From assembly GCA_035637535.1 (NCBI GenBank), contig DASPWZ010000005.1, positions 6,111 through 70,110 of the forward strand: a DNA stretch of 64,000 nt. Direction: 5' to 3'. Source of the DNA: Candidatus Dormiibacterota bacterium. Its GTDB lineage: Archaea > Thermoproteota > Bathyarchaeia > 40CM-2-53-6. The notes under the pieces are model-generated. The model was not told the origin of the DNA and made no database searches. It saw only the letters and a program-made list of their open reading frames with translations. The position numbers and the translations under genes were made by a program. Below, in pieces: positions 1 to 64,000 of the stretch (positions are counted from its first letter, which is position 1; the number at the start of each line of letters is the position of its first letter).

Positions 1-396
1 CTGATAAGAAAATGTTTGATTGGCTGGTTCTAAGCCCTAAACTGGAAGACTCGCATAGAACAGTTTCAGCTGGCGAGAGGCCTCCGGAAAAAAGGGGGGT
101 AGCAATATGATCCTCGTGACGCGAGAGTGCCGTCTGGAGTAGAGTCGCGGTAGCAAGATGGCCCTAGAAGTGAACCTGGATCAGCAATCCGCCAGGGGGG
201 TTCTACATTGCCCCACAGTTCACGCAATAATGATTCCGCTAGTGCCCAAAATTGAAAAACAGTTGACTAGCCCTGTTCTGCGCGAAAAACAGATGAATTC
301 TCCAGGAAACGTTTGAGACTGGAAATGGATTCTTCCTAGAATTTAGGAAAAAAAGTTTCCCCGCGATACAAAACGGCCCTGGGATATACTTCCCTG

Positions 397-1158
397 TTAG
401 GAGAGTGGTTTTGAGCTCTCCCAGAGATATTCGAAGTAGCTCTTACCAAACTTTACGAGACCAATATGGTCCGAGGATATGGCTAACGTCAATCCTTTCT
501 GGGGATCCTCGCCAAGTAGTATCACTATTTGGTTATCGTCCGAGATGATCCCTCCACCGAACATTTGTTCTCTAGTACGGACCTGAGCCAGACCCTTCAG
601 TTTTCGGATCGTGTCCCGGCTCGTCGTCTGAGGGACCATAACGGAGACATTGACTCCTTTGCTCTTCATCAATCCAAGAACGGGTAGTGCCATTGAGACG
701 ATCGGGTCGGGCGCCACCGGCATCGCCACGAAAAGCTCTTGCCTGGTTCGTCCGAGAGTCTCTCTTATCTTGTCCAGGATATTGTTCTGACCTCTCACAA
801 TCCAAATGTCTGGTTTCTCCCGGACACCCTTCTTCTCATAGAGCGGTTGAAGTTCTTCCATCGCGTCTGCCTGGCTCGATTTCAGCGTCGTCTCTAGCCG
901 AGCCCTAGATGATTCCAGGGCAGTAGACGGAGCCTTGGGATAGTACTTGCTGGGTCTACCCTGTTCGGTCTCGACCCATCCCTTCCGCTCAAGATTTCCC
1001 AGAATCTCATAGATCTTAGAGTAGGGGATCGAAGCGGTACGGCTGAGCTCGCTAGCAGCCTGAGTGCCCGATTCAACTAGTGAAACGTAAACCTTAGCTT
1101 CGTACTCTGTCAGGCCAAACTCTTTCAGCGCCCTTCTCGTCTTCTCGCTAACAGACAT
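397..1158 (-). CDS. TrmB-family transcriptional regulator
   Basis: N-terminal wHTH 'LKEFGLTEYEAKVYVSL...IPYSKIYEILGNLERKGWVE..GRPSKY' typical of TrmB, followed by an effector-type C-terminal domain. Confidence 0.9.
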   Translation of the reverse strand: MSVSEKTRRALKEFGLTEYEAKVYVSLVESGTQAASELSRTASIPYSKIYEILGNLERKGWVETEQGRPSKYYPKAPSTALESSRARLETTLKSSQADAMEELQPLYEKKGVREKPDIWIVRGQNNILDKIRETLGRTRQELFVAMPVAPDPIVSMALPVLGLMKSKGVNVSVMVPQTTSRDTIRKLKGLAQVRTREQMFGGGIISDDNQIVILLGEDPQKGLTLAISSDHIGLVKFGKSYFEYLWESSKPLS

Positions 1159-1363
1159 TTCCGATTACGACCCTAGACCGAATCGACCAGTAAAATCGTG
1201 CAAGTTTAACAGTCCAGATTCCCATGAGAAGAATCGTAGCCTTGCACAGGATCATGTTGTAGACCAAATTCTCTCAAGGATCGTGTAGCTTTGGAAAGAG
1301 AGTGTAAATACCTTCTCGGCCCTGTTCTGGGGGAAGAGAAAGTCTCCCCGGATCATGTAAGCG

Positions 1364-2515
1364 TTGATCGACAAGAGTTCAGTTATCAACAGTCTCCGCG
1401 GAGTTCTTGACCCCGAGATCGGCATCAGTATCGTCGATCTCAACATGGTCCGAGATGTTTCGATAGAAGACAGCCATGTTAAAGTCATCATTGCACTAAC
1501 GGTTGCTCATTGTCCTCTTGCGAAGACTCTCCAAACCGATGTTGAGAAGGCCTTGAAGAAATCAGGCGACATCAAATCCGTAACAGTTGAGACAACGGCA
1601 ATGTCCAAGACAGAGCTAAACGAGCTCAGGACGAATCTCCAGGCCAGAGCGGCTCAAACCTCACCCCGGCAAGGAAACAGTCCAGGCCCAGGCATCGATA
1701 GGCTGGGAAAGCGCGACTTGAGAAACATAATCGCGATCGCGTCGGGCAAGGGTGGAGTCGGAAAATCTTTCGTCACCAGCATGTTGGCCGTCCAGCTCCG
1801 AAGGCTAGGATACGAAGTGGGCATCCTAGACGCTGATTTGACAGGGCCCAGCATAGCCAAAGTGTTCGGGCTCAAAGACCGGCCCTCCAAAACTCCCTCT
1901 GGCCGCATAACCCCTGTCCTAACTAGGACCGGAATCAAAGTGATGTCAATCAACCTGGTTCTGGATGATCCGGAGATGCCTGTCATATGGAGAGGCCCAA
2001 TCGTGAACAGTGTCATTCGACAACTCTACTGGGACGTCGATTGGGGATCCCTACACTATCTCCTCGTTGACCTTCCCCCCGGAACTAGCGACGCACCGCT
2101 AACAGTCCTCCAGTCCTTGCCATTAGACGGAGTCATCATCGTATCCTCTCCCCAACAACTAGCCTCAATGATCGTCACTAAGGCCGTCAATATGGCGAAG
2201 AAGATGAATGCTGAACTGCTAGGCCTGGTAGAGAACATGAGCTATCTAACATGCCCCCACTGTGGTAAGTCTATCAATGTCTTTGGAGAGCCGCAGGGAG
2301 AGAAACTAGCAAAGCAGCTCGACATACCCTTCCTAGGGTCAGTCCCCGTAGACCCGACAATTGCTCGATTGTCAGACCATGGCCAGATAGAGGACTACTC
2401 AGCGTCTGTCTTTCAGACTGTTGCAGACGAGCTTCGAATCAGGGCATCCCAACACGCTCAACGACTAATGCAGGGCCTCCCGATAGCATGGTCTATTCAA
2501 CCCTCGGAGAGTTGA
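1364..2515 (+). CDS. mrp: Mrp/NBP35 Fe-S cluster carrier ATPase with N-terminal DUF59 domain
   Basis: N-terminal 'VLDPEIGISIVDLNMV...TVAHCP' (DUF59), deviant Walker A SGKGGVGKS, WRGP, DLPPGTSD, ENMS..CPHC; TTG start. Confidence 0.93.
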   Translation: MIDKSSVINSLRGVLDPEIGISIVDLNMVRDVSIEDSHVKVIIALTVAHCPLAKTLQTDVEKALKKSGDIKSVTVETTAMSKTELNELRTNLQARAAQTSPRQGNSPGPGIDRLGKRDLRNIIAIASGKGGVGKSFVTSMLAVQLRRLGYEVGILDADLTGPSIAKVFGLKDRPSKTPSGRITPVLTRTGIKVMSINLVLDDPEMPVIWRGPIVNSVIRQLYWDVDWGSLHYLLVDLPPGTSDAPLTVLQSLPLDGVIIVSSPQQLASMIVTKAVNMAKKMNAELLGLVENMSYLTCPHCGKSINVFGEPQGEKLAKQLDIPFLGSVPVDPTIARLSDHGQIEDYSASVFQTVADELRIRASQHAQRLMQGLPIAWSIQPSES

Positions 2516-2610
2516 CGCGAACATCATCCGAGCGTATTAATACTCGGAGTCGCCTATTAACAGGAGTCGAGTGGGGGCAACCTACCCCGCAAGCTAACCT
2601 CGTGAGGACC

Positions 2611-3081
2611 ATGACCAAGAAGAAAACGCGAAGCAATAAGGTCAAATCAAATAGAGTCTCGAAGAAGCTCACTAAGCGGACTCGTGCTCGTAACCAAAGG
2701 CTGCAAAGAAAACCAATCTCAAAAGCGGTCGATAGGGGTCCAATAGCCGCAAGCATCCCGTTGCAGGCCGGACCTTCGCCGCCCCAAGCCTTGGATGGTT
2801 CCCGAGTCTTCACCATAGAGATAGATTCGATTCGCGCTGAGACTACGATCGGGGATCTGATAGTCGCTTTTCCGAGGACAAGAGACGTTCTGATGAAACA
2901 TGGACTAAGGTTTGATGTTGAGGAAGCTGGTTATCTCTACATGACGCTCAGCGTCTTTTCGGCTATTCACGGTCTCGGTCTGACAGGTTTCCTCCAGGAA
3001 CTAGATGTTGCCTCGAAGGAACTGCCTCTTCCGCCTCTTGCCCCACCTGTACGTCAAATACTCTCACCTCCGGCAACTTGA
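2611..3081 (+). CDS. DUF1858-like protein with Lys/Arg-rich N-terminal extension
   Basis: 'TTIGDLIVAFPRTRDVLMKHGL...TL..FSAIHGL...FLQEL' resembles DUF1858; likely start is ATG 2611 (track start 2488 overlaps mrp). Confidence 0.6.
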   Translation: MTKKKTRSNKVKSNRVSKKLTKRTRARNQRLQRKPISKAVDRGPIAASIPLQAGPSPPQALDGSRVFTIEIDSIRAETTIGDLIVAFPRTRDVLMKHGLRFDVEEAGYLYMTLSVFSAIHGLGLTGFLQELDVASKELPLPPLAPPVRQILSPPAT

Positions 3082-3160
3082 CAATTCGTTTCCGTAAAGT
3101 CTCCTTTTCTGCTCAAGTCTAAAGCAAGAGAGAAATGCATCCACGTAGTTTCGCGAGTGG

Positions 3161-3436
3161 ATGGGAGCCCGAGCAAGAATCCTGATTACGGGTTTGGTCC
3201 AGGGGGTCTTCTTCAGAAGAGAGATGACTGACCTTGCTAGGAGACTTGGAATCTCTGGATGGGTGAGAAACCTTCCAGATGGTAAGGTTGAGGCTCTAGC
3301 CGAGGGAGAGAGAGCGCGATTGGACGAACTAATTCGATTCTGCCATGTTGGTCCGCGAGGTGCAGTCGTGAGAAAAGTCGAGGTCGAATGGTCAGACTAT
3401 TCGGGAGAGTTCAGAGGATTCAGGATCACGAAATGA
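3161..3436 (+). CDS. acyP: Acylphosphatase
   Basis: GLVQGVFFR and GWVRNLPDGKVE signatures. Confidence 0.95.
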   Translation: MGARARILITGLVQGVFFRREMTDLARRLGISGWVRNLPDGKVEALAEGERARLDELIRFCHVGPRGAVVRKVEVEWSDYSGEFRGFRITK

Positions 3437-3535
3437 AAAAGCAGACAACATCAGTAAAGTCTCAACCCGAAAAAATGACTTGATGTTTAAGGTCCTACCA
3501 AAAGGTAAAAGAAACCGCCCTCGGGGACTTCTGTC

Positions 3536-3701
3536 GCTCCGGTGGTGTAGCCCGGTTTAGCATAGCGGCCTTTGTCTCAATAGCGTGGGGCGGCCAGTCG
3601 AGCCCTAGATCGGGGAGGCTTTCAGGAGGACAAGCCCCAGAGCCGTTGATCGCGGGTTCAAACGCGGCAGTAAGCTGCTGAAAGTCCCGCCCGGAGCACC
3701 A
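3536..3701 (+). tRNA. tRNA-Glu (probably TTC) with three putative introns (~3573-3597, 3601-3640, 3663-3684)
   Basis: Acceptor GCTCCGG/CCGGAGC-A-CCA, D arm TGGTGTAGCCCGG, anticodon stem GCGGC/GCCGT, T arm GCGGG-TTCAAA..T-CCCGC; removing three inserts restores a canonical cloverleaf. Confidence 0.85.
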
Positions 3702-3770
3702 TCATTCAGAGTCTTGCTTAAGAGACAAGATTTGTCTAGTGAAGCGTTCGGTCGCTCTGAATGATCTGCC

Positions 3771-4184
3771 CTACATGCTTTCGTAGAATTTTCGGGCCAG
3801 ATTGACTGCATCTTGGGATCTGCTCGTGATGGTCTTATATTCCGGTCGACCTTCTCCCGCAATAGAAGCAGCTTTTTCGAAAAACTTCCTGACGCCTTCT
3901 GGATCTCCACGGTACAGCGCAATCCCACCCGCAATCCTGTACCATACTTCGGCCCGAATCTTGTTTCCATTTGAGTCAAAGGTGGTCGCTTGGCTGACGG
4001 CATCTTCCAACGACGTGGTGATTTTCTTCGGGTCGAGGAAGAGGAGTCTGGAGAGAGACTGATACATCTCAGCGTCGCCAACAGTTATCTCCTGAAGCTT
4101 GCTAAGAACCAGCGCCTCTTGGTTTTCCAGCGGACTTCCGGTAGGAGGGGGCTGGTTTTTCTTCTTGCCAAACAGACCGAGCAT
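3771..4184 (-). CDS. Hypothetical helical (TPR-like) protein with MLGLFGKKK N-terminus
   Basis: 137-aa ORF with helical-repeat-like 'AEVWYRIAGGIALYRGDPEGVRKFFEKAA'. Confidence 0.7.
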   Translation of the reverse strand: MLGLFGKKKNQPPPTGSPLENQEALVLSKLQEITVGDAEMYQSLSRLLFLDPKKITTSLEDAVSQATTFDSNGNKIRAEVWYRIAGGIALYRGDPEGVRKFFEKAASIAGEGRPEYKTITSRSQDAVNLARKFYESM

Positions 4185-4300
4185 CAGTTAGACCACTTCT
4201 TCCACTTGCCGAGTGGTCAGGGTCCGGCCAAGCCCATTTAAGAGTTCATTCCCGAATGTTGATATTGACGAGCGACCATTCTTGGAGGCGATCAGATAAG

Positions 4301-4411
4301 ATGAGTGTAGAAGACAAGCTAGTGCGACGACGCGAGCTGAAGGAGAAATCTCGAAAAAGGAAGAGAGGGCCCTATCGAAAGGCTTCAAGCGGAAGACTCA
4401 TCAAATATTAG
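4301..4411 (+). CDS. Small basic protein (36 aa) MSVEDKLVRRRELKEKSRKRKRGPYRKASSGRLIKY
   Basis: Read manually: ATG 4301 to TAG 4411, GGAGG at 4284-4288, TATA-like TTTAAG at 4237; fills an otherwise empty gap. Confidence 0.7.
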   Translation: MSVEDKLVRRRELKEKSRKRKRGPYRKASSGRLIKY

Positions 4412-4550
4412 TCAACTTCACCGCGTTAGAGAAGTTCTGAGAACCGAGTTGACTCTAATCCAAATTGAATGTTAGTTAATGGGAGGGCGCTCGAGCGACT
4501 GGCTCTGGCCTAGTCTTACGATTTTAAGAATAATGAACTGAGGGGATTCT

Positions 4551-5000
4551 TCAGGAGAGCACAGGGATACGCCTATACTTTCCAATGCTGCTGGGTTCTA
4601 TGCTCACTAATTCAGAGCAGCTGTGGTTTCCGAAGCATATAGTGCAATGCTCTACATCCCATGTCGGATCTACCTTGCGGCAAGTCTCGCACATCAGACC
4701 CAGCGCCCGAATATCAGTGCAAGCCTGGCACAGTTTCTGTGACACTGCAAGAGGGTTCGGGTTCCCGGTTAACATGGACGCAAGGTCTTTACTCATCGCC
4801 TTGACTTCTGGGGCGGCTTCAAGCTCGACAGCTTCTCCACGGACCTGATGCTGATACTTGCTTACAGCCGCCTGAGTTACTCCCAGTTTCCTCGCGACCT
4901 GTTCCTGCTTTAGCCCGTATTCTTCTATGAGTTCCCTAGCCACAAGTGCGCGTAGCGCTGGGATAACTGACTTCGAGGCCACTTCGCAGGGAATTATCAA
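4551..5000 (-). CDS. XRE-like HTH transcriptional regulator with Cys-rich C-terminus (COG2522-like)
   Basis: 'PCEV...IPALRALVARELIEEYGLKQEQVARKLGVTQAAVSKY'; C-terminal CQAC, CETC, CTIC. Confidence 0.85.
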   Translation of the reverse strand: MIIPCEVASKSVIPALRALVARELIEEYGLKQEQVARKLGVTQAAVSKYQHQVRGEAVELEAAPEVKAMSKDLASMLTGNPNPLAVSQKLCQACTDIRALGLMCETCRKVDPTWDVEHCTICFGNHSCSELVSIEPSSIGKYRRIPVLS

Positions 5001-5041
5001 ACAGAGACGGTAATTGAAGAGGACGAGTAGCCTATTTAAAC

Positions 5042-5055
5042 ATGACCTACGTCAT
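5042..5055. promoter_or_regulatory. Palindromic operator ATGAC-N4-GTCAT
   Basis: Perfect palindrome next to a TTTAAA box at 5035-5040; near-copy ATGAC-CAAT-GTGAT at 5171-5184. Confidence 0.55.
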
Positions 5056-5183
5056 ACTCCAAGTCGTGTCGGCCTGCATTATTGTAGCCCGCTGGTCGAA
5101 TAGTCAATCGCTATGTTCTGAGATTAACTGCCTACGTCTGCTCGGGAGACACGAATGCATAAATGAAATCATGACCAATGTGA

Positions 5184-5510
5184 TTGGGGGAGAACAACGT
5201 GGTTACAGTAGATGAGGTGACAAAGGAGCTTGAGAAAGTTGTGGATCCAGAGATCGGCCTTCCGATAACTGAGATGCACCTAGTGGACGAGATCGATATC
5301 AAGGAAGATGGAATCTTGTTCATCAAGTATCATCTCACAGCTCCATTCTGTCCGCCGATTTTCGCGGAGGATATCGGAATGAACATTCGCCAACTTACCT
5401 CGAAGCTAGATGGAGTGAAGAAGGTGACGGTAATTCTTCACGGTCACGCTTTGGCGAACGAGATCAACCAAAGAGTGAATCCCGACTACACTCCTCCCCC
5501 TTCACCTTAG
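5184..5510 (+). CDS. DUF59 (SufT/PaaD-like) Fe-S maturation protein
   Basis: 'LEKVVDPEIGLPITEMHLV...LTAPFCP' DPE/T/C motif. Confidence 0.9.
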   Translation: MGENNVVTVDEVTKELEKVVDPEIGLPITEMHLVDEIDIKEDGILFIKYHLTAPFCPPIFAEDIGMNIRQLTSKLDGVKKVTVILHGHALANEINQRVNPDYTPPPSP

Positions 5511-5563
5511 CAGAGGTTCGGGTCGAGAGAGCGAATATTCTCGTGTCGATAGTTTAGCAGACT

Positions 5564-6268
5564 CTATCGGACAGCTTCGTACAGAAAGCCGCCCAGCAGT
5601 CCTCCGAAGATTGGCCCAACGATGTATATCCACAAAGTTGCAAAGGGTGTCAAACTGAACGCGGCGGAAGCAATCGTGGGACCCCACGTCCTAGCGGGAT
5701 TCAGAGACGCTCCAGATATGGGACCGAACATCCAGATCGACGCTGCCAGAACTAGTCCGATGGCAACGCCTGCCCATGACTGATCAGCCTTCTTGTCGGT
5801 CGCGCCGAATATTGTGAATACTAGAATGGCGGTCGCAACAACCTCGGCGAGCAGTGCCGCTCCGATAGTGAAACCTGATCCTGGAGTAGTATCGCCTAGA
5901 AAAGTTGCCTTCGCAATATCGTAGGTCCCGCTCGATGAAGACCATAGGGCAAGCTGAACGAGTCCGGCGATCGTAGCGCCGACTAACTGGGCAATGATGT
6001 ATGGGGCGACTCGTCTGGGCTCTAGCCTCTTGGTAGCCCAGGACGCGATTGTGACCGCCGGGTTAATGTGAGCACCTGAGATGTGTCCTATCGAATATAC
6101 TGCCACCAACAGCGCGACGCCATGGGCTAGTCCTATGACCCCCAACGCAGCCGCTGTCGATCCAAACCCATCGGCTAACCTAGTAGCTGTTATGGTTCCC
6201 GGGCCGACGAGAGTCAGAAGAAATGTTCCGTAAGCCTCGGCGGCTGAAGCACGTCTTATACCGTTCAA
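5564..6268 (-). CDS. Aquaporin (MIP family)
   Basis: SGAHINPAVT and ASLNPART NPA motifs; six hydrophobic helices. Confidence 0.95.
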   Translation of the reverse strand: MNGIRRASAAEAYGTFLLTLVGPGTITATRLADGFGSTAAALGVIGLAHGVALLVAVYSIGHISGAHINPAVTIASWATKRLEPRRVAPYIIAQLVGATIAGLVQLALWSSSSGTYDIAKATFLGDTTPGSGFTIGAALLAEVVATAILVFTIFGATDKKADQSWAGVAIGLVLAASIWMFGPISGASLNPARTWGPTIASAAFSLTPFATLWIYIVGPIFGGLLGGFLYEAVR

Positions 6269-6425
6269 ATTGGAGCCTAATCGTGGGGCTTAGGCTATAT
6301 AGTGCTTGTTTTTAGCCGCCGAAACCCGCGAGCTAAAGCAGTGGATATTCAACTGCTTTGCCGGTACGGTTGTGTACAAGCAAGATTATTTCTATGGTTT
6401 CAGCAATAATGGTGTTGAATAGTCG

Positions 6426-9204
<2,779 letters not shown>

Positions 9205-9535
9205 GCACAGACTACCCCTGCATTCTTATCACGACCGCTCATGAATCTGAGAGCCACCCCCTGGGAGGGGGTCGGACTTGCGACTCTTCCAGAATGGGCT
9301 TATTTTTCGCGTCTCTCATTGGTTCTGCCTTGAATGTTGAATCTGTCGAGCGCCAAAAACGAGCAGGTGCCGCAAGGAAAACGAGCATTTAGCGACAAGA
9401 AGAATACAGAGTTTGGGAAGTGTCTCTAGCGTTTTTGAAATGCTACCCTAGGGCGGGAAATTGTTAGCAGAAATGATAAGGTTTGCTTAGACTGTGAGAG
9501 TCATTCGAGGCGACAGACTTGTCCTAGTTCAGGTC

Positions 9536-10387
9536 TCAGAGACTGTATGGGATCCGTAAGTCCTGCCCGGCGGTTCTAAAACCGAGCTTGATGGATAGTG
9601 GCGGGCGTCTCTTGTGCTCGGATTTGAGCCATCGAATTCGGACTTTTTCCACGGTGCGCCGCGGAATCCGTAATTCATCGCTTATTTCTTCGGGGGACAT
9701 CCATCTCTCAAGCCTCCACAGGATTGAGTCCAGCTTGCTGTACTCTAATCCAAGCTCATCTTCGGCGACTTGTCCAGGCCAGAGCTCCGGGCTAGAGGGC
9801 TTTGAGAAGATTCTTCGCGGAAGTCCCAAGTGTCTTGCGAGATCTCTAACTGCACTCTTGTAGAGGTCAGCTATCGGTTGGATATCGCAGGCACCATCGC
9901 CGTATTTTGTGAAGTATCCGAGCATGATCTCACTCTTGTCACCGGTGCCCACGACAAGCCCTTTGCTTGTGTTTGCATAGTAGTAGAGGATCATTGCCCG
10001 GAGCCGAGATTTCACATTCCCGTGGGCAATGAGACTGTACTTCATCTTTGACGGGTGAAGTACCTTTGCAGCGGCCTGTACGAGAGATGTCATGTCCAGA
10101 GTCTTGAACCTGATTCCGAACTGTCCCGCAACCTCTTGTGCGTCCTGCACGCTCTTCCGGCTTCTCGTCTCAGCCTCGGGAAGACAGAACCCAAAGGTCC
10201 TCTGTCCGCCTAGAGCTTTCGAACATAAAGCGGCCGTGACGCTTGAATCGAGCCCGCCGGACATACCGACTACGAGATGTCTCGCGCCTATTCTTTCAGA
10301 ATGTGTTCTGAGAAATCGTACAATTCTGTCAACAGTCTCGTCCGGGTCTCCGACTGAAAATGGATTGGCTCCCGACCTTGAGCGCAT
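9536..10387 (-). CDS. nadE: NH3-dependent NAD+ synthetase
   Basis: SGGLDS, GNVKSRLR, GYFTKYGDG, SEHKRR. Confidence 0.95.
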   Translation of the reverse strand: MRSRSGANPFSVGDPDETVDRIVRFLRTHSERIGARHLVVGMSGGLDSSVTAALCSKALGGQRTFGFCLPEAETRSRKSVQDAQEVAGQFGIRFKTLDMTSLVQAAAKVLHPSKMKYSLIAHGNVKSRLRAMILYYYANTSKGLVVGTGDKSEIMLGYFTKYGDGACDIQPIADLYKSAVRDLARHLGLPRRIFSKPSSPELWPGQVAEDELGLEYSKLDSILWRLERWMSPEEISDELRIPRRTVEKVRIRWLKSEHKRRPPLSIKLGFRTAGQDLRIPYSL

Positions 10388-10425
10388 AGTCGTCCCCCGA
10401 GTAGGGTGGATAAAACCGGAATGGT

Positions 10426-11685
10426 CTAGCTGACGATCCGTGAGTCTCGTTCTTCGGAGCCCAAGTTTCGGAATAGAGTCGTAACTCGATCTATTGTCAC
10501 GAAGGGCTCTCCTTGGAATGATGCTTCGCTAGCTGCCTCTTGTACGATGTTCTTCATGTCTCGCGGTGTAATTACGTACTGGTCCTTCACTATTATTCCC
10601 CGATCAGGAATCGATGCCTCGTACACTTGGCGTCGCGAGCGGATGATACGCCATATCTCATCGAACGCTTCCTCGGTGAGTCCGCCGTCATACTTGGAGA
10701 TCGACGGGTCAACCTCGACTTTGGATAAGTAGAAGTCTAAGATCTTCTTGACCTCTTCTCGCGTCTTTGGGGGAGGCACGTAGATTATCCGTTTCATTCG
10801 GTCCAATAGCGCTGGGTCGATGACGCTAGGGTAGTTGGTAGCGAAGATTACCGCGACGTTCCGGTTGACGTGGAATCCTTCGCCGAGTTCTGTGAGGATC
10901 TGGTTGAGCATTCCCTGAACATCTCGTCCGGCATCAGTTGTAGCTTCCATTCTTGCCCGGCCGATCGCATCCACCTCGTCGATGAACAGGATAGTTGGAG
11001 CGGATTCTCTTGCTAGTTTGAATACTTCCTTGACGTTCTTCGCGGATTCTCCGAGCCACTTTGAGACTATTTCATAGCTCTCTATCTTTAGAAAGCTGGT
11101 GTTCTGCCCGTGTTTGCTGATCGTTCCCGCCACTGCCTTGGCCATGTAGGTCTTGCCTGTTCCTGGCGGTCCAAATAGGAGAACTGATCCCGCTTCCTCC
11201 AACATTCGAGGGTCTCGAATAATCTGTTCCCTCCTCGTCCTTGTTTCCGGGTCCAGTATCCATTCGATGGCCTGCCTCAGGCTGAGCAATTCCTTCCCCA
11301 GACCCACGATGTCTTCATAGAAGACCTTGGGCGCTTTCTCAACTTGGTACTCGAGGAGACTGCGGTCCCTCATGCGTTCTATTACGTCAACGATGACGCC
11401 TTTTGTAGGGGACAGTACTGCGTCGACGCTAGTGGTTACCTTGTCTCTTACTTCAGGTGGAATACTAACTTGGAATGCTTGGCCTCCAGATAATCGGACG
11501 AGTGCCGTGTCTCCCTTTACCTCCTCCACGGTGCCGATGGGTCGCATGCCCTGTTTGAGCTCCTCCATCAGATTGTGATAGCGTCGGAGTTCAGTTTGGA
11601 GATATTCTATCTGGCGTTCCTTTCGCGTCAGCTCTTTCTCAAGTTCGAGCGCTGGAGGATATTCTGGCGCGTTTTGCTCAGCCAT
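10426..11685 (-). CDS. AAA+ ATPase with PAN-like coiled-coil/OB N-domain
   Basis: Coiled coil then OB-like region; GPPGTGKT, SKWLGES, FIDEVD, ATNYP..IDPALLDR. Confidence 0.85.
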   Translation of the reverse strand: MAEQNAPEYPPALELEKELTRKERQIEYLQTELRRYHNLMEELKQGMRPIGTVEEVKGDTALVRLSGGQAFQVSIPPEVRDKVTTSVDAVLSPTKGVIVDVIERMRDRSLLEYQVEKAPKVFYEDIVGLGKELLSLRQAIEWILDPETRTRREQIIRDPRMLEEAGSVLLFGPPGTGKTYMAKAVAGTISKHGQNTSFLKIESYEIVSKWLGESAKNVKEVFKLARESAPTILFIDEVDAIGRARMEATTDAGRDVQGMLNQILTELGEGFHVNRNVAVIFATNYPSVIDPALLDRMKRIIYVPPPKTREEVKKILDFYLSKVEVDPSISKYDGGLTEEAFDEIWRIIRSRRQVYEASIPDRGIIVKDQYVITPRDMKNIVQEAASEASFQGEPFVTIDRVTTLFRNLGSEERDSRIVS

Positions 11686-11929
11686 GCCAGGGTCTGACTA
11701 CTGATTGTCCGACCGGAGATAAATAGATATGGGCTATCAGAATCAAGCTCAAACTATGTGCTTGGTCCTATGATCAATACATGGGACATGCTATGGAGTC
11801 GGGAAGATGCCAATCACCCAAGATGGTTCTTAGAAAGTAAAGAATAGAGAGAATCTCCGAATTCGGCCGTTTGTCCTTCGGACGGATGATAATGGAGAAA
11901 TCTCTTTGGGAGTGCTGGCTTTTGGGAGC

Positions 11930-12673
11930 TTATTGTGTGACGCCAGGCTTTCTCAAGAGAAAGCCAAGTCTGGGAAGTTTGAGTTGTATACCTCTCCCGC
12001 CGACAATGTCGAAACGTACTAGGCGAGGAATTATCTGACGCCGATCCATTTTCCGGACCAGCAAGTATCTGTGGAGCATCTGGTTCTCTTCAACCATCCT
12101 CAGTTCGACAACTCCGTCGACCAGGCTTTCCACCTTTCTGAACAGTTCTGGATGGACACTTCCTGTAGAAAGAGTGACGATTAGTTTTCCTCCTGCTTTC
12201 TTGACTTTTGCTGCGATACTCTGGATGAAGCTGATTGCATGTTTGCTCTCGGTTTCGCTGAATATCGGTATGAGAGAGTCCAGAAGTATTGTTACTTGTG
12301 GGTAGCCCAGTTTCTCCATTAACGTTGTCAAGTAGATGCTCACATTAGTCAGGTCGTACGGCTGCGGGACTACTCCTTCAGTTACGCCCGCGGTGGCCGA
12401 GTAACAGTCCATTATCTCGAGCTTGTTCATCAACTGGTATTTTCTCGGATCCCATCCGAACTCGTTCATCCTCTCCGTTATGTTCGCAGGAAATGTGTCA
12501 TAGGTTACGATGATGCACGGCCTAGACCGGGTTAACTCGTCGTAGAGTATCTGTTGGGCAAGCGTTGTCTTCCCACTGCCAGGGTCTCCTGCAATCAGGA
12601 TTGAGGAGGCGTCTGGCAGGCTCCCGCCGACTAGATTATAGAAATCCTTGAAAGGTGTGGATATTTTCTCCAG
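11930..12673 (-). CDS. KaiC/RecA-superfamily ATPase (single domain)
   Basis: Frame continues upstream of the track start 12469 through 'LEKISTPFKDFYNLVGGSLPDASSILIAGDPGSGKTT'; best start candidate is CTG 12673 behind GGGGTG; also LLDSL, DGVVEL, RYLLVRKM. Confidence 0.85.
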   Translation of the reverse strand: MEKISTPFKDFYNLVGGSLPDASSILIAGDPGSGKTTLAQQILYDELTRSRPCIIVTYDTFPANITERMNEFGWDPRKYQLMNKLEIMDCYSATAGVTEGVVPQPYDLTNVSIYLTTLMEKLGYPQVTILLDSLIPIFSETESKHAISFIQSIAAKVKKAGGKLIVTLSTGSVHPELFRKVESLVDGVVELRMVEENQMLHRYLLVRKMDRRQIIPRLVRFDIVGGRGIQLKLPRLGFLLRKPGVTQ

Positions 12674-12861
12674 TACGGATTTGCACCCCGTGTAGCCGAC
12701 TAGTTCTTCCCAGTCGCTATTGGCTTAGCTCAGCGGCGGCAGGTATGAATGGGGATTGTAACTGGCTTCAACTTTGTTAAAGTACACTTCTCGTGGCAAT
12801 GTTACCGAAGAGTTAATCAATTATGTTCCGTCCGTGCGTGCTCGAAGCAGGGATTACCAAG

Positions 12862-13155
12862 TTGAGACTTGTTTCATATGTCCTGATACAGCTCGCACCA
12901 GGGACAACCAAGACTGCGGCTAAGGCCATCTCCAAGATCAAAGGTGTGAAGATGGCTCATGCCGTCACGGGACCGTTCGATGTAATCGCCTTTGTTGAAG
13001 TTCCAGACCTTACAACTCTATCGGACCTGATTCTCGCTAAGATTCAGAATATCGAGGGAGTCGAGAAAACTCAAACGGCTATTGTGGTGACGCCTGACAT
13101 GCTTAGGCCCAGTCTTCCACGAAATCGAAAGAACAAAACCTCTGATTCTGCTTAG
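12862..13155 (+). CDS. Stand-alone Lrp/AsnC ligand-binding (RAM) domain protein
   Basis: 'YVLIQ...AHAVTGPFDVIAFVE...IQNIEGVEKTQT'; likely TTG start 12862. Confidence 0.88.
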   Translation: MRLVSYVLIQLAPGTTKTAAKAISKIKGVKMAHAVTGPFDVIAFVEVPDLTTLSDLILAKIQNIEGVEKTQTAIVVTPDMLRPSLPRNRKNKTSDSA

Positions 13156-13219
13156 GAGACAGATCGACAACTTCTGAGGAAGGCGAAAGGCTTGTTTGAT
13201 GGAAGGAAACGGAAACGGC

Positions 13220-13354
13220 CTAGTATGACTCGTTTTCCATCGAATCAGTCTTTGATCGCAGACGAGATTGAAGTTCCAGCAGGTTCTTGAGGATGCGAAT
13301 GTCGCCCAAGTCTTCTTCATCTATTGAACTCTGATCTTTCTCGTCCGGTCGCAC
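13220..13354 (-). CDS. Small protein (44 aa) MRPDEKDQSSIDEEDLGDIRILKNLLELQSRLRSKTDSMENESY
   Basis: Read manually: GTG 13354 to TAG 13220; TTATA box ~25 nt upstream; acidic patch plus amphipathic helix. Confidence 0.5.
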   Translation of the reverse strand: MRPDEKDQSSIDEEDLGDIRILKNLLELQSRLRSKTDSMENESY

Positions 13355-13482
13355 GGATGGTCTCTTTTCGCTGCTAGTATAAGTGTTATCAATGCATGAG
13401 AAAGTAGGTTTCGATGATCTAAATGGGTAAGCCTAGGCAGACTAAGAAACCTAAGAAAAAGAAAGAGATGTAGTGTCTTCCG

Positions 13483-14565
13483 CTAGATGGTTGGCGGGGG
13501 TGGCGGTTTCCTCACCTTAATGGCGAGGAGTATTAGGAAGAACGCTAGTCCAAATATTGTAAGAAGAACAATCGCGGACGTAGTTGTACTGGCGGCTGTG
13601 CTGCCGACGTTTAGCTGAACTGTGGCCGTTGGGCTGGTGATGGCGTTTTCAGAGAGCGGACCTATCGTTTGGCTCTGATATGCTACACTAAGCTGATAGG
13701 ATCCTTGGGGTATCACGCCTATCTTGGCGTCGCCCTTGCTATCAGTGATGATACTCCTGCTTGTCTGATTGACGAGCGTGACTGTGACATTGGCTCCACT
13801 GATTGGATTATTATTATTGTCAACGACGTGAATTGTTGCTGGGTAGGCTTGAAGGGAAACTGTTTTTGTCGCCGGTCCGCTGGTCAAGTCGAGGGTTTGT
13901 CCTGAAGGCGTTGTTCCGATGGTCCATCCCTCCCACGTCACCCCAGAAACCGTGTAGAGATCGTTGGATAGAAATCCTGAATACTGCGTGATTGTGGTTG
14001 TCGTGCCTGCTGTTTGAGCAGAGAGATTGACTGAGGCGGGAGCCGGACTTAAGGGGTTGCCCGAAGCGTCGTTGAATGACAGTGTGTACTGGAATTGCTT
14101 GTCGAACATGGCTGTGAAACCAGCTGTGCCAGTGTAGTTGAAAAGAATTCCGTTAGGTGATCCCGCTACGGGAATTCTAAGCGTCGGGTTGGTTGTCCAG
14201 ACAACTTGGTTCTGGGTCCCGTAATAGTTGACCCACTCCTTCCAGACGTAGTGGCCTCCTGTTGAGGATCCGGTGAAGCTGGTGCTGTTTAGGACTGTAA
14301 TGGTGGCAATGGTGTTATTCACAAAGGTGAAGGTTGGAGGAGAGCTTTGGGGAAGGGACACGGTGCAGGGATTCGTGCTACAATTGGGGCCGGTGCCGTT
14401 GTATATCTTGACCCAAATAGTCCCATCGCTCGATGGGACATTCGAGCTGACCGTTACCTGGCAGCCCGAAGAGCAACCGGATGTGGCGTATACGTTTCCG
14501 ATGAGGATCGGAACTAGAAATGAAGCGAGTAATGTGAAGAGTATGACTGGGGCTCTTGCTCTCAC
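13483..14565 (-). CDS. Membrane-anchored surface protein (Thr/Ser-rich, Ig/carboxypeptidase-regulatory-like domain)
   Basis: Signal peptide, several N-x-S/T sequons, 'PISGANVTVT...TDSKGDA', C-terminal TM plus KVRKPPPPP. Confidence 0.8.
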   Translation of the reverse strand: MRARAPVILFTLLASFLVPILIGNVYATSGCSSGCQVTVSSNVPSSDGTIWVKIYNGTGPNCSTNPCTVSLPQSSPPTFTFVNNTIATITVLNSTSFTGSSTGGHYVWKEWVNYYGTQNQVVWTTNPTLRIPVAGSPNGILFNYTGTAGFTAMFDKQFQYTLSFNDASGNPLSPAPASVNLSAQTAGTTTTITQYSGFLSNDLYTVSGVTWEGWTIGTTPSGQTLDLTSGPATKTVSLQAYPATIHVVDNNNNPISGANVTVTLVNQTSRSIITDSKGDAKIGVIPQGSYQLSVAYQSQTIGPLSENAITSPTATVQLNVGSTAASTTTSAIVLLTIFGLAFFLILLAIKVRKPPPPPTI

Positions 14566-14783
14566 TGTAAGCCTGGCCTCGACGTTGGCCGAGAAACCGG
14601 AGTTGTAGGCTTAGAATCTCTTGAACCATCAGTGTTGATGGAGGGGTAACATGGACCTTAACCGGGTCCGCCTTGCACCTCGCATCGGACGGTCAAGGGT
14701 GGGGTAGCCTGCCTCGTCTCCTTCACGCTCTTCTGGCGGCGTTATTTTATATCGTTCATCAGAAAAATGGGTCAGCGGACATT

Positions 14784-16241
14784 ATGACGGTTCAGCTTCA
14801 GAAGATGAAGATGCTCGTTGGGGGAGATTGGAAGGACAGCTCGACAGGCGCCAGGTCGTCTGTCATTGATCCATCGAGCGGGGAAATTATTGCTGAGGTT
14901 CCGAGGGCGTCCAAACAGGACGCCAAGAGTGCTGTTGATGCGGCTAGAGCTGCTTTCGAGTCGCCTGAATGGCGGGACATGGATTCCGGGAAGAGGGGGA
15001 GAATTCTCACGAAGCTGGCGGGACTGGTTCGTGAGAACTCCGACGAGCTTGCGAGGCTGGAGACGTCGAATGAGGGTAAGACTCTCCGGGAGTCAAAGGG
15101 CGATGTTGCCTGGGCAGCTCGCGCTTTCGAGTATTTTGCGGGGCTTGCGGACAAGATTGAGGGCGAGACGATTCCTGTGCCGCCTAAGCGGTTGAATTAT
15201 ACTTTGAAAGAGCCGTTGGGAGTAACCGTCCATATTGTTCCTTGGAATTATCCGATCGCCTTGGCCTCGAGAAGTCTAGCACCCGCGCTCGCTGCAGGCA
15301 ACACCGTAGTGATCAAGCCCTCGGAGCTTACTCCTCTCACTGCTCTCAAGCTTGGAGAGCTGGCAGTAAAGGCCGGGACTCCGAAGGGCGTGATGAACGT
15401 GGTGACAGGTTCGGGTGCGGAGGTTGGATCAGCGCTGGTTTCTGACAAGAATGTCGACGGAATCGTGTTTACTGGCTCTGGTGACACTGGTCGTCAAGTT
15501 ATGGAGGCAGCGGCCAAGAACATTACACATGTAGTTATGGAGCTCGGGGGGAAGAATCCTCACATTATCTTCGCCGACGCGGATCTTCCGAGGGCAGTTA
15601 AGGCAGTGAAAGATGGGATCTTTACCAACGCTGGACAGATGTGCTGGGCAGGATCTCGCGCATTCATACACGAATCCATCTACGACGGTTTCGTCAAGGA
15701 CCTGGTGGGGAAGACGTCAGCGATGAGGATTGGACCTGGAAGCGAGGAGACGACGGAGATGGGTCCCTTGGTTTCAAAGTCGCGGCAAGAAACTGTTCTG
15801 GGCTACGTCAAGGACGGAGTCGCAGAAGGCGCGAAACTGCTGTGTGGAGGCAAGAAACCTAGCGATCCACGGCTCGACAAGGGAAGCTTTCTCGAACCGA
15901 CGATCTTCGCTGACGTGACGGGCGAGATGAAGATCGGTTGTGATGAGATCTTTGGTCCCGTCTTATGTGTGACGAAGTTCAAGAATACTGACGAAGTTGT
16001 GGCGATGGCCAACGAAACGGACTACGGTCTGTATGGAGGTGTCTGGACGAACAACCTGAAGCTGGCTCACGAGGTGGCGTCGAGGCTCGAGGTCGGCGGA
16101 GTCGCGATCAACGAATACTTGGTCACGTTTCCCCAGACGCCTTTTGGGGGCTACAAGGACAGCGGGATTGGACACGAGAACGGGGTTAGAGCGATCGAAT
16201 ACTATACGCGGACTAAGAATGTCTCGGTAAACCTCAGCTAG
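14784..16241 (+). CDS. NAD(P)+-dependent aldehyde dehydrogenase
   Basis: PWNYP, KPSE, FTGS, ELGGKNP, catalytic GQMC, EIFGPV; likely start ATG 14784. Confidence 0.95.
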   Translation: MTVQLQKMKMLVGGDWKDSSTGARSSVIDPSSGEIIAEVPRASKQDAKSAVDAARAAFESPEWRDMDSGKRGRILTKLAGLVRENSDELARLETSNEGKTLRESKGDVAWAARAFEYFAGLADKIEGETIPVPPKRLNYTLKEPLGVTVHIVPWNYPIALASRSLAPALAAGNTVVIKPSELTPLTALKLGELAVKAGTPKGVMNVVTGSGAEVGSALVSDKNVDGIVFTGSGDTGRQVMEAAAKNITHVVMELGGKNPHIIFADADLPRAVKAVKDGIFTNAGQMCWAGSRAFIHESIYDGFVKDLVGKTSAMRIGPGSEETTEMGPLVSKSRQETVLGYVKDGVAEGAKLLCGGKKPSDPRLDKGSFLEPTIFADVTGEMKIGCDEIFGPVLCVTKFKNTDEVVAMANETDYGLYGGVWTNNLKLAHEVASRLEVGGVAINEYLVTFPQTPFGGYKDSGIGHENGVRAIEYYTRTKNVSVNLS

Positions 16242-16244
16242 CAC

Positions 16245-16655
16245 TTACTTCGATTCTAGTTGGTAGAAGACTCCTTCTCCCGCGTGTTTGGCCCTTAGCA
16301 CCAGTTCCAGACCGGGCTTCAGATCTTTAATCTCTACTTCGCTGCTTATAGGGGCGAATACCCTCAATCCATCATCGAGCTCCGCTAGTCCGAGCAGGTA
16401 AGGGGTCGCATCTTGGAAGGCTGGGGGAGCGAAGTAGACTTCCGTGAATGTTATGAGTTTTCCTTTGCCCTCGATGGGAACCCATGCGATCTCGCTGCCT
16501 CGGCATTTCGGGCAATCGGCACGGGGTGGAAAACATAGCGTGCCGCATTCTTTGCATCGTGTTGCCATAACCTGGTTCTTCTCCAGATATGACACGAAAG
16601 GTGTGATCTTCGCCTGGGAGACGTAGCCGAATCTTCCGAATTTCTCGAAGCCCAA
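16245..16655 (-). CDS. DUF35 Zn-ribbon/OB-fold thiolase partner
   Basis: CKECG...PPRADCPKC plus OB fold; directly downstream of the thiolase. Confidence 0.92.
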   Translation of the reverse strand: MGFEKFGRFGYVSQAKITPFVSYLEKNQVMATRCKECGTLCFPPRADCPKCRGSEIAWVPIEGKGKLITFTEVYFAPPAFQDATPYLLGLAELDDGLRVFAPISSEVEIKDLKPGLELVLRAKHAGEGVFYQLESK

Positions 16656-16660
16656 GAAAT

Positions 16661-17815
16661 CTACGCCCTGAGAATCGAAACCGCGGAGTACATTCCTATT
16701 CCTCCGATGTTCTGAGCGAGTCCGATCTTCGCACCGTCGACCTGTACGTCTCCAGCCTCTTTTCTAAGCTGATGAACTAGGCTGGTGATCTGGGAGGCTC
16801 CAGTGGCTCCCACTGGGTGTCCTTTGGAGATGAGTCCGCCATCAATATTGATAGGGATTTTTCCTCCAAGGTCGGTCTCGTTGGTCTTGAGAAGCTTGGT
16901 TCCTTTTCCGGGCCGAGCAAATCCGAGGTCTTCGTAGTTCAGTATCTCCGTGATCGAGAACGAGTCGTGGACCTCAGCAACATCTACATCATTCGGTTTT
17001 ATTCGAGCCATCTCGTAGGCCGACCTAGCTGCGTTCTTTGTAACTTCGAAGCTGGTCAGAGGACCCTGTCGCCCTGCGAGAGACATAGGACTGGAAGCGA
17101 GCCCGAGACCCGCAATCCAGACGGGGTTGTCAGTTATCTTCTTGGTCATCTCAGAGTTGGCGATGATTAGACATGCAGCGCCGTCAGCGTTTGCGCAGCA
17201 GTCGTAGAGTTTCAAGGGTTTGGCGACGGGGCGTGAGTTCATTACCTCTTCGGTGGTGATGGGTTTCTGAAACATTGCTTGGGGGTTCTTAGCTCCATAT
17301 TTTCGGTTCTTCACGGTGACTAGTGCCATGTCCTCCTCGGTGGTTCCGTACTTTGCCATGTGGGCGTTTGCGTACATTGCGTAGTATGCTGGCATGCTTG
17401 TACCGAAGGGAGATTCCCACATCACGTCACCAGCCCTTCCCATCAATTCCTGAATCTCTCCTGAGGAGAGCTCAGTCATCTTCTGGACTCCAACCACCGC
17501 GATTACATCGTGCAGACGGGACGATATTAGCGACCAGGCGATTCTCAGTCCTACAGCACTAGAGGCACACGCGGCTTCGACGTTGAAAGTGGGTTTAGGA
17601 CTGAGACCAAGATATTCAGATACAACACCGGCGGGGGATCTCTGCTTATCATAGTGCGTGGCTGAGCAGACTACCGACCCATCTATCGCCGGAGACTCTA
17701 ATTCCGCATCGTCGAGCGCACTCCTGTACGCTTCGAACGCGAGCTCTCGGAGGGAAGCATCGCTTCTTTTTCCAAACTTTGAATGCCCGACGCCAACAAT
17801 TGCGATTCGGCCCAT
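16661..17815 (-). CDS. Thiolase (archaeal/SCP2-type acetyl-CoA acyltransferase)
   Basis: EAACAS, EVHDSF, KGHPVGATG. Confidence 0.93.
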   Translation of the reverse strand: MGRIAIVGVGHSKFGKRSDASLRELAFEAYRSALDDAELESPAIDGSVVCSATHYDKQRSPAGVVSEYLGLSPKPTFNVEAACASSAVGLRIAWSLISSRLHDVIAVVGVQKMTELSSGEIQELMGRAGDVMWESPFGTSMPAYYAMYANAHMAKYGTTEEDMALVTVKNRKYGAKNPQAMFQKPITTEEVMNSRPVAKPLKLYDCCANADGAACLIIANSEMTKKITDNPVWIAGLGLASSPMSLAGRQGPLTSFEVTKNAARSAYEMARIKPNDVDVAEVHDSFSITEILNYEDLGFARPGKGTKLLKTNETDLGGKIPINIDGGLISKGHPVGATGASQITSLVHQLRKEAGDVQVDGAKIGLAQNIGGIGMYSAVSILRA

Positions 17816-17860
17816 AAACTGGATTCCGAGATTAATTCTGGCTCGTGCTCTAAAAGAAGG

Positions 17861-18184
17861 TTACTTGCTGTTAGGCTGCATTGCTTCCTTGGACTCGGCG
17901 TAGAGAAAAGTGATTCCTCCGGTGGCGATCTTCACGCTATGTCGCCCTGAGTCTCTCCCTGCTTGAGAGTCGAGTGCTTTTTTCATACTATCCATGTTGT
18001 CGAACTCCAGCTCTACGACCTGGTAGTAAGCAGGGTCGCCTCGTGGTGCACCAACAACCTTGTGAACGGTGTACTTCTTGAGTCCTGGCATTTGTTTGGC
18101 CATTGGAACGTGATCCTCCCAGTACTGTTTGTCGAATAGTTCTGGGTCTTTGGGTTTGCCAAACAGTACGATGATCTTCGCCAA
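17861..18184 (-). CDS. EthD-family protein
   Basis: 'PKDPELFDKQYWEDHVPMAKQMPGL...ELEFDNMD' EthD pattern. Confidence 0.85.
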   Translation of the reverse strand: MAKIIVLFGKPKDPELFDKQYWEDHVPMAKQMPGLKKYTVHKVVGAPRGDPAYYQVVELEFDNMDSMKKALDSQAGRDSGRHSVKIATGGITFLYAESKEAMQPNSK

Positions 18185-18197
18185 GGGTCTCTAGCCT

Positions 18198-19199
18198 CTA
18201 GAAGCTGGTTGCTATCGCCTCGTTTTTCCTGATCTGTACATCGACCCCTTCAACTTCTATCTCAGGGATCGCGGGGACCTTGATGCCCATTTCCTCTATC
18301 TCGCCTCTCTTCTTCTCAATCGCCTGCCTCCAATACTTTACCTTCTCCTCCATTGTCAAGCATCCTAACCCTGAGTCTCGCGCGATCTGCTCGAGTTCAT
18401 GATCGACTTTGTCAAAATCTGATGGTAGCCGCCAGAATTCGGACTTGTGTTCGTAGAGGAGTGGAGATAGGAAGATGAAGCCCTGTTTCATCTGACGTGT
18501 AACGGTGAACTTCTGTTCCTCGGTAAACTCCTGGGACATTGCGCGCAGGAGCGCCATTGTGGCGACCAAGTGCCGGGTCTCGTCCCTGGTTATGTTCTGG
18601 AAGGATTGTCGATAGACTTCGAGTTTGCTTGTCTGACGCATTGAGTTGAATATAGTCTCGGCTCCTATCTCTGCAAAGAAAAAGCCGGCAAATAATAGCT
18701 CTGGGGAGAGGTATTCCCATGCACCGACGAATCCCTTCCAGTACCTTCGTCCTTCGTCGTACAGGGCTTGTATGTTCCTCAAGGCCTTCTGTTCGAAACC
18801 CGACTGGGGCTTGTATCCGTAAGGCCAGTTAGGGCATAGTTTGTCGCAGGCTCTGCGGCATACTTCATCGTGGCGGCATTCATCATAGGTGATTGATGCG
18901 AGCATCTTCTTCGTTGGATCCTCCAAGTTCAATTCTGCTGCTCTCACTATGCCGAAACCAAAAGCTCCAATCCCAGACTTCTCGAAGAGTGCTAGTTTTG
19001 ACATCCAGTAAGCTTGAGCTATCCTCTCCTTAGGGTCAAAATTCTTCCCCTCGAGTTCGTCCCAGGGAAGGGTTGAAGGATTCCAGTTTTGAGCGAAAGA
19101 TAGGTCGAAAGCTCGGAACATCATTTCGTTCTTGATGGTCCAGTTCCCGGGAAAAATGTTCAGGTCCGTTTTGGACTTGTCCTTCTGGGCCTTTGGCAA
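18198..19199 (-). CDS. Ferritin-like di-iron carboxylate protein (putative oxygenase)
   Basis: E...DECRH...E...DETRH ligand pattern; N-terminal W-x-P-x-x-LPW. Confidence 0.8.
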   Translation of the reverse strand: MPKAQKDKSKTDLNIFPGNWTIKNEMMFRAFDLSFAQNWNPSTLPWDELEGKNFDPKERIAQAYWMSKLALFEKSGIGAFGFGIVRAAELNLEDPTKKMLASITYDECRHDEVCRRACDKLCPNWPYGYKPQSGFEQKALRNIQALYDEGRRYWKGFVGAWEYLSPELLFAGFFFAEIGAETIFNSMRQTSKLEVYRQSFQNITRDETRHLVATMALLRAMSQEFTEEQKFTVTRQMKQGFIFLSPLLYEHKSEFWRLPSDFDKVDHELEQIARDSGLGCLTMEEKVKYWRQAIEKKRGEIEEMGIKVPAIPEIEVEGVDVQIRKNEAIATSF

Positions 19200-19268
19200 G
19201 TTATGCTCGTCTCGGCGATCTTCTCAACAGGTTACTTAAACGTGAAATCTTGAGGAACAGTCACGGAT

Positions 19269-20063
19269 TCAAGTTCCTGAGAACTTGGGTTGACGCTTCT
19301 CAAGGAAGGCTCTAACTGCTTCTAGATGATCTTGGGTTTTCCCTGCAATGTCTTGGTTCTGAGCCTCGTATTCAAGGGCCTCGTGTAGGTCAAGTCTACT
19401 GACGTGATTCACAACTCTCTTTGAGAGTCCTAGTGCCTTCGTGGGGCCATTTGCGAGTTTTGCGGCAACATTGTCTACGACCTTGTCCAGTTCTGCAGCA
19501 GGGGCTACTTGGTTTACTAGCCCCATGGTCTCCGCCTCTCTGGCTCCGACTGTTCTTCCAGTCATGATAAGTTCGAGGGCTCGACCCGGACCCAGTGCTC
19601 GGGTGAGAAAATAGCTACTTCCAGAATCTGGTACTAACCCTACTCCGATGAATGCTTGTTTGAGGCCTGCCTCCTCGGAAGCTATTCGAATATCGCAGGC
19701 TAGAGCAATGCTTGCGCCGCTGCCCGCCGCTATGCCGTTGATTCGCCCGATGACGGGCTTCTCCATGTGTCGGATTCGGAGGATAATCGGGTGGTATTTT
19801 TTTCTGAGATGATTCCCGAGGGAAGGATGGGACTCCCCACCGTATCGCTCTTTCAAGCCTGAGACGTCTTCACCTGCTGAAAAGGCCCTACCTGCGCCGG
19901 TGATGATTAGACAACGAGTGTCCTCGTCCTTTTCCGCGTCTTTCAGGGCAGTGTAGAATTCTTCTCCCATCTTGTCGTTGAGGGAGTTGAGGGCTGCAGG
20001 ACGGTTCAGGGTGATTCTTGTTATCTGATTCCTCTTTTCAACAAGTATGGTTTCGTATCCCAT
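19269..20063 (-). CDS. paaG: Enoyl-CoA hydratase/isomerase, PaaG-like
   Basis: AFSAGED, AAGSGASIALACD, GLVPDSG (Asp in place of the hydratase Glu, as in PaaG). Confidence 0.75.
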   Translation of the reverse strand: MGYETILVEKRNQITRITLNRPAALNSLNDKMGEEFYTALKDAEKDEDTRCLIITGAGRAFSAGEDVSGLKERYGGESHPSLGNHLRKKYHPIILRIRHMEKPVIGRINGIAAGSGASIALACDIRIASEEAGLKQAFIGVGLVPDSGSSYFLTRALGPGRALELIMTGRTVGAREAETMGLVNQVAPAAELDKVVDNVAAKLANGPTKALGLSKRVVNHVSRLDLHEALEYEAQNQDIAGKTQDHLEAVRAFLEKRQPKFSGT

Positions 20064-20064
20064 T

Positions 20065-20838
20065 CTATCGACCTTTGAACTGGGGTGTTCGCTTCTCGGT
20101 AAAGGCCTTCATTCCTTCCTTCATGTCCTGCGTTGAGAAGAGTAGGTAGAAGTTTCTTCTCTCGAACTGTAATCCTTCCTCCAAGGGAGTGTCGAAAGCC
20201 TTCAACACAGCCTCCTTGGCCAGTCTGGTCGCAACAGGAGCTTTCTGTGCAATCTGCATGGCTAGTTTCTTCGCCTCCTCAAAGTACGCCTCTACTGGTA
20301 CGATTTTGTTGACGAGTCCATGCTTCTCCGCTTCCCTAGCAGTGATGGGTTGGCCGGTGAGGATCATTTCCATCGCGCGGAATTTTCCGATGGTTCTTGT
20401 CAAGCGCTGGGTTCCACCGGCTCCGGGCATTATTCCTATGCTGATCTCTGGCTGACCGAATCTTGCTGTTTCTGATGCAATGATGATGTCACAGTTCATT
20501 GCTAGCTCGCATCCTCCGCCTAGGGCGTGCCCGCTGATGGCTCCTACGATCGGTTTGGCTGTCTTCTTCAGCCTGTCCCAGAGTGCGAATTGGTTGCGCT
20601 GGATGAGGTCGACAGGTGTTGCTTCGGATAGCTCTTTGATGTCTGCTCCAGCTGAGAATGCATCGTCATTCCCTGTCAGAACGGTAGCTCTGATTCGATC
20701 GTCTCTATCAAAGGCTTCGAGGGCCTCAACGAGCTCTCTCAGGAGTTCGAAGTTTAGTGCGTTGAGAACTTTGGGTCTGTTAAGTCGGATTATTCCGATA
20801 GGCGGTTCTGTCTCAACTAATATCTGGCTGAACGGCAA
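20065..20838 (-). CDS. paaF: Enoyl-CoA hydratase, PaaF-like
   Basis: FSAGADIKE, LGGGCELA, FGQPEI, PGAGGTQRL. Confidence 0.8.
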   Translation of the reverse strand: MPFSQILVETEPPIGIIRLNRPKVLNALNFELLRELVEALEAFDRDDRIRATVLTGNDDAFSAGADIKELSEATPVDLIQRNQFALWDRLKKTAKPIVGAISGHALGGGCELAMNCDIIIASETARFGQPEISIGIMPGAGGTQRLTRTIGKFRAMEMILTGQPITAREAEKHGLVNKIVPVEAYFEEAKKLAMQIAQKAPVATRLAKEAVLKAFDTPLEEGLQFERRNFYLLFSTQDMKEGMKAFTEKRTPQFKGR

Positions 20839-20888
20839 GCGAGATCCGTCTTGCCGGTGGTGGAGCGTCTATAAAGCGTTGGGAATTC

Positions 20889-21770
20889 TCAGCGAGTAGA
20901 CCCGAAGAATTCATCGTAGCCTCCCTTGCTCCCTTTTCTTCGTGAGGGATCGCCCAGATATCCTTGGTTCACCATTTCTCTGAGCGCTTTAGGCGGAATC
21001 CACTTTTCGTCTCCGGTAGCTTGGAAGAGTGCTTCGAGGTTTCGTAGTCTCGTGTCGAGGCCTACGAAGTCTGCGAGTTCGAAGGGTCCCATTGGGTGAT
21101 TGTATCCAAGCTTCATTGCCAGGTCGATGTCGCGAATCTTTGTAGTTCCTTCTTCGAGAAGCGCCGATGCTTCCATGTAGAGCGTGAGTCCGAGGCGGTT
21201 GGCTATGAAACCGGGTTCATCATGAGCAATGATTGGTGTTTTTCCGATCATTTCGACGATTTTAGCCGCTTCCTGAATTGTTCTCTCTGATGTCTGGTCG
21301 GTCTTGACGATCTCAACGAGTTTAGTAATTTGTGCTGGATTGAAAAAGTGCATTCCAAGCAATCTGTCTTTCTTGGAGAGTCTTGATCCTATCTTGCTGA
21401 CTGTTAGGGTGGACGTGTTCGAGGCGAGCAAGGCACTCTGTGGTGCAATTGATTCTAGTTTTGCGAACACTTCCTGTTTCAGGGGTAGGTGTTCGTAGAC
21501 TGCTTCGATGACAAGGTCTGCGTCATGGCAGGCGTCTCTTACGTCTGCTGCTGGTCGGATTTTTTGAATAGTCTTTTCGCCTTCCTCCCGGGTTATTTTC
21601 GCCTTAGCAACCGCCGATTCTACGCCGTAGAGTCCGTGGGCGACCTCATCAAGCCCTGACTTGACTGCGACAGGATTCTCGTCGGTCACCGCGACTTCGT
21701 TATCTTGTTGTGCGAAGACTTGGGCTATCTGGCGTCCCATCGTTCCAAAGCCGATGACTGCGACTCTCAT
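20889..21770 (-). CDS. 3-hydroxyacyl-CoA dehydrogenase (PaaH-like)
   Basis: GFGTMG, SNTST, GMHFFNP, PGFIANR, PMGPFEL; start ATG 21770 overlaps the upstream stop. Confidence 0.93.
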   Translation of the reverse strand: MRVAVIGFGTMGRQIAQVFAQQDNEVAVTDENPVAVKSGLDEVAHGLYGVESAVAKAKITREEGEKTIQKIRPAADVRDACHDADLVIEAVYEHLPLKQEVFAKLESIAPQSALLASNTSTLTVSKIGSRLSKKDRLLGMHFFNPAQITKLVEIVKTDQTSERTIQEAAKIVEMIGKTPIIAHDEPGFIANRLGLTLYMEASALLEEGTTKIRDIDLAMKLGYNHPMGPFELADFVGLDTRLRNLEALFQATGDEKWIPPKALREMVNQGYLGDPSRRKGSKGGYDEFFGSTR

Positions 21771-22273
21771 TTGGAAGAGTTCTCTGTTGCTCTTTCCTTC
21801 TTGACCAACGCGACCATCCTGAGACGTTCTTCTCGTCTTCTCTTTGCATCTCTCCATCGGCGTTTCTCCTCGGGCGTCTCTGGAACAACGTCGGGGATCT
21901 CGGTGGGTTTTCCGCTTTCGTCCATCGCAACATAGGTGAGGTACGAGGATCCTGTGTGAGTAACTTTGCCGGTCTTGAGTTCTTCCGCTTCAATTCTTAC
22001 TCCTACTTCCATTGATGTGTGGCCTGCGTAGTTTAGTGAGGCTTTGAGAGTGAGTAGGTTTCCGACGTAGACTGGGTTGTAAAAGTCCATCCGGTCGAGG
22101 CTGGCGGTGACGACTGTCTTTCGGGTATGGCGCAGAGCCGTGACGCCTGCTGCGACGTCGACGAGCTTGAGGATTGTTCCACCATGGACGAATCCCATCG
22201 GGTTGGCATCGCTGGGCAGCATCTGGGAGGAGATGATGGATTTCGATTCACTGACCTGCTTCGAGGGTCTCAT
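21767..22273 (-). CDS. Hot-dog fold acyl-CoA thioesterase (YciA-like)
   Basis: DANPMGFVHGG..LKLVD, TSMEVGV. Confidence 0.92.
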   Translation of the reverse strand: MRPSKQVSESKSIISSQMLPSDANPMGFVHGGTILKLVDVAAGVTALRHTRKTVVTASLDRMDFYNPVYVGNLLTLKASLNYAGHTSMEVGVRIEAEELKTGKVTHTGSSYLTYVAMDESGKPTEIPDVVPETPEEKRRWRDAKRRREERLRMVALVKKERATENSSK

Positions 22274-22558
22274 ACCCTATCGCCGCCTGGTCCTCGGAAT
22301 TTAGCCTTGTCACGAAGAGACGAGGGTTCTGACTTCCATTGGGCTAGTCTTGTCTTTGGGGGCGCGAGGTTCGAGTAGGCCCCGGGGGGCTAGAAAAGGA
22401 TCTTGCGCCAGAGTCGAGAATTTTTCTTTCGAAAAGGATTTCAACGTGAACGTTTTTTCAAGAACTGGGTTTCGGAAGTGATTCAGCGAACCGGTCTCAA
22501 TAGTCGATCTCCTAGGCTGTCTTCAGTCTCTAATTCTTACTTTGGTGTTCTTTCACGG

Positions 22559-22942
22559 TTATCGTGGTGTTCTCAAGCGGAGAAGGATTCCTAGAAGTAT
22601 GAACTCTACTGCCTTGTCGACGTAGGCTATGGGAATGTTGGTGTTTGGGGCGTTGACGGCTGCGGATGCTGCCCAAAGGACGATGACTATTATGACCCAG
22701 TAGACGCCTAGTTTTAGCCAGAGGTCTCGCCGGTTGTTTGCCGCTATGAGACCAATCCCTCCCAAATATACCAAGGCTATCAGCATTAGTGGAACGCCGA
22801 GCGGTATACCGTAAACCAATATTCCAATGTACAAGTGAAGGACCGCAGTGACCGCGGCCAGTACAAGAGCCGTCTCAAGCAGCGCCTTCGGATATGTTGT
22901 AGGCCTGTTTGTTGCTGCCGAAGTCGATTTTTCGTTCATCAA
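22559..22942 (-). CDS. Hypothetical four-TM membrane protein
   Basis: Four hydrophobic helices; 'LHLY', 'DKAVE'. Confidence 0.7.
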   Translation of the reverse strand: MMNEKSTSAATNRPTTYPKALLETALVLAAVTAVLHLYIGILVYGIPLGVPLMLIALVYLGGIGLIAANNRRDLWLKLGVYWVIIVIVLWAASAAVNAPNTNIPIAYVDKAVEFILLGILLRLRTPR

Positions 22943-23147
22943 GACTTGTTCTAGACGCTACGTCGATAGTTGGAGTATTAAGATTAGGCCCCGTCTTAGC
23001 TCGATAACAACTAATGCGTTGTTTTGGTGAGGGTCTGGACTCGATGACATCCGCTGGGTCCTTTGACCTTGGGTATCTTCCCAGGTCCGATGAATCTCAT
23101 CGGCCACCATTTCGGGGCAACATGCTTTGGGCGATAAGCTCAGGGTC

Positions 23148-24059
23148 CTAGGGCGCGTAATGTTCGTGAGGGTGTTTATGAGGATCAACCACTGGGACCG
23201 GCGTTACAACCAGCCTTCGTAGACCCGTAATTCTAGCTTTGACTGAGGCTTCCAACTGAGTTGCGACCTCATGGGCTTCGTTCAAAGTCATACTCCCCTC
23301 GACTTCTACCTCTAACAATCCTACTACGAAGGGGCCTGCTCTACGAAGCCTTAGGTCCCTGATTCCCTTCACATCGACGTGAGCTCTTATGAGGTGCTCA
23401 ATTTCGTGGGAGAGATCTGGCTCATGAAACTCGTCTAGGAGAACGAGGCTCGACTCTCGCAGTGCGACGTAAGCAACCGTAAGGATGTAGATGGCTATCA
23501 GCATTCCTCCAATGGCGTCCGCATGCTGTATTCCGAACGTTGAGACAAGGACGCTGGCAAATGCCACAAAGGACGAGGATGAGTCCTTGATCGAATTTCT
23601 CGCGTCAACTCTGAGGGACAGTATGTTATACTTGTTCGCTACTCGCCGCATTTGGAGCGCACGGTAAAGCGATCCAAGACCCGCAGCTAGAAGGACGATG
23701 AGAGTTGCCGGGGCAAGGTGGATGGGTACAGGGTTCTGGAGGGCCCTATAGGATCGGAGGAAAATGTAGCTCGAGACTCCTACAAGTATGATGGCTGTGA
23801 TCAGAGCCGTGAAGCTCTCGACCTTGTAGTAGCCGAACTGGAACCTCCGGCTCGGCTTTCTACGGATTATGCGGAGCCCGGTCCAGACGAAGAAGCTTAC
23901 TACCGCGTCGGAGACGGAGTCTATACCGTCGGCGAGGAGCGAGATGCTACCACTAAATAGGCTAAACACTATCTCAACGAAACCTAGGGCCAACAGGCTC
24001 CAGACCGAGGTCTTCGCAATTCTTTCTCCCTCTTGGAAACCCCGAGTCTCGTCGTGCAA
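23148..24059 (-). CDS. Cation diffusion facilitator (FieF-like) transporter
   Basis: SLLADGIDSVSD, FQFGYYKVE, C-terminal dimerisation domain, His-rich tail; likely TTG start 24059 because the track start lies inside the tRNA. Confidence 0.9.
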   Translation of the reverse strand: MHDETRGFQEGERIAKTSVWSLLALGFVEIVFSLFSGSISLLADGIDSVSDAVVSFFVWTGLRIIRRKPSRRFQFGYYKVESFTALITAIILVGVSSYIFLRSYRALQNPVPIHLAPATLIVLLAAGLGSLYRALQMRRVANKYNILSLRVDARNSIKDSSSSFVAFASVLVSTFGIQHADAIGGMLIAIYILTVAYVALRESSLVLLDEFHEPDLSHEIEHLIRAHVDVKGIRDLRLRRAGPFVVGLLEVEVEGSMTLNEAHEVATQLEASVKARITGLRRLVVTPVPVVDPHKHPHEHYAP

Positions 24060-24235
24060 GGCATTACTCTCTTCCGCGACTACAGCTCCGTCGTGACTGG
24101 TACGTGCAAGTTGATTTAGATTTTCACTGAGTTTCGCTGATGATCTTAGTCGAAAAATGAGCTGGCGAATCGCCTGTTCCCGTAAGATGTGGCCAGCACC
24201 ACGGTTGAATTCGTAATTTATGCGCGAGCGAAAGG

Positions 24236-24425
24236 TGGTGGGGCCGGTGGGATTTGAACCCACGACATCCGCCGAGTCTTTCGTCTACGGGTATCTTCAC
24301 GCGCTCCTGAATTTCGTCATCCCGCCAACTGGAGGTCTGCTTACCCGTTGTAGTATATTCTGGAGCCCGTCGTCATTCCTTTCTAGGACCCATTTCTAGT
24401 ATGGGTCTGGCTAGACTACGGCCCC
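24236..24425 (-). tRNA. tRNA-Trp(CCA) with three putative introns (~24381-24408 D-loop, 24293-24359 at 37/38, ~24269-24286 variable region)
   Basis: GGGGCCG/CGGCCCC-A-CCA acceptor, ACGGG-CT-CCA-G|A-CCCGT anticodon arm, GTGGG-TTCAAAT-CCCAC T arm. Confidence 0.9.
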
Positions 24426-24546
24426 TCAACTGATTTGAAGGCTCGAGGCCCCACCGAGCGGCTGGCTCGGAAATTGTCAGTATAAAGCTAACTGAATCGG
24501 CGAATCCGCTATTCGACTCTCATCAAAGCGCGACTGCGTTGCTAAT

Positions 24547-24828
24547 CTAGGGTTGTTCCTTTTGAGCGATGTACGTCCTGGTTTCAGGGACATACCATCT
24601 GGTCGTTTCACGGAACCTGTGCCAGAAATCGTGGAATGCGGATAACTCACGAGATTCCACAGTAATCATTCCGTTGTACGTTGTGCCCCATATGTGGGCG
24701 TATTCAGCAACGATCTCGACATCCTTGGACAGGTTCTTCTTGAACTGTTCCCAACCAGCGGTCGCTTTCTTCTTGTCCGCTTCGGTCAAGGGTCTTACCC
24801 GGTAGAAGATCAGGAATGCGAATATCAC
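24547..24828 (-). CDS. Small dimeric alpha-beta barrel protein (GYD/chlorite-dismutase-like)
   Basis: 93 aa with a ferredoxin-like pattern 'EYAHIWGTTYNGMITVES..LSAFHDFW..FR'. Confidence 0.6.
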   Translation of the reverse strand: MIFAFLIFYRVRPLTEADKKKATAGWEQFKKNLSKDVEIVAEYAHIWGTTYNGMITVESRELSAFHDFWHRFRETTRWYVPETRTYIAQKEQP

Positions 24829-24994
24829 AGAACCGCACCTTGGTTCGCGCTTATCGAACCCTTGGGTTAATCTCGTTTTCGCCCTGCGGGAGCTAGACCC
24901 GGAAAGAGGGGTAGTTGGGTTACATGCCTCTTTTGTGACGGGATTCGCCCACTAGCCCTCAGTGATGATGGGTCTAGGTGTCTAGGGGATTCTA

Positions 24995-26983
24995 TTGCGG
25001 AAGGCAGCTGTCATCGTATTCCTCTCCCTAAGCCTTCTCGTATTCCTGCCAACTGACCCCTCAACGAATCACAGCAATCCGCTCAGTTTTCTCAACGCAG
25101 GACCAGTCGGAACGACAGACTATCCTTGGACAATGTTTCATTACGATGCTGGGCGTAACGGAGCTACTCCTGCATCTGGTCCCACTTCCGCAAGCCTGAT
25201 GTGGAGCTACACTACGGGAGGCATCGTTTACGCCTCACCGATAGTGTCTGACGGATTTGTATTTATTCCGTCTTATGATGGTAAGCTGTACGCGCTCGAC
25301 GAGTACACCGGATCCCTTATCTGGTCCTTTACGACGGGATCAAACATAGTTGCAACTCCCGCGGTGGGAAACGGGATAGTCTACCTATCATCCAAGGACT
25401 TTACTGTCTACGCTCTTGATGAGAATACCGGTTCAGTGCTCTGGCGGATATCGAACGTCGCGGCTGTCGTATCCTCTCCCGTCTTGGCAGATGGCAAGCT
25501 GTTCTACGGCACATTGTATTCCCCATCAGCAGGCAGAGCTGAGTTTCTAGCACTCAATCCTCAAGATGGAACAGTCTTCTGGAGAACGACTATTTCCGAC
25601 TACATCGAGGGCTCCGCCGCGGTTAGCAACGGGCTTGTATTCTTTGGAATAGGAGCTCTCAGTAACGCAGTCGTTGTCGCCTTAAACGAGACGACAGGAA
25701 AGTCGGCCTGGAACTATAACACAGCGGTAGCGACTACCATAACCACTGCGCCTGCTACTGCCTATGGTAATGTCTACGTCGGCCTTGACAGTAATAGATT
25801 TCTTACGCTGAAGCAAGCCACCGGCAGCTTAGTATGGTCGTTCAACACTCCGAGCGCTTCCAACGCGACTACTCCTGCGGTCTATAATGGCGTGGTATAC
25901 TTTGGGACAGGTAGAGGTATCGTATATGCTCGTAACGCGACTACGGGCGTTCAGGTCTGGTCGTATACAACTCCTACTGGCGGGGCGGTTGCCTCCTCTC
26001 CTGCCCTAGCTCTTGGAACTAAGGCCTTGTTTTTTGGTTCTAACGATCGCTACTTGTACGCGGTCAATTTAATGACAGGCGCCTTTTTGTGGAGATACTT
26101 GACTGGCGGGCAGGTTTCCTCTTCACCTGCGGTGGCCGATAGCCGGGTCTTCATCGGCGCTAAAGACGCGAAGGTCTACGCCTTGGGGATGATCATTCCT
26201 TCACTAAGCTCTACGCTAACCGCGAGTCCAGCTATTCTGAGATCAGGAAGTGTGTCAAATCTTACGGTGACCGTTCGAAACAGTACGGGCCCGATCTCAG
26301 GAGCCAATCTAACTCTTACCTCCTCAGCGGGCGGAACATTCGGCCAGCCAGCGATGAGTATTCCTGGAACCTATCTTGCCAACTTCACTGCACCAACAGT
26401 AACATCGACCATTAGTGATGCAATCCAGGTTGTTGCCAGCGCACCTGGCTACCTGAATGCTGTGGCAAGCACGGCTATTACCGTCAATCCGTATCCCCCT
26501 CTAACCGTCGCAGTTGCGGCGAAGCCTGGGACCACCAGTCCTGGGAGTGAGGTCCTGCTTATGATCAAGGTCACCAATGGGACTGACCTAATCCCCGGTG
26601 CGAATCTCACCCTGACTTCATCATCAGGTGGGAGCTTCTCGGGATTGTCCGATGGTGGAAATGGAAACTATACTGCAATCTACACTGCTCCCCTGCAGAG
26701 CTCCACCGATGTCTTAACAGTCCAAGCCTCAAAGAACCAATTCAGCTCCGCACAGGGCCAGGTCGTTGTAACAGTGACCGGGATTCCTGACCTTACTACG
26801 GTGAAGGTGGCGGGTCTACCGCTATTCTTGTTTGCTGTGGTTGCAGTTCTCATATTCTTCATCCTTATCGCTGTCGCGGTTACGCGTAGGGACAGATCGC
26901 GTTCCCATGGTCCGTTCCAATCACCGCAGCCCTCTTTTACGTACGCGTCAGAAGGGCTGTCTTTTCCGGGAAGACTTATCTAA
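24995..26983 (+). CDS. Surface protein: PQQ-like beta-propeller plus Ig-like repeats and C-terminal TM anchor
   Basis: Signal peptide, WTMFHYD, repeated 'SSP.V.DG.V..G..D..YAL...TG..LW', two 'GANLTLTSS.GG.F' repeats, TM near the C-terminus. Confidence 0.9.
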   Translation: MRKAAVIVFLSLSLLVFLPTDPSTNHSNPLSFLNAGPVGTTDYPWTMFHYDAGRNGATPASGPTSASLMWSYTTGGIVYASPIVSDGFVFIPSYDGKLYALDEYTGSLIWSFTTGSNIVATPAVGNGIVYLSSKDFTVYALDENTGSVLWRISNVAAVVSSPVLADGKLFYGTLYSPSAGRAEFLALNPQDGTVFWRTTISDYIEGSAAVSNGLVFFGIGALSNAVVVALNETTGKSAWNYNTAVATTITTAPATAYGNVYVGLDSNRFLTLKQATGSLVWSFNTPSASNATTPAVYNGVVYFGTGRGIVYARNATTGVQVWSYTTPTGGAVASSPALALGTKALFFGSNDRYLYAVNLMTGAFLWRYLTGGQVSSSPAVADSRVFIGAKDAKVYALGMIIPSLSSTLTASPAILRSGSVSNLTVTVRNSTGPISGANLTLTSSAGGTFGQPAMSIPGTYLANFTAPTVTSTISDAIQVVASAPGYLNAVASTAITVNPYPPLTVAVAAKPGTTSPGSEVLLMIKVTNGTDLIPGANLTLTSSSGGSFSGLSDGGNGNYTAIYTAPLQSSTDVLTVQASKNQFSSAQGQVVVTVTGIPDLTTVKVAGLPLFLFAVVAVLIFFILIAVAVTRRDRSRSHGPFQSPQPSFTYASEGLSFPGRLI

Positions 26984-27007
26984 GCGATTTCTGACCGGGG
27001 GTTTAAT

Positions 27008-27134
27008 GGGGTTGGCGGCCATAGCTGGGAGCTAGGACCCGTACCCATTCCGAACACGGAAGTGAATCTCCCAGGCGATCCCTGTGGTAGTGTGGTGAGA
27101 GATCCCACGCGAAGCTTAGACCGCTGCCAACCTC
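27008..27134 (+). rRNA. rrf: 5S rRNA (unlinked)
   Basis: GGCGGCCATAGC...CCCGTACCCATTCCGAACACGGAAGTGAA...CCGCTGCCAACC; terminal helix GGTTGGCGG/CTGCCAACC. Confidence 0.95.
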
Positions 27135-27272
27135 ATTTGAAAATTCTGGAAAGTTCTAGAATTTTGCTTCATCGAAATTTTCTATCTTCAAAGTTATGAT
27201 TGGGAAATCGTGCGTAATCAATCTTTATAACGCGCAGGGGACAATTAACCTTCAGCGCTCGGGGGACATCGG

Positions 27273-28409
27273 CTGCTATCTGTTGCACTGCTCGATATTT
27301 TCAGCCCTCTAAGCAGCATTTTCAACAATCTAGGCACTGTCACTCAGTTAATCTTCACACTCCTGTTTGTCCTTCTCTTCTTCGGGTTCGGCCAGAAGCT
27401 CCAGATGCGTCAGTACATGTGGGACATCGACAGAGGATTACGACGCCTCGACCTCATTCGGACCCAGGCGAAGGATCTGGCGTTGAAGACTATCAAGGAG
27501 ATCGGCAAGCCGACCATGGACCCACTGCCTCAACTGAATGTACTGATGGAATCGTTCCTGATTACTCCGGTGGACATGGACCCTTCGGGGATTGTGAGCA
27601 AGTTCGACCATCTCCTAGATGTTCGTGATGTGAAGTTCAAGGAGGATGTTCAGAAGATGGCGCCTAGTGCCGATTCGGCGCAGGTCAACAACCTTGAGAA
27701 CCTCGTCGAGGCCTCTTGGGCCTTGAACACTATTTTCCGAATCATACGCCACTTCTATCTTCTAGGTAAGAAGACGAACAGCATATTCATCATCATCCAG
27801 CTCCAGGCTCTACTCCCCATGATTATGCAGGAGGCTGAAGCCTACCTGGGCGCGGGGCGAGCGTTCGCTGAGGGACAGCCGATAGGGGATGGGCTTGGGC
27901 CGCTTGTTGCGTCGAAGTTGATGAAGGACAAGTCTCAGCGCAAAGTCGAGAAGGATATCATGGTTGCTGAGACGACGCTGGAGGATCGCAGGATAATTGC
28001 CCTCAAGGCCGAGGGTCCGGGGGGGAATGTTGGAAAACCGGGGGACGCCATACAATCCCTCCTTCAAGAGAACGATGGGAAGGTCTCGATGATCGTGATG
28101 GTGGATGCCGCGTTGAAGTTCGAGGGCGAGACCACGGGTGAGATCAGTGAGGGCATTGGTGCCGCGATTGGGGGTATTGGGACGGAGCGTTTCAAGATTG
28201 AACAGGAAGCTACGAAGCAGCACATACCGGTCTACGCGGTCATCGTCAAGGAGAGTATTCTGGAGGCGATTACTCCTATGAAGAAAGAGATACTTGAGGC
28301 GGGGGACAAGGTTATCGAGAGGATTAAGAACCTCATCGTGGAACGGAGCAAGCCCGGCGACACGGTTATAATCGCCGGAATAGGCAACACGATAGGCATA
28401 GGACAGTAG
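27273..28409 (+). CDS. DUF1512-family membrane-anchored protein
   Basis: PVDMDPSGIV, RHFY, PIGDGLGP, VDAALKFEGE, GIGNTIGIGQ; frame extends upstream of ATG 27405 through a TM helix to CTG 27273/27288. Confidence 0.85.
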   Translation: MLSVALLDIFSPLSSIFNNLGTVTQLIFTLLFVLLFFGFGQKLQMRQYMWDIDRGLRRLDLIRTQAKDLALKTIKEIGKPTMDPLPQLNVLMESFLITPVDMDPSGIVSKFDHLLDVRDVKFKEDVQKMAPSADSAQVNNLENLVEASWALNTIFRIIRHFYLLGKKTNSIFIIIQLQALLPMIMQEAEAYLGAGRAFAEGQPIGDGLGPLVASKLMKDKSQRKVEKDIMVAETTLEDRRIIALKAEGPGGNVGKPGDAIQSLLQENDGKVSMIVMVDAALKFEGETTGEISEGIGAAIGGIGTERFKIEQEATKQHIPVYAVIVKESILEAITPMKKEILEAGDKVIERIKNLIVERSKPGDTVIIAGIGNTIGIGQ

Positions 28410-28418
28410 ACTGTTAAA

Positions 28419-28808
28419 GTGTCTCAGCCGAGACCGCGGAGCGGTCCCTCAATAGGAGTAATGCTGATCTCCATAGTCCTAATCATTATCGCCTTCTACA
28501 CACTCAACCTCGCGCTAAGCACATTTAGTACGGATGTCACTTTGGCAACGTTGTACTTTACGGTCGCCGTCTTGTCGTTCGGCTTTGTCGTCCTCTCAGT
28601 GTTTAGGGTCAGACGGGGCTACGCGTTAGCCAATCCTGCACCGCTCAAGGTCATGTCGATAGTGAAATGTCCACAGTGCAGTTTCAAGCAGATCAAGAAC
28701 TTCTCAGTCGGCGACTACGTCTTCAAGAAGCTGGGCATGTGTACCCAGTGTGGGGTCGCAAGCCTCTCAATAACAGGCATCTACTACGACGGACCCACAC
28801 GCCGCTAG
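28419..28808 (+). CDS. Two-TM protein with C-terminal Zn ribbon
   Basis: Two hydrophobic helices then CPQC...GDYVFK...CTQC; 9 bp after the DUF1512 gene. Confidence 0.8.
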   Translation: MSQPRPRSGPSIGVMLISIVLIIIAFYTLNLALSTFSTDVTLATLYFTVAVLSFGFVVLSVFRVRRGYALANPAPLKVMSIVKCPQCSFKQIKNFSVGDYVFKKLGMCTQCGVASLSITGIYYDGPTRR

Positions 28809-29273
28809 CCCTTCCCAAGCACAGGACAAGGTTCTGCCGCCTATACTGGATTCTCTCGTGTAGCATTCGTGGCGGTCTTGTTCTGAAAGTGTGAAGGACT
28901 TTTTTTTTCTTTAGACATACCCCGGGGGGGTCGAGAAATAGTTAGTAGAAAAAAGAAAGATAAGAAAGGAGACAGCTGTCTTGCATGGCTCAAGACTTCG
29001 TTGGATCCGCGTCGCAAGGTTCGGTCGTTTTCAAAAATATTCTAGATTTAGAGCCTGTTGAAATTTGACCGGGAAATGTTAAGTCGGTCGGCGGGCTCGT
29101 CTTCACCGTTCTGGCAAAACTAGCGCAACGATGGTCGGTTTTCTGATTCTATGGCGATTCCTAGGCGGTTTGCGGGGGACGACCAGGCCGCCGCGCTTAC
29201 ATGCGATCATGGGATATGGATAGATGCGGAATCTCTGGGGCTGTCGCCTTGCGGACAGGTTGTTGACTGTTAA

Positions 29274-30185
29274 TTACTGTCCGGTAAGTATGGTACAGCT
29301 GTCGTGGTTTACTAGGACGGTGTGTTCTGATTGTGCTACTGGGTTGTTGCTCGCCTCTATCAGAACTGGGTAGGCGCTTATGCATTTGTTCCGGATCAAG
29401 TCTTGAAGCGCCTTTTTGCCGACTTCTCTTGGGAATCCTTTCACCAGCCATCTCGACGCGAAGGGGAGGGTCGAGAAATTGGCTTGTATGAAGGCGAGTA
29501 CCTTCTTGGAATCTTCTGAGGTTGCGCCTTTGGGTTTGACGAACCTGTAGATGTAGGCACTTGACCCGTTGGTAACTGCGCCCTGAGCCTTGGCTAGGGT
29601 CACGAAGGGTTCGATCGCGAAGACTTCGCCTTCTTCGATCTTTGTCCCGTTCATTCCCATCGCCGAGACGCTGGGGACGGATTTTCCTGCGTGTATTGTG
29701 TATCGTTCGATCTTGTGACCTGTCAAATTGCTAATGGGCCGTAGGCCTACCCGGGTGATGGTGGTCTGGACTATTCGTCCTATCTCAGATAGTTTGACGC
29801 CGGGTTTGAACGCACGTATAGCATTCTGGAGAGCCTCGTCCGCGGCCTGGGCTAACGGCTCGAACCTCGGGTCTAAGCAGATTGTGACTGAAGTATCCGT
29901 GACATAACCGTCGACATGGACCCCAAAATCCACTTTCACCAGGGAAGCGGCGGGTATTGTTAGGGTGTCACCGGGAGGCGAAGTGTAGTGTGCTGCAACG
30001 TCATTTATCCCGACGTTGACGGGAAAAGCGGGTTTCCCGCCAAAGTCCCGGATTCTCTGCTCTAGTCCTTCACAGATCTCGATGGCAGGCTTGCCGTACT
30101 TGACAATGCCTGGGACTTCCTTACGCAGCCTAGCTACGATGTCGCCTGATTTCTTGAACGAGTCAAGGGCTTGAGAGTCGAACAA
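29274..30185 (-). CDS. map: Methionine aminopeptidase type II
   Basis: AFPVN, AAHYT, DFGVHVDGYVTD, NLTGH, AIEPF, QSEHT. Confidence 0.96.
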   Translation of the reverse strand: MFDSQALDSFKKSGDIVARLRKEVPGIVKYGKPAIEICEGLEQRIRDFGGKPAFPVNVGINDVAAHYTSPPGDTLTIPAASLVKVDFGVHVDGYVTDTSVTICLDPRFEPLAQAADEALQNAIRAFKPGVKLSEIGRIVQTTITRVGLRPISNLTGHKIERYTIHAGKSVPSVSAMGMNGTKIEEGEVFAIEPFVTLAKAQGAVTNGSSAYIYRFVKPKGATSEDSKKVLAFIQANFSTLPFASRWLVKGFPREVGKKALQDLIRNKCISAYPVLIEASNNPVAQSEHTVLVNHDSCTILTGQ

Positions 30186-30267
30186 GGGCTGTGTTAACTG
30201 CCTGACGGTTTAGAGATTTTGCTCATTTCACTTATCTCGTGGGAGCTAGTAGGATTCACCATCTGAC

Positions 30268-30675
30268 TCACGAGCATTGTCCCGGGACTATGTTATAGTT
30301 GTAGGCTGATCCGAGTTTCGTGGTCTGGTACAGATCTATGGTTCCGCATCTTAGCAGGGCTGCAAGACCGTTGCCTGAACTACTTTCCAAGTACAAGAAG
30401 ACCGCGTAGGACTGTTGGTTTGGAATGCTAATTGAATACCTTCCAGCAGCGTCGATTCTAACGGAATAAGGAAATTGTGAAAGACTGTCAAAATTCACTT
30501 GATACGCTGATTGAATACTTACGACGCCCGAGACGTCAATTGTCAACGGCGGGATCAGGAGATACGTTAGTGCTCCAGCGGTAATTATTACCACAACAGC
30601 CAAACCGATGACTCTCAGTCGTACACTAGTCCTTTTTCTGACCGAGGCTCGTAGGCGAGTTGCGGACATTATCAC
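30268..30675 (-). CDS. Hypothetical membrane-anchored protein
   Basis: Basic N-terminus, one TM, beta-rich domain with two Cys. Confidence 0.6.
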   Translation of the reverse strand: MIMSATRLRASVRKRTSVRLRVIGLAVVVIITAGALTYLLIPPLTIDVSGVVSIQSAYQVNFDSLSQFPYSVRIDAAGRYSISIPNQQSYAVFLYLESSSGNGLAALLRCGTIDLYQTTKLGSAYNYNIVPGQCS

Positions 30676-30784
30676 TGGGTATGCGTATCCCTTAGTGGGC
30701 GTGTTCTGATTTAAACCACGCTGGTCGGAAAGGAGGATGGCCGGTTAGAGGACTGGGAAACATGGCGTCGAAGGATCCGTGTTG

Positions 30785-31939
30785 CTACGATTGGCTGAAA
30801 TCGTGCTTCCACATCTCTCGTGCGAGGGCACCATTTTTCTTGAATAGATGTACATGAGCCCTCACCTTCTCTCTCCGCTCTCGATGCTCCCTGAGAAACT
30901 GGGTGACTTTTTCGACCAGGATATCTTTCAGGTCTCCTGTTAGCATTCGTCCGCCCTTGTATTCTGACCGGATTTCTTCAATGCGTTTGTCGTCGGGTTC
31001 GAAGAACATGTAGAGCCACTGGAAGGGAACGTCAATGTTAGGGTTGCCGCCGAGTTTGCGGTGTTCTTCGATGGATGCTTGTCCTCCTGAGAAGGCGTGT
31101 CGATAGATCTTGTTCCGTACGGTCTTGTCGTCATCGTTGAGATAGATGGCGGTTTCGGGTTTGGACGAGCTCATCTTGTCCTGTATCCCAGTCAGGGGTG
31201 GGAGGAATTTGCTGTGGATAGCGGCTGCTTTGTGGTATCCGAGCGGTTCTGCGATGTCTCGTTGTATTCTCCAGTACGGGTCTTGGTCGATTGCTGAGGG
31301 TATGAGGCACCGCTTCTTCTCGAAGAGGCTGGGAAGGATCTGGATGGCGGGGTAGAAGCTCATGCCGATGTTGGTCTCGCCGGTGAAGCCGAAGACTGAC
31401 TTGGCTGTGCTGTAATTGACTCTCCGAGCGATCTTCAGGATCAAGGGGTAAGCGTGGCCGACGAACTCGGTGTCTTGAAAGATGAAGGTCTTGTCAGGGT
31501 CGAAGCCGACGGCTGCAACTTCGAGGATATTGTCCTGGGCCCATTTCTGGGTCTCTTCGTAGGTAAGATTCCGTTTCTCTTCAAGGAATTTTTCATCATC
31601 AGTCATCTGAACGTAGACATTGGCGTGAAACTTGTCCTGTAGCCATTTTGTGAAGTAGAAACTGAGGATATGGCCGATGTGCATCGGACCACTAGGGCCT
31701 CGACCGGTGTAGAGGAAGAATCCCTTGCTCTTGTCATAGTCGTCAAGAACATGGTTCAGATCTCGATGTGAGAAGAAGACTTGACGACGCACAAGGTATC
31801 CAGCGTCGCCTAGGATTCCTTCTAGTCGTTTTGCTAGAGGCCCTCCTATCGGTTGAGTTCCAAAGTCGCGGATAAGCCGTTCATAGTCGACTTCGCCAGT
31901 GACCTCCCATGGGGTCACTACGAATTTCCGGTCAACCAT
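30785..31939 (-). CDS. trpS: Tryptophan-tRNA ligase
   Basis: VTPWEV, YTGRGPS, HIGH, DQDPYWR, KMSSS; likely start ATG 31939. Confidence 0.97.
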   Translation of the reverse strand: MVDRKFVVTPWEVTGEVDYERLIRDFGTQPIGGPLAKRLEGILGDAGYLVRRQVFFSHRDLNHVLDDYDKSKGFFLYTGRGPSGPMHIGHILSFYFTKWLQDKFHANVYVQMTDDEKFLEEKRNLTYEETQKWAQDNILEVAAVGFDPDKTFIFQDTEFVGHAYPLILKIARRVNYSTAKSVFGFTGETNIGMSFYPAIQILPSLFEKKRCLIPSAIDQDPYWRIQRDIAEPLGYHKAAAIHSKFLPPLTGIQDKMSSSKPETAIYLNDDDKTVRNKIYRHAFSGGQASIEEHRKLGGNPNIDVPFQWLYMFFEPDDKRIEEIRSEYKGGRMLTGDLKDILVEKVTQFLREHRERREKVRAHVHLFKKNGALAREMWKHDFSQS

Positions 31940-32100
31940 TTCCACGCTTTTCCTCATTCCGGAGTGCTTCCTGTGGAAGTTCAGCAACAGCACGGCTCCA
32001 TCATGCGATTCGGACAAACCTTCGACGAATCAAAGGCTTGGCATTCCAAGGGCGAGTAGCCGCAATCAAAACGGCGAACCATCTTGTTCAGCACTCTTTC

Positions 32101-33786
32101 TCACATCCCAGATGAAGTTCTCTGAGCAGCATCGAGTTCGAAGGCGGCCGCTGGGAGACTCAGCCCCCAGGCTCGGAGAACCCGAGGGTTAATTTCTCCA
32201 ACTATTCCAATCTCGTTACTATTGGACACTATTGCGCCACACCTACCGGAGAGGAAGCTCGGATGCTCAGTCTCTTTGACTGTGAAACCAAGGTCAATGT
32301 TCTCCATTAAGGCGTCGAGTGCCGATCGAATCTCGGTGAAACCGGCCTCGGCATGAGTGGTCACGGCAGAAATCTTCCGGTCCTCTCTGACGGGTCGAGT
32401 CGCACTCTTTTCGCGGTTTATGCTTGCCGCTACTTCGAAGATCTTCTGGGGATAGTCTACGTGAGTGTTACGTGATAGAAACTCTAGAAGGCTAGGCAAC
32501 AGCCAATTTCTCATTACGGTGTGCGTCGTCATCTTGGGGTTCAAGAGTGTGACTAGTCCCTCAACGCTGGTCCGCATTTTTCCTGCAACTGTTTCTGCGG
32601 AGGTCAGAGCATATGTCAGGACTTCTTGGAACCCGAGCCCGATCATTATCTCCGCTAGCCTCTCCGTCTCGTTGGTCTCCTTCGACAACTCGCCAATCGT
32701 CGAGATTCTCGGCCATTCAGGCTTGAGGGAATTCATGTCCTGCGCAATGGCGATATCCTCAACCAAGTCTACTGAATGCATGATGTCGGTCCGGTAGCTG
32801 GGGATCTCCAAGTAAAGAACGTCGCCAGATCCTATCTGTGTCCGGTATCCAGCTTTCTCAGCAAGCCTGGACGCGTCTCTTGATGTTAGAGAAGTTCCGA
32901 GGAACTTGTTGACATAGGACCGGCTTAGCTTCTTCCGTGTGGGGCTGAGGTTTGGAGTCACAACCCTTCCTGGCGGACTGAACGAATAGCTTTCGACGCA
33001 ACTGTAGATTCTTCCTCCTCTCTCGGCGAGACTGGAAATGACTATCTTCAGAGTACTATGAACGGTCTCAGCATTGGTGCCCGTAACTTCGACAAGGATG
33101 TTTTTCGTGTTTGTTGTAATCCTGCCGACATCGTTGGAATTGATCACAGGTGGGAGAGAGAGGATCTTCTCTGTTCGATCAATCAGGACAGGCCATGATT
33201 GAAACTGGGAAATTATTTCTCCGTATTCTCTTCCCTTTGGGTGGGTTTCCACTATCTCTCGTAGAGTCTGTCTCTTCTCAGATCCTAAAGGAGCGAAGGT
33301 GATTATGTCCGGATTAGCTACAGTGTACAAGAGTGGGGATTGTATCAAGTCGGCTTGGTAGAATCCTATTGAAGCTCTCTTCCTCTTCCTCCCATACGTC
33401 TGGTCGAGCTTCTCCTGAAGATTGATCCAACTCTTCAACGCATCATCGGTCGGTTGCAGACCCTTTACGATTGCGGTGGAAATGAAAGGACGAATTGGCC
33501 TAACGCGCTTGTCGATGACAACTTTCAGATTCGACCTCCCCGCAACCCGGATCTGTCTTGTTCGACCGACCCCCAAATAGCCCCTCAAGGCTCTAGCGAT
33601 TCCTTCGACAGACCAAATATCTGGACGGTTGCTATCCTTGACCTCAATTGAAACAGCATCTCCCTCGAGAGATTCCACGTCGCCCTTGACTAATGCGAAG
33701 ATATCGTTGAGCCCCTCCTTGTCCCGGGTCACGGTCTTGCCTAGAAGTCCCTCGAGGTCGGTGAGTGAGAATTGTACGCTTGGCGT
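32101..33786 (-). CDS. pheT: Phenylalanine-tRNA ligase beta subunit
   Basis: NRPDIWSVEG, SLPPVINS, PSYRTDIMH.VDLVED; frame extends to 'ACG-PSVQFSLTDLEGLLG' 2 nt after the pheS stop. Confidence 0.95.
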   Translation of the reverse strand, partial: TPSVQFSLTDLEGLLGKTVTRDKEGLNDIFALVKGDVESLEGDAVSIEVKDSNRPDIWSVEGIARALRGYLGVGRTRQIRVAGRSNLKVVIDKRVRPIRPFISTAIVKGLQPTDDALKSWINLQEKLDQTYGRKRKRASIGFYQADLIQSPLLYTVANPDIITFAPLGSEKRQTLREIVETHPKGREYGEIISQFQSWPVLIDRTEKILSLPPVINSNDVGRITTNTKNILVEVTGTNAETVHSTLKIVISSLAERGGRIYSCVESYSFSPPGRVVTPNLSPTRKKLSRSYVNKFLGTSLTSRDASRLAEKAGYRTQIGSGDVLYLEIPSYRTDIMHSVDLVEDIAIAQDMNSLKPEWPRISTIGELSKETNETERLAEIMIGLGFQEVLTYALTSAETVAGKMRTSVEGLVTLLNPKMTTHTVMRNWLLPSLLEFLSRNTHVDYPQKIFEVAASINREKSATRPVREDRKISAVTTHAEAGFTEIRSALDALMENIDLGFTVKETEHPSFLSGRCGAIVSNSNEIGIVGEINPRVLRAWGLSLPAAAFELDAAQRTSSGM

Positions 33787-33788
33787 TT

Positions 33789-35318
33789 CTAGCCCACCGT
33801 CTGTTCTCTAATCCATTCTATGTCCGAGGTGAACAGTTGACGAATATCCTGGGTTCTCCGGTTCATCATGTACAACCGGTCTATCCCCAAACCCCATGCG
33901 AGAACGGGGACCTTCACACCTAGCGGCTCCGTCACTTCCGGTCGGAATATCCCACTCCCGCCAAATTCCATCCAGCCGAAGCCCTCTCGGTAGGCCTGTA
34001 ACTCGACGCTCGGCTCTGTGAACGGAAAATAGTCAGGCTTGAACCGTATTTTGTCCGCTCCCGCCACTTCTTTGGCGAACATTTCTAAGATGCCCAGAAG
34101 ATTTCTGAGGTTTAGACCGGGACCTAGAACGATGCCCTCGGCCTGGTTGAATTCAGTGAGGTGGGTCTTGTCGACCATGTCTGGGCGGAAGCATCTTGCC
34201 ATGGCAAAGTATTTTCCTGGGGTCTGAAGATCCTTCGATAGCATGGTTCGAACACTAAATGCTGTCCCATGGCTTCGGAGGATCAGCTTCGATGCTTCGT
34301 CTCTGGAAAATTTGTAGCGCCAACCAGTCGATCCGGTCTTCCAGCCGTTCTCGTGAGTTTGCGCCACTCTTTCCACCAAACTACCGTATTCTTCTAGGCT
34401 GGCTCTTGACGGGTCCTTCAGATAGTAGAGATCGTGAATCTCCCGCGCCGGATGATCCTGAGGCATGTAGAGACAGTCACAGTTGATGAACGCCGTCTCC
34501 ACTAGCGGCCCCGCGGCCTCTACGAATCCGAGCGCGACAAGCTTCCTCTTTACCATCCGCAAGAACCGCAAATAAGGATGGTACTTGCCAGGAAAGGTCT
34601 TCGGAACAGCAGATGAGACATTGTAGTTTCGAAGCTTGACCTTCTCCCACTCGCCAGAGACGATCATGTCAGTCGTGAGTGAGCTAACTTCTTGGTGAGC
34701 GCCGATATCTGTCGACGCTATTTGTCTTTGGCCAGTAATCTGAAGCCCACGGTCGTTCCTTACTTGTGCCTCGACCACGTTTCTCTTAACCAGACGTTGC
34801 GCGGCATCTCTCAATTCGGAGGGTAGGTACTCTAATACGGCACCTCCAGTTTTGATGTGAGCTAACGCGATTTCGTCCAGATCTTCAGGTGGCTCCGCGT
34901 CGACCACGATAACAACATCTGATCCAATCTTCTCGATCGTTGCTAAGTGCTTCCGACTGATCCACCCTGCTACGATCGAGGAGTAATTCTCATTCAGCCC
35001 AGCCTGACGAAGCGCTTCCATGAGCCTGAGTCGGCCACCATTCTTCCGGACGATCGAGACAACTCTACGCTCCGGGAGACCCTCGCTTGCAAAGGATCTT
35101 CCCTCTTCGGTAAGTTTCAACTCCGTCCTCTTCATCACGTGCTCTTGGACCAATCCCTTGTGAATCAGATCCAGAACAGCGCGAGCCACAGCTGAATCGG
35201 CGAGACCGGACTGCGTAACGATATCCTTGAAGTTAGCTGCTCCGTGAGAATTGGTAAGGGCCTTCAGAACACGATCCTCGTTCTGGCTAATCTCTACCAA
35301 GAAGGGCAATGTCTCCAA
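33789..35318 (-). CDS. pheS: Phenylalanine-tRNA ligase alpha subunit
   Basis: PQDHPARE, FRPD..DKTHLTEF, YFPFTEPS, AWGLGIDRL. Confidence 0.97.
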   Translation of the reverse strand: METLPFLVEISQNEDRVLKALTNSHGAANFKDIVTQSGLADSAVARAVLDLIHKGLVQEHVMKRTELKLTEEGRSFASEGLPERRVVSIVRKNGGRLRLMEALRQAGLNENYSSIVAGWISRKHLATIEKIGSDVVIVVDAEPPEDLDEIALAHIKTGGAVLEYLPSELRDAAQRLVKRNVVEAQVRNDRGLQITGQRQIASTDIGAHQEVSSLTTDMIVSGEWEKVKLRNYNVSSAVPKTFPGKYHPYLRFLRMVKRKLVALGFVEAAGPLVETAFINCDCLYMPQDHPAREIHDLYYLKDPSRASLEEYGSLVERVAQTHENGWKTGSTGWRYKFSRDEASKLILRSHGTAFSVRTMLSKDLQTPGKYFAMARCFRPDMVDKTHLTEFNQAEGIVLGPGLNLRNLLGILEMFAKEVAGADKIRFKPDYFPFTEPSVELQAYREGFGWMEFGGSGIFRPEVTEPLGVKVPVLAWGLGIDRLYMMNRRTQDIRQLFTSDIEWIREQTVG

Positions 35319-35462
35319 GCTTCAGTTTTGTCGGAGTGCCGATTCCGAGCTATATTTGATTTCAAAAATTCCGGTCAATCGCATTTCAAAACTCAACTTT
35401 CGTAAAGCCTACGTCCATCGGATCGTGTCGGATATGAAGAGAAACCTCTAGCCTCCAGACCC

Positions 35463-36395
35463 TCACAATGACTTCACTATTCGATTCACTGTCTCAAGTT
35501 TGAACATTGCACCTTCACCGCTCGGAAAGTATGGGTAGACTACTGGAAGCGTTACCCCCGCTTGCCTGAAAGCCTTCATATATTGAACTAGTTCGTCGCT
35601 CTCAGGATTGGCCAAGCTTACTCTCAGTAACTCTTTGGGCACGTCGACCGGACCACTCTTCCATTCTTCGTTCTCCTTGAATGTCGAAATCGCTTTCGCG
35701 GTCCCGTCTTGCACGAACATCTCGTGGTACTGAGGAGCAGAGTCGTAGTTCAGAAACTCCTGCAGCATCAGCCTCTGAGCTGATTCAGGACCTTGCGAGG
35801 AATAGAAGATCTTCAAATAGCATGCAAAGTCAATTCCCTCGACCCTCGCGACCCTGGCCGCCTCTACTAGTTTGGAAGCATGCTGGGGAGAACAGAAATT
35901 CAGGAGAAGACCATCGGCCTTGATGGCGGCGCGTTTGGCCATTCCCAGTTTGAGAGCCGCAACGTAGATTTGTGGAGGCTTGACTCCTTGAGGGAACCCT
36001 CCAAACGCTTTCTTGAGTTCATCCAGTCGTTGGAGGATTGCGCCTACAGTCCTGCCTGGCTGGGGGCCTGGGGACCCCGTTCCCACTCCTAGGATGAGGC
36101 GGTTGGAGGAGAGGGCTTGAAGTGTCTGGACCCTACGGGTCAGTAGCTGTGGGTCATGTTCCAGCAATCGTATGACCCCGCTTCCCGAGTGGACCCTTTT
36201 CGTCAGAGCGAGAATTGACGATGCAATTTCTAGGGATTCATAGCCGGTCCGTATGTCGGGAACGAAGATGCGTGAAACCCTGTCACTCAGCTCCAGTGCG
36301 ACGGCTGTCTCTTTGATTTCCTGAGCTGAGAATACTCCGGGTCTTAGGGCGAGCCCTATCCTTTCTAGTCTCACGATCGATTGAGGACGCCACAC
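35463..36395 (-). CDS. Luciferase-like (LLM) flavin/F420-dependent oxidoreductase, divergent
   Basis: 'LQALSSNRLILGVGTG', 'PQIYVAA...AAIKADGLLLN' LLM motifs. Confidence 0.8.
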   Translation of the reverse strand: MWRPQSIVRLERIGLALRPGVFSAQEIKETAVALELSDRVSRIFVPDIRTGYESLEIASSILALTKRVHSGSGVIRLLEHDPQLLTRRVQTLQALSSNRLILGVGTGSPGPQPGRTVGAILQRLDELKKAFGGFPQGVKPPQIYVAALKLGMAKRAAIKADGLLLNFCSPQHASKLVEAARVARVEGIDFACYLKIFYSSQGPESAQRLMLQEFLNYDSAPQYHEMFVQDGTAKAISTFKENEEWKSGPVDVPKELLRVSLANPESDELVQYMKAFRQAGVTLPVVYPYFPSGEGAMFKLETVNRIVKSL

Positions 36396-36530
36396 GAGAC
36401 AATAAACTGTTTTGGAAAGTCAAAGAGCTGTGCGCCTGGTCACGATATGTAACGTTGTGACCAGACTTGCCCTGGTTAGGTTGAATTTCACTATTATTCG
36501 AGTTGAGCGACTTCTAGCCTTGTAGAGCTG

Positions 36531-36965
36531 ATGAACAAGGATACGCTTGGTTCCTTGGCAGTCATTCTTGTAGGTGTGGCTGCGTTTGGGACCGTGCTCG
36601 CATTCTCTGAACAACCAACCGCCTGCCCATGCAACAGCTCTTCAGGTGCAATTTGCATACACAACCCCTGCCCCAAAGAGACGTTGACCGTTCAATCCTA
36701 TTGGATCAACACGCCAACCAACCTTACTCTGAACATACTTAACGCAGGTGCCTCCCCGAAAGCGCTCATAGCATACTACGTCAAAGACTCCAACGGCGCG
36801 CAGTGTGCCAATGGCAATTGGTCAGGACCGACTCTCCCTCCAGCCATAGCCATCTCCGTCAACATACTCATAGACGGACGAGCCTTCACATTCCAGACAG
36901 GGATGTCATACACTGTGACAATTGTAGAATCAACCTATGATCAGTTCACGTTCACGATAACCTAG
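36531..36965 (+). CDS. Secreted/membrane-anchored protein with Cys-rich linker and pilin/Ig-like domain
   Basis: N-terminal TM, CPC..C...C, 'LTLNILNAG...YYV...GMSYTVTIV'. Confidence 0.65.
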   Translation: MNKDTLGSLAVILVGVAAFGTVLAFSEQPTACPCNSSSGAICIHNPCPKETLTVQSYWINTPTNLTLNILNAGASPKALIAYYVKDSNGAQCANGNWSGPTLPPAIAISVNILIDGRAFTFQTGMSYTVTIVESTYDQFTFTIT

Positions 36966-37033
36966 CGTAAGCGAGTATATAGAATTCTACACTTGGATTT
37001 CCCTCGCTCACCCGCTCCTCTTGTAACCGCGAT

Positions 37034-37246
37034 TTGCCCTCGTTGAGCCTTCAAGGTCTAAGTTCCAGCGGTCATAGATTTGATTATGTCGAGGGCTGTC
37101 TCACGCGGCTACCCACAAAGAAGGCAGGTCTCGAGATTCAGGCAAAGGCCTGCGATAAATGCGGACAGCTCGTACTTACCTACCCGCAAACCATGAGCTG
37201 CATAGTCTGCGGTGGACCACTGAAACTCGTCAAGGGCGTGCATTAA
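37034..37246 (+). CDS. Small Zn-ribbon protein
   Basis: CDKC...CIVCGG; start uncertain. Confidence 0.55.
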   Translation: MPSLSLQGLSSSGHRFDYVEGCLTRLPTKKAGLEIQAKACDKCGQLVLTYPQTMSCIVCGGPLKLVKGVH

Positions 37247-37338
37247 GCCAAGCCGTAACAAGTGATCTTGGTCGCATCTTCGGTCCCAGCCCACCGATCC
37301 TTCAATCTAGTTAGTGAAGAACGGGAACGCTAGAGTCC

Positions 37339-38229
37339 TCAGTGTCGTAGGGCTGCTTGGATTGAGACGGTCAGCTGTCCATCAGTCTCAATGGCGTCCA
37401 GCAGGTGAGTGTAGGCTGGAATCGGGTTGTGGCTTCTGTGCAGATACGAGAAGTGAATTCCGTCTACTTCGGAACGAAGGGCTGTGTAGGCATCAGCTGC
37501 AATCACGATCCCTCCTCCAAACGGGTTCCGGGAGAGGGTCTGTCTGACCTTTTCGGGAACTGGGATGCCGAACTTTCGACTAACGAAGAGCAGGTTCTTG
37601 AGTCCTGACGGGATGGATACTTGTACAAAGATTGGCGTCTTGAGGCCCTGGGAGCGAAGCCCGTCCACGTGGTCTAACACAAGGTCATCGTCGAACGCCG
37701 TATTCGTGACAACATAGTCCGCTCCAGCATCTACCTTGCGGAGGGTCCTAGAAGTCTCTCGATCCTGATCCTCGGCATATTGATTGGTTACAGCGCCGAT
37801 GCAAGGCCACTGACCGTCAAAGACTGACATCACGGCTCGAATCAGGTCTTCTGTTCTTCTGAAATCATAATCTTCGATCCGGTGTCCTGGATAGGGATCC
37901 CCAAAGACGATTAGAAAATTATCAAGACCCTTCTTGAACAGTGAAGGAAGTAGGGCTAGGTCTGATCGGCGAAAATCTCTGCATGTCAACGAGGGAACAG
38001 CCTCAGCACCCGTCTTTCTGACTATGACTGCGGAAGCGAGACTCCTTGTCTGGGGCGTGACTCTGAATCGTGCGGGATAGCTGGGATCATCTTCGCCATT
38101 CCTCAAAGCGGGAATGGTGATCGCGTCAACGCGGCCCTGCAATATGGGCAGGTGGGCCGGTATGACGCGGTTCGGGATTAGCTCAACCGTCACAATGCGG
38201 TGACTATTCGCTGCATCCGAGAGTCTCAC
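37339..38229 (-). CDS. metF: Methylenetetrahydrofolate reductase-like protein (divergent)
   Basis: VELIP, LTCRD, FGDP, KVDAGADYVVT, FGIPVP, DGIHF; overlaps the stop of the methionine synthase gene. Confidence 0.8.
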   Translation of the reverse strand: MRLSDAANSHRIVTVELIPNRVIPAHLPILQGRVDAITIPALRNGEDDPSYPARFRVTPQTRSLASAVIVRKTGAEAVPSLTCRDFRRSDLALLPSLFKKGLDNFLIVFGDPYPGHRIEDYDFRRTEDLIRAVMSVFDGQWPCIGAVTNQYAEDQDRETSRTLRKVDAGADYVVTNTAFDDDLVLDHVDGLRSQGLKTPIFVQVSIPSGLKNLLFVSRKFGIPVPEKVRQTLSRNPFGGGIVIAADAYTALRSEVDGIHFSYLHRSHNPIPAYTHLLDAIETDGQLTVSIQAALRH

Positions 38230-39431
38230 TGGGTCGCCTCCCTGGCGAGCTCTGCGCCCTTAACAGTGCTGATGAGTTTCGCGAGAGTCACATCCCAGGT
38301 CCTGGTTCTCAATCCGCAGTCTGGGTTAGCCCAGATCTTCGCGGGGTCGCCTACGACCTTTGCTGCGTAGAGTAGTCGGTCGCGTACGAGCTCGGGCGAT
38401 TCTAGGATGTTCCGTCCAGCTTCTTTTCCTGAGCCGGGTGGGACGTGTCCGGAAAAGTCGTGCACGTGGACTACTCCGATGCCAAACTCGCCTTCGTAAC
38501 CGTTCTCGATGAAGTACTCCAGGTCCTGGTATCCTTCCCGATGTTTAGCGTCAACCCCTAGACTTGTACCGTCTCTGTTGGCGAATTCTAGTGCGAGGTG
38601 GGTGCACTTGTCGAGTTTTGGAGCGTATTGTGCGAGTACTTTGTATCCTATCTCGGAGGGATAGCATGTGTGGTCGCTGAACTTGCAGTTGAATCCTCGA
38701 ACTGTCTCATTCCAGCCCTCGACAAACAGGTTCATGTCCGCGGGCTCAGGGTGAGTCGTGATGGCTGGCTCATCGATCTGGATCCACTCAGCTCCAGCAT
38801 CGACTAGGTCGCGGATCTCTGGCCGTATCACTTGTTCGACGAAGTCGAGTAGGAATTCTCTCTTCGCCTCCTGCTTCTGCTTCTTGAGACTCAGGCTAGT
38901 TCGTCCGCCGGAGTAGTGACCGCTGAAGGACCAGTCGACTAGTGTGTAGGGTCCGGTGATCGGGACCTTCAGCTGTCCCTTCGCGTTCTTTTTGACGTCG
39001 AGGAATTCTTGGAGATAGATCGGATGCTTACGGTGAATCTTGGACTCGGCGACAGCCTTGTTGAAGTACTTGTAATCGAACGACTGGACATGACCGAGGA
39101 CTCTCATTCCCTCGACGCCCCGGATCACATGTTCGTACATCTCGACGCGTTGTTGTTCTCCTCCAACGCCGACATTGTCGAGACCAGTCTGCTCGAAAAG
39201 TCTCAATCCATAGATTGTGGAGAGCTCTAGCAGCTCTCTAACTCGATCATTCTGCTCCTGCACGGCCAGAAGTTGTTTGGCGCGGTCTTGAAAGTCTGGA
39301 ATACCTAATCGCTGCGCCCATTCCTCAGCCTCCACTAAGTCCTTGCTCGAGAGTGGCTGGGTCAGGCCCTTCGTTCGCCATCGTGGCTTCGCTAAGCTTC
39401 CGATCTCTTGAACAGGATACAACTTCGACAT
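38226..39431 (-). CDS. metE: Cobalamin-independent methionine synthase, catalytic half
   Basis: EIGSLAKP, GEQQR, KVPITGPYT, QIDEPA, Zn ligands HTC...E...NPDCGLRT. Confidence 0.92.
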   Translation of the reverse strand: MSKLYPVQEIGSLAKPRWRTKGLTQPLSSKDLVEAEEWAQRLGIPDFQDRAKQLLAVQEQNDRVRELLELSTIYGLRLFEQTGLDNVGVGGEQQRVEMYEHVIRGVEGMRVLGHVQSFDYKYFNKAVAESKIHRKHPIYLQEFLDVKKNAKGQLKVPITGPYTLVDWSFSGHYSGGRTSLSLKKQKQEAKREFLLDFVEQVIRPEIRDLVDAGAEWIQIDEPAITTHPEPADMNLFVEGWNETVRGFNCKFSDHTCYPSEIGYKVLAQYAPKLDKCTHLALEFANRDGTSLGVDAKHREGYQDLEYFIENGYEGEFGIGVVHVHDFSGHVPPGSGKEAGRNILESPELVRDRLLYAAKVVGDPAKIWANPDCGLRTRTWDVTLAKLISTVKGAELAREATQ

Positions 39432-40409
39432 CTACAGCGCCTCCTCAAACAGCCTAGTGGCATCGGCGAGCGCTCGCGCTTTGAGGTCGGCTACTCTTCG
39501 CGGTACGAACTTGAGGTCGGAGTTTGGAACGAGGACGACATCTCCGCCGACGATGTGTTTGGATACACGTGTCGTGGTTTCAGCGATCCACTCCGGATTC
39601 TCCGCGTTTGACTCGCGTCCATCTATGATGCCCAGGGCGAGCTTCTTCGTCGTCTCGATCCTCAATTTGGAATAGTCTGTCTCGAACAGGTCAATTCCTA
39701 TTGTGTCGACGGGGAGTTTCAGAAGATCTGGCAGGATGGTCGTTGCGTCGCCGAAGTATGTGTGGACCGAGAACTTTGCTTGGATGCTGTCTACTGTCTT
39801 CCTAAGGGCGGCCAATGCGTTGTCGAGTTCATTTCTACCCAGTGCCTGTTCCCTGTAGGGTCGATAGACGAGGCAGGGCTCTGACAACTGGAATCGCGAA
39901 ACACCTGCATCTCTCAATCGCTTGATTATTTCATGTTCAGCCGCAGCGACTTCCGAAAGAAGCTCGGATTGAGTTGTGTAGTGTAGGTTCTCTGATAGTT
40001 CCGAGAAGGTGTAGGGTCCGGGGAGGGTTACTTTCCAGCCCTTGGTCCTTGGTAAAAGGTCGGTGCGTATGAAATTCTTGGGTTCGAATGCGTGGACTCC
40101 TATTTTTCCTGCGATGGTTGGTTTCTTGTAAAATGTGTTGGTGTCGAACCATCGATCGTACCGCGTTCCAGTTGTAACGCCGTCTAGTGACTCGACGATG
40201 GGTCTTAGCTGGTCCTGCCAGGCGAAGGCTCCGTCTGAGAATATTTCGAAGCCTGAGTCGTCCTGTAGCTTTACTAGCTCCAGCGTGTCTTGTTCGATCT
40301 GTTTCTCTACCGTACCGAGATCAGTTTTTGCTCTGTCGTATGATCGTGTTAGTTCTATGAGCTGTTCCGAGCGGGAATAGATTCCGCCGAGCTGAGCTTT
40401 AGGTGACAT
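39432..40409 (-). CDS. Split MetE N-terminal (folate-binding) half
   Basis: DGAFAWQD, RWFDTNTFYKKP, LPGPYTF, LSEP, DGR; no Zn ligands; start ATG 40409. Confidence 0.88.
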   Translation of the reverse strand: MSPKAQLGGIYSRSEQLIELTRSYDRAKTDLGTVEKQIEQDTLELVKLQDDSGFEIFSDGAFAWQDQLRPIVESLDGVTTGTRYDRWFDTNTFYKKPTIAGKIGVHAFEPKNFIRTDLLPRTKGWKVTLPGPYTFSELSENLHYTTQSELLSEVAAAEHEIIKRLRDAGVSRFQLSEPCLVYRPYREQALGRNELDNALAALRKTVDSIQAKFSVHTYFGDATTILPDLLKLPVDTIGIDLFETDYSKLRIETTKKLALGIIDGRESNAENPEWIAETTTRVSKHIVGGDVVLVPNSDLKFVPRRVADLKARALADATRLFEEAL

Positions 40410-40464
40410 GACTTCTTCTCGAAGCTTTCGATTATTCCAATTATATAAGTTCTGTTGTACCAAT

Positions 40465-40514
40465 ATTCCGATGGGAATTACATATTCGTTCAGGATTCTA
40501 TTCCGAAGGGAATA
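40465..40514. promoter_or_regulatory. Tandem palindromic operators ATTCC-N4-GGAAT
   Basis: ATTCCGATGGGAAT 40465-40478 and TATTCCGAAGGGAATA 40499-40514, between the divergent met operon (TATA TTATATAA 40441-40448) and the HTH-CBS gene. Confidence 0.7.
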
Positions 40515-40544
40515 TCTCATAGTCATTGGATAGTCTAGAGTATC

Positions 40545-41105
40545 ATGCTTCCTACACTCGATGAGATCCCGAAGAAACGTAAAGCACTAGGCCTTACCCA
40601 GACCAAACTCGCGCAGCTAGCAGGAGTCAGCCAATCCATAATCGCAAAGATCGAATCTGGAACAGTCGACCCGTCATACTCGATAGCGAAACGATTGGTC
40701 GAAGCTCTCGAGAAAGAGAGCATCCAGACCTCGCGACCCAGAGTCAGCGAGATCATGAGCAGACCCGTCATCTCCGTCTCCAAAACCCAACTAGTCCGAG
40801 AAGCTGTGGATCTGATGAGGAAGCGAGGCTACTCGCAACTCCCAGTATTCGATGGAAGCAGGTGCGTCGGAAGCATCTCAGAAAAGACCATCCTAGACCG
40901 TGCCGCCCGTGGAGAACCGCTCGAATCCCTACTCAACAACAGAGTCCGGGACATTATGGACTCGCCGCTCCCAATGGTCAACGACGATACGCCATTGGAA
41001 ATGGTTCTAGGTCTCTTGCAAGGAAACTACGGTGTCCTCGTAACCAAGGGAGAGAGCACCATCGGGATACTCACGAAGTCTGACATTTTGAAAGTCAAGC
41101 AATAG
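40545..41105 (+). CDS. XRE-HTH plus tandem CBS transcriptional regulator (COG3620-like)
   Basis: RKALGLTQTKLAQLAGVSQSIIAKIESGTVDPSYS, then two CBS repeats (YSQLPV, GILTKSD). Confidence 0.93.
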   Translation: MLPTLDEIPKKRKALGLTQTKLAQLAGVSQSIIAKIESGTVDPSYSIAKRLVEALEKESIQTSRPRVSEIMSRPVISVSKTQLVREAVDLMRKRGYSQLPVFDGSRCVGSISEKTILDRAARGEPLESLLNNRVRDIMDSPLPMVNDDTPLEMVLGLLQGNYGVLVTKGESTIGILTKSDILKVKQ

Positions 41106-41294
41106 CACCCTACTGCCTCGTCTCGGGTCGCGGAGCCACCTTGACGGACTCATGATGGGGAATTGTTTCCGCTGAAGGTTCATGGTAGTAACAGCATCCA
41201 TATCCAAGATTGCGCTCTGCTTCCTCTCATCTCAAGATTACCAGTCAGGACGCTTGTAGGTGGATAGGTCGCAAATAGGAAACGGATTGATCAC

Positions 41295-42698
41295 ATGCTA
41301 ACCATATTCGGCAAGAAAAAGAAGGACGATTCCAGTGTTCAGATAGACACCGGGACAGATGCCAGTCAAGCATCCTCCCAGACACTATCACCGATGCCAC
41401 CCGAATCGACGCAAACACAGACTCCTGTTCCAACAACCATTCAGAATCAACCTGCGACCTGGCCTACCCAGACTCCTGTAATGAGCCAGCCAATTCCACC
41501 GCCCCCAGCACCTCCGATGAGACAGATGAGCCCGGGACAGACGCCGAAACAGCTGCCACTCGACGCGTCATTCCCTTCGGAAGAAACCTCTCTATCGAGA
41601 ATCCTACAGTCGCTACTCCAAGACATTCCGACAGCTACCGGGTCCACCTTCAGTTCAATGCGGGAGAGCACTCCCGAATACGTCCCGCTACGCTCCACTC
41701 CCCCAAGTAGAGCCATGGTAATTGGTCAGAAAGATGATGAGGGAGGATGGGAGGAACAAGGCAAACCCTCGACGAGCAAGCAACCACAGAGCATTCCGAG
41801 CGCACCAATTATCAAACCAGCTAACACGCCAGGGACCCAAGTTCCAACAGGAAAGGCAACGACTACTCCACCTATGCCAATTCCTCAGGTTGTACCTCCA
41901 CCAGTTCAACAAAAGCAAAACCAGCCTACTGAGAAGCCCCAGGATAAACCTACCAAAGCGGATAAGGCTTCAAAGGAAGCTCCGTCTCAAAAGGCGAAAA
42001 AGCCTCCGCAGAGTTTCGATCACATTTTCGAGTTGACTCAGGGAAACTTGGAGAGCCCGGGTTTTGTGATTATCAACGGCCCGCCAGGAGCTGGCAAGAC
42101 AACTCTCTGCTCAGGCCTCACAGGCAACTATCTGAAGAGGGGTGATCCGTGTCTTTACGTGACCTATGACCAGGCTCCCACCACGCTCCGAGAACAGATG
42201 AAGAAGCTCGGATCGGATCCGTTACAATACGAATCTCAATACCGGTTCGTCGTTGTCGATGGTTACGCGTCCCAGTCTGATTCATTCAGTATGGAAGCGG
42301 CCTACCTGGATCAGCCTTTCAACTTCGAAAACATACAGGATACGCTGGTCCGGAACAGTCAGGTATTCATGGGCGAGAAGATCAGAGTCATCTTCGACTC
42401 CATCGACAAACTTGCGACGAAGGTCCCGCAGAAAGACTTCGTCAAGAGCTTCACGGAGCTTGCGGGGAAACTCAAAGACTCGGGCGCGACGCTCATCGTT
42501 ACGGTTGACTTGTCAGCGCTTCCGAAGGACTTGGCTGGCTCCTTGACAGACATGGCAGACTGCGTCGCTGACTTGTCCAAGGATAATTCGGATCCAAATG
42601 AGCGAGAGCTGAAGATTCAGAGACTCAACCAAAAATCCGCCAAGATTGATGCAGAGACATTTGAAATCGATGCCGGCAAAGGATTAGTCTTCGGCTAG
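41295..42698 (+). CDS. KaiC-like ATPase with long Pro/Gln/Thr-rich disordered N-terminus
   Basis: GPPGAGKTT, YVTYDQ, VIFDSID; ~240 aa low-complexity N-terminal region. Confidence 0.85.
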   Translation: MLTIFGKKKKDDSSVQIDTGTDASQASSQTLSPMPPESTQTQTPVPTTIQNQPATWPTQTPVMSQPIPPPPAPPMRQMSPGQTPKQLPLDASFPSEETSLSRILQSLLQDIPTATGSTFSSMRESTPEYVPLRSTPPSRAMVIGQKDDEGGWEEQGKPSTSKQPQSIPSAPIIKPANTPGTQVPTGKATTTPPMPIPQVVPPPVQQKQNQPTEKPQDKPTKADKASKEAPSQKAKKPPQSFDHIFELTQGNLESPGFVIINGPPGAGKTTLCSGLTGNYLKRGDPCLYVTYDQAPTTLREQMKKLGSDPLQYESQYRFVVVDGYASQSDSFSMEAAYLDQPFNFENIQDTLVRNSQVFMGEKIRVIFDSIDKLATKVPQKDFVKSFTELAGKLKDSGATLIVTVDLSALPKDLAGSLTDMADCVADLSKDNSDPNERELKIQRLNQKSAKIDAETFEIDAGKGLVFG

Positions 42699-42765
42699 GA
42701 TCGTATGTTCTAAACCAGTAGGCGAATCTACTCACTGCCCCGAGGCCGGATTTCTTGTGGAGCAG

Positions 42766-43803
42766 TTAGAGGAACTTGTTGCCGATCCCCATGGCTTCGT
42801 TTGTCTTTGCGATAGACTTGCGTCCCTCGCTCTCTAATCCGGTAAGTGCTCTAACAGCATCTACGTTCTCCGGGACAACAACGCTCTCGTTATGGACTTG
42901 ATACACCATGTTCGCCTCGCCGTCTGTCACGTCAAGGATGTCCTCCCAAAAGGCTACTTCCCACATATCAGCTCTCACCCGTCCCAAGTCCCGCATCATC
43001 TCGGCCACCGCGTTCATGCTATCGACTCCATCCGAGGTCCGGACTGGTGCTAGCCTCGGCGCGCCCTTCAACACTTGGAGCACATCCTTCTTCTCTGGTT
43101 CTCCTTTCAATTGGACCATTGCAAAGTGCAAGTGACCTAGGTTGAACGGTCCCCTAGCCGCCATTGTCGTAATGTTTAGTTTTGGAATGATCGTCTGTGC
43201 GTCTGGACCCTGGTGTGAAGGAATGTGGGCTTCGGGGACGACAGTATTGATGAGACCCGTCTTGTGGCTCTCCCAGGGGTCAGTGCCTCTCCTGAACAAT
43301 ACAACCCGGGCCTTCTTGACGCCGATCGTGTTATGAAGCGTCCCAACTGTTCTGCAGATCCCAGTCGTGTTGCAGCTTACCACGCGTGTAGCGCCTCGGT
43401 TGAGATTTTCCTCGTAATTGCACTGGGCGACAAATGATGATCCTGTCAGCTCATGTTTTTCTCCGCCTTGAAAGATCGATTTGATCCCAGCCTTGTCGTA
43501 CAAGGCCTTGTTCTTCGCCCCCAGCCCCGCCGGCGTACAATCTACAATGATGTCGATCTTTCTCAACAACTCCTCAAGCGTCCCAGTAACCTCCACTCCC
43601 GCCCTTTTCATGTCTGGCAGTTTTTCCGGGATTGACGCATAGATCTGGTAACCCTTCATCTGACCAAGCTTGACCCGATAGTCTCCAGCAACATCAGAGA
43701 CACCGACAAGTTTCATGTCGTTCTGTTTCGAGACAGCGTCAGCGACTCGTTTTCCGATAACCCCGAATCCGTTTACTCCTACCCTGACCGCGGTCTTGGG
43801 CAT
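42766..43803 (-). CDS. gap: Glyceraldehyde-3-phosphate dehydrogenase, archaeal type II
   Basis: NGFGVIGKRVADAV, FQGGEKH, VVSCNTT, VVPENVDA. Confidence 0.96.
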   Translation of the reverse strand: MPKTAVRVGVNGFGVIGKRVADAVSKQNDMKLVGVSDVAGDYRVKLGQMKGYQIYASIPEKLPDMKRAGVEVTGTLEELLRKIDIIVDCTPAGLGAKNKALYDKAGIKSIFQGGEKHELTGSSFVAQCNYEENLNRGATRVVSCNTTGICRTVGTLHNTIGVKKARVVLFRRGTDPWESHKTGLINTVVPEAHIPSHQGPDAQTIIPKLNITTMAARGPFNLGHLHFAMVQLKGEPEKKDVLQVLKGAPRLAPVRTSDGVDSMNAVAEMMRDLGRVRADMWEVAFWEDILDVTDGEANMVYQVHNESVVVPENVDAVRALTGLESEGRKSIAKTNEAMGIGNKFL

Positions 43804-43979
43804 TTTGATGATTCTCTCGAAAAGAGATTGATGCGGCTCTCTTTTAGCCCTAACGGGCAGAAAAGTGGGTCCAGAGACGGGCTTTAATACTAGCCCGCCT
43901 GTTTGAGAGGGTAAGCTTACAGCTTAACAGTATAGTGAGGAATTAAGGAAGGTCAGTGAATTATGGAGGTTAAATTTTC

Positions 43980-45260
43980 ATGGTTGAACCGTCGCAGTAC
44001 GCTTCGACAACAAAATATATCGTAAAAGCAAAATTCGATGTCCAGGGCGTCGTAGAGAAGCCTGACGTAGTCGGTGCCGTTTTCGGCCAAACAGAAGGCC
44101 TCTTCGGCCCAGACCTGGACTTACGAGAACTACAAAAATCCGGACGCATAGGCCGGATCGAAATCAATCTAGATTCAAAGCATGACAAGACTGCCGGTTC
44201 AATAGTAATCCCATCAAGCCTCGACAAAGTATCAACGGCCATAATAGCGGCTGCGATCGAGAGCGTCGACCGCATCGGACCCTGCGAAGCAAAGATCAGC
44301 CTTGAGAAGGTAGAGGATGTCCGAGAGGAAAAACGCAAAGCAATCCTAACCAAAGCTAAGGATATTCTCCGGAAATGGGTCGTAGAATCCTCACCTAGCA
44401 CCGAAGAGGTCGTGAAGGAGGTTGCCGGGTCCCTCCGCGGAGTCGATGTCATAGAATACGGACCCGAAAAACTGCCTGCGGGACCCGAGGCTGAGAGAGG
44501 AGACATCATAGTTGTAGAAGGCAGGGCGGACGTCATTCTTCTGATGAAGGTCGGCATCAAGAACGTAATCGCACTCAACGGCACAAAGGTCCCAGAGACG
44601 GTCATCAAGCTCACCAAGGACCGAGAAGTCACAGCATTCCTCGACGGGGACAGAGCGGGCGATCTGATCCTGAAGGAACTCACGCAGGTTGCTGAGATCG
44701 ACTATGTGGCTCGTGCTCCTTTCGGCAAAGAAGTGGAAGAACTCACGCCCAAAGAGGTCATGAGAGCCTTACGGGAACGAGTGCCTCTAAACATGGCAAA
44801 GCCAATTGAGAGACCACAATTTGCGCCCCGACCCGAAAGAACGGAACGTCCTTACCAAGAGAAATCCTACACCGAGCGAGCCTATGGTCCAAGAGAACAG
44901 GGCTACGGTCCGCCTGAGATTACCGTTCGTGCATCTGCTCCTGCCGAGAAACCGAACCTACCTCCGCCGGTCTTCGACGCCGCGAAGGATTTACGCGGAA
45001 CCTTGGAGGCTGTAGTGTTCGACGAGGCGGGTAAGGAGTTGTCTAAGATGCCTGTGAGCGAGCTTGCGGAGAAGATACCGAGCCTTGAAAACTCTCACCT
45101 TGTTCTTTTCGACGGCGTGGTCACGCAGAGACTTCTGGATATCGCCGCGGGAAAGGGCATAAAATACGTGATTGGAGATCGCGTGTCGGACGGGGCGAAA
45201 AAGCCAGCCAACGTTAGCGTGCTGACGCTCAGCGACTTATCCTCGTTTGGTCCCAACTGA
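43980..45260 (+). CDS. dnaG: Archaeal DnaG (TOPRIM; exosome-associated)
   Basis: DVVGAVFGQTEGL..LDLRELQKSGRIGRI, VVEGRADV, FLDGDRAG, EVEEL. Confidence 0.96.
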   Translation: MVEPSQYASTTKYIVKAKFDVQGVVEKPDVVGAVFGQTEGLFGPDLDLRELQKSGRIGRIEINLDSKHDKTAGSIVIPSSLDKVSTAIIAAAIESVDRIGPCEAKISLEKVEDVREEKRKAILTKAKDILRKWVVESSPSTEEVVKEVAGSLRGVDVIEYGPEKLPAGPEAERGDIIVVEGRADVILLMKVGIKNVIALNGTKVPETVIKLTKDREVTAFLDGDRAGDLILKELTQVAEIDYVARAPFGKEVEELTPKEVMRALRERVPLNMAKPIERPQFAPRPERTERPYQEKSYTERAYGPREQGYGPPEITVRASAPAEKPNLPPPVFDAAKDLRGTLEAVVFDEAGKELSKMPVSELAEKIPSLENSHLVLFDGVVTQRLLDIAAGKGIKYVIGDRVSDGAKKPANVSVLTLSDLSSFGPN

Positions 45261-47606
45261 TAGGCTAGTTTGCGAAGCCGGAGCCGCTAGCAACTGCTCC
45301 TCTGACGTACCGAGAATTTCTAGGATACGTGCCGCAGCAGGCAGAATCTGATTCCGGACATAGTAATCATAGTCCACCTCTTCGATCGTGACTTTGTAAT
45401 GTGGCTCCGCTTTCTGAAACAGTTTTCCAGGTCTCTTGGTTATGATGAAGCCTACTTTGTCGCCAGCTGTGACTGGCCAGCCGTCCTTGGCCATTTTCTT
45501 CGCCGCTTCCACATGGGGCGCGTTCACTTCGTATCCTTCCACGGGCTTCGTCAGTGTTTTCCATATGATGAATGAGGACAAGGGTAGTTTTTTTGATTTG
45601 AGATTCCGTGTCAAATCTTGCACATAGCTGGTCGCTCGCTTTGCGCTAGCATCGTCCAAGACCATTCTCAGTACCGCATTCTGTACGTCTCGGGCCAGGT
45701 TGGACCAGTCACCTCTCACAGCCTCGAGGCCAACGACGTCGATCTGTCCGTCTGTTTTTAGGCCCGCGTATTTTTTCTTGGCTTCTGTGAAGAGTATTCT
45801 CTTGTAGATTTCTGATAGGTTGATTTCGAGCCCAAGCTGTCTATCGATCTCAGCCTGGAACTTCTGGACAAGTTTCTCTTCGTAGTTCACGAAGAGACTG
45901 TCTGTATCACCATAGAAGACGCTGAGTCCGAGGCTCTTCGCGAGCGCTATCGCGCGGTTGATCGTCTCTCTTCCCAAGGCAGCGGCTGATTCCGCAACTT
46001 CCTTCGAATACCAACGTGCGCCAGCCCAGCCCGCGTAGCCGTAGACCGCATTTGTCATGACTTTGACGGCCTTCTCACGGGCTTTTAGCAGAGGATACCT
46101 CAAATCGCTAGGGGCTGTGCGCTTGAGCTCAGCTTTCGTCGTCTTGCGCGCTTCGATGAGTTTGGTGAGAACTATTCTGTAGAACCCGGAGGGGTTCTTT
46201 CTAAATCGGTGTTCTACTTCAGGGACTTCGAAGACGTCCTCCTTCTCTTTCCCGATGACGAGTGTGTCGGGAGAAATGTTGTATTTGATCATCAAGCTGG
46301 GATACATAGATGAAAAGTCGAGACTGGCCACGTTATCGTGTAGCCCCACCTTCGGCTCGAGGACTATCGCTCCCTTGTATGGAATGATGGGCTGTTCGGT
46401 TCTGGGGGGGATTAGCTGGCCAAGATTATGGGTCTCCATCATTAGGTAGTTGTCGACGCGGAATCCTACGGCTGCGGCTATCGCTTGGTCAGGAGGCAAT
46501 CCCGAGAGAGCGGATATCTGGATGACATAGTCGATCGCTTCCTCTCCGATCTTTAGGATGGTTTCGGTTTGCTCTTCCACATGTTTTACTAGGATCTTTC
46601 TCTGGTCTGGTTTTGACCAATAGTCAAAGTAGGATGTCTCATCGATAGTCTTCGGATCATATAATTTGATTCCAAGATATCTTGCGACGTTTTCGACGGT
46701 CTTGTTCTTCACCTCGTACAGGTCCTCGGCGAAATTGAGAAGGTCAACGTTCGCTCGTCCAATTAGCGAGTAGTGGCCGTAGAGGCTCTGATGCGGCGGG
46801 CCTCCATCTCTGCCGACTCTGAGCGGGGTCTTAGTCTGTTTAGCTCTCTTCACAAGATAGGGCCAGTGGACGCTGTTTCCCTCAAAGCTCAGAACAAAGT
46901 CCGGATTGATCTTTGTGACATCTTCGCCGAACCTCTGAATGGTACTCTCGTCGGAGTGGGTTTGCGTCAGAACAACTTCGTTTGCATCCTTGTTTGTTCT
47001 CCAACTGACAACCTGGACCGGGTCTCTTATGGCGCTGGGTGCGCCTATTTTGCTAACTGATAGGAGTGAGAAGGAGAAGAGATCTACGCTAGGGGGTTCC
47101 TCCCTGGGGATCGCGTGGGGATGGTCTTTTGCTGTTAGGGTTTCTTGGACGCTGAACTTCTTTGGGTCAATCGTTGAAGCAGTGGTATCCGCCTCGTACC
47201 ACTGGCATGGCTTGATTCCATAGTCGTACTGGTACTTGATCGCTAGTCGGAGTTTCTCTTCGTAGGTTGCTTCAGCACCCGTTTTTTTCAGCGTTTCTCG
47301 TGCAGCCTTCTCCAGGAAGTCTGGGTCCTTACAGAACACCTTGAGGACGACTCGTTCGTCTGCCAGCAGTTTCTTCTTCTCGATCGTAGTATTTTCGATA
47401 GTGGGATGAGGTTTTTCTGCTTCCAGCTTTTTCCTCAGTTCTTCCGGGTCCTGATCCTTTCTCGGTAGGAGGTAGAAGTACGCTCGGTAGTTGTCGTCGA
47501 TGATGAGGACCCTTTTTCCTTCGTGGGTGATGCCCCAGAGCCAGATCGACGATCTTCCCTCGTAGTTCTCATGGTTGAGGTCAAGCAGCCAGAAGGTTCG
47601 TTGCAT
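45237..47606 (-). CDS. polB: Family B DNA polymerase (PolB3-like)
   Basis: DFSSMYPS, K...NAVYGY, YGDTDS, KKKYAG intact; exonuclease motifs degenerate. Confidence 0.93.
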   Translation of the reverse strand: MQRTFWLLDLNHENYEGRSSIWLWGITHEGKRVLIIDDNYRAYFYLLPRKDQDPEELRKKLEAEKPHPTIENTTIEKKKLLADERVVLKVFCKDPDFLEKAARETLKKTGAEATYEEKLRLAIKYQYDYGIKPCQWYEADTTASTIDPKKFSVQETLTAKDHPHAIPREEPPSVDLFSFSLLSVSKIGAPSAIRDPVQVVSWRTNKDANEVVLTQTHSDESTIQRFGEDVTKINPDFVLSFEGNSVHWPYLVKRAKQTKTPLRVGRDGGPPHQSLYGHYSLIGRANVDLLNFAEDLYEVKNKTVENVARYLGIKLYDPKTIDETSYFDYWSKPDQRKILVKHVEEQTETILKIGEEAIDYVIQISALSGLPPDQAIAAAVGFRVDNYLMMETHNLGQLIPPRTEQPIIPYKGAIVLEPKVGLHDNVASLDFSSMYPSLMIKYNISPDTLVIGKEKEDVFEVPEVEHRFRKNPSGFYRIVLTKLIEARKTTKAELKRTAPSDLRYPLLKAREKAVKVMTNAVYGYAGWAGARWYSKEVAESAAALGRETINRAIALAKSLGLSVFYGDTDSLFVNYEEKLVQKFQAEIDRQLGLEINLSEIYKRILFTEAKKKYAGLKTDGQIDVVGLEAVRGDWSNLARDVQNAVLRMVLDDASAKRATSYVQDLTRNLKSKKLPLSSFIIWKTLTKPVEGYEVNAPHVEAAKKMAKDGWPVTAGDKVGFIITKRPGKLFQKAEPHYKVTIEEVDYDYYVRNQILPAAARILEILGTSEEQLLAAPASQTSLSVGTKRG

Positions 47607-47682
47607 AGTCCTGCTGACCGTTTTCTGTCTAAGGGTTTAAATTCGCGGGCCGGGCGCGGGGTCTTCTCGGGTAGTCGAGATA

Positions 47683-48090
47683 ATGGCGGAGAAGGCTAAG
47701 CAACCGGCAGACCACTGGGGAATCGCCCACATCTACTCAAGCTTCAACAACACCATGGTTCACATTACCGATTTGACAGGTGCAGAGACGATCTCGCGCA
47801 GCGCAGGTGGTCAGCATGTGAAGGCTGATCGATTGCAAGGGACCCCATACGCGGCAATGCAAGCAGCAGCGGCCGCAGCAAAGGTTGCGAAAGACAAAGG
47901 GATAACCTCTCTCCATATTCGTGTTCGAGCGCCTGGCGGTCACGGAGCTCGGACCCCTGGTCCCGGCGCCCAGGCAGCGATCAGAATGTTGGCTCGTCAT
48001 GGGTTCCGGATTGGCAGGATTGAGGATGTCACTCCTGTTCCACACGACGGGACACGTCGACCTGGCGGACGACGCGGTCGCCGCGTCTAG
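47683..48090 (+). CDS. rps11: 30S ribosomal protein uS11
   Basis: [46 protein letters not shown]. Confidence 0.98.
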
Positions 48091-48112
48091 ACTTCCCGGG
48101 AGTTTTTCCTCA

Positions 48113-49291
48113 ACGTCCTACGCCTCTCAGATCCGGAAGATAGTAGGCAAGCATCAGAAGTGGCGGGCTGAAGAATGCCTGAACATGATTGCCTCTGAGA
48201 ACGTGACGAGTCATACTGTTAGACAGCTTCTCTCGGGCGATATGGGCCACCGGTATCGGGCTGATGATCGGTTCTACAAAGGGACCAAGTTCATGGACGA
48301 ACTGGAATCTTTTGGAGAGAAGATAGCGTGCGAGGTTTTCGGGGCCGACTGGGCGACGCTCCGGCCACTCTCTGGACACTTGGCTGATATGATCATGGTC
48401 TCAACCCTCGCCAAACCAGGCGGTTCTATTCTCACCGTTAGTCCTGCGGATGGAGGTTATCCGGGTCTAAGCGATCAAGCTGGGTATCCAACATTCGTGA
48501 ATGTTCGGAATTTGTATTTTCCTTTCGATTCGGAACGGATGAACATTGATGCAGAGAAGGCTCGCGGGTTGATAGAAGATGAAAAGCCCTCACTCGTCGT
48601 CTTCGGTCAATCCTTCTTCCTATTCCCACATCCAGTCAAGGAGCTAGCAGAAGCCTGCAACAAGGCAGGATCTCGGGTAGTCTACGATGGCTCGCACGTG
48701 CTTGGATTGATTGCGGGGGGCGAGTTCCAGAGGCCGCTTCAGGAAGGCGTGGAACTCTTACTGGGATCTACTCACAAAAGCCTGTTCGGTCCACAGGGAG
48801 GAATAATTGTTGGAAAGAAGGAGGTTGAAGCGGAAGTGAAAGGCCGACAGTTCCCTGGTCTGGTAGACAATGCTCACTGGAATCGAATTGCTGCATTGAC
48901 CTATGCGCTGGATGAGGCACGTAGAAACGGTGGAAAATATGCGGCACGCGTGATTGAAAATGCCAAGGCCTTGGCGAAGAGTTTGCACGAGAGAGGCGTG
49001 CCTGTAAAATGTGCAGAGTACGGGTTCACGGCGTCCCACCAGGTCTACCTGAACATGAAAGACGAGAAAGAAATCGACAGGCTAACCCAGCGGCTGGAGG
49101 ATGCGAATATCATCGTGGATCGCGGGATACGGATAGGCACCTGCGAAGCCACGAGGCGCGGAATGAAACCCAAGGAGATGGATAGGGTAGCGGAACTCAT
49201 AAGCCAAGTTTACAAAGGCACAGACCCTGCAAGGATTCGACCGCAAGCCACGAGGCTGAGACGAGGATTCAGTTCAATCCTCTACGCTTAG
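48113..49291 (+). CDS. glyA: Serine hydroxymethyltransferase
   Basis: MIASEN, RPLSG, YDGSHVLGLI, STHKSLFGPQGG; start uncertain, ACG 48113 proposed because the track start overlaps rps11. Confidence 0.93.
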   Translation, partial: TSYASQIRKIVGKHQKWRAEECLNMIASENVTSHTVRQLLSGDMGHRYRADDRFYKGTKFMDELESFGEKIACEVFGADWATLRPLSGHLADMIMVSTLAKPGGSILTVSPADGGYPGLSDQAGYPTFVNVRNLYFPFDSERMNIDAEKARGLIEDEKPSLVVFGQSFFLFPHPVKELAEACNKAGSRVVYDGSHVLGLIAGGEFQRPLQEGVELLLGSTHKSLFGPQGGIIVGKKEVEAEVKGRQFPGLVDNAHWNRIAALTYALDEARRNGGKYAARVIENAKALAKSLHERGVPVKCAEYGFTASHQVYLNMKDEKEIDRLTQRLEDANIIVDRGIRIGTCEATRRGMKPKEMDRVAELISQVYKGTDPARIRPQATRLRRGFSSILYA

Positions 49292-49345
49292 ACGGAAAAA
49301 GTCTTGGAAACAGGTTATTATTCGGCCAGCCGTCTAATCCAGAGT

Positions 49346-49546
49346 ATGTCTCTACCTAAGCAGGGTGACACCGTGAAGGTGACCCTGTTGAATCGTGAGA
49401 CGATCGAAGGTGTCGTCGAATGGGTCGATGGCAATGGTCTCTGGGTGAAAGGAGCTGAAAGGTCGAGATGGGTCCCTCTGGAAGCTTTTAGCGCGCCGCA
49501 TGAGTCCCATCCTATTGATGCCAAGGAAGAGCAGTCCGCAGCCTAG
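49346..49546 (+). CDS. Small Sm/Hfq- or SH3-like beta-barrel protein
   Basis: 'GDTVKVTLLNRETIEGVVEWVDGNGLWV...RWVPLEAF'; ATG 49346 behind a TTATTA box. Confidence 0.65.
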   Translation: MSLPKQGDTVKVTLLNRETIEGVVEWVDGNGLWVKGAERSRWVPLEAFSAPHESHPIDAKEEQSAA

Positions 49547-49759
49547 CATCGAGAAGAGGCAGAATCTGAGAGCTGAACCAAAACCTTGACTCTCCCGTTC
49601 AGCCTCGCCTGGGCATTGTTCACCGTCTTCGAGAAAGTTGTGCTGAGACTGCCATGGCCGCTAAGACGATTTGTGATAATGCAGTTTCCTGATGAATTCG
49701 CAGCTCAACAAGTAGTTGTTCGGTCTAGGACTCTTCGATAGAAGACTCGCGTTTCCAGA

Positions 49760-50365
49760 CTAAGATTGCTCTGACGAATCTGACGCTTGCGCTCTCTGGC
49801 TTTGTACCTGGGTCGTTAAATCCAGAACGTTCTTCAGTTCCTTTTTCAAGATAAGAGGATCATGGTTGAGGTTGAAGTAGTCTGCGAAAGTTATCGTTGT
49901 CCGCAGAAGCCTTGAGCGTCCTATCTTGTCGTAACTGATTAGATCCATTTCCTTCAACTGTTTGACGTGGTGATATGCGAGTTTTCCTCTAACCCGTACT
50001 ACGTGTGACTGAGGAATCGGCTGTCTGAGAGCTATGAACGATAAGGTTCTCAATGGACCTGGGGTCAGGAGAGGTCTGTTTGAGAGCTTCCTCACGTGCT
50101 TGGCAAACTCTGGCCTGAGCTGCATCACAAACCTCCCGTCTGGTAATTCTAGGACTTGGACCGGGCTGTCTAGTTTGGCATAGCGTTCGGCTATGGCTCT
50201 TGCAATGGATCGAATCTTCTCTTCGGACCTTGCGCCGATTACTGATCCGATCGTCTTGAAGTCCAGCGGTCTTCCCGAAACGTAGAGTGCTGCCTCACAG
50301 AGCTGTTGTTGAAGCAACAAAGATGATGTCTTAGCTGCTGGTTCAGTCTGAGACTGGGTTTCCAT
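49760..50365 (-). CDS. scpB: SMC-Scp subunit ScpB
   Basis: EAALYVSGRPL, LRTLSFIALRQPI...VRG, TT..FADYF. Confidence 0.93.
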   Translation of the reverse strand: METQSQTEPAAKTSSLLLQQQLCEAALYVSGRPLDFKTIGSVIGARSEEKIRSIARAIAERYAKLDSPVQVLELPDGRFVMQLRPEFAKHVRKLSNRPLLTPGPLRTLSFIALRQPIPQSHVVRVRGKLAYHHVKQLKEMDLISYDKIGRSRLLRTTITFADYFNLNHDPLILKKELKNVLDLTTQVQSQRAQASDSSEQS

Positions 50366-51020
50366 CGTTTATCACTTCGATCCGAATATCTCCAAATTCT
50401 TCTGTCTGAACTAGACCAACCTTTCTTTCTATGGCGAGGAATAGGAGCATGATGAACATGCGGACCGCTTGCACAGTATCTCCCTTCCCCAGTAGATGCA
50501 GAAATGAGAGGCTTTCGCCTGGAACCGTCTCTTTCAAGAGTCGGCTGTAGAAAGCGTTGATCTCGTCTTCAATCTTCACGAGCCAATCGTCCGCCTGTTC
50601 AAACACGGCAGGTGTACGGGACACTAGCTGAGCAGTCTCAGACGGCAGTAGCCTCTCGGCCCTGAGAACGTCAAGTATTCCCTTGAGAACTTCGTCTAGG
50701 GAGGTTGTTGTGGACTGGAATCTGATCGGGAACGCTAGGGGGGGAGGCACATAGTCCGTGGGCTTTTCAGGTGGAGGTCGCGGTGGTTCCTCCATCTTCA
50801 GGATGAGTTCCGATTTCATCCGCAGAAGGACTGCAGAGGATAGTAGTGCTGTTCCTGAGACTGAGAAGTCTATGAATCCTCGGCCTTTCATCTCCTTCAT
50901 CAGACCCGTCAGAAGCTGGGACAGGTTCACGTCCCATGGCTTGACACGATGTAAGTGGAGCAAGTCAAAGAGTACAGTGTACGGGCTTTTGAGCCAGTAG
51001 GTATCCTGTTCCGTCGTCAA
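50343..51020 (-). CDS. scpA: SMC-Scp kleisin ScpA
   Basis: KPWDVNL, LLRMKSE, FIMLLFLA...L.Q.EEFGDI. Confidence 0.92.
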   Translation of the reverse strand: MTTEQDTYWLKSPYTVLFDLLHLHRVKPWDVNLSQLLTGLMKEMKGRGFIDFSVSGTALLSSAVLLRMKSELILKMEEPPRPPPEKPTDYVPPPLAFPIRFQSTTTSLDEVLKGILDVLRAERLLPSETAQLVSRTPAVFEQADDWLVKIEDEINAFYSRLLKETVPGESLSFLHLLGKGDTVQAVRMFIMLLFLAIERKVGLVQTEEFGDIRIEVINDGNPVSD

Positions 51021-54000
51021 TCTTTGGCTCCGCCCTTGTTCGGTAGAGAGATCACCTGGCTCTGTCCCTGGTCGATGTAGACTCCGAAGACTCTATCCGC
51101 ACGAGAGATCGTAGTGTCTTTCAGAGAGATCACGACGAACTGGGAATCCGTGCTCTTGGACTTGACTAGTGTTGCCAGTCTCTTCGCGTTCAGAACATCT
51201 AGGTGGGCGTCTATCTCGTCCATGATGTAGAATGGCATCGGATGGATTTGTTGCAGAGCAAGTAGATAGCAGACTGTCGAGACCGATTTTTCTCCGCCAC
51301 TCGCAGCGCCGATCGTGAGTTCGGTTTTCCCGGGGAACTGGAGGAACACGTCCAACCCTCCTTCGAATGGATTGTCGGGGCTATCTAGCGCCATCCTTCC
51401 ATTCCCGCCGTTCGTGATGTCAGAAAAGATTTGGTGGAAAGTATCATTCACCTTAGTGAAGGCGCCCATGAAAGTGTCGAGTTTTCTTTTCTCCAGTTCA
51501 TTCATGAAGTCTAGAATTGCCAGCTTCTCTCTTTCGAGATCCCCTATTCGAACTGAGAGGTGCTTGTATCCGTCCTTGATCTCTTCATAATGCTGGACTG
51601 CTAGCTGATTAACCAAGCCGATCTCAGCTAGCTCCTTCTCGAGACCCGCCTTGATTTTCGTAGCATCTTCGATAGCTTCTGGCGTGGTTTCTAGAGGCTT
51701 CTCAAAGCCGAGATTTCGCAACTGTGCAATCAGCATTGTCAGCTGCGTCTCTAGCTCTCTGAGGCCTGCCTTCAACTCCGAGACGTTGGAGTTGAGCGGG
51801 TCCATTCTATCGATTAGTTGCGAAAGGGACTTTTCTATCTCAGAGAATCTATCTTCGTACTTTCTCCTCTCCTGACCGACTGTTGCAAGGGCGTCTACTA
51901 GTCGAGCTTTTTCTTGGGTAAGCTTACTCATTTCTTGTCGTAGTTCTTCGGATTTCTTGTTCGCCGCCTCGACCCTTGATTCCTCTCGTCTGATTTCGGT
52001 CTCAAGGGCTCTCAGTTGAATCCGTACCTGGTCGTAGCCAGGTTTTAGAGTGTCAAGTGTGGACTGGGTAGAGGCAACCTTGCTGTCCAGCGCTAGCTTC
52101 TCGCGCAGCAGGGTCTCTGCTTCCGCGACCGCTTGATCTCGTTCGCGTTCCATCGCCATGATTGCTGTCCGTCTCTGTTCGATCTTCAGCTTGGCTAGCT
52201 CTTCCTCGCGCATCGAGAGGCGTCGTTTTATCTCGCCCTGCTTCTGGGCTATTTCCTCTAGTAGTTCCTGTTCGTGCTGCATCGAGTTCTGGAGACTGTC
52301 GATCCTCTTCTTCGTCTGTTGTAGCGACAAACGGGTCCTTTCGAGGCTCCTCTGAGCCATGTCGACATCGCGTGTGAGTGCTTCTCGTGTTTTGCTAGTG
52401 GAAACCCTGTCTTCTCTGAGTTTGACAATCTCATATTCTAACCGATCAAGTTCTGTTCGAGATCGCTGGACAATGGATTCTAGGGACTTGACCGTCCGCT
52501 CAAGACCTTCCAGTACGTTGGACCTTGGTATGAGGGTGGAGGCGTCGAACGGAGCTCGATAGTAGCCGCTTTCGAGACCTCCGCCCGGCTCGTAGAGGTC
52601 CCCGCTTGTCACGACGCATCTCAGGCCCTTCGCTGCACTCACGTAGGCTGCTCGCTGGTTCGTCGCGAGCATTGTATCGCCGAAGACGAACTCTACCGCT
52701 GATGCCAATCCTTTCTCGGACTTGATGACGCTCGAAAGTGGTCCCACTATTCCGGGAGTCTGCTCATACTCATCGTTCGCCGGGGGTACTTCTAGGTCAT
52801 CGAGTGGGATTATCTTGGCTCGGCCGAGCTTGGTCCGTTTTAGGCTCTCGACGCATTTTATCGCCACTTCAAGGTCTCTTACGACGAGAGCTCTCATCCA
52901 GCCTGCGCTGGCTGCTTCGACTGCCTTGTTGTACTCATCACCGTACTTGATCAGCTCTTGTAATCGCCCGAGGACTCCTTTGAGCGCTCCTTCTTCCGCC
53001 ATCTCCTCAAGCTTCTGGAGCGCCTTCTCTTCTGCCTGAAGAGTGTCAGCAATATTTCGCTGGGTATTGAACTCGGTGACTGTCACCCGTGCCCTCTTTG
53101 CAACATCGAGGGCTTCGTCAATCTCTTTGTGCCGCTGATCCTTGAGCTCCGTGTACTCTTTCGCCTTCTCTTCAATATCCTGAAGTCTCTTCTCTTCCTC
53201 CTTCCCGAGCTTCTCCATTTCCCGGATTCTTTGCTTCAGCTCCTCGGCGAGGTTGGAGAATTCCTGGTGGCGAGCCTCGAGCGTCTGCAAATGACTCGCA
53301 GTTAGGTCTAGTTTCGCCGAGCTGCCCTTGCTTGTTGCAATGAAGGTCGATAGTTCTTTTTCTAGTGCAGCTATTTCAGCATCGAGTGATTCGTGGATCT
53401 TTGCGTCGGCCGATAGAGATTCTCTGGTGTTTTGCAGGACAGTGTTGAGCTTCTCGGCTTTGGCGTTTGCTTCCCCAAATCTTGTCTCTAGGTTGGCTTT
53501 CTGAGCAGTTAGGTTTCTAATCGCAGTCGGGAGTTCTTTGAAGTTGGTCTGGATTTGTTCTCCCTGATTCTGTAGAGACTCGATTTGCTTAGTTCGGGTA
53601 TTCAGAATATTCTTGGCTGCTTCGGCTTCTGCCTTTGCTCTGACCACTCCATTGCTAGCCTCTGCGATCTTCCTTTCAACGTCGAAAAGTTCTTGATTGC
53701 CTTGGGTGACAGTGAGCTCTTCAAAGTGGCGTCTCTCGGCCTCCACCTTGGACCTTTGGCTGGTAAGTTCGTCCCTCTGGTCCCTTAGCGCTTCGAGGTT
53801 CTTCTGCTCGATTTCAAGCTCTAGGGCGGCACTAGTACGCTTGTTTTGGAGACCGACTATTTCTGATGAGTAGATTCGTGCTTGTTGCTTTCCGATCTCC
53901 TTCTCGATAAGTTTGGATCGCAGAAGGTCGTTTCGTTCGCGTTCAAGCCGCTCTATTCTGTTTCTTACGTCTTCGACCTTGCCTGCTGCCACCATCAGGT

Positions 54001-54556
54001 TAAGGTCGGCTTCTGAGAGCTGGACCTTTGCTTCGGTCTTCTTGGTCTCGAAGACTCCTAGTCCTATGAGGTCTTCTAGGATCCGTCTTCGTTCTTCTGT
54101 GCTAATCTCTGCGAGACGGGTGATTGAGTGTTGAGCGATGAGGTTGAAACCGGTTACTTGGATGTCGCCGGAGCTGAGAATATCCTGTACTTGTTTTCTA
54201 GAAAGGCGGCGACCGTTCATTCGATAGATACCCTCCCCGCCCTTGGAAAACTCGCGTGACACGGTGACGAGGTCTGAGTCTACAGGAATCTTTCTGTCGG
54301 AGTTGTCGAACTGGACGGCTACGTAGGCGGCTCTGGCGTCTCCTGTGCCCGACTTGTGGACTAGGTCTGAGAGGCTTCCGCCTCTAAGTTCTCGGGGGCT
54401 GAGCTCGCCTAGTGAGAATTTTAGCGCGTCGAGGATATTGGATTTTCCCGAGCCGTTGGGGCCGGTGAAGACTGTGAAGCCTCGGTCGAGGTTGACTGAG
54501 ACCTTCTTGTTGAAGGTCTTGAAGCCTCGGATGTCGATTCTTTTGATATAGACCAA
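51017..54556 (-). CDS. smc: Chromosome segregation protein SMC
   Basis: GPNGSGKSN, long coiled coils, hinge (GRAKIIPL, G..YEPGG), SGGEKS, MDEIDAHLD. Confidence 0.97.
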   Translation of the reverse strand: MVYIKRIDIRGFKTFNKKVSVNLDRGFTVFTGPNGSGKSNILDALKFSLGELSPRELRGGSLSDLVHKSGTGDARAAYVAVQFDNSDRKIPVDSDLVTVSREFSKGGEGIYRMNGRRLSRKQVQDILSSGDIQVTGFNLIAQHSITRLAEISTEERRRILEDLIGLGVFETKKTEAKVQLSEADLNLMVAAGKVEDVRNRIERLERERNDLLRSKLIEKEIGKQQARIYSSEIVGLQNKRTSAALELEIEQKNLEALRDQRDELTSQRSKVEAERRHFEELTVTQGNQELFDVERKIAEASNGVVRAKAEAEAAKNILNTRTKQIESLQNQGEQIQTNFKELPTAIRNLTAQKANLETRFGEANAKAEKLNTVLQNTRESLSADAKIHESLDAEIAALEKELSTFIATSKGSSAKLDLTASHLQTLEARHQEFSNLAEELKQRIREMEKLGKEEEKRLQDIEEKAKEYTELKDQRHKEIDEALDVAKRARVTVTEFNTQRNIADTLQAEEKALQKLEEMAEEGALKGVLGRLQELIKYGDEYNKAVEAASAGWMRALVVRDLEVAIKCVESLKRTKLGRAKIIPLDDLEVPPANDEYEQTPGIVGPLSSVIKSEKGLASAVEFVFGDTMLATNQRAAYVSAAKGLRCVVTSGDLYEPGGGLESGYYRAPFDASTLIPRSNVLEGLERTVKSLESIVQRSRTELDRLEYEIVKLREDRVSTSKTREALTRDVDMAQRSLERTRLSLQQTKKRIDSLQNSMQHEQELLEEIAQKQGEIKRRLSMREEELAKLKIEQRRTAIMAMERERDQAVAEAETLLREKLALDSKVASTQSTLDTLKPGYDQVRIQLRALETEIRREESRVEAANKKSEELRQEMSKLTQEKARLVDALATVGQERRKYEDRFSEIEKSLSQLIDRMDPLNSNVSELKAGLRELETQLTMLIAQLRNLGFEKPLETTPEAIEDATKIKAGLEKELAEIGLVNQLAVQHYEEIKDGYKHLSVRIGDLEREKLAILDFMNELEKRKLDTFMGAFTKVNDTFHQIFSDITNGGNGRMALDSPDNPFEGGLDVFLQFPGKTELTIGAASGGEKSVSTVCYLLALQQIHPMPFYIMDEIDAHLDVLNAKRLATLVKSKSTDSQFVVISLKDTTISRADRVFGVYIDQGQSQVISLPNKGGAKD

Positions 54557-54635
54557 TGCCCGGGCCCTGAAACAGTTCTGACTCTAGTTAGATAAGTTCG
54601 TCCATCGTCATTGACGTATTCTTAGATGGCTGGGA

Positions 54636-55418
54636 TTAGCGGCCGAATCTTCGATGGCGTCGCTGATAGAGCCGTATGGCTCGGAGAAAATCGATCTTCC
54701 GGAACTCAGGCCAGTAAACGTCTTCGAATACTAGTTCGCTGTAGGCTGACTGCCAGAGCAGGAAGCCGCTCAGACGCTCTTCGCCCGAGGTGCGTATGAC
54801 GAGATCAGGGTTCGGATTGGGAAGATGCGCGGTGTAGAGATACTTATGAAAAGTATCTTCGTCGATCTGCTGCGGAGAGAGATTTCCCTGATGGACATCT
54901 TCTACTATCTTCTTTGTAGCATCGACTATCTCCGCTCTTCCTGTGTAGGCGATGGCGAGGTTTAGGAAGTGCTGGTCGTACATGCTCGTTTCGTCTTCGA
55001 GACGTTTGAACACGTCCTGAAGTGTTTCAGGCAAGAGATCAGTCCGGCCGATTGCTTTGACTCGTACTTTCTGGGAGTGAAGTCTGCTGTCCCTTCCCAG
55101 TTTCTTGGTCTCTTCTTCGACGATCTTGAGAATCGAGTTTACCTCGTCGCTAGGTCTTGAAAAGTTCTCGGTGGAAAACGTGTAGAGCGTGAGTGTCTTG
55201 ATGCCGTATTCTAGGCACCAGTCAAGAACTTCTTCGCCGACCTTCGCACCCGCCCAATGCCCGTCGGTCGAGTTGAGCGCTTTCTCTGTCGCCCATCTTC
55301 GGTTACCGTCGAGAATTATTCCGATGTGCTCCGGCATGGGACCATACTTGATCTGCTCGATCAGATACTTCTCGTAGGCCTTGTAGACCCCAGCGATTTT
55401 GAGGAAGCTGTTTATCAT
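54636..55418 (-). CDS. uppS: cis-prenyltransferase (polyprenyl diphosphate synthase)
   Basis: ILDGNRRW, FSTENFSR, IRTSGEERLSGFLLWQ. Confidence 0.96.
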   Translation of the reverse strand: MINSFLKIAGVYKAYEKYLIEQIKYGPMPEHIGIILDGNRRWATEKALNSTDGHWAGAKVGEEVLDWCLEYGIKTLTLYTFSTENFSRPSDEVNSILKIVEEETKKLGRDSRLHSQKVRVKAIGRTDLLPETLQDVFKRLEDETSMYDQHFLNLAIAYTGRAEIVDATKKIVEDVHQGNLSPQQIDEDTFHKYLYTAHLPNPNPDLVIRTSGEERLSGFLLWQSAYSELVFEDVYWPEFRKIDFLRAIRLYQRRHRRFGR

Positions 55419-56221
55419 TAAGCGATTTCCTGGGTTTCCTCTTTCCTCAGTTGGGCGTGTGCGAGCGCGGTCCCGCAGGGACAGTCTTTCCTAGACTCGG
55501 GTATTTTTGCTATCGCTCCAGTTAGGATCTTATTGAGCACTTGGCTGGTCTCGTGGCCCTTCTCTTCTACTTCTCTTGCTGATAACGTTCTCTGAAGCCC
55601 CGCGGCCATGTTTGATACGAAGCTTATCGAAGCATAGCACATCTCAAGTTCGCGGGCGAGAAAAGCTTCGGGGGCTCCCGTCATTCCGACTATGTCGCAT
55701 CCCATTGTCCGGAGCATCTTGATTTCAGCAGGAGTCTCGTAGCGGGGTCCCTCTGTGCAACCCATTACGACATCTTTAGGCCGGTTTCTGCCAGACGCTA
55801 GGCTTGATGTGGTCAAGATTTCTCGGACCTTGGGACAGTATGGCTGGGAGACATCGATATGTGTGACGGGAGAACTTTCGTAGAATGTTCCGATCCGGGA
55901 TTTCGTCACGTCTACTATGTCAGATGGGATGACTATTTCGCCTGGTGTGAGTTGTTGATCAATTGCGCCGACCGCATTTGTCGCAATGATGCGTTCCACT
56001 CCTAGGCTCTTCAGTCCCCAGATATTTGCTCGATAATTCACTTTGTGAGGCGGGCTAGAATGATTTTCTCCGTGCCTCGGCAGGAAGACGGCAGGTCTCG
56101 AGTCTATTTCGCCGATCGTAAGGTTAGGTGTCGGTCCGTAGGGTGTTCCGAGGATTTTCTGGCTACCTTTGACGATGGATTTTACTCCTGAGCCGCCGAT
56201 GATTGCGATAGGACGCTTCAT
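55418..56221 (-). CDS. mtnP: Methylthioadenosine/purine nucleoside phosphorylase
   Basis: IIGGSG, PRHG..H..PPH.VNYRAN, EGPRYET.AE, VGMT..PE. Confidence 0.92.
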   Translation of the reverse strand: MKRPIAIIGGSGVKSIVKGSQKILGTPYGPTPNLTIGEIDSRPAVFLPRHGENHSSPPHKVNYRANIWGLKSLGVERIIATNAVGAIDQQLTPGEIVIPSDIVDVTKSRIGTFYESSPVTHIDVSQPYCPKVREILTTSSLASGRNRPKDVVMGCTEGPRYETPAEIKMLRTMGCDIVGMTGAPEAFLARELEMCYASISFVSNMAAGLQRTLSAREVEEKGHETSQVLNKILTGAIAKIPESRKDCPCGTALAHAQLRKEETQEIA

Positions 56222-56985
56222 TCCTCTGGGCCCTCGTAGAGTGCGCTGAGTTCTTGTAGCGTTAGCTTTCCGCCTTTGCTGAGCTTCTTCTGAGCCGTGT
56301 CCTTTAGAGCTTCCTTGAGTGCCTCTCCCTTCTGACGTTGTTCTCTCCGCTCATCATCGGTCAGAGTATTTCTTAGTTGTAGGAATTTCTGATTCGTGTC
56401 TGCTGTTCTCCGTTTTAGGTCGTCGAGTGTCTTCTGCTGTTCCTCACGTCTGAGTCTAAGTGTCTGGAAGGCTTCCGACAGTTGGACGATGTCTGAGTGA
56501 TGTTTCTGGCTTTCAGCGGCCAGTTCCTGGATTCTAGCGTGCATCTGGTCAGCTTCTTCCCGTTGCTTCGTGATGTCATCTCTCAGCTTCAGGACTTTGT
56601 GGTAGCCCGTTACGCGGATCTCTAAGCTCCTAATTTTCGTCATCAAGCGTTTCTCGCCGTCCTTCTCGAGAGGTGATGTTTGGACTTGCCATTCCAATGC
56701 TGCTAGTTCCTTCTCGGCGATTGACGCGTGTGGTCGGTCACTCATTTTCTTGAGAAGTTCTCTAAGCGTTGCGAGTTTCTCGCGGGACGTGTCTCGGAGC
56801 CTGTCCCGGGTCTGCTTGAGAGCTCGGACGGTGTCGTTCAGACCATCCCGTGCCTTGCGTAGGTCTTGTAGTTCTTCCCGGACCTTCTGGAGTTTGGTCT
56901 TGGTCTCGTTGAGCTGGTCGAGGCTCTTTGACTGTTCGATTCTCAGTTGTTGTCGTTCGTCGTCGAGCTTGTCGATCTCGCTCAC
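56218..56985 (-). CDS. Archaeal coiled-coil protein (COG1340-like)
   Basis: Long heptad helix, LEWQVQT, C-terminal 'KKLSKGGKLTLQEL'; likely GTG start 56985. Confidence 0.8.
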   Translation of the reverse strand: MSEIDKLDDERQQLRIEQSKSLDQLNETKTKLQKVREELQDLRKARDGLNDTVRALKQTRDRLRDTSREKLATLRELLKKMSDRPHASIAEKELAALEWQVQTSPLEKDGEKRLMTKIRSLEIRVTGYHKVLKLRDDITKQREEADQMHARIQELAAESQKHHSDIVQLSEAFQTLRLRREEQQKTLDDLKRRTADTNQKFLQLRNTLTDDERREQRQKGEALKEALKDTAQKKLSKGGKLTLQELSALYEGPEE

Positions 56986-57102
56986 TTGTTGGGACCTCGC
57001 CGTGCCTGGATGACTGGAATGATGGAAAGGTAGATTGACCGCCTTATAGGGATTGAAGATGAGAAATCGGGGACGGTTACAGACTCGTCGGCTATTGAGA
57101 AG

Positions 57103-57774
57103 GTGGGTGATCGTCTCAGTCTGATTGGGACGATTCATGTGGACCCTAAGAGCGCCAGCTTTGTACGGGAAACGATTCTGCGATTGAGGCCGGCGGTGGT
57201 AGCGTTAGAGCTGGATGAGGGGAGGCTCATGGCACTAGAGAATCCTGGCAAATCCTCAGGCCGTGGTGGTGGCGGCTCGTTCTTGGCGATGATGTTGTTG
57301 GAGAGGTTTGCGGGGGAGATGACTGGTTCGCCTCCGGGGCAGGAGATGCTTCGGGCGGTTGAGGCTGCTAGAGTAGTAGGGGCGAGGGTGGCTTTTGTCG
57401 ATCTTCCTATTGGAATGACGGTTGGATCCCTCAGGAAGCTTCCCTTACGCGAGAAAGTAAGGCTCGGGGTTGATTCTCTGGTTAGTATTGCACTCTTGCC
57501 TTTTGGCGGGTTCAACTTGTCGAAATTGACGGAGAATTTGGATGAACAGCTTGGGCTGTTTCGGTTGCGTTATCCCGAATTGAGTAGGCTTCTTCTGGAT
57601 GTTAGGGAGGAGTTCATGGTGGCGAGGATTCGAGACATCATGTATTCCACGGTTGGACAGGTGGTTGCAGTCGTCGGCTACGGACACCTTCGCTCGCTCA
57701 GCAAGTCACTTGCCCACCTTCAGACCGCCACGGTCTATTCGACCCAAGTTACCTGGAATGTGTCTACGGGATGA
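57103..57774 (+). CDS. traB: TraB/GumN-family protein
   Basis: LIGTIHV, VALELDEGR, PGQEM, VREEFM, VVGYGH. Confidence 0.88.
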   Translation: MGDRLSLIGTIHVDPKSASFVRETILRLRPAVVALELDEGRLMALENPGKSSGRGGGGSFLAMMLLERFAGEMTGSPPGQEMLRAVEAARVVGARVAFVDLPIGMTVGSLRKLPLREKVRLGVDSLVSIALLPFGGFNLSKLTENLDEQLGLFRLRYPELSRLLLDVREEFMVARIRDIMYSTVGQVVAVVGYGHLRSLSKSLAHLQTATVYSTQVTWNVSTG

Positions 57775-57947
57775 AGAAAGCGGTCGAGTCCAGTCCATGG
57801 TTGGTGACGTGGCGCGAGTTTCTGATTTTCTAATTTTTTGGAAAAAGAATACTTGTTTTTTTTTCGCGATTTTGAAATTTTACCTACGATTTTTTGGATG
57901 GTGTCGTGGGCAAAGTAAAGAGAGCCTCCTTTTCCAGACGCTGGGGG

Positions 57948-59375
57948 TTAGGAGAAGAAGAGTCTCGTTTCACCCATTGTTCTGACGTCTAGCGCTTCGA
58001 TGTCGACCATCAGGGGTAAATCATGGACGACGCTTCCCAGAAGCAGGCATCTTCTCGCGGGGGTCCCTCTGATAAGCGAGCGTATCGTCTCACTATCTGA
58101 CTTTGCCACTTTGCCGATTGTTTCGATGTCATGTTCGTTGGTGAAGTTGAAGATGAATACGTTGTCGGCTTGCCGGTAGATCGTCTCTTGGACGGTGTCG
58201 GGTTGGTTGGTGATGAAGGTCGTGAAGAGGCCGATATGACGCATCCTCGTGATAATGTCGTCCCAGTACGTGTCTCTCAGGTAGAGGTGGGCTTCTTCGG
58301 CGAAGAGGAAGGCGGCTCGAAGCCAGTTGGACGAAAGGATCTTCGTCAATTCACCTAGGAAGATCTCGACGATTATCCGCCGGACGAGGTGGCTCTGGTT
58401 CTTCAGGTTTACAACGAGGATTCCTCCGCCGTCGATGGCGTGGAGGATCTTTTCCTCAGTCAGAGGGTTGGCCTCGTCGTAGAAGAGTCCAGATTCCAAC
58501 AGCACTTGGAGTCTAGAGACGAGCGCTTCTCTGACGCTCTCGTGGCAGCTCCATGACTGAACGGTCTGAATCAGGTTGGGTAGAGTCAGGTCGCCCTTTG
58601 ACTCTAGGTCCCGCCAGATAGTGCTGAACACCTTCGAGGAGGTTGCCGGAAGGTCCAGAGCGTTGCTTAGGACCCCTGCCATTGTTCGGAACCCGAGTTT
58701 GGCGAGGGCGAAGTTGATTCCGCTTCGAGGCGCAAGCACCGTGAGCCTCGACGTGGATAAGCGTCCATCCTTAGACTTGTGGAGGTTGACGTATTCGCCA
58801 TTTACATCTAGAACGATGCAGGGTGCTCCGAGTCCGGCCATTGATAGGAGCAGAAGTTTTGCGAGGTGGGACTTACCCGTTCCTTTGCGCCCCGTGATGA
58901 TGTTTAGGCCACCGTCAAGACCCCCAGCGTCGATTTGGACCGGATCCCCGTCGTTATGGCCGACAGTCAATGGCCTCTTTCCACCGTTCATAATCAGCCG
59001 GTTGATCGGATAGGCGCGTATACGGGATGAAGTTCGGGATGGAAGCCATGATGTGGTGGGTGAGAGGTCCTTTTCGCCCGTGATGGTTCCTCTGATCTTG
59101 CAGACTGCCAGCCGCGTATCTTTCAGCGCGTCTACTTCGCTGGAAATGTTGAGGGGATCCATATCCTCCCCGGATAGTTCGCCGTCCGTCATGACGTCTC
59201 GGAGGATGTCTTCCAGGATTCCCGGGACGTTGGCGTATTGTAGGTCGATTACTTGGACGAGTAGTCCCTTGGCCAATCCAGGATCTTCTATCAGTAAATA
59301 GTCTCCTCGCTGGACATGCTCGTCGGGAAAGGCGATCAACTGGACCTGATCGCCTTCCTTCCGGTAGATTCGCAT
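57948..59375 (-). CDS. herA: HerA-family ATPase
   Basis: HAS-barrel-like N-terminus, GRKGTGKS, LDVNGEY, FAEEAH, RMRHIG, TNQP. Confidence 0.9.
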   Translation of the reverse strand: MRIYRKEGDQVQLIAFPDEHVQRGDYLLIEDPGLAKGLLVQVIDLQYANVPGILEDILRDVMTDGELSGEDMDPLNISSEVDALKDTRLAVCKIRGTITGEKDLSPTTSWLPSRTSSRIRAYPINRLIMNGGKRPLTVGHNDGDPVQIDAGGLDGGLNIITGRKGTGKSHLAKLLLLSMAGLGAPCIVLDVNGEYVNLHKSKDGRLSTSRLTVLAPRSGINFALAKLGFRTMAGVLSNALDLPATSSKVFSTIWRDLESKGDLTLPNLIQTVQSWSCHESVREALVSRLQVLLESGLFYDEANPLTEEKILHAIDGGGILVVNLKNQSHLVRRIIVEIFLGELTKILSSNWLRAAFLFAEEAHLYLRDTYWDDIITRMRHIGLFTTFITNQPDTVQETIYRQADNVFIFNFTNEHDIETIGKVAKSDSETIRSLIRGTPARRCLLLGSVVHDLPLMVDIEALDVRTMGETRLFFS

Positions 59376-59377
59376 GG

Positions 59378-60484
59378 TTAGGCCACGTACCTGCTGGTGC
59401 CGAATGGTCCGAAGAGTGATCGTCGTAGACTGGGACGGGATTGTAGCGTGATATGATGATTTGATGCTACGAATCGTTGGACGGCGAGAATCTCGTTGGC
59501 CGTGAAGGTGCTGAAAATGTGGGCGATTCTCAGAGTCTCTGGATAACCGTGAAAGATAACATCGAGGCCAGCTAGTCGTTCGAGCGCTTGTTGCGCTTGT
59601 TCTTGGCTCGATTCTCGATCTATGTCGGTTCTGAAGAGGAATCCATCGCTGGATAGTTTTGCTACGTATACTCTGCCAAGGAATCTTAAAGGGTAAGGGG
59701 GATACTCGCTCTCAACTAGAGAGCTGATGTCGATTAGGTGGGGGCCGTCTTTCTCGTTTGTGAGTCCGAGAATGTTTCTTCCTCCGACAGTCAGCTGTGT
59801 TGCTTTGGATATGCCGATTACAACGGAGTGATTCTGACGGGCTGTGGCTAGAATCTTGTTCACTCGGGCTGCGGGGTTATCTGGAGTGCCTGCGGTTAGA
59901 GATCCGTCGATCAATAGTATTCCGCCGTGTAGCGATTCCGACAGGACTTCCTGGGTCCAGCGTTCAACATGGTTTCGGAGTCGGGTGAGGACCCGTAGGG
60001 TCTTGAGTGATAATCCGCCGAAGGCTCGCGACTCATCTTCGCGATACTGGCTTACATCTTCAGAGTTTGGAACGTGAAAAAGTAGGGGCCCCCATCGGGT
60101 ATAGAGAATCTTGCTCCTTTGTCTCCAAACACCAACTGCACGGATAGCGAAGATCATCCCGGTCTCGGTTTCGCCGATCTTGACGCTCGAGGCGTCGCAA
60201 GCAACTACGGGGACGAAATCTTTCGCGGGATTGATCGCACAGCGTTTCAGTCCTGACGAGTTTATGGAGCCTCCAATTTCGAGTCTCTCTTCAGAATCGG
60301 CGTCGTCGACCCCCATTTCCACGAGCGAGACTGGTCGCGGGTTGAATTTTGATCCTTGGAGTGATTGCATTGACCGGGTAGATAGTTCTACGAGGGATTC
60401 GGGGATGGCTGGTAGTCCGATGACCTCCGGTATGCTTTTTATTTGCTGAAGAGGCTCAGTAGTCTCTTGGGTGCGGTAGAGCAA
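59378..60484 (-). CDS. nurA: NurA-family nuclease
   Basis: ACDASS, IDGSL, GISK, GYPETLRIAH; 2 bp upstream of herA. Confidence 0.85.
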   Translation of the reverse strand: MLYRTQETTEPLQQIKSIPEVIGLPAIPESLVELSTRSMQSLQGSKFNPRPVSLVEMGVDDADSEERLEIGGSINSSGLKRCAINPAKDFVPVVACDASSVKIGETETGMIFAIRAVGVWRQRSKILYTRWGPLLFHVPNSEDVSQYREDESRAFGGLSLKTLRVLTRLRNHVERWTQEVLSESLHGGILLIDGSLTAGTPDNPAARVNKILATARQNHSVVIGISKATQLTVGGRNILGLTNEKDGPHLIDISSLVESEYPPYPLRFLGRVYVAKLSSDGFLFRTDIDRESSQEQAQQALERLAGLDVIFHGYPETLRIAHIFSTFTANEILAVQRFVASNHHITLQSRPSLRRSLFGPFGTSRYVA

Positions 60485-60551
60485 GGTTAGATTCCCCCAG
60501 TTTCAGGCGGGAAAGCCCCCTTTCCCGTCTGTCCCCGCACCAGTTTCCATA

Positions 60552-61088
60552 TCATCCTGATGCAGTCACCGTTTTCTGAGCTGGCGATGACGCAGCTCTT
60601 GCGGTGAGGCCCTTTGCAATCTCGTGGGCCTTCCGTATTCCTTGCATGCTGAGCTTGTAGGCTCCATCGCTCGTCCTGTCGATGAGTCCGGTTTTTGTCA
60701 TCATTGCCAGAGTGTTCCGGACTGTCTTCACTGCTTTTCCGATTGCTCGGCTGATGGCTTCGGGGTCCATCTGTACATTTGGACGGGTGCCTACTGCATG
60801 GGCTACCCGAGCAGCGAGGAGTACCATGGCGATGGAGTTCTCTGCTGACATTTCGGGCTTCAATAGGACGGCTTCCCCTTCTGGGGTCAGCTGGACAGCG
60901 CTCGAAAGATCGTCAACCATAGACGAATAGTCCGGCGAGAAGGTTAGTTTGGAAGCTAGTGAATAGTTTGGTAGGACCTTGGCTGCGAATTGCATGACTT
61001 CACGAACAACTGTCTCTAGGTCTCCCTCTGCGGTGTGTTTGATGTCACCCCACTCAATCTGAACCTTGATCTTGGGTTGTTCTGGCAT
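60552..61088 (-). CDS. Uncharacterised protein with C-terminal winged helix (paralog 1)
   Basis: 'KIKVQIEWGD...EGDLETVVRE', TPEG, 'KTVRNTLAMMTKTGLIDR..GAYKLSMQG'; ATG 61088. Confidence 0.8.
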   Translation of the reverse strand: MPEQPKIKVQIEWGDIKHTAEGDLETVVREVMQFAAKVLPNYSLASKLTFSPDYSSMVDDLSSAVQLTPEGEAVLLKPEMSAENSIAMVLLAARVAHAVGTRPNVQMDPEAISRAIGKAVKTVRNTLAMMTKTGLIDRTSDGAYKLSMQGIRKAHEIAKGLTARAASSPAQKTVTASG

Positions 61089-61093
61089 GTTTC

Positions 61094-61642
61094 TTACCTC
61101 TCGGGAAGCTGTGCGACTCGGGGCATCAGGTTCTTGATGATGACTCTGATGCCCATGGTTGTGAGTCGGTAGGAGCCTTTGCCGACTCGTTCGACGAGTT
61201 GTTCGTTGCAAAGTTCGCTTAGCCTGCCTGCTACGGTGCCTGTTGAGCGTCCAGTGGTCTTGGTGATCTCGTCTAGTGACAGTGTGTCGCTCTCTTTCTT
61301 GCCCATTTGATGCTGTAGACGTGACCCTGCGAGATGGATCATCATGAGTTCCTTGTCTTTCAGTTCCCTCAAGTCCTTTAGAACGACCAAGCCTTCTGGA
61401 GAAACTGCGAGCACTCCAGTGCAGCTCTGAAGGAATTCTACACTGTCAACAGAGAGCACGAGTTTGGAGACGAGATCAATGGAAGGGTAGATTTTCGAGA
61501 AGTAGATGAGGAGTTCTCGCAGAACCGTTTCTGGACTGCCGATGATTCGATTCTCTACGCCTGAATGTTTTAGGACGACTTCTATGGCTGCGGCTGTTTC
61601 CTCAGGCTTCGCCTTACGCTCCAGTACTTCTAACCCTGACAT
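61094..61642 (-). CDS. Uncharacterised protein with C-terminal winged helix (paralog 2)
   Basis: 'IEVVLKHSG...IGSPETVLRE', SPEG, 'GTVAGRLSELCNEQLVER..GSYRLTTMG'. Confidence 0.8.
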   Translation of the reverse strand: MSGLEVLERKAKPEETAAAIEVVLKHSGVENRIIGSPETVLRELLIYFSKIYPSIDLVSKLVLSVDSVEFLQSCTGVLAVSPEGLVVLKDLRELKDKELMMIHLAGSRLQHQMGKKESDTLSLDEITKTTGRSTGTVAGRLSELCNEQLVERVGKGSYRLTTMGIRVIIKNLMPRVAQLPER

Positions 61643-61708
61643 TATTCTTCTTACCCGTGCTGTTCTCAGAGTCGAGATATAACGCTTTTCGGTCCCGAAG
61701 ATCGCATG

Positions 61709-61793
61709 ACAAGGTGTTACTTTCAGAGTTGGGAATGAAAGTGAAAGTATTTCGGCTCGAGATAGAAGTCGGGCGGAACCACAAGGTGTTACT
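61709..61793. repeat. 13-bp direct repeat ACAAGGTGTTACT (two copies, 72-bp period)
   Basis: Exact copies at 61709-61721 and 61781-61793 in a divergent promoter region. Confidence 0.75.
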
Positions 61794-61884
61794 CGAAGCC
61801 GGATATCGAATCTGCTAAGATGACCAGTGATTCCGAGACCGAACCTTCTTCTATCGGCTCGAGGAGTCCTTCAACCGGTCTGCA

Positions 61885-62133
61885 TTGGACTATAATGAGC
61901 TCAAGATAAGGGTCCTGAGTCTCTTTGAACCTTCAAACGATTTGGATAGTCAGAAGATCCGTGATCTACTCTCGGGCATGAAGGTCCAGCTGTCTGACAA
62001 AGCAGTCGAGATGGCTCTCCTACGATATTCAAGACAAGGCCTACTCGCCAGGACCCGACGATCCGGGAGATTCCATTACAAGATGACTGAGAAAGGATTA
62101 GCGCGCAAAATCTGGCTGTCTAAAACTAGGTAA
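61885..62133 (+). CDS. Small winged-helix protein (PaaX-N/PadR-like)
   Basis: 'AVEMALLRYSRQGLLAR...YKMTEKG'. Confidence 0.75.
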   Translation: MDYNELKIRVLSLFEPSNDLDSQKIRDLLSGMKVQLSDKAVEMALLRYSRQGLLARTRRSGRFHYKMTEKGLARKIWLSKTR

Positions 62134-62635
62134 TCTTCTGGAGGCGGGGGAGGATGTCGTTCTGGATCCACTGGACTCCAGCTCCTGAGAGGACGTAGTT
62201 TCCTCGTTCTGTTATGACCTTGCCTTCCCGTCGCAACTCGCTGATTCGGGCCCTAACGATACTCTCACCTGTAGTCTTCCATGACGAACTCAGCAGAGAG
62301 CTGAGGTCATCGTCTCCCAACGGTTTGGGGTGCATGGAGAACATTACTAGCGATATGGCTTCCTTCGCCGAGAGTGTATCGACGGGAACCGTGAGGTGGG
62401 GTTTTCCTTCGGAAGTAAACTCGACGATGCCCGCGATACCGACTGACTGTTCCGGAGTTGGAGTTGGACTGGCGGAGAATTGTGGCGTAATGACGAAGCT
62501 ACCTGTAGGCCCGAGGGACTTTTCCAGATCCTCAAACCGCTCTCTTACGTAATCGTGATCTCCTTCAAGCTCGACTTCAAAATCCCCCTTTCGGATTCTG
62601 AACCTCAGCTTCTTCTCCGAAGACAAGACCACCAC
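62126..62635 (-). CDS. Uncharacterised protein with C-terminal winged helix (paralog 3)
   Basis: 'KLRFRIRKGDFEVELEGD..YVRE', TSEG, LSAKE, 'VRARISELRREG..GNYVLSGAG'. Confidence 0.78.
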   Translation of the reverse strand: MVVLSSEKKLRFRIRKGDFEVELEGDHDYVRERFEDLEKSLGPTGSFVITPQFSASPTPTPEQSVGIAGIVEFTSEGKPHLTVPVDTLSAKEAISLVMFSMHPKPLGDDDLSSLLSSSWKTTGESIVRARISELRREGKVITERGNYVLSGAGVQWIQNDILPRLQKIT

Positions 62636-62748
62636 GATTCCTTTTCACGGTTCTAATTAGGGTTTATCGAATCTTAGAGTAATAATGGGCAGAGGGAGTT
62701 GAAGACATTTGAATATGAGCGGCCTCAGGGCGCAGTAGTCGAGCTCTT

Positions 62749-63261
62749 TTGGTGGATAATGGACCAGTAATTTTCATTGCCGAATTAGCTACGGTTATCG
62801 CCGGGTCTTGGCTCGTTTCGGAATTACTGATCCGGCTCGTTACGAGGGGCGCCAAGAGAGCGGGTGCATCCGCGGACCTAATTAGGAATGTTCGCGAGGG
62901 GCTGAGTATTCTCTGGGTTGTCTTCGTGGCCGCGTGGCTTGTCATTGTTCTGGGATTGGGGTCAATATTTTCTTTCTTGACTCTCTCTGGAATAGTAGGA
63001 TTAGCGATCTCGCTCGCGTTACAGAATACCCTGAGCAACATAATCTCAGGAATCCTAATACTGTCAGATGGGGTCCTACGACTCCACGATTCGGTCGAGT
63101 ATAGCGGAGTGGAAGGAAGGGTCGTAAAGATAGGTTTGAGGGCGACCTGGGTCAAGACGGACAGCGGTGATATCGCGATAATAAGCAACAACTATCTCGC
63201 GAACGGTCCCTTGGTAAACTTCACTGCCAGCGAACGTCTTGAGAGGAAGTTGCGCCTATGA
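62749..63261 (+). CDS. mscS: Small-conductance mechanosensitive channel (short MscS)
   Basis: Three TMs, GLAISLALQNTLSNIISG, G.V.KIGLRAT. Confidence 0.88.
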   Translation: MVDNGPVIFIAELATVIAGSWLVSELLIRLVTRGAKRAGASADLIRNVREGLSILWVVFVAAWLVIVLGLGSIFSFLTLSGIVGLAISLALQNTLSNIISGILILSDGVLRLHDSVEYSGVEGRVVKIGLRATWVKTDSGDIAIISNNYLANGPLVNFTASERLERKLRL

Positions 63262-63419
63262 TTTTGTCAGACTACTTCCATAGTGCCTAATTCCCACGCC
63301 CATACCCATCTTTGTCTGACGCGCTCTGGTCGGACATACAAGTTGTCCGAATATCTTACACGGAGAAAAACAAGGGAAGGGACAAACGACTCACCCAAGT
63401 CGCCCGTCCCATACTTTGG

Positions 63420-64000
63420 CTATAGGTGACTTACTAGTGGGCCTGCTGTCGGTTTCGTCCGTGGGTGGCGACGGCCTGGAGTTGGATTTGGCTCTGTGAA
63501 GGGTAGCGTCTGGAGGAACTGTGGCACCTGCCTTGCGTGTGTCACTGCTTCGAAGCCAGATGCTAGCTTGATCAAAGTTGGCTCACTGAAGGCTGTGCTG
63601 AAGAAAGATATTCCGACCGGGACGCCGAAGGTCATGCCCATCGGCACATTGATGTTAGGATAACCAACGATCGCCGGCGGCGACGAACTGCCGACCACAA
63701 AGTGGTCGCCGTTGATCAAGTCCGTCGGCCACGAAGGGTTATCCGTTGGGGCCACTATCGCGTCGAGATTGAATTCCTTCAAGAGCATGTCGATGCCCTC
63801 CGTGGCGCCAAACAGTATGTCCGCTGCGATTGCCTGATTGTACGACATCCCCAAGGGTTGTGTTGCGTTAGGGTCCGAGCTGAACGTCTCCGCGAGTTCG
63901 AAGATCTCTTGTCCAAAGAAGGGCATTTCTTGAACTGCATGAGCTGTGTTGAAGGCGATCAGATTCGCTAGTGTCCCGCTGGCCGTTGGCACGCCGGTCC
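63420..64000 (-). CDS. Amidase-signature family protein, C-terminal part (5' end outside the window)
   Basis: FGQEIFE, LDAIVAP, AIVGYPNINVP, PVGISF, SEPTLIKLA..FE. Confidence 0.85.
   Translation of the reverse strand, partial: TGVPTASGTLANLIAFNTAHAVQEMPFFGQEIFELAETFSSDPNATQPLGMSYNQAIAADILFGATEGIDMLLKEFNLDAIVAPTDNPSWPTDLINGDHFVVGSSSPPAIVGYPNINVPMGMTFGVPVGISFFSTAFSEPTLIKLASGFEAVTHARQVPQFLQTLPFTEPNPTPGRRHPRTKPTAGPLVSHL

Follow-up and report, generated by a model that had tools for sequence, protein, structure and literature searches.

What does a row of winged-helix genes do in front of nurA and herA? The question is raised by a 64,000-nucleotide stretch of DNA, here called the window, from a soil member of Bathyarchaeia whose assembly is 1.72 Mb long and 76% complete. 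An initial annotation described a NurA-HerA pair headed by winged-helix paralogs (P1 and P2), with a third paralog (P3) and a minimal winged-helix protein (sW) beside them. All six open reading frames were confirmed at the coordinates named beforehand (Table 1), with gaps of 5 bp between P1 and P2, 67 bp between P2 and NurA and 2 bp between NurA and HerA. The sW and P3 genes are convergent and overlap by 8 bp.

We establish below the gene identities, folds, conservation and synteny of this locus, and the separate clade of its HerA. The P proteins are a previously unnamed two-domain winged-helix family that travels with NurA-HerA. They may take part in archaeal DNA-break repair as partners or regulators that have so far gone unrecognised.

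Table 1. Features of the NurA-HerA locus, with positions in the window
Feature	Position	Strand	Length	Description
HerA	57948..59375	-	475 aa	divergent P-associated subfamily of HerA-type hexameric ATPase/translocase
NurA	59378..60484	-	368 aa	divergent nuclease; Pfam NurA match
P2-nurA spacer	60485..60551	-	67 bp	GC-rich, conserved stem-loop
P2	60552..61088	-	178 aa	P1 paralog
P1	61094..61642	-	182 aa	heads P1-P2-nurA-herA unit
P1-sW divergent control region	61643..61884	.		two 13-nt boxes, TATA-like block, inverted repeat
sW	61885..62133	+	82 aa	small basic winged-helix protein; weak PaaX/HTH_12 matches
P3	62126..62635	-	169 aa	third, more distant paralog; separate transcription unit

NurA and HerA

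NurA matches Pfam PF09376 with 28.9 bits (cut-off 21). Its gene has a TTG start codon and lies directly upstream of the herA start. A profile search by sequence retrieved no solved NurA; Foldseek with the AF2 model (pLDDT 73) returned Sulfolobus solfataricus NurA as top match (2ygk, E 6.4e-10). Five residues are invariant within the window-type NurA family (D97, E174, D193, K227 and Y314). They keep the order of the D58/E116/D133/K202/Y298 set given for S. solfataricus NurA in the accessible text of PMC3326311.

HerA matches Pfam DUF87 (49.7 bits, cut-off 23.2), and its closest solved structure is S. solfataricus HerA (4d2i, E 6e-10). Walker A (GRKGTGKS) and Walker B (FLFAEEAH) fall in invariant columns of the HerA family alignment. 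In line with the separate module that the initial annotation had proposed, this HerA is outside the canonical repair HerA clade. Canonical HerA equivalog models give it 12–16 bits, against 232 bits for a canonical bathyarchaeal HerA. In the HerA tree, which follows taxonomy, the 21 window-type rows form a clade of their own (support 100/100), whose stem is 2.95 changes per column long and inside which Bathyarchaeia are nested (98/95). Nor is the window HerA the sole HerA of its genome.

We searched the Bathyarchaeia sample for canonical HerA with NF040819 at E<=1e-30. It was found in 1/1 genomes of family f7, 1/1 of f2, 1/16 of f12 and 1/2 of f14 and nowhere else, with 0/23 in families f8, f11, f13, f15, f16, f17 and f18. 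Most complete bathyarchaeal genomes sampled have the window-type HerA, and canonical HerA was not found in them.

The P family

P1 and P2 are paralogous over their full length (BLASTP 4e-22, 28% identity). P3, claimed as the third paralog, is indeed related but more distant: it matches the C-terminal part of P1 at 2e-5 and the N-terminal part of P2 at 2e-4, and a full-length alignment was obtained with orthologs added. The motifs that had been read from the three window proteins recur in the P-family alignments, namely a TPEG-type motif with a nearly invariant G84 and the C-terminal G.Y.L...G (G156, Y158, L160, G164).

Both P1 and P2 combine an N-terminal beta-hairpin/helix domain with a C-terminal winged helix. 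P proteins have an acidic N-terminal half and, over their last 90 aa, a basic C-terminal part (pI about 9.5). In the AF2 model of P1 (pLDDT 84.2), residues 88–182 match MarR/ArsR-type winged-helix structures (Z 9–10.9, rmsd 1.9–3.4 A). The P1 winged helix also matches the plasmid centromere-binding protein AspA (Foldseek E 1.2e-2, TM 0.73 on target; VIA-align Z 8.9), a resemblance that is generic to winged helices. P proteins are like MarR/ArsR/PadR-type factors in their basic C-terminal domain, of which 90–95 residues superpose in P1. Unlike those factors, they add the N-terminal domain and the TPEG hairpin before the winged helix, occur as 2–4 tandem paralogs tied to NurA-HerA and reach no Pfam cut-off. 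The best Pfam match of P1 is PF25213 at 22.9 bits, under the cut-off of 35, and P2 has no Pfam family at or above cut-off. The family is small, is unnamed in Pfam and carries "hypothetical protein" as its sole annotation.

A few P proteins are fused to other domains. In rare cases a full-length P carries an added N-terminal domain that motif reading suggests is a PD-(D/E)xK nuclease, one fusion joins a putative protein-kinase-like N-terminus to two P-type winged-helix modules, and rare P3-like fusions carry a putative TIR-like domain.

Gene order and distribution

The P1-P2-NurA-HerA order is present in 18/20 order-level loci, and contig ends cut the remaining two. Among the genomes of 41 relatives, P1/P2 is found in 37, NurA in 38 and HerA in 38, with the NurA-HerA pair in a fixed position. 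Together with the HerA tree, these counts mark the NurA-HerA of the window as a housekeeping pair of vertical descent. Orthologs of P3 (48–95% identity) occur in 11/20 order-level loci; at three loci (L047, L049, L052) P3 is co-directional, as P3-P0-P1-P2-nurA-herA.

The linkage extends further. Of 80 bathyarchaeal loci, 44 have P genes immediately before NurA and another 10 have them upstream but not adjacent; 12 loci whose upstream DNA extends for at least 1.2 kb lack an upstream P gene. We also sampled 20 P-cluster loci from other families and classes. In 14 of them a same-strand P lies within 3.1 kb upstream of NurA-HerA, in three more the P cluster is head-to-head with a different NurA-HerA subtype, and in the last three there is no NurA-HerA within the locus. 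Each locus has 2–4 P paralogs. Every tallied family with window-type HerA also has P, and window-type HerA was not found in tallied families without P. In one genome (G119), which has P genes, no window-type HerA was found at E<=1e-20. Because the arrangement recurs across an order and beyond, it is far beyond chance.

Relation to Mre11-Rad50

The initial annotation had described the pair as standing without Mre11/Rad50. This is true of the window region, where neither was found, but not of the type in general: of 120 loci scanned, 10 have mre11 after window-type herA, with rad50 next in eight of these. For 85 of the 120 loci, the sequence extended at least 2.5 kb on the downstream side of herA or contained a Mre11/Rad50-profile match. 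The ten loci belong to bathyarchaeal relatives with the same HerA type. The genome G042 reads P-P-P-NurA-HerA-Mre11-Rad50, all on one strand. An adjacent Mre11-Rad50 pair is present in 5/5 complete bathyarchaeal genomes. The window's genus keeps the pair at another locus; the window's own assembly contains part of rad50, namely its 3' half, at the edge of a contig. In another genome (G038), a full canonical nurA-herA-mre11-rad50 operon accompanies the P-linked pair. Given this operon and the minority linkage to Mre11-Rad50, the P-linked pair could serve another task.

The canonical herA-mre11-rad50-nurA operon for double-strand break repair (Sulfolobus, Pyrococcus, Thermococcus) encodes the identical two enzyme families. 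It shares with the window the NurA fold, the HerA Walker motifs and the translational coupling of nurA and herA, and with some window-type relatives mre11-rad50 directly downstream. It differs in its HerA clade, in the adjacency of mre11-rad50, which the window lacks, and in that the window-type pair is preceded by 2–4 winged-helix paralogs. Our literature search found no such paralogs described for the canonical operon. Nitrososphaera, of the same phylum, is reported to have a NurA-HerA-Mre11 cluster with Rad50 not detected nearby (PMC13707971, accessible text). As there, the window lineage has nurA before herA and, in some of its members, mre11 downstream. The accessible text of PMC13707971 makes no mention of winged-helix genes beside the cluster.

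Control region and spacer

Two exact 13-nt boxes, ACAAGGTGTTACT, lie between P1 and sW at 61709–61721 and 61781–61793, spaced by 72 nt, together with an inverted repeat and, near P1, a TATA-like block. With up to one mismatch allowed, the box occurs nowhere else in the 1.72-Mb assembly. A 10-nt core repeats with identical 72-nt spacing in 5/6 same-genus loci searched; in the sixth (L054), footprint alignment places both boxes, with one G-to-A change. The sW protein (pI 10.4) is transcribed divergently from P1 and is found at the same position in 11/20 order-level and 22/80 bathyarchaeal loci. It is a likelier candidate than the P proteins for the transcription regulator of the locus.

The consensus fold of the P2-nurA spacer, from an alignment of seven same-genus loci, is a hairpin with compensatory changes in 2/7 pairs. 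No AT-rich promoter-like element was seen in it by eye. Across 64 loci the P-nurA spacer is typically about 90 bp and is at most 10 bp in just six, whereas P-to-P and NurA-to-HerA gaps are each at most 10 bp in 50.

Proposed role and alternatives

We prefer, tentatively, to see the locus as the Bathyarchaeia/Thermoproteota form of the HerA-NurA end-resection machine, with the P proteins as winged-helix accessory subunits. The P role, and every protein-protein and protein-DNA contact, we infer. From family knowledge, Mre11-Rad50, encoded elsewhere in the genus, would perform the first end processing. The HerA ring ATPase would push duplex DNA into the NurA nuclease, which would degrade strands and leave 3' tails for RadA. 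In P1, P2 and probably P3, the acidic N-terminal domain may make protein contacts and the basic winged helix may bind DNA. The P proteins could thus form a DNA-binding hetero-oligomer that recruits, loads or gates NurA-HerA; if so, they would be accessory subunits and not plain repressors. A subunit role is favoured by the number of paralogs, the tight P-P gaps and the acidic and basic halves, by the separate sW already in the divergent position typical of regulators, and by the rare fusions to a putative PD-(D/E)xK domain. A tie to double-strand break repair is supported by the loci in which mre11 and rad50 come after window-type herA, by the Mre11-Rad50 pairs of complete bathyarchaeal genomes and by the sparse finds of canonical HerA in the Bathyarchaeia sample. 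Joint action in resection is harder to reconcile with the NurA-HerA loci in which P is lacking or not adjacent, the P clusters lacking NurA-HerA, the G119 genome, the canonical operon of G038 and the minority of loci in which Mre11-Rad50 follows this HerA.

A somewhat less likely alternative is that the P proteins are winged-helix transcription factors, perhaps damage-responsive, that as homo- or heterodimers repress or activate nurA-herA and perhaps themselves; the enzyme would then be an ordinary two-component HerA-NurA. The modelled P winged helix is closest to MarR/ArsR/PadR-type regulators. P genes come first in the unit, and this and the conserved spacer with its stem-loop would fit autoregulation equally well. 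The conserved P1-sW repeats absent elsewhere in the assembly, the putative kinase-like fusion, of a build typical of signalling, and the P clusters without adjacent NurA-HerA also point this way. However, one small operon retains two to four closely coupled paralogs across classes, and sW holds the classical regulator position. Moreover, P linkage persists with a second NurA-HerA subtype in the other orientation, and no Pfam regulator family is reached at cut-off.

An independent DNA-binding system (for example in chromatin, in segregation or linked to SMC), with NurA-HerA adjacency reflecting shared regulation or history, seems unlikely. P clusters do occur apart from NurA-HerA in some genomes, AspA is among the fold matches, and SMC (51017–54556), ScpA and ScpB lie 3.4 kb downstream of NurA-HerA on the same strand, which the initial annotation took as a hint of chromosome maintenance. 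That hint did not hold, since SMC-ScpAB is within reach in only 1/20 order-level loci, that of the closest relative. P clusters repeatedly adjoin NurA-HerA, in two orientations and for two enzyme subtypes, and among the families tallied window-type HerA was found only in those with P.

Least probable is anti-virus or anti-plasmid defence of the HerA-plus-nuclease type (SIR2-HerA, DUF4297-HerA, TdpAB), with winged-helix sensors: the top matches of HerA are defence models, weakly (NCBIfam 38.8 bits, PADLOC at most 44 bits), NurA resembles TdpB of TdpAB (Foldseek E 9.8e-10) and P3-like proteins have the putative TIR-like fusions, but the partner is NurA with no SIR2 or DUF4297 effector, no PADLOC match of note came up for NurA, P2 or P3, and the pair is vertical, near-universal and fixed in position in its lineage, has no canonical HerA found beside it in most complete bathyarchaeal genomes sampled, and is joined into one operon with mre11-rad50 in some relatives.

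Contigs from two soil RNA libraries, of relatives 90–99% alike, map to herA, nurA, P2, P1 and P3. With DNA carry-over possible, they are a weak hint that the locus is expressed; one contig spans the P2-nurA spacer and one the P1-P2 junction.

The locus and its enzymes

The locus encodes a HerA-NurA resection module in the form shared by Bathyarchaeia and Nitrososphaeria, both of them very abundant lineages in the environment. HerA-NurA corresponds, in archaea, to the long-range end-resection machines. To our knowledge, work on it has been confined almost entirely to hyperthermophiles, in which the canonical form is a two-protein complex beside Mre11-Rad50. Here, in contrast, we find a distinct clade of this known machine, consistently accompanied and headed by a new conserved family of winged-helix paralogs (P1, P2 and P3, with a fourth family, P0, in other lineages). 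The initial annotation placed all six open reading frames correctly, including the gaps of 5, 67 and 2 bp along P1-P2-NurA-HerA. The common features that it ascribed to the three paralogs (an N-terminal hairpin, a TPEG turn and a G.Y.L...G wing) are visible in a 49-sequence ortholog alignment.

Coordinates of the NurA-HerA locus in the window and of the Mre11-Rad50 locus in two genus relatives
Feature	Coordinates	Strand	Description
HerA	57948-59375	-	475 aa; Pfam DUF87
NurA	59378-60484	-	368 aa; Pfam PF09376
P2	60552-61088	-	178 aa; paralog of P1
P1	61094-61642	-	182 aa; winged helix in AF2 model
sW	61885-62133	+	82 aa; small winged-helix gene
P3	62126-62635	-	169 aa; distant paralog
Mre11-Rad50, locus L169	7217-10734		genus relative
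Mre11-Rad50, locus L170	6381-9892		genus relative

HerA and NurA are real but divergent. The central domain of HerA matches DUF87 at 49.7 bits (Pfam gathering cut-off 23.2), and its closest sequence relative among solved structures is S. solfataricus HerA (E 6e-10). Across 13 orthologs, the Walker A residues G162, K164, G165, G167, K168 and S169 and the Walker B residues F358, A359, E360, E361, A362 and H363 are invariant. The canonical equivalog models NF040819 and NF040937 give only 12.3 and 15.6 bits (cut-offs 970 and 800), whereas one canonical bathyarchaeal HerA reaches 231.7 bits on such models.

NurA matches PF09376 at 28.9 bits (Pfam cut-off 21). A conserved N-terminal helix spans residues 29-40. 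No solved NurA was retrieved by sequence with the NurA profile. The AF2 model (pLDDT 73, pTM 0.75) has S. solfataricus NurA (2ygk) as its top Foldseek match (E 6.4e-10, TM 0.47/0.53); TdpB and NurA from T. kodakarensis, P. furiosus and D. radiodurans are among its further matches. The window protein is thus predicted to have the RNase H-like NurA fold. The catalytic Asp/Glu/Asp of S. solfataricus NurA and its conserved Lys and Tyr are D58, E116, D133, K202 and Y298 (PMC3326311). D97, E174, D193, K227 and Y314, invariant in 16 orthologs of the window NurA, run in the same order; their putative equivalence is by order and secondary structure rather than residue-level superposition.

For the HerA phylogeny, we picked 32 rows by hand: 21 of the P-linked window type, one P-adjacent divergent type, nine canonical or canonical-like, and a 627-aa HerA encoded elsewhere in the same assembly. 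The tree has a midpoint root only, and it excludes one intein-bearing protein (locus L150) and most of the 80 bathyarchaeal loci described below. Window-type HerA forms a clade with 100/100 support on a long stem (2.95 changes per column). Bathyarchaeia are nested inside it (support 98/95), with L158, a locus linked to Mre11-Rad50, at the base of the bathyarchaeal group. L174, L144 and the 627-aa HerA each sit on a long branch that is unreliable. The expectation that this HerA lies outside the canonical repair clade is borne out by the tree and by the equivalog scores.

Conservation of the P genes with NurA-HerA

The linkage of winged-helix paralogs to NurA-HerA noticed in the initial annotation is conserved within the order and reaches other classes. 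Our order-level sample comprised 41 genomes: the assembly carrying the window and 40 relatives from 10 families. P1/P2 occur in 37 of these, NurA in 38 and HerA in 38. P1-P2-NurA-HerA lie in order on one strand in 18 of 20 fetched loci; contig ends truncate the remaining two, whose surviving parts are consistent with it. P0 precedes P1 in 8 of the 20 loci, P3 and sW are each found in 11, and three loci carry the full series P3-P0-P1-P2-NurA-HerA on one strand.

A wider set of 80 bathyarchaeal loci was collected through HerA. P genes stand directly upstream of NurA, in one to four copies, in 44 of them, and upstream in a non-adjacent position in 10. Twelve have no P gene despite at least 1.2 kb of upstream DNA; 11 were short of upstream DNA and three were without NurA.

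Across the phylum, a P-family profile found matches in 159 of 301 sampled genomes, and the carriers named by a protein atlas are Bathyarchaeota and Nitrososphaerota. Window-type HerA (E<=1e-40) occurs in 100 of the 301 genomes and, by family, only where P occurs; for example, the counts for the two are 15/17 and 15/17 genomes in family f23, 11/11 and 11/11 in f27, and 18/18 and 17/18 in f32. Families f19, f28 and f34 have window-type HerA in 0/43, 0/20 and 0/10 genomes and carry canonical HerA instead. By hand comparison, ~94 of the 100 genomes with window-type HerA have a P match, a figure that is a description rather than a test because relatives are not independent.

We also retrieved 20 P-gene neighbourhoods, of which 15 belong to other classes and 5 to other families within Bathyarchaeia. 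Window-type NurA-HerA lies on the same strand within 3.1 kb in 14 of them, and within ~500 bp in 11 of these 14 (stop-to-stop frame coordinates). In three further loci (L144, L150 and L154), the P cluster stands head-to-head with a different NurA (Pfam 50-82 bits), and an adjacent HerA was confirmed in L144 and L150 (DUF87 47.8 and 40.6 bits); these divergent genes were missed by the bathyarchaeal HMMs and detected by Pfam. NurA-HerA was absent from within the last three loci. That the P cluster is an independent DNA-binding system, which the last three loci would suit and the other 17 would not, we consider improbable.

Several of these loci have features of their own. The HerA at L150:4845-7352 (genome G057) is interrupted by an intein (Intein_splicing 72 bits) ahead of the segment matching DUF87 34-219. 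Two extra small genes recur, in other lineages, between the P cluster and the divergent NurA-HerA (L144:11531-11971, L150:8524-8967/8996-9676, L154:8273-8680/8894-9604, L157:11646-12377). One encodes ~140-150 aa, and its start is similar to the N-terminal hairpin of P; the product of the other has 227-244 aa and opens with '..LPRRLSF.K.C..LVAYLNAG'. Pfam scans of two of these proteins gave no family. A bathyarchaeal P1-P2-NurA-HerA, with a HerA 50% identical to that of the window, also lies on a contig (L140, DATKOK010000013.1) that is filed under Candidatus Methylomirabilota bacterium, probably because the public record was binned wrongly. Two modules look damaged or mis-assembled: NurA is in two frames at L047 7598-8723 (G025), and at L050 8088-9528 (G036) HerA is split into two pieces that overlap, as is P1.

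Relation to Mre11-Rad50 and SMC

In the window, mre11 and rad50 are not adjacent to herA and nurA, as the initial annotation described. Its further step, to a module independent of Mre11-Rad50, is not supported by related loci. We scanned the neighbours of 120 loci with purpose-built profiles and found window-type herA followed by mre11 in 10 (L096, L107, L111, L113, L115, L123, L135, L139, L158, L161), with rad50 next in 8 of these. Neither gene was found in 72 loci with at least 2.5 kb of downstream DNA; 28 loci were short of such DNA and 7 lacked window-type HerA. Rad50-profile matches in L061, L063 and L095 are attributed to SMC, as was shown for L061 and inferred for L063 and L095. The arrangement without Mre11/Rad50 is a local rearrangement.

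The missing pair was traced to a separate locus in genus relatives, where Mre11 (383-384 aa) is followed directly by Rad50 (~800 aa) with no herA or nurA there (Table). The window's own assembly (1.72 Mb in 54 contigs, 76% complete; the window is on contig C5) holds the 412-aa C-terminal half of a Rad50-like ATPase running off the start of contig C9 (G000:C9:1-1239, L020), and no Mre11 was identified in it. Over its first 40 residues this fragment looks hydrophobic, a feature unexpected in a Rad50 coiled coil. Mre11 and Rad50 are adjacent in 5/5 complete bathyarchaeal genomes; Mre11_Sulfo scores 105-112 bits in four and only 46 bits in the fifth (G039). Genome G042 has P-P-P-NurA-HerA-Mre11(411)-Rad50(704) on one strand, and G038 has the P-linked pair plus a full canonical nurA(455)-herA(541)-mre11-rad50 operon. 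Few bathyarchaeal families yielded canonical HerA, which makes the P-linked pair the principal HerA-NurA of Bathyarchaeia and, in many cases, the only one found.

The nearby smc-scpAB genes had been taken as a hint of chromosome maintenance. SMC (1179 aa), ScpA (225 aa) and ScpB (201 aa) are co-directional at 49760-54556 of the window, with frames overlapping at both junctions. This neighbourhood is shared with the closest relative (L061) only, and we rejected a link to the module because SMC is seen in only 1 of 20 loci.

The P proteins and their possible roles

P1 and P2 are full-length paralogs (4e-22). P3 is distant from both (2e-5 and 2e-4) and aligns over its full length in the ortholog alignment. 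The family is small: of 1.84 billion representative proteins, 820 match at E<=1e-3, and 232 clusters remain at E<=1e-10. Its members are annotated 'hypothetical protein' in every source that names one. We found no description of it in the accessible part of the literature on HerA-NurA of Thaumarchaeota/Bathyarchaeota or with winged-helix paralogs.

The AF2 model of P1 (pLDDT 84.2) consists of a beta-hairpin (residues 20-35), three helices (37-74, with lower confidence at ~51-70), a second hairpin with the TPEG turn (78-87), a winged helix (96-160) and a C-terminal helix. Residues 88-182 of this model match winged-helix structures with Z up to 10.9. It is for the winged helix alone that relatives were found, namely those of MarR/ArsR/PadR type together with AspA. 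Foldseek with the whole model returned nothing at E<=1e-3, a wide VIA search with P1 was filled by matches to the wHTH part only, and residues 17-92 had no usable match in the protein atlas. The N-terminal halves of the P proteins are acidic and the C-terminal 90 residues basic (median pI 9.4-9.6 for P0-P2 and 8.4 for P3); sW has a pI of ~10.5.

We tentatively read the P proteins as accessory DNA-binding subunits, which we hold to be nearly an even call. A more specific form of this reading seems to us rather unlikely as it stands: that P1, P2 and P3 (with P0 elsewhere) serve as stoichiometric subunits in a larger HerA-NurA holo-enzyme, one that would be typical of mesophilic Thermoproteota (Bathyarchaeia, Nitrososphaeria), and form an end-recognising loading platform. 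DNA ends or damaged structures would then be recognised by a hetero-oligomeric winged-helix platform, which would also load the HerA ring and the NurA clamp and take over part of the recruiting role of Mre11-Rad50 in hyperthermophiles. Complex prediction with P1 (alignment A6, 42 rows) and P2 (A7, 42 rows), run without controls, gave 0.05 and 0.04 against a mark of 0.32, values that speak neither for nor against an association.

That the P proteins are instead regulators is possible, at well below even probability. The MarR/ArsR-type matches of the P1 winged-helix model speak for this, but none of P1-P3 belongs to a curated MarR/ArsR-type family above cut-off. Indeed, none reaches the cut-off of any Pfam family: the best match is PF25213 for P1 (22.9 bits, cut-off 35) and PF25212 for P2 (18.3 bits, cut-off 27.6), and P3 has none. 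A role in defence, as known for other HerA-nuclease pairs, is highly improbable and was rejected because the distribution is vertical and near-universal (38/41 relatives, not patchy or island-like; HerA tree); the partner is a NurA, and PADLOC matches are at most 44 bits for HerA and absent for NurA and P3.

If the P proteins are partners of the enzyme, they would add a missing layer of recruitment or control to archaeal recombination repair, and a biochemical handle in lineages without genetics. If they are regulators, the repair operon would have a dedicated and unusually elaborate control circuit.

P modules are rarely fused to other domains (proteins P0002, P0069, P0100, P0148, P0150 and P0123). 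From their sequences, we read the partners as a kinase-like N-terminus, a PD-(D/E)xK-like N-terminus, a DUF488-like C-terminus, a TIR-like N-terminus and a transmembrane N-terminus. These fusions may hint at the role of the P module.

Spacing, control region and expression

Gaps of at most 10 bp separate P from P in 50 of 64 loci and NurA from HerA in 50 of 64. The gap from P to NurA has a median of 90 bp and is this short in only 6 of the 64. In the genus of the window, the P2-nurA spacer is GC-rich with a predicted hairpin, for which compensatory changes were seen at 2 of 7 pairs (seven sequences, a small sample of close relatives). The 242-bp control region between P1 and sW contains two exact copies of a 13-nt box, ACAAGGTGTTACT, 72 nt apart, with no further such site in the assembly. 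In same-genus loci these boxes are kept, as are an inverted repeat, which is invariant, and a TATA-like block ~35 nt away from the start of P1. An Rfam scan of 57000-63500 gave only a sub-threshold snoRNA match (23.6 bits against 47).

Two soil metatranscriptome libraries contain contigs on herA, nurA, P2, P1 and P3. They are 90-99% alike to the locus and therefore come from relatives. One contig (60347-60830) crosses the P2-nurA spacer and another (60867-61618) the P1-P2 junction. Coverage leaves out sW, the control region and the flanks, gaps that are uninformative. We take these contigs as a hint of expression; they fall short of proving that there is a single transcript, and they may reflect DNA carry-over.

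Other HerA and SMC-like genes

The assembly has one Pfam NurA. A second herA, looked for following the initial annotation, is present. Beyond the window HerA there are three DUF87 matches, the third below cut-off; the other two are near-identical copies of a 627-aa HerA (DUF87 65.5 bits) at the end of contig C3 (G000:C3:115175-118319, L018) and the start of C17 (G000:C17:1-2725, L017). Since the copies are near-identical and sited at contig ends, they probably reflect strain variation or a break in the assembly. Upstream of each is a 639-aa protein that belongs to no family in Pfam, NCBIfam or PADLOC. The 627-aa HerA scores 134.8 bits on the PADLOC model 'HerA, Type III coevolved'; on this basis, it and the 639-aa protein may form a HerA pair associated with CRISPR.

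At G000:C14:46921-50302 (L021), the gene for a short SMC-like ATPase (636 aa, SMC_N 126 bits) is followed on the same strand by genes for 265-aa and 172-aa proteins, neither with a Pfam family. Together they may form a small SMC-like complex distinct from the SMC-ScpAB of the window.

Directly downstream of herA, in the window (56218-57774) and in same-genus loci L057 and L061, lie divergent genes with overlapping starts for a 306-aa coiled-coil protein and a TraB-family protein (TIGR00261 76.9 bits, below cut-off). The former matches DUF7121 at 27.9 bits, just below the cut-off of 29, and has weak SMC/Rad50 coiled-coil matches.
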